NCBI GenBank assembly: GCA_043822705.1 | Contig: JBDRBK010000122.1 | Coordinates: forward strand, 1-15,679 | DNA length: 15,679 nt | DNA from: Fidelibacterota bacterium | Lineage (GTDB): Bacteria > Fidelibacterota > Marinisomatia > Marinisomatales > TCS56 | Direction: 5' to 3' | The notes under the pieces: generated by a model | What the model was told of the DNA's origin: nothing | The model's database searches: none | The model's input: only the letters and a program-made list of their open reading frames with translations | Part shown: piece by piece, positions 1-15,679 of the stretch | How the letters are laid out: each line of letters starts with the position of its first letter | Position numbering within the stretch: the first letter of the stretch is position 1 | Program-made: the position numbers and the translations under genes

Positions 1-1
1 A

Positions 2-445
2 CTGCTGCACACATTCCATTACGCCTACCGCAACGATGAACTGCTGGCCGCGCGGGTGTCGGCCATCGCCGATGGCACCGGTCATCCCGATATGATCCAG
101 GATTTGAACGATCTGTCCCTGCTGGGCAAGGCCAATCCCGATCCGCTGACGGCGATCGGGTTCGATCTGACGACCCTGGATACGGCGGCGGCCACCGCCG
201 ATGAAATGGCGAGCCTGTTATCCGAAGCCACGGCCGTGCGCAGCGATCTGAACGCCGAGCGGGTGATCCGCGATAAGGCCTATACCTACCTGAAACAGGC
301 CCTGGATGAAATCCGCCAGTGCGGCCAGTACGTATTCTGGCGCGACGAGAGCCGCCTGCGCGGTTATGTCAGCCGCTACTTCAAGACCCGGCGTCGCAAA
401 AACAGCGGCAAATCCGAAGCCGCATCAGACAATACTGAAGATTAG
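2..445 (+). CDS. Hypothetical alpha-helical protein, 5'-truncated by the window edge
   Basis: The frame of the 56..445 ORF is open back to position 2 (LLHTFHYAYRNDELLAARVSAIADG...). Codon usage is GC3-rich, it ends at TAG 443-445 and a strong terminator follows. No family recognised. Confidence 0.8.
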   Translation: MLHTFHYAYRNDELLAARVSAIADGTGHPDMIQDLNDLSLLGKANPDPLTAIGFDLTTLDTAAATADEMASLLSEATAVRSDLNAERVIRDKAYTYLKQALDEIRQCGQYVFWRDESRLRGYVSRYFKTRRRKNSGKSEAASDNTED

Positions 446-476
446 CCGGTAAGCCTGCGGTCAGCGATCGACCCCT

Positions 477-510
477 GACAGGGGCGGATGTACTCCGCCC
501 CTGTCTTTTA
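477..510 (+). terminator. Rho-independent terminator
   Basis: Perfect 12-bp stem GACAGGGGCGGA (477-488) / TCCGCCCCTGTC (494-505), 5-nt loop, then TTTTA; about 30 bp after the stop of the + strand CDS. Confidence 0.85.
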
Positions 511-562
511 ATTGGCGTAGCTGATACAGCGGGAAATAATTGTTCGCCGGACAGCCGCTGTC

Positions 563-676
563 GTCATTTCGATTCCGACTCGTCGGGAGAGTACTTTACC
601 ATGGCGAACTGACTTTCTTACCCGGACACAGAAGATACTTCGACAGCCCCGGAAGCCGGGACTGCTCAGTATGACA
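563..676. repeat. Inverted pair of REP-like palindromic elements (BIME-like)
   Basis: Unit 1: GTCATTTCGATTCCGACTCGTCGGGAGAGTACT (563-595, internal hairpin CCGAC-TC-GTCGG). Unit 2: AGATACTTCGACAGCCCCGGAAGCCGGGACTGCTCAGTATGACA (633-676, internal hairpin CCCGG-AAG-CCGGG). The outer ends GTCAT/ATGAC are inverted. Resembles the GTCAT..GAGC..CGAAG..TCT type of intergenic repeat (recognised by pattern; copy number cannot be tested here). Confidence 0.55.
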
Positions 677-925
677 GTAACCTTATGATTACGGACGTCA
701 GACTGGGATATAAACAGATCAGTGTTTATCTTTTGAATATGCCGGGAAGTTCTAATTCGCTCTTCCCGCATTATTCCCGGTTGGAAGCTACCGACAAAAA
801 TATATAGTCTTTGAACAAGCAAAAACTATATCTGAGTATCCTAATTTTCTCCTATAAATTACCATTTTTCGACTTCCACACTATACTGTTGTGCCACCAG
901 CATTCGACAGCCGTGTCAATAGGTA

Positions 926-1666
926 TTAGTCATTTCTAATATTTGGTTTTCTTCCACGATTTACTATTCCATTCGGTAATCGATAAAAATACTCAATAAT
1001 TACAGTTTGGGAAAATTTAATCATATTTACAACAGCATTACCAATTAATGAAATTGCCTTCTCTGTGGTATAACCAGTCTCCTTAATTCTTTGGTCAATT
1101 AAATTAATTCTAATGTCGTCAGCAAAAATCCATCTTGAATCTCCAAGAGCAGATCCTTTTTGATGTAACTCCCCAAATTGCTCGTCCAATTTTCCCCATA
1201 CATTTACCCAATCTTTTGAATCTAACGTAGGATAATGAATAAATATATCCCGAATTGGTTTGACAATTGTTTTTAAGAGCGATTCATCCCATGGCTCAAA
1301 ATCATTTTTCATTTGATTTAATTGATTTTCTGTAGAAAGTGGAAGAGATTCTATAAATGATGATATTTCCGGATGTTTTAGTGTTTTTGAATAATATTTT
1401 GCAGCTTCACGGTAATGTGCACATGTCAACCACAGATAATAAGATACTTCAGGTGTACCTTTTTGAGGATGTTTATCAAATTCATCTATCAAATTTCTAT
1501 TTGACAATATTAAATCGTTTGTGATTAAAGCCAATGTTGAAATCCAATTTGATAGAATTTTATTAGACGGAAAAGCATACTTAAATGGGAAATTAATCCA
1601 GTAACCAAACCTAAATAGATAGCTCATTTCTATTTTATTTATTAATCTTTTTATAGATAACAACAT
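926..1666 (-). CDS. Uncharacterised 246-aa protein with a putative HEPN Rx4H motif (gene cassette 2)
   Basis: Long ORF in very AT-rich DNA. Motif IRDIFIHY (R-x4-H, about 1235-1252) sits in an apparently helical protein. The ATG lies 7 nt after a GTTAGGT core site with no obvious Shine-Dalgarno. The HEPN call is inference. Confidence 0.75.
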   Translation of the reverse strand: MLLSIKRLINKIEMSYLFRFGYWINFPFKYAFPSNKILSNWISTLALITNDLILSNRNLIDEFDKHPQKGTPEVSYYLWLTCAHYREAAKYYSKTLKHPEISSFIESLPLSTENQLNQMKNDFEPWDESLLKTIVKPIRDIFIHYPTLDSKDWVNVWGKLDEQFGELHQKGSALGDSRWIFADDIRINLIDQRIKETGYTTEKAISLIGNAVVNMIKFSQTVIIEYFYRLPNGIVNRGRKPNIRND

Positions 1667-1673
1667 TAGCAGT

Positions 1674-1772
1674 ACCTAACGGTGTTGTAAATGACCGGCC
1701 AGGCCCATAATTTAACCGGTGGCTTTCCGATGTAATTCACTAATTCGGATCCGATTGATTTGCTGGTTATAC
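1674..1772 (-). mobile_element. attC-like integron cassette recombination site (99 bp)
   Basis: Minus strand: R'' GTATAAC (1772-1766, containing the upstream TAA stop), then CAGC-AAAT-C-AATCGG ... CCGGTC-ATTT-ACAACACC, then R' GTTAGGT (1680-1674). TAAC pairs with GTTA, AAAT pairs with ATTT next to one extrahelical base, and the length is within the usual attC range. The L'-R' spacer is a few nt longer than canonical. Confidence 0.7.
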
Positions 1773-3404
1773 CACATTATCGTTCTTGAATGTAAAAGTA
1801 TGTTTTATTGCTTTACCTTCTTTTAGCTTTGATTTTCTCGCCTCATTCCTTATTAAAAAAACAAAATTAAATATTGCTGATCGAGTAAATTGTAATATTT
1901 GTAGAGATTTATCTTCAAAATAATTTTTATCTACATATATCATATAAGGGCTACTTTTATAAATATTAAAAATATCCCCGCCAATTTCATTTTCACTCAA
2001 TAGGGAAAGTTGATTATGCTCTAGTGCATTCCTCCAAGACTTAAAGAAATACCACTCACCAGTTTTTGAATTCAAGTCAGTAGCTTGTGTATATAAGGCA
2101 ACTAAAGAAATATTTTGTATTGAGTTGATCTTATCCCAACGGGTTTTTTGTTTCGTCTTGGGTTTGCATTTTTGTGGTTTCCAGAAACTTTCAAAATAAA
2201 TTGACTCGTTCTCATCTGACAAGTCAAACATAAAACATATTGCACTAGCAATTTTATCTAGAATGCCAAAACACAATCTAAAACTAGTCCGAATCATTTC
2301 TGACTTGGTGCCTAAATATTCTGAATCATATAACTCAGTGAACATAACTTCAGAATCGTATTTAGTGATTTCATTTTGATTAGTGTCAATAGAGTAAAAA
2401 TAAAGTAACCTTGCAAAAGAATATTCCGATTTTAACCGATTTAATACTTTTTCCATTATAGGGATGAAATCAGAATCGAAGGGTTGAAAAGGAGTACATA
2501 TATTTAAACTATCTCGCCTAGCACCTATACAATTACAATATAATGAATGTTCGGATAAAGTAAGATGTTTGTTAATGCAAAACTGTCTATAAAGAGAAAG
2601 CGATTCGAATTCTTTTCTAGTTTCTTCAAGCTCTTGATGAATATTACTAATATCAAATCCGAGTTTGAGTAAAGAAGTTTTTAATTTGTGCGATTCCGAT
2701 TTCCATGTATCAATTAACCATTTAGGAATTTCTTTGGTCATAGATGCCTTTTTATAACCATTCTGTGCTTGATAAATCATATTTTTTGTAAAAACGCCGG
2801 ATATATCTTTTAATCGCATTAACTCTTTTGCACGAGAAGCATTGGCTTTAGGAAAGGATGGGTATTTTTCTAATACTTCATCATAATATTGCAGGGACTC
2901 AACAATACGACCACAACAACTCAGAGTATTTGCAAGGTTTACTACCAACTGTGGGGTAAATGTTCCCATTTCGTCAATAGATAATTTGAATGATTTCCAA
3001 TAATGATTCTTTGATTCTATTAAATACTGGATATTTTTAGGGAAATATTGAAATCCAGTTTCTTCTCTTTGTATTTTGAATAAAGTACTTTTAGCATTTC
3101 CTAAATTGTATTCAATGCTACTTTCTAAAATAATATGTTTTATTTCCTCTTTTTCATTTTCTATTATTTGGAGTCCATCGAGAGCAGCTTGTTTTATTTT
3201 ACCTTCTTCTCCGATATCAATTAGAAAGCCAGCTAGTTCGATCTTTAAAAAATAATCCTCTCTTGTTTTACAATTCGTTAAGCTTTCTAAACGTTTACTT
3301 ATTTTTTCAGTGGCAAGTATATAATCCCTATTATTGTAAAGAATAGTGATCTCGTCAACCAACTTCTTATCCGATTCTGAATAATATTTGGAAAGTTTAT
3401 TCAT
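1767..3404 (-). CDS. LA2681-family-like HEPN domain protein with an N-terminal TPR region (gene cassette 1)
   Basis: 545 aa, AT-rich. TPR-like segment VVNLANTLSCCGRIVESLQYYDEVLEKYPSFPKANASRA. C-terminal motifs YRQFCINKHLTL, LNRLKSEYSFAR, SFRLCFGILDKIA and WRNALEH (Rx4H, about 2016-2033) match my recollection of LA2681-like HEPN proteins. Confidence 0.85.
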   Translation of the reverse strand: MNKLSKYYSESDKKLVDEITILYNNRDYILATEKISKRLESLTNCKTREDYFLKIELAGFLIDIGEEGKIKQAALDGLQIIENEKEEIKHIILESSIEYNLGNAKSTLFKIQREETGFQYFPKNIQYLIESKNHYWKSFKLSIDEMGTFTPQLVVNLANTLSCCGRIVESLQYYDEVLEKYPSFPKANASRAKELMRLKDISGVFTKNMIYQAQNGYKKASMTKEIPKWLIDTWKSESHKLKTSLLKLGFDISNIHQELEETRKEFESLSLYRQFCINKHLTLSEHSLYCNCIGARRDSLNICTPFQPFDSDFIPIMEKVLNRLKSEYSFARLLYFYSIDTNQNEITKYDSEVMFTELYDSEYLGTKSEMIRTSFRLCFGILDKIASAICFMFDLSDENESIYFESFWKPQKCKPKTKQKTRWDKINSIQNISLVALYTQATDLNSKTGEWYFFKSWRNALEHNQLSLLSENEIGGDIFNIYKSSPYMIYVDKNYFEDKSLQILQFTRSAIFNFVFLIRNEARKSKLKEGKAIKHTFTFKNDNVV

Positions 3405-3412
3405 ATTGATAA

Positions 3413-3419
3413 GTATAAC
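3413..3419 (-). mobile_element. Cassette core (recombination) site GTTATAC at the start of cassette 1
   Basis: GTTATAC lies 8 nt upstream of the ATG and is the exact reverse complement of the GTATAAC inverse core site at the end of the same gene, as expected for an integrated gene cassette. Confidence 0.6.
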
Positions 3420-3594
3420 CGGGCTGTAGTTTAGCCCCGACTCGTAAGAAAATTTTCGTTTTATGTAAGCTTATCTACTCCATTCAAGAGTTTGTAGCAC
3501 TATGCGACCTTAAAAAGCAGATGTTCTCCGCAGCATTGTTTGTATTGGCACTAGTTGGTAGATTATTCTGAATAGCATTTCATTTAAATCCTAA

Positions 3595-3762
3595 ATGATC
3601 ATCCACTCCCCGGAAACAATCGACAGCGTGGTTCCCGCATCCGGTATCGTGAGCGAGTTTAGCTACTTAAGGGACTGGCTGCAAGCGCTATTTGCTATTG
3701 TCCAGAATGTATCGAAAGGAATTTCGAATCTACGGCACACTGCCGCTACAATAGTGTTATAA
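3595..3762 (+). pseudogene. Possible decayed tyrosine-recombinase fragment (55-aa ORF, absent from the ORF track)
   Basis: Translates as MIIHSPETIDSVVPASGIVSEFSYLRDWLQALFAIVQNVSKGISNLRHTAATIVL*. NLRHTAAT resembles box II (HxLRH) and SGIVSEFSYL resembles box I (TGxRxSExxxL) without the Arg. The spacing is far too short for an intact enzyme, and the resemblance could be chance. Confidence 0.25.
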
Positions 3763-3969
3763 CCGTTTTAACGGTTTATTGATGGTAAGGCCGCAAACGG
3801 CCTATAGTATTATTAGCTAATACTTTCCCAGCCCTTAAGAGCCGGGCTTTGGAATTGGCATTTGGCTGCCCAGTTAGGAATGTCATGACTACTGTACCCG
3901 TCAATTGACAACTACCTGGTGACTCTACTCCTAATCCACTCCGTTCAGCCCCTCCGCTCATTACTCCAT

Positions 3970-4001
3970 AAAAAAAGCCCAATCAACTGACCAGGCCTTT
4001 T
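3970..4001 (-). terminator. Probable rho-independent terminator after the tRNA
   Basis: Minus strand AAAAGGCCTGGTCA-GT-TGATTGGGC-TTTTTTT: a stem with several G-U pairs followed by a 7-T run, directly 3' of the tRNA. Confidence 0.6.
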
Positions 4002-4003
4002 AG

Positions 4004-4078
4004 TCGGGGTGGGGAGATTTGAACTCCCGACCTCTTCGTCCCGAACGAAGCGCGCTAACCGGGCTGCGCTACACCCCG
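4004..4078 (-). tRNA. tRNA-Pro(CGG)
   Basis: Minus strand CGGGGTGTAGCGCAGCCCGGTTAGCGCGCTTCGTTCGGGACGAAGAGGTCGGGAGTTCAAATCTCCCCACCCCGA. Acceptor stem CGGGGTG/CACCCCG, anticodon arm CTTCG-TTCGGGA-CGAAG, T-loop TTCAAAT. CCA is not encoded (followed by CTA). Confidence 0.98.
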
Positions 4079-4094
4079 AAAATGCTGTTTAAAA

Positions 4095-4132
4095 GCGCGC
4101 TGAATCTAAACCTGTCGCCGCTTCCTTGCCAG
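4095..4132 (-). promoter_or_regulatory. Candidate sigma70-type promoter of the tRNA
   Basis: CTGGCA (4132-4127), 18-nt spacer, TAGATT (4108-4103), then GC-rich discriminator-like CAGCGCGC, about 20 nt upstream of the tRNA. Confidence 0.35.
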
Positions 4133-4196
4133 CTAAATGAGATATTTTATCAGCACAAATCCGGCTACCTTGGCACCGTGCAGGCGGTTGCCATTA

Positions 4197-4781
4197 TTAA
4201 AAAATATGGGAATTCAAAATAACGGTCGGTCCCTCTCCCGCTGCTCTTTTAATCAGGCCGACACCGGGTGCAAATATATGGAACATCTCATCATCCACAT
4301 ATTGTGGAATGTCGAAAAACAATTCAATACAGTCGTAGAATTTTCCGGCGGGAGTCTCGACGGAATCCAGAGTGCTCGATGTTATGCTGAAATAAGCCTC
4401 GCTGCTACCTGAACCGACCGGATCAATATAGGTGCCACCGTCCGCCAGCGTGAAATCATAAAAAAGGTAGTCCTGTCCGTTGCGGTATCTGAATACCCTG
4501 TCTTCCCCTTCCGGACGTAAGGTGTCGTTAAACACAACCGGGTTTGCTTCATTATACCGCCGGGTTTCCGTCATGATAAAATACCGTTTGTCTCCGATTT
4601 GGATTTGTCCGGTGACCTCACGTTTCATACAAGGATTATCCGGCGATCCGGTTTCATCGTACAGCCAGACATACCCCAACTCCAGCGGGAATTAATTTTC
4701 AATATTTTCTTCGTTATCGGCAGTGTTACATCCAAACCCGGCCAACAGAACAATGAGTATTATTAATGTTTTTCGTCTCAT
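4197..4781 (-). pseudogene. Lipoprotein gene (194 codons) interrupted by an in-frame TAA at codon 30
   Basis: ATG at 4781 gives MRRKTLIILIVLLAGFGC (signal peptide, lipobox Cys18) NTADNEENIEN*FPLELGYVWLY, in frame with the 4197..4679 ORF. The stop at 4692-4694 sits where Tyr of a YFPLxxGxxWxY motif is expected. Downstream VETPAGKFYDC and FAPGVGLIK motifs are typical of this beta-rich secreted or lipoprotein type. Confidence 0.8.
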
Positions 4782-4812
4782 ATTATCGTGTATCGTACTT
4801 GCGGCCGTACTG

Positions 4813-5730
4813 TCACAGACCTAAATAATAAGTGATGCCAAGCGAAATAACATTGGCAAATGTATAGTCGTAATCCACCTGATCTTTATAGTAGACTACA
4901 TAATAACCACCCATGACCGGAACATCGTACCTTGTGTACGAAGCTTTTATTGCCTGATAGTCCAACCTCAGACTGGTTCGTTTAAAGAGAAACAACTCCG
5001 CCCCTAATCCGAAAGAATGTATTGCGGAACTGCGACTCCAATCTCCTGCTCCTTTATATTCACCCATGTCATACCAGGTTGCCGTGCTCGCCAAAGTAAC
5101 GGCGTAGCCCATGCTATCAGCATATTCGGTTGCCGCAGAATGAAAAGACTGCCAGCCCTGGCCGATGCCAAACGATCCGTACAAACAGAGATTAAGATCT
5201 TTGAAAGGAAGAACGCCGAGGATCAATCTGATTTCCCACTGCGAATTCTGGCGTTCTGTCTGGGGAAAACTCAGGTCCAAAATGTCATGCGTTGTATACC
5301 AGTCGCCGCTGACCGTGTCGACGTTGTGATGTGATCCCTCAAATTGTTCCGAACCGTCGGGATGAGAAATCCGGCCGTAGCTGCCTTCAATAGCGGCCAG
5401 GAACCAGTCCCAATGCGTCTGCCACCCGACCGCACACCCCAACCCCGGTGCCGGCTGAGGACTATTAAAGCCCTGTGGGAAAAAGGAAGAGCCGTTAACG
5501 ATAGCATTTCCGGTAGCGAGGTGCACTTCATATTGTGCCGGGTATGAAACACTGGAGTATAATGATTGTTGTACGGTAAAATAATAGCCCTTCGCAATTC
5601 TGCCTTCTCGTGGTTGACCTCGAAGCCCGGTAAATCCAAGTACAGCTATTATGAAACATAAGGCGGAAGGACTAAATCTGACCACTCGATGCAGAGTGAA
5701 TATGTAGAAGATATTTATATGAGCCTCCAT
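4813..5730 (-). CDS. Putative outer-membrane beta-barrel protein
   Basis: 305 aa with an N-terminal hydrophobic stretch, amphipathic beta-strands (GLGCAVGWQ, LYGSFGIGQGW, FGLGAELFLFKRTSLRLDYQ) and a C-terminal ISLGITYYL strand. Start codon uncertain. Confidence 0.7.
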   Translation of the reverse strand: MEAHINIFYIFTLHRVVRFSPSALCFIIAVLGFTGLRGQPREGRIAKGYYFTVQQSLYSSVSYPAQYEVHLATGNAIVNGSSFFPQGFNSPQPAPGLGCAVGWQTHWDWFLAAIEGSYGRISHPDGSEQFEGSHHNVDTVSGDWYTTHDILDLSFPQTERQNSQWEIRLILGVLPFKDLNLCLYGSFGIGQGWQSFHSAATEYADSMGYAVTLASTATWYDMGEYKGAGDWSRSSAIHSFGLGAELFLFKRTSLRLDYQAIKASYTRYDVPVMGGYYVVYYKDQVDYDYTFANVISLGITYYLGL

Positions 5731-5935
5731 TCGAAAAGGATAGCATTGGCCGGGCCGCCTGACATATGCTTACCGGACTTGGATCCTGTCGGACCTGCCG
5801 GTGAAGTAATGGTTAATATAAGTGATTTTCTGTTGGTTATCATACCTGCGCATAATACCGTAACTCCCTGTTAATCGAAAGTTATATAGCCGACATCTGT
5901 AAAGCAAAAGGAATATTAGCGTTAATGGGCGCTCT

Positions 5936-6550
5936 TTAAACCAGATATTTTATCAGCACAAAGCCGCCGACCAGCAGGATCGTGAAAACGATCACCACCA
6001 GGTTAAAATAACGATCGATGAACTCCCGGATCGATTCGCCGAATTTCCAGATCAGTCCCGCCACTAGAAAGAAGCGCGCCGAGCGGCTGATGATCGAGGC
6101 GATCAGGAACAGCGGGAAATTAATGTCGAAAGCGCCGGCGGTAATCGTGAAAACCTTGTAGGGGATCGGCGTGAAACCGGCGGTAAAGATGATCCAGAAA
6201 TTCCATTCGTTGTATTTATCCTGGATGCTGTAGAACAGCGTTTCGGTAAAGCCCGGAATGTGGGCGAAAAAGAACTGCGCCAGACCGGAAAATTCGGCGC
6301 CGTTGCTCCACCAGGCGAACTGGCCGATCAGGTAGCCGAAGATCGCCCCCAGCACCGAGGCGGCGGCGCAGTTGAGGGCGAAGCGGAACGATTTCGCCAG
6401 CGCTCCCAGGCACAGGGCGATCAGCAGGGCGTCCGGCGGCACCGGGAAAAAGGAAGCCTCGGCAAAGGCCAGGATAAACAGCGCCAACGGTCCGTAGGGC
6501 GACTCCGCCCAGCTTAATACCCAGTCGTACAGTCTCCGAAAAATCTTCAT
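5936..6550 (-). CDS. DedA/YqaA family (SNARE-associated, VTT domain) membrane protein
   Basis: Motifs LAFAEASFFPVPPDALLI, SVLGAIFGYLIG and AGFTPIPYKVFTITAG...RSARFF. ATGA overlap with the upstream gene. Confidence 0.93.
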   Translation of the reverse strand: MKIFRRLYDWVLSWAESPYGPLALFILAFAEASFFPVPPDALLIALCLGALAKSFRFALNCAAASVLGAIFGYLIGQFAWWSNGAEFSGLAQFFFAHIPGFTETLFYSIQDKYNEWNFWIIFTAGFTPIPYKVFTITAGAFDINFPLFLIASIISRSARFFLVAGLIWKFGESIREFIDRYFNLVVIVFTILLVGGFVLIKYLV

Positions 6551-7224
6551 GTCCAGAAAAAGCTCCTAAACCAGAGTTTAATGAATCGCAGCGTATCCTT
6601 GGAATTATTCATCTGCGTCGGTTCATCCCCGTAAACGGCAGGAATCGGGCGGTGGACGATCCGGTAGCCGCGCAGCGCCGCCCGGATCAACATTTCGCTC
6701 TCAAACTGGAAGCCGCCGGTCACAAAAGCGCTGTCCGTAAACAACGCCACCGGAAAGGCCCGGAAACCGCATTGCGAATCCTTGATGACGCTGTTGGTCC
6801 TGACAGATATGAATAAACTGGTGAGGAAATTAGAAATTTTACGCTGCAGTGGCATGGTTTTTCTGTCCCGGCGATAACCGATCTGAATCCGGCGCGGCTG
6901 GAAATCCAGGAAATCGCGCAGATACTCCGGCGGGTGCTGCAGATCCACGTCGATAACGATCACCTGGCCGATGCCGTGACTGCGGGCGTACTCCAGGCCG
7001 CTACGGATGGCCGCGCCTTTGCCACGATTGCCGTCATGGCTGATAAAACGGCTGCCCAGGGCGCTAAGTATGTCCCGGCCGGCATCACTGCTGCCATCAT
7101 CGATAAACAGCAGCTGCGGGCGGAATTCGGGCGCCACCCGCTGATAGAACCGGCGGATGTAGTCGGCGCCATTGTAAACCGGCACCAGGATCAGGTAGTC
7201 TTCAGGTGTTTTATTCGATGGCAT
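6547..7224 (-). CDS. Glycosyltransferase family 2 (polyprenol-phosphate glycosyltransferase / DPM-synthase-like)
   Basis: Motifs ILVPVYN, FIDDGSSD, NRGKGAAIRSG, DVDLQHPP (DxD), DSQCGFR and FESEML. Confidence 0.93.
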   Translation of the reverse strand: MPSNKTPEDYLILVPVYNGADYIRRFYQRVAPEFRPQLLFIDDGSSDAGRDILSALGSRFISHDGNRGKGAAIRSGLEYARSHGIGQVIVIDVDLQHPPEYLRDFLDFQPRRIQIGYRRDRKTMPLQRKISNFLTSLFISVRTNSVIKDSQCGFRAFPVALFTDSAFVTGGFQFESEMLIRAALRGYRIVHRPIPAVYGDEPTQMNNSKDTLRFIKLWFRSFFWT

Positions 7225-8455
7225 AATCCAACCGGGAATTTACTCCCTCCCGCTCGCCGATCAGGCGCGCCTGATTATCGAACCGCAACAATTTCCAGGA
7301 ATAAACCTGGTTCACGATAAAAGCCTGTTGGCCGCTGCCCGGCAAAACCTGGATGCCGTTCAAATGGCGGTATTCATCTCCCAGCAATATCGTTTCCGCG
7401 CCCGCGCTGAAAAATCCGGTTTGCCACTCGCCGGTCTCACGATTATACCCGGTGTAGTAACAGTCACCGGTGACGGGATTGACACTGATATCGTAGACTT
7501 TGAAATTATTGCGCATGATCGACAGTTCGTTGTCGGCGTTAATCGTTGCCAGGACCGAATCACCGCCAACCCAGCAACCGCCGTGAACGGGATCGGCCTC
7601 AAGCTCGGCGACGCCGGCGATGCCGCTCCGGCGCTGCGGGTTAGCGCTATCGCCCAGACGATAAGCCAACACCTGGTCGCTGCCGGCCGTCAGCCAGACC
7701 GCATTAGTCACCGGATCGTAGGCCAGGTCATGCCAACTGGAAACCGGATCGAGCAAGTTGACGCTCTGCAATTCCGTGCCGGTGCCGGAAAAAACCACGA
7801 TTGAGCCGGGATCGCCGGTCAGCAATACGAAAAAACGGCCGGTTTGCCGATCCTGCGCCAGCGCCACAGGGTTGCCGTCGAGCCGGATTTCCGACTGGAT
7901 TTCCAGACTGTCATTCAATTGCTGCAGCGACCGGTTCCAGTAATCGGCCACGATCGCCTGCCGGGCGGCAGCCAGATATTCCACCGCTATCGGTGATGTC
8001 AACTGGGCGCTGCCCAGCGCATAACGTCCGTCATAGGTCAACCGGTGAACGGCCATGTCATAAAAATCGGCAATCCAGATATTCAGCGGTCCCGGGATGA
8101 TCGTGACCGTATCCGATACGGTTCCAAGATCAAAACTGGTCCGCGCCTGCAGGCAATAACGATAGGTGGTATCATATTCGATCGCGCTATCGCTAAATCG
8201 GGCGGTTGGCTCGGCTACCGAATCATACAGTACCCAGGCGGAATTCCCGCTTTGCCGGAATATCCGGTAGTCCAACAGATCATCGACCACGACGGGATTC
8301 CAGGAAAGCGTCACCGTTGCCCGGTCGGACACGATCCGCACACCGGAGGGCGCGCCACCGGTCACGGGATTGACGGGATCGAACGGGTTCAACCGTTCCC
8401 GCTCCGAACAGCCGTAAAGTATAATCATGGCGGTAATTAGAAGTACTGCCCGCAT
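7211..8455 (-). CDS. Lipoprotein with an FN3-like domain and a C-terminal beta-propeller-like region (414 aa)
   Basis: Start moved to ATG 8455 (MRAVLLITAMIILYGC lipobox; immediately after the upstream stop at 8457). Followed by NPFDP, FN3 features (VTLSWNP, YRIFR, FSD...YDTTYRY) and repeated blade-like motifs (IWIAD, PVALAQD, LAYDPVTNAVW, ISVNPVTGDCY). Confidence 0.85.
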   Translation of the reverse strand: MRAVLLITAMIILYGCSERERLNPFDPVNPVTGGAPSGVRIVSDRATVTLSWNPVVVDDLLDYRIFRQSGNSAWVLYDSVAEPTARFSDSAIEYDTTYRYCLQARTSFDLGTVSDTVTIIPGPLNIWIADFYDMAVHRLTYDGRYALGSAQLTSPIAVEYLAAARQAIVADYWNRSLQQLNDSLEIQSEIRLDGNPVALAQDRQTGRFFVLLTGDPGSIVVFSGTGTELQSVNLLDPVSSWHDLAYDPVTNAVWLTAGSDQVLAYRLGDSANPQRRSGIAGVAELEADPVHGGCWVGGDSVLATINADNELSIMRNNFKVYDISVNPVTGDCYYTGYNRETGEWQTGFFSAGAETILLGDEYRHLNGIQVLPGSGQQAFIVNQVYSWKLLRFDNQARLIGEREGVNSRLDYAIE

Positions 8456-8456
8456 A

Positions 8457-8861
8457 TTAATCGGAATTGAATGACCGGACCACCAGCAAAAGCCCGGCTT
8501 CGGCCAGCACAAACGCCGTTCCGGCGTAGCGATCGTAATGCGCCGCCCGCTGGAATGACCGGTCCATTTCTTCAACACTGCCGGTAACCAGGTAATCCCG
8601 GTAATTATCTTCAGCCTGACGGCTGTAATGATAGGCCAGCAGGCCGAATACCGTCATGACGGTCAGACCGGCGCTGCGCTGGCGGTTCCAGGTCAGCTGC
8701 GGTCGCGGTGCGCAATCGACTTTGAAGGTGTCATAAACGGTGGTGCAGGTAGTGAATATCGAATCGATCGCTGCCGGGTGGTCGAATTGTTTGGGTTCGT
8801 TTCGGGCAAAGACCAGCGTGCAGGTGATCACGATGGCAATGGCCGGGGCCGGTATTTTCAA
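8457..8861 (-). CDS. Hypothetical exported or membrane protein (134 aa)
   Basis: Fills the operon gap exactly (TTG start just after the upstream stop). Signal-like N-terminus and two C-terminal hydrophobic segments flanking AEDNYRDY. Confidence 0.75.
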   Translation of the reverse strand: MKIPAPAIAIVITCTLVFARNEPKQFDHPAAIDSIFTTCTTVYDTFKVDCAPRPQLTWNRQRSAGLTVMTVFGLLAYHYSRQAEDNYRDYLVTGSVEEMDRSFQRAAHYDRYAGTAFVLAEAGLLLVVRSFNSD

Positions 8862-8867
8862 ATCGAC

Positions 8868-9974
8868 CTACCTCAGATAATGCAGCCGGTTGCGGCGATC
8901 GGCGATCAGCAACCCGTCGCTGGTCAGGTCGAGCGAACGGATCACATATTCGGTGTCGTGATGCCACAATTCCCGGCCGGTCAGGCGGTCCAGTGCGACG
9001 ATCCGGCCGCGGGCGAATGGCACGATGATTACATTGCCGGCGATCAGTAGTGGCTGGTTGACCAGTCCCTGCCCCTGAAACTGCCACTGCAACTCCCCGC
9101 TTTCCGGATTTATCGCTGACACAAATCCGCTGCCATGAGCGCAAATTACCAGTTCGTCGTTGATCAACGGACTGGTATATATCGGCCCATCCAGTTTGGT
9201 TGCATAGATTAATTGGCCCGCCGCCAGGTCGCAGACTACCAGCCGGCCGTGGGCGTCTCCGGCCGCGATCCGGTCGCCGGTAATTGCCGCCGACAGTGAT
9301 TGGTCCAGATCCAGCGACAACGGTTCCAGCGGCTCGAGCCCGGTGGTAAACCGATGCAGGTTACCGGTCGTGGAAAAAACAGCGATCGTCCCGCCGGAAA
9401 TGTAAAATTCGCTGGCGAAATCGACCGGCAAGGCGCGCCGTGCGATAAATTTTCCGTTGGCGGCGTTACCGGCGACAATATTCCGCTGCTCCTGATAAAA
9501 AACCAGACTGTCGATCACGGCGATTGCTCCGGGGGCCTTAAGCTTGCGGTTGCGCCACAGTTTTTTCTGCAGACTGAAATCATAGGCCGAAATCAGGCCG
9601 TCGATAATGGAACTGAAATACAGCCGGTTGCCGTCGATGCAGTGATTTGAGATCGGCTGGCGATAGGGTTGCCAGACCCGGCCCTGGCGCTGCCCCTGAT
9701 TCAGGTCCCACAAATATATTTCGCCGCGATAGGATAAAATCAGTGCCAGATCCTGGTTCAACACTTCGATCGCCACCGGCGGCGAAATCATTTTCGCACT
9801 CCACTGCAATACCGGCTGGACGGTTAAATCCCGGCTGCCGCTTACCGGTTCTTCGCTCAGGTCGATACTGTATTGCAGTTTACCGACACATCCGGAGGCC
9901 GCCAACACTAATAACGTGAGCAGCAGGCCGCCGGCCGTTCGAACAAAATATTTATTGGTGGACATCATCGTCAA
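8868..9974 (-). CDS. PQQ-like beta-propeller repeat lipoprotein (BamB-like)
   Basis: Lipobox LAASGC and repeated A-x-D/N-xx-(T/S)G-xxxW motifs (AINPESGELQWQF, ALDRLTGRELWH, AYDFSLQKKLW). The true start may be the ATG at 9968 or 9965. Confidence 0.88.
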   Translation of the reverse strand: MTMMSTNKYFVRTAGGLLLTLLVLAASGCVGKLQYSIDLSEEPVSGSRDLTVQPVLQWSAKMISPPVAIEVLNQDLALILSYRGEIYLWDLNQGQRQGRVWQPYRQPISNHCIDGNRLYFSSIIDGLISAYDFSLQKKLWRNRKLKAPGAIAVIDSLVFYQEQRNIVAGNAANGKFIARRALPVDFASEFYISGGTIAVFSTTGNLHRFTTGLEPLEPLSLDLDQSLSAAITGDRIAAGDAHGRLVVCDLAAGQLIYATKLDGPIYTSPLINDELVICAHGSGFVSAINPESGELQWQFQGQGLVNQPLLIAGNVIIVPFARGRIVALDRLTGRELWHHDTEYVIRSLDLTSDGLLIADRRNRLHYLR

Positions 9975-12796
9975 TAATCCCAGCCGAAGAAGAACTGCAC
10001 AAACCAGTCGCGGTCGATCGTTTTGAAATCGGTATGGCGGCCGATATCCAGGCGCAGCACTACCCCGCCCAGGAACAGTCCGCGTAACCCGAAGCCCATA
10101 CTGCCGATCAGGTCGGGCCTTTCATTATCCCAGGCATTACCGGCATCCACAAACAGGGCGCCACGGATCGGGCTCACGCCAATCCCGCCGCGGCTGAAAT
10201 TAAGCATCAGACTGTGAGCCAGCGGGAAGCGCAGCTCCTGGTTGAACATCATGTACTTGCTGCCGTAAATATCGTACAGATTATAGCCGCGGATGCCCCA
10301 ACTGCCGCCGATGTAGTAGCGCCGGATATCCTCGCCGTCATTGATCCAGATCATCGTCCGCTGGGCGAAGGTGACGAATTGCCGGATCCGCAGATAATAG
10401 CGCGAATCGATCAGTCCGGTCAGATTGTGCAGCCGGCTCTTTTTCAGGTCGATCGTCGGACCAATTGTCAGGCGCAGGCGCCAGCCGTCGATTGGCCCGG
10501 TATAGTACCACAGGGAATTATCGTGGATGAAAGATACGAAATTGGATAACAGGACCGTCGACCTGGTGTTGTTGAAATAGAAATCCTTGTAGGAGTACCA
10601 GAAAGTACCGCTGAATTCCAGCCGCCGGAAAACATCCAGCGGGTAATTGATGCCGCCACGGATTCCGTACGTCCGCTCGAAATAAAAGGCCTGGTAGGGA
10701 TCAAAATAGTCATTGGCGAAATGGAAGATTCCCAGCGCCAGGTTGGAGCGGCCGGTCAGATCCACCATCGTGACCGCGAAATTGAAACGTCCCAGAAAAT
10801 CGCCGGAAGTCTGGGCGGTGTTGGTCAATAGAAAATGGTAATAGCGGTTCCCCAGTAAATCGGAAATGCTGAGCTGGGCGCCCCCCAGCACGCCGTAGAT
10901 CGGATCGTAGGCCACTGCGGTCTGGGCCAGATCGAGACTGTAACGCAGTTTGTATGGTTCTTTTTTCCGGCTGATTGTCGTTGGGATTGTAGGCGGAGAC
11001 CAGCCCTTAACAGTCGAACGGCTGAAGGTCGTATCGATCGGCGTAGAGACGGAAAATTCACTCAGCGGCAGTCGGTGAATCTGAAAATTGTATTCCTGAA
11101 AGGAACTCACCAGCAAAGAATCAGCCGCCAGCGGCACGATATCGTGAATCCCGGTGTGAACATTGGTTAACTGCTGCAATTGCACGATATGTCGCGGTTC
11201 GTTGTCGCTGATCCGAACCGACCAGATATTGGGCGTCCCGGACCGGTCCGAGATAAAATATATCAATTGTTGGTCGGCAGTGGACCAGCGCGGATATTTT
11301 TCCTGGTATTCATCCTTGAACAGCATTTTCAACTGCCGCGTCGCCAGATCAAGGATAAACAGGTCGGTTCCGCCATCGAGAATTTCCCGGCCACGGTCCG
11401 ATACGAAAACAACCGCACTGTCGTCGGGACTGAAAGCAGGATCGCTGTCGCAATAGATATCGGCCGTCAGGCGAATGGCGGTGCTGCTGTCGACGGTCCA
11501 GATATACAGGTCGGCCAAACCATTGAAATTCTGGGCGCTGAACACGATTTTAGCGTCGTCGTGGGACCAGACCGGAGTTCGGATCGAAATAATCTGCGGG
11601 TGACTGAAAGAAGTGATTTCCTTGCGGGTGGCCAGGTCCACGACCCGGATTACGTCCTGTTGTCCCGATTTGGTTACATACGCCAGCTTACCGTCCCGAC
11701 TGACATTCAACCCGGATTGGGTGATATGCAGCGATTCGAATTCGGCCCCACGCTCACCCTTTAACACGGTCTTCTTTTTCCTGTCGTCGACGTCCAGACT
11801 CTGCGAAAGAATATCGGTGTAACCGCTCCGACTTGATAAGTAAACCAGGTGTTGATTGCCCAGATGGTCGTAATACAGGGCGGGACTGACATTGGTGCCG
11901 GTTTTGGTCAACTGGTTCTCGCCGTTGCCGATGACGAAATCCTGTTGCAGCGGTTCGGCCATCTGTTTTTTGAGCGCCAGGCGCCAATCCAGCATGAGCG
12001 TAGTAAATTCCTTGCCGGTCACACCTTTGATTGTTTGCTCGAAATTTTCGTAGCGCCAGTAATCCTCCATCAGCCGACGGATATCATCGGTTCCATAGGT
12101 TTCTTCGAAATATCCCAGAAAAGATTGGCCTTCCTTGTACAGTAAAAACCCGGCCCGATACAGCGCTTCGCTATCCAGCGGATACAAATGATCGTACAGC
12201 AACGCGTCCCGAATCACCATTTCGGCCTGGGAATCCCAGTTGCCGGACCATAGATCGGCCAGTCCTTCGGTAAACCACAACGGGAAATTGGGCGATTCCC
12301 ACATGCCGATATCGCTGGAAACGTAGGAAATTTTGGCATGCGTGAAGGCATGCACCATTTCATGGCGGATCACCTTGCGGAAATCAAACATATTGCCGTT
12401 GAAGGGAATGACCACTCTTTTCTTGATATACTCGATGAAGCCCCCGACTCCCTCCGGAATATGATAGGGCAGGATGTTTGTCTGCTGGAAATGAATATGA
12501 TTGCTGTAGACCACCAGCGGAATTTTTCGACTGAAGGTACAATTGAATTTCAATTCCAGTTCACCAAACGCCTCCTCGGCAAAATAGGCAGCCACCTGCC
12601 CCAACTGCTCTTCGCCGGTGTAATAGTAGAGATAAAAATGCTCGGTTTCCAGCACCTGCCAATCAAAATCCTCGTACTGTATCTTATTGCGGCCGAAATA
12701 AAACTGACCGGTCATAACGACCGGCAGTAACACTATAATTGCCAGAGATAACACTGACAGCCCGCCCCGGTATTTTACAGATTGTGTTTTATTCAT
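9971..12796 (-). CDS. Omp85 (BamA/TamA) superfamily protein fused to an N-terminal gluzincin-like metallopeptidase domain and PD40/TolB-like propeller
   Basis: Signal peptide and FGRNKIQY. HEMVH (HExxH, 12350-12364) plus PLWFTEGLA as third Zn ligand. PD40 repeats (PVWSHDD, PAFSPDD, PRWS). Barrel motifs YYIGGSWGIRGY and FVDAGNAW, with terminal FFFGWDY. Confidence 0.9.
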   Translation of the reverse strand: MNKTQSVKYRGGLSVLSLAIIVLLPVVMTGQFYFGRNKIQYEDFDWQVLETEHFYLYYYTGEEQLGQVAAYFAEEAFGELELKFNCTFSRKIPLVVYSNHIHFQQTNILPYHIPEGVGGFIEYIKKRVVIPFNGNMFDFRKVIRHEMVHAFTHAKISYVSSDIGMWESPNFPLWFTEGLADLWSGNWDSQAEMVIRDALLYDHLYPLDSEALYRAGFLLYKEGQSFLGYFEETYGTDDIRRLMEDYWRYENFEQTIKGVTGKEFTTLMLDWRLALKKQMAEPLQQDFVIGNGENQLTKTGTNVSPALYYDHLGNQHLVYLSSRSGYTDILSQSLDVDDRKKKTVLKGERGAEFESLHITQSGLNVSRDGKLAYVTKSGQQDVIRVVDLATRKEITSFSHPQIISIRTPVWSHDDAKIVFSAQNFNGLADLYIWTVDSSTAIRLTADIYCDSDPAFSPDDSAVVFVSDRGREILDGGTDLFILDLATRQLKMLFKDEYQEKYPRWSTADQQLIYFISDRSGTPNIWSVRISDNEPRHIVQLQQLTNVHTGIHDIVPLAADSLLVSSFQEYNFQIHRLPLSEFSVSTPIDTTFSRSTVKGWSPPTIPTTISRKKEPYKLRYSLDLAQTAVAYDPIYGVLGGAQLSISDLLGNRYYHFLLTNTAQTSGDFLGRFNFAVTMVDLTGRSNLALGIFHFANDYFDPYQAFYFERTYGIRGGINYPLDVFRRLEFSGTFWYSYKDFYFNNTRSTVLLSNFVSFIHDNSLWYYTGPIDGWRLRLTIGPTIDLKKSRLHNLTGLIDSRYYLRIRQFVTFAQRTMIWINDGEDIRRYYIGGSWGIRGYNLYDIYGSKYMMFNQELRFPLAHSLMLNFSRGGIGVSPIRGALFVDAGNAWDNERPDLIGSMGFGLRGLFLGGVVLRLDIGRHTDFKTIDRDWFVQFFFGWDY

Positions 12797-12862
12797 CGAA
12801 CTTCGCGGTCATTGGTTTATCGGCGATCCATGGAAGTCTGTTGAACAATCGTACCGGTGCGG

Positions 12863-13336
12863 TCAACTCGGTAAAATTGTTATTAATGCCATAAAGGACA
12901 GGGCAAATAATCCTGCGCCGCTGAAGGTGTTGAACAGGCGCAATTGCTTGCTGGATGTCAGATACTCCTGGAGATAAATATTCTGATATTCAATACTCTG
13001 GAGGCGCAGATGATTGCGGCGGTTGACCGGCAGGTCGACTTTTTTCTTGTAGGCAAAATACGATGGTACGCCGACGATAAGAACCACCTCCAGAGCACGG
13101 CTGCGATAAGGATAGTCCGGCACCAGACTCGATCCGGTCAGGAACAGGCTGCAGAACTCGAATCCGCCACAGCGTGTGAGCCAGGGTTTGACCTTGAAAT
13201 CATCGACGGCATCACTGCGGGCCTGTTTGCGAATTTGTTCATCATTCAAACCGACGACCTGCCCGAACAGCAGATTGAATATTATTAAGCTGATTAGACA
13301 TAAATAAATCCAGTGCCTGCAACCAGATTTTGTCAT
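12863..13336 (-). CDS. Hypothetical membrane protein (157 aa)
   Basis: Co-oriented ORF filling the gap, with a signal-like N-terminus and central and C-terminal hydrophobic segments. Confidence 0.7.
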   Translation of the reverse strand: MTKSGCRHWIYLCLISLIIFNLLFGQVVGLNDEQIRKQARSDAVDDFKVKPWLTRCGGFEFCSLFLTGSSLVPDYPYRSRALEVVLIVGVPSYFAYKKKVDLPVNRRNHLRLQSIEYQNIYLQEYLTSSKQLRLFNTFSGAGLFALSFMALITILPS

Positions 13337-13461
13337 TTTTATTTCAATCCCAAGGTATTTATGTATTAATCCTTTTTCCGCCGCGCCGAAAATAGAGCAG
13401 TTATAATGATATCTGCCATTAAAAATATGTCAGCGGTCTTATTAGGAGTCAGGAGGCTGTG

Positions 13462-14052
13462 TCAGGCGAAATGAGATCGCTGGGAGTCGGGAAAATCGGC
13501 ATCGCTGAAAATGTCGGCCTGAAAAGTAAACAGGCGGGCGTTTTCCCGCCACCCTTCCGGCGGTAACCCGGCTTTCCGACAAAGCTGATCGAGTGTCTGC
13601 TGTAAAGACCAGCCCTGTTCAATTGCCACCTGGGGCAGGAAAACGGCGGATCGACCTTCCTTGCGCAGCAGGATGCCATCCCGACCGATAATGATATCCT
13701 GCCACTTGCCGATCGGTCGAATTGGCGACAGTACGGATATTTCGATTTCTATTTTTGATAATTCAGGTAAAGATACCGCTTTGAAACGCCAATCCCGTAC
13801 CGCTGCTTCCAAAGCCATTTTGCCGACGACTTCAGCCAACGACAGGTCATCGGCCAGATGACCGATGCAACCCCGCAGCTGACCTTTATTTCGCAGTGTC
13901 ACAAAGGCACCGCAGCGGACATCCGGGGGGATTGCGGAATGAGCTTCGGGCAGCGAACGGCCTCCTATCAAGTACTCCTTGATGGAATTACGGGCAAGTC
14001 TTAATAATTCAATCTTCTGCTGATTAGTTACTGCGAATGACGGGCTATTCAA
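13462..14052 (-). CDS. amrA: AmmeMemoRadiSam system protein A (AMMECR1 domain)
   Basis: Motifs GAFVTL, LRGCIG, DxRF, IEISVLSP, GRDG, FLPQVA and LCRKAGL. TTG start. Confidence 0.95.
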   Translation of the reverse strand: MNSPSFAVTNQQKIELLRLARNSIKEYLIGGRSLPEAHSAIPPDVRCGAFVTLRNKGQLRGCIGHLADDLSLAEVVGKMALEAAVRDWRFKAVSLPELSKIEIEISVLSPIRPIGKWQDIIIGRDGILLRKEGRSAVFLPQVAIEQGWSLQQTLDQLCRKAGLPPEGWRENARLFTFQADIFSDADFPDSQRSHFA

Positions 14053-14104
14053 ACCGGTATCCGGTGCTGCTGCGGGACTGTCGCCTGATTAAATCCCGAA
14101 TCGT

Positions 14105-15679
14105 TCACTGTTTCTGAAAATTGCGCTGAAGTACTTCGGTTAAGCTGCCGATCGTGAAGGGCTTGGACAGATAATCGGTAAATCCCTGTTTGATAAAATC
14201 ATCCTGCATGCCCTTCATGGCATGAGCAGTAACGGCAATCGCAGGCAGATTCTTATATTGCTGGTTTTCGCGCACCCGCCTGAGAAACTCAATTCCGTCC
14301 ATTTCTTCCGACAGACTGATATCAATCAACATGCCATCAGGATTAATCTCATCCAGGCGGGCCAGGGCCTTAATGCCGGAATCCATGGAAATAAAATCAT
14401 GTTTTAATTTTGTCAGCAAGAATTCAATATATTTGATATTGGCGGGATTATCTTCCAGAATGAGTAATTTTAATCGATCGCTGCCTGTTGCTTCCTGCAT
14501 CGCTTGATTTACCACCTGTTTTTTGATGGTTGTCCTTTGAGTATTTTTATTTTCGCTTTCCTGCCGGGACGGGCTTAAGGGCAATGATATCGTAAAAGTA
14601 CTCCCTTGTCCCTCCTGACTCTCGACTTCTATCCGACCATTCATCGAAACCACCAGGCGCTGTGTTATCGCCAGGCCCAATCCGACACCTTCGAAACTGC
14701 GGGTATAACCCTCTTCGGCCTGCTTAAACAGAGTAAACAGATGCGGCCGGAATTCCGCTTTGATACCGATTCCGGTATCTGTGATCGCCACCTGATATTC
14801 CGATCCGGTGACGCACGTCGTGATCAGAATTTCCCCCTGTGGCGTGAATTTAACAGCATTGTTCAATAAATTGCCAAGGACTTGTTGCATCCGGACAATA
14901 TCAACCGTTATCCGCGCCGCACCACCACGATAATCTTCTCTAATGGTCAAATTCTTTTGCCGGGCTGCCATTTTGATTTCCGTCGCCGCCGTTTTGACCA
15001 GTTCATCGCCGATGATTTGATCGGTCTTCAGGATAATTGTCCCGGTTTCTATGCGGCTGATATCCAGGATATCATCCATCAGGCGAATTAATCGTGAGCC
15101 CCCCTGATTAATAATATCAACGAATTCTCGCTGCTGGTCGGTCAGGTTATCTCCGAACGACATCTGCAGAATATCCGTATAACCCAAAATGACATTCAAT
15201 GGCGTCCGCACTTCATGTGACATCGTGCTTAAAAAAACGCTTTTCAACTTGTCGGAAATTTCCGCCCGTTCCTTGGCTTCCTGCAGTTCCTGACGGGATC
15301 TTTTCAGATTGGCTACGTACATCGTACCGACGAACTGGCGCCGGAAAAAGAAGGCCAGAACGACGGAACAGAGATGAAATATTATCAGTAGAATGGAATC
15401 CACCAGCAGTTCGGAACGCAGAAACGGTATTGCAATCAATCCGGTGATGGCAATACCGTTTAATAGGTACTGCTCGCGCCAGAAACGGTGATAAAAAAAA
15501 GTAGCAAAAAAGATTACCATGAAATTGGCGATCAATACGATGCTATAATCGCTGCCGACGGTGATTAACATCCAGTATTCATATCCCAGACATAACAACA
15601 ATCCCGGAATCAACAACAGCAGCAACGGCCGGTCTTTTATATCATCACCGGGAATAATGAATTTCCAGCGGCTGAGAAT
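14105..15679 (-). CDS. Membrane-bound hybrid sensor histidine kinase/response regulator, 5'-truncated by the window edge
   Basis: TM segments, H-box FLSTMSHEVRTPLN, N-box NLLNNAVKFT, G boxes DTGIGI and GVGLGL, and a receiver domain (ILEDN, LIDISL, AVTAHA, YLSKP). The frame stays open to 15679. Confidence 0.95.
   Translation of the reverse strand: MLSRWKFIIPGDDIKDRPLLLLLIPGLLLCLGYEYWMLITVGSDYSIVLIANFMVIFFATFFYHRFWREQYLLNGIAITGLIAIPFLRSELLVDSILLIIFHLCSVVLAFFFRRQFVGTMYVANLKRSRQELQEAKERAEISDKLKSVFLSTMSHEVRTPLNVILGYTDILQMSFGDNLTDQQREFVDIINQGGSRLIRLMDDILDISRIETGTIILKTDQIIGDELVKTAATEIKMAARQKNLTIREDYRGGAARITVDIVRMQQVLGNLLNNAVKFTPQGEILITTCVTGSEYQVAITDTGIGIKAEFRPHLFTLFKQAEEGYTRSFEGVGLGLAITQRLVVSMNGRIEVESQEGQGSTFTISLPLSPSRQESENKNTQRTTIKKQVVNQAMQEATGSDRLKLLILEDNPANIKYIEFLLTKLKHDFISMDSGIKALARLDEINPDGMLIDISLSEEMDGIEFLRRVRENQQYKNLPAIAVTAHAMKGMQDDFIKQGFTDYLSKPFTIGSLTEVLQRNFQKQ

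Follow-up and report, generated by a model that had tools for sequence, protein, structure and literature searches.

A two-cassette integron remnant with HEPN genes, probably stranded without its integrase near a tRNA-Pro gene in a Fidelibacterota genome

Two AT-rich genes lie side by side in an otherwise GC-rich Fidelibacterota genome, close to a tRNA gene, and they raise the question of whether they are integron cassettes left behind without an integrase and whether they form a system of their own. We consider it likely, at a probability of about 0.8, that they are a two-cassette integron remnant carrying HEPN genes, in which a complete attC of weak folding separates the genes, further attC sites survive in decayed form on both flanks, and an intact intI is absent. 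The window (the whole stretch of 15,679 nucleotides that was analysed) is the entire contig C122 of a metagenome-assembled genome, here called G000 (3.34 Mb in 218 contigs, 93% complete, 6% contaminated, 52.7% GC). A second contig, C140, repeats part of the window at 91% identity, indicating that the bin mixes two populations. The AT-rich island occupies positions 800-3600 at about 31% GC, and only 0.9 kb of contig remain beyond the downstream end of the array. Upstream stands a tRNA-Pro(CGG) gene (4003..4078, minus strand), the sole match of an Rfam scan, which was adjacent to dedA in all five relatives' loci (5/5), none of them containing cassette genes. We regard it as a bystander and conserved neighbour of dedA; the array does lie next to it, as the original prediction had it, but no tie beyond proximity was upheld. 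An island targeted to the tRNA was considered and rejected, as no second tRNA-Pro(CGG) 3′ end was found in the assembly, though the contig ends.

Both open reading frames are on the minus strand and have a GC content of 30% compared to 52.7% for the assembly. ORF1 (1767..3404) begins 8 nt after the core site GTTATAC at 3419-3413, and ORF2 (926..1666) begins 7 nt after GTTAGGT at 1680-1674, with no Shine-Dalgarno-like run seen before either ATG. ORF1 ends in GTATAAC (1772-1766), which is the exact complement (7/7) of its own start core and contains its stop codon. All of this had been described in the original prediction and was confirmed. The proposed end of ORF2 in TACCTA is present at 925-920, but as an end core it is probably incidental, because alignment to true attC sites sets the end core 4 nt further upstream and so leaves TACCTA out of register. 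By that alignment the end core of ORF2 lies at 931-925, over the stop codon, where TAAC has decayed to TAAT. An exact complement between start core and end core was found for 4 of the 79 ORFs below 40% GC, where 200 shuffles of the pairing gave 0.31 on average and never more than 3; the other three of these ORFs are also cassettes. Over all ORFs, the same match occurred 9 times in 2,526, compared to 3.5 with the pairing shuffled (maximum 9).

The 99 bp between the genes (1674..1772, array on the minus strand, with the plus strand as the bottom strand) had been described as an attC-like palindrome. By definition, the L'' and L' arms of an attC pair on the bottom strand, leaving a base extrahelical and the central spacer unpaired (PMC2727003); R/L pairing, a bulged base and an open spacer are all present here. 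R'' lies at 1772-1766 and R' at 1680-1674, and the L arms contain one extrahelical base and pair at 7.5 of 9 in a 9/12 register that is common to 6 of 35 reference sites (from the complete integrons of G002 and G060). Most sites have a shorter R'-L' spacer. These references were built from relatives by extracting candidate sites from 53 intI loci and selecting 35 of them visually (30 from the 45 candidates of one extraction and 5 from another, with noise-like rows and two near-duplicates left out), and were used to train both a position-weight and pairing model and a covariance model. With the former, 1674-1772 ranked 6 of 46,018 AAC...GTT pairs genome-wide with a score of 36.3; the nine others of the top ten each lay where a cassette-like gene ends, on C13, C60, C66, C93, C135 and C199, and rank 11 scored 27.2. 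Held-out true sites scored 2.4-59.0 and 29 of the 35 scored higher than 1674-1772, which places it in the low tail of true sites, while several of its sister sites in G000 scored as high as those of complete integrons. The covariance model gave a full-length match with exact ends in the expected orientation, which agrees with an attC at precisely this position but is weak (16.9 bits, E 0.22 in 76 kb) and not significant by itself. It was the sole match in the window, and the 11 better matches were the other attC sites of G000. We conclude from these sequence features that 1674-1772 is a real attC.

Its folding was poor. Unconstrained folding of 1674-1772 showed no signal against shuffled sequence on either strand (z -0.13 and -0.03), nor did that of the two flanks. 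A constrained fold of the bottom strand did contain the expected bulged G and open central spacer, but the probability of forming the R and L pairing was 1e-3 compared to a reference median of 0.38, with only 2 of the 35 references lower. The site thus stands as an attC but not as a notable palindrome, since only its R and L arms pair, and a stable recombinogenic hairpin was not found by either measure (fold z -0.13; R+L probability 1e-3). The fold model suggests that it is probably a poor recombination substrate. A first strict attC scan had left 1674-1772 below its threshold and returned 4 unrelated matches, a pattern search with the right arm in 251 genomes gave matches no more frequent than a reversed control, and a DNA search of the spacer in 40 relatives returned only short matches at chance level.

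The array extends further than originally described, with attC relics beyond both genes at about 931-843 and 3545-3413. The decayed attC of cassette 2 (843..931, minus strand) retains the left arm and variable region of an attC type of about 131 bp found in relatives; its right arm is not recognisable, and the C is gone from the end core that overlies the stop codon. An attC in G010 matches it at 64% identity across 87 nt (E 2.3e-4). The alignment score of the relic, 58, is above anything reached by 300 shuffles (at most 44.4) or by 500 AT-rich stretches of the genome (at most 45.8). The end of a group II intron or insertion sequence at 920 had also been considered and was dropped once the attC relic aligned there. 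Upstream of ORF1, a second attC-like relic (3413..3545, minus strand) provides the GTT junction of cassette 1 with its right arm, while its left arm has decayed. It is 77% identical over 121 nt to a stretch of C81 and 81% over 73 nt to one in G187, and all three elements end directly before a gene, at GTT both in the window and in G187 and at GAT on C81. The copy in G187 is partial. Matches were found in 4 of 351 genomes, counting G000 itself and two short matches inside genes. Its best arm pairing is 6.0 of 9 compared to 7.5 for the middle attC, and the covariance model had no match at either relic.

Directly upstream, positions 3555..3715 (minus strand) correspond to the distal part of an integron platform that is repeated upstream of attI-like sites twice on C13 and once on C40 (z 11.6, 9.7 and 5.8). 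Similarity to the intI-attI regions of complete integrons in G025 and G010 was weaker and concerns AT-rich DNA (z 5.2 and 3.5). The attI core is absent from the window, and DNA searches with the upstream region found nothing similar in plasmids or in the 40 relatives. The platform part may hold a cassette promoter. A promoter scan was at background, with 12 matches compared to 13.7 expected, and the minus strand had none from 3420 to 4000; with no promoter above background, the cassette genes may be nearly silent, and their expression is likely low. A heptapeptide resembling a tyrosine recombinase in a plus-strand frame near 3725-3750, read with stops as X, was rejected as an intI remnant, having no Pfam or IntI-profile support. 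Taken together, core complementarity, the attC models and the flanking relics support the original view of integron cassettes without a local integrase.

The absence of an intact intI from the window was likewise borne out; the window covers 12 kb upstream, where intI would be expected, and holds no intI next to an attI as in a complete integron. At the level of the genome, a search for intI and related attC sites had been proposed, and it recovered sister attC arrays but only a fragment of the integrase. The 93%-complete assembly contains no TIGR02249 match above the cut-off, and the sole trace there is a 30-residue C-terminal fragment of intI on C93, before two cassettes. At the edge of C165, a fragment of a recombinase adjoins a tRNA and has no IntI features, and it was rejected as intI. 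Among relatives, intI was present in 16 of 40, in 5 of the 8 within the family and in 79 of 251 in a sample of the phylum. Integrase-less cassettes were found on C13, C40, C60 (about seven), C66, C93, C135 and C199, making at least seven other loci in G000. Since C140 is 91% identical to part of the window, some of these arrays may belong to the second population in the bin, and with 93% completeness and two mixed populations, intI could be missing from the assembly.

Both products have HEPN motifs, as had been noted from their sequences. ORF1 encodes a 545-amino acid protein with TPR repeats and an LA2681-like HEPN domain (PF18733, E 1.3e-39, 136 bits compared to a cut-off of 27) containing the motif R458-N-A-L-E-H463. 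Judged by this match, it is a member of the LA2681-like HEPN family, for which a TPR fusion is listed (Anantharaman et al. 2013, PMC3710099); it shares with that description the domain above cut-off, the R-x4-H motif and the N-terminal TPR fusion, and differs in being an integron cassette. The TPR matches are weak in ORF1 itself and annotated in homologs. Homologs numbered 469 at E<=1e-20, and R458, N459, E462 and H463 were invariant in all 53 aligned homologs (chosen from 120 listed). Of the homologs with known context, the two nearest (64% and 59% identical) are located outside arrays behind restriction-modification-type genes, which we take to be type IIG. At L045, the locus of the 64%-identical homolog, an attC-like left arm covers the stop codon, as judged by eye; L128 is arranged in the same way and was not counted as independent. 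More distant homologs are found beside a helicase or recombinases on plasmids. A functional test of an LA2681-like HEPN protein was not found in the literature searched.

ORF2 encodes a 246-amino acid solo helical protein, likely an HEPN RNase of an unnamed family, whose true start may be Met14. The family comprises 540 representatives at E<=0.001 (clustered at 50% identity). E87 was conserved in 114, R139 in 114 and H144 in 115 of 115 aligned members, which comprised 4 from a separate search and the rest from 150 listed, with fragments and fusions left out. ORF2 had no match in Pfam, NCBIfam or PADLOC, and Pfam HEPN_Cthe2314 matched just 2 of the 115 members. In the predicted structure (pLDDT 94.5), E87 lies in helix 72-95, R139 in helix 130-143 and H144 just beyond it, so that the residues of E87 and R139-x4-H144 are placed as in HEPN proteins in the helical model. 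The top structural match was 3jrt, an HEPN protein from an integron cassette that is likewise a small solo cassette product (Z 9.4, rmsd 4.5, 146 aligned residues, 10% identity), followed among HEPN-type chains by 7ae2 and 1jog (Z 8.1) and by 1ylm and 5yep (Z 7.7). All of these, 3jrt included, were tied with unrelated four-helix bundles. A sequence search of the PDB found no match to any solved HEPN, and a protein atlas gave no family name. We hold it to be very probable that ORF2 belongs to the HEPN superfamily. HEPN_AbiU2 was annotated in 11% of one protein-atlas cluster at 0.86, which is a lead only. No ORF2 match was found in plasmids, and at L044, the single ORF2-homolog locus examined, the covariance model had no attC match. 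No account of the family was found in the literature searched, whose supplements may list cassettes of the ORF2 or LA2681 type.

Three other explanations would account for parts of these data. The cassettes could still be live, moved among platforms by an intact intI that lies in the unassembled part of the genome or arrives on a mobile element. A genome in 218 contigs and 93% complete leaves room for such a gene, which 5 of the 8 family relatives have; ORF1 and ORF2 are both unbroken, several sister attC sites score like those of complete integrons, and draft genomes are known to overcount integrase-less arrays (PMC9024848). We nevertheless find this improbable, because the arrays on C13, C40, C60, C93 and C199 are inside contigs and have ordinary genes where intI should be, the fragment on C93 points to real loss, and the sites at the C122 locus are eroded. 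Lower still is the likelihood that the cassettes were dropped at a secondary attG-type chromosomal site near tRNA-Pro and were never on an integron platform here. Small arrays and single attC sites can arise in this way (10.1101/2022.09.11.507474), the window has neither an intI remnant nor an attI core, and five relatives have no cassettes at tRNA-Pro. Yet the first junction is formed not by plain DNA but by an attC-like relic, through its right arm, and the sequence directly upstream of it is common to three attI-like sites.

The genes could also be one two-component defence or toxin-antitoxin operon in which the attC-like features are incidental, consistent with their shared orientation, equal GC content and HEPN-like products. 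A constant pairing of the two in other genomes had been named as what would speak against cassettes. Within the flanks fetched, none of 7 outside loci of the ORF1 family contained an ORF2-family gene, and the one outside locus of the ORF2 family contained no ORF1-family gene. This lack of co-occurrence in 8 outside loci suggests independent cassettes rather than a two-gene system. Among 301 genomes of the phylum, the ORF1 family occurred in 4 and the ORF2 family in G000 only, a profile comparison found no similarity between the two proteins, and an attC separates the genes. We therefore give the operon hardly any credence and retain the two-cassette integron remnant as our explanation.

Integron biology suggests how such a remnant could have formed. 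IntI would have inserted each cassette separately at G|TT behind an attI platform, of which the far end would survive at 3555-3715; the platform would later have lost intI and the attI core, and the attC sites would now drift and rarely recombine. Going by HEPN biology, each protein would dimerise to form an R-x4-H active site, and the dimer would cut RNA and cause a growth stop on phage infection or stress, with the TPR part of ORF1 as the presumed sensor and ORF2 presumably acting alone. The HEPN definition and integron-borne HEPNs have been described (PMC3710099), growth-halting HEPN systems are likewise known (PMC13092281), and HEPN-like anti-phage cassettes have been tested in V. cholerae (10.1101/2024.07.02.601686). 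Two of these, Taranis and Esos, resemble ORF2 by type, being small solo HEPN-like cassette genes. By this analogy, we infer an anti-phage RNase function for both proteins. PADLOC (2023 copy) and NCBIfam gave no defence-model matches for either, and among 115 ORF2-family and 53 ORF1-family members only single weak matches to defence libraries were found.

The suggestion that this is an undescribed system did not hold. Integrase-less arrays are common and published, the ORF1 family was named in 2013, and the two genes are unpaired elsewhere. One survey counted 2,961 integrase-less attC clusters (CALINs), 1,362 of them with two cassettes, and 3,400 single sites (SALINs) (10.1101/2022.09.11.507474), and half of CALINs are in genomes without intI (PMC4889954). 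The C122 array is like a CALIN in its co-oriented promoterless genes, attC-derived bounds, lack of a nearby intI, small size and genome without intact intI. It differs in that part of the platform survives upstream and in that only one attC is whole, the other two being relics known by homology only, whereas the default rule requires two attC sites (Cury et al. 2016, PMC4889954; IntegronFinder 2.0, PMC9024848). By that rule the array is a borderline member, more likely to be labelled a SALIN by a program. With the SALINs at attG sites of Loot et al. (10.1101/2022.09.11.507474) it shares a single recognisable attC and no integrase, but there are two genes and three sites here, and insertion was at an attC relic preceded by platform sequence; a GWT point in ordinary, anonymous chromosome with no other att site was not found at the array. 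The array is thus an ordinary decaying CALIN/SALIN, and only the ORF2 family is still unnamed. No account of such a locus in the Fidelibacterota/Marinimicrobia phylum was found in the literature searched, which is not proof of absence.

As one more small integrase-less cassette cluster, the array itself matters little. ORF2 represents an HEPN-like family that is large and for which Pfam, NCBIfam and PADLOC contain no model, and both it and the LA2681-HEPN protein ORF1 are single-gene candidates for a phage screen. G000 also illustrates integron decay, with intI common in relatives and at least eight loci that keep cassettes without it. A bolder reading, which we think doubtful, is that the lineage keeps dispersed integrase-less docking platforms that visiting IntI loads with defence cassettes, and that stand-alone HEPN RNases acting against phage form a widespread, uncatalogued family, of which ORF2 is the first member to be carried by a cassette.

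No RNA sequencing runs containing the locus were listed. Three DNA sequencing runs contain short identical pieces, one of them spanning 3329-3607; these runs are possibly from the source campaign and were thus not counted as support. At the other end of the window, outside the cassettes, lies the 3′ part of a GC-rich hypothetical gene (2..445, plus strand). This gene is cut off where the contig ends, runs convergently to the array, has no Pfam match, is present in a single copy in the assembly and is followed by a terminator-like hairpin at 477-505.

Integrase-less cassette loci are not confined to the window, and at least seven others were found in the same Fidelibacterota assembly (G000). 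They lie on contigs C13 (14900-17720), C40 (16400-17510), C60 (81900-88700, with about seven cassettes), C93 (5980-8060), C199 (13820-15400), C135 (1073-1158), and C66 (13115-13178). The C93 locus retains a C-terminal fragment of intI in the same orientation as its cassettes. Two types of attI-like sites were present among these loci. In complete integrons of this phylum (L095 in G060, L114 in G151, and L019 in G002), the R-L spacing of attC sites differs by up to 3 nt, a variation that may make such sites score lower in standard models.

A copy of the attC-like relic upstream of the window's array was located on C81 (6087-6225; L043), between an attI-like stretch and an AT-rich gene of 152 aa. 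Its ends form near-perfect 12-bp inverted repeats lacking the unpaired spacer, and the copy could represent either a small repeat element or a cassette that is empty.

Close homologs of the first cassette gene, ORF1, occur at L045 (560-2500) and L046 (3300-5200). In both, a restriction-modification-like gene immediately precedes the homolog, and a second copy of part of that gene's 3' end follows it, which suggests that the tail of such genes is a recurrent insertion site.

Within the window, a short frame (3595-3760, plus strand) encodes a recombinase-like heptapeptide, and its first residues are also found in the C13 and C40 copies of the recurring platform segment; no profile supported it as a recombinase. 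Elsewhere in the window, a hypothetical GC-rich gene (2-445, plus strand) has a strong terminator, and the roughly 400 nt that come after it (445-840) hold no clear gene. The C199 cassette is likewise followed by a short GC-rich gene and a long spacer.

Contig C140 (10-8656; L120) carries a second copy of window positions 4783-13338 at 91% identity, and the bin is therefore a mixture of two related populations. Between dedA and tRNA-Pro are two genes of 160 and 305 aa (4197-5730, minus strand), which had no Pfam matches and were missing at the corresponding loci of five relatives. In genome G004, tRNA-Pro(CGG) is followed downstream by a tandem pair of 120-bp units (L122, 12780-12949), both containing the tRNA 3' end.
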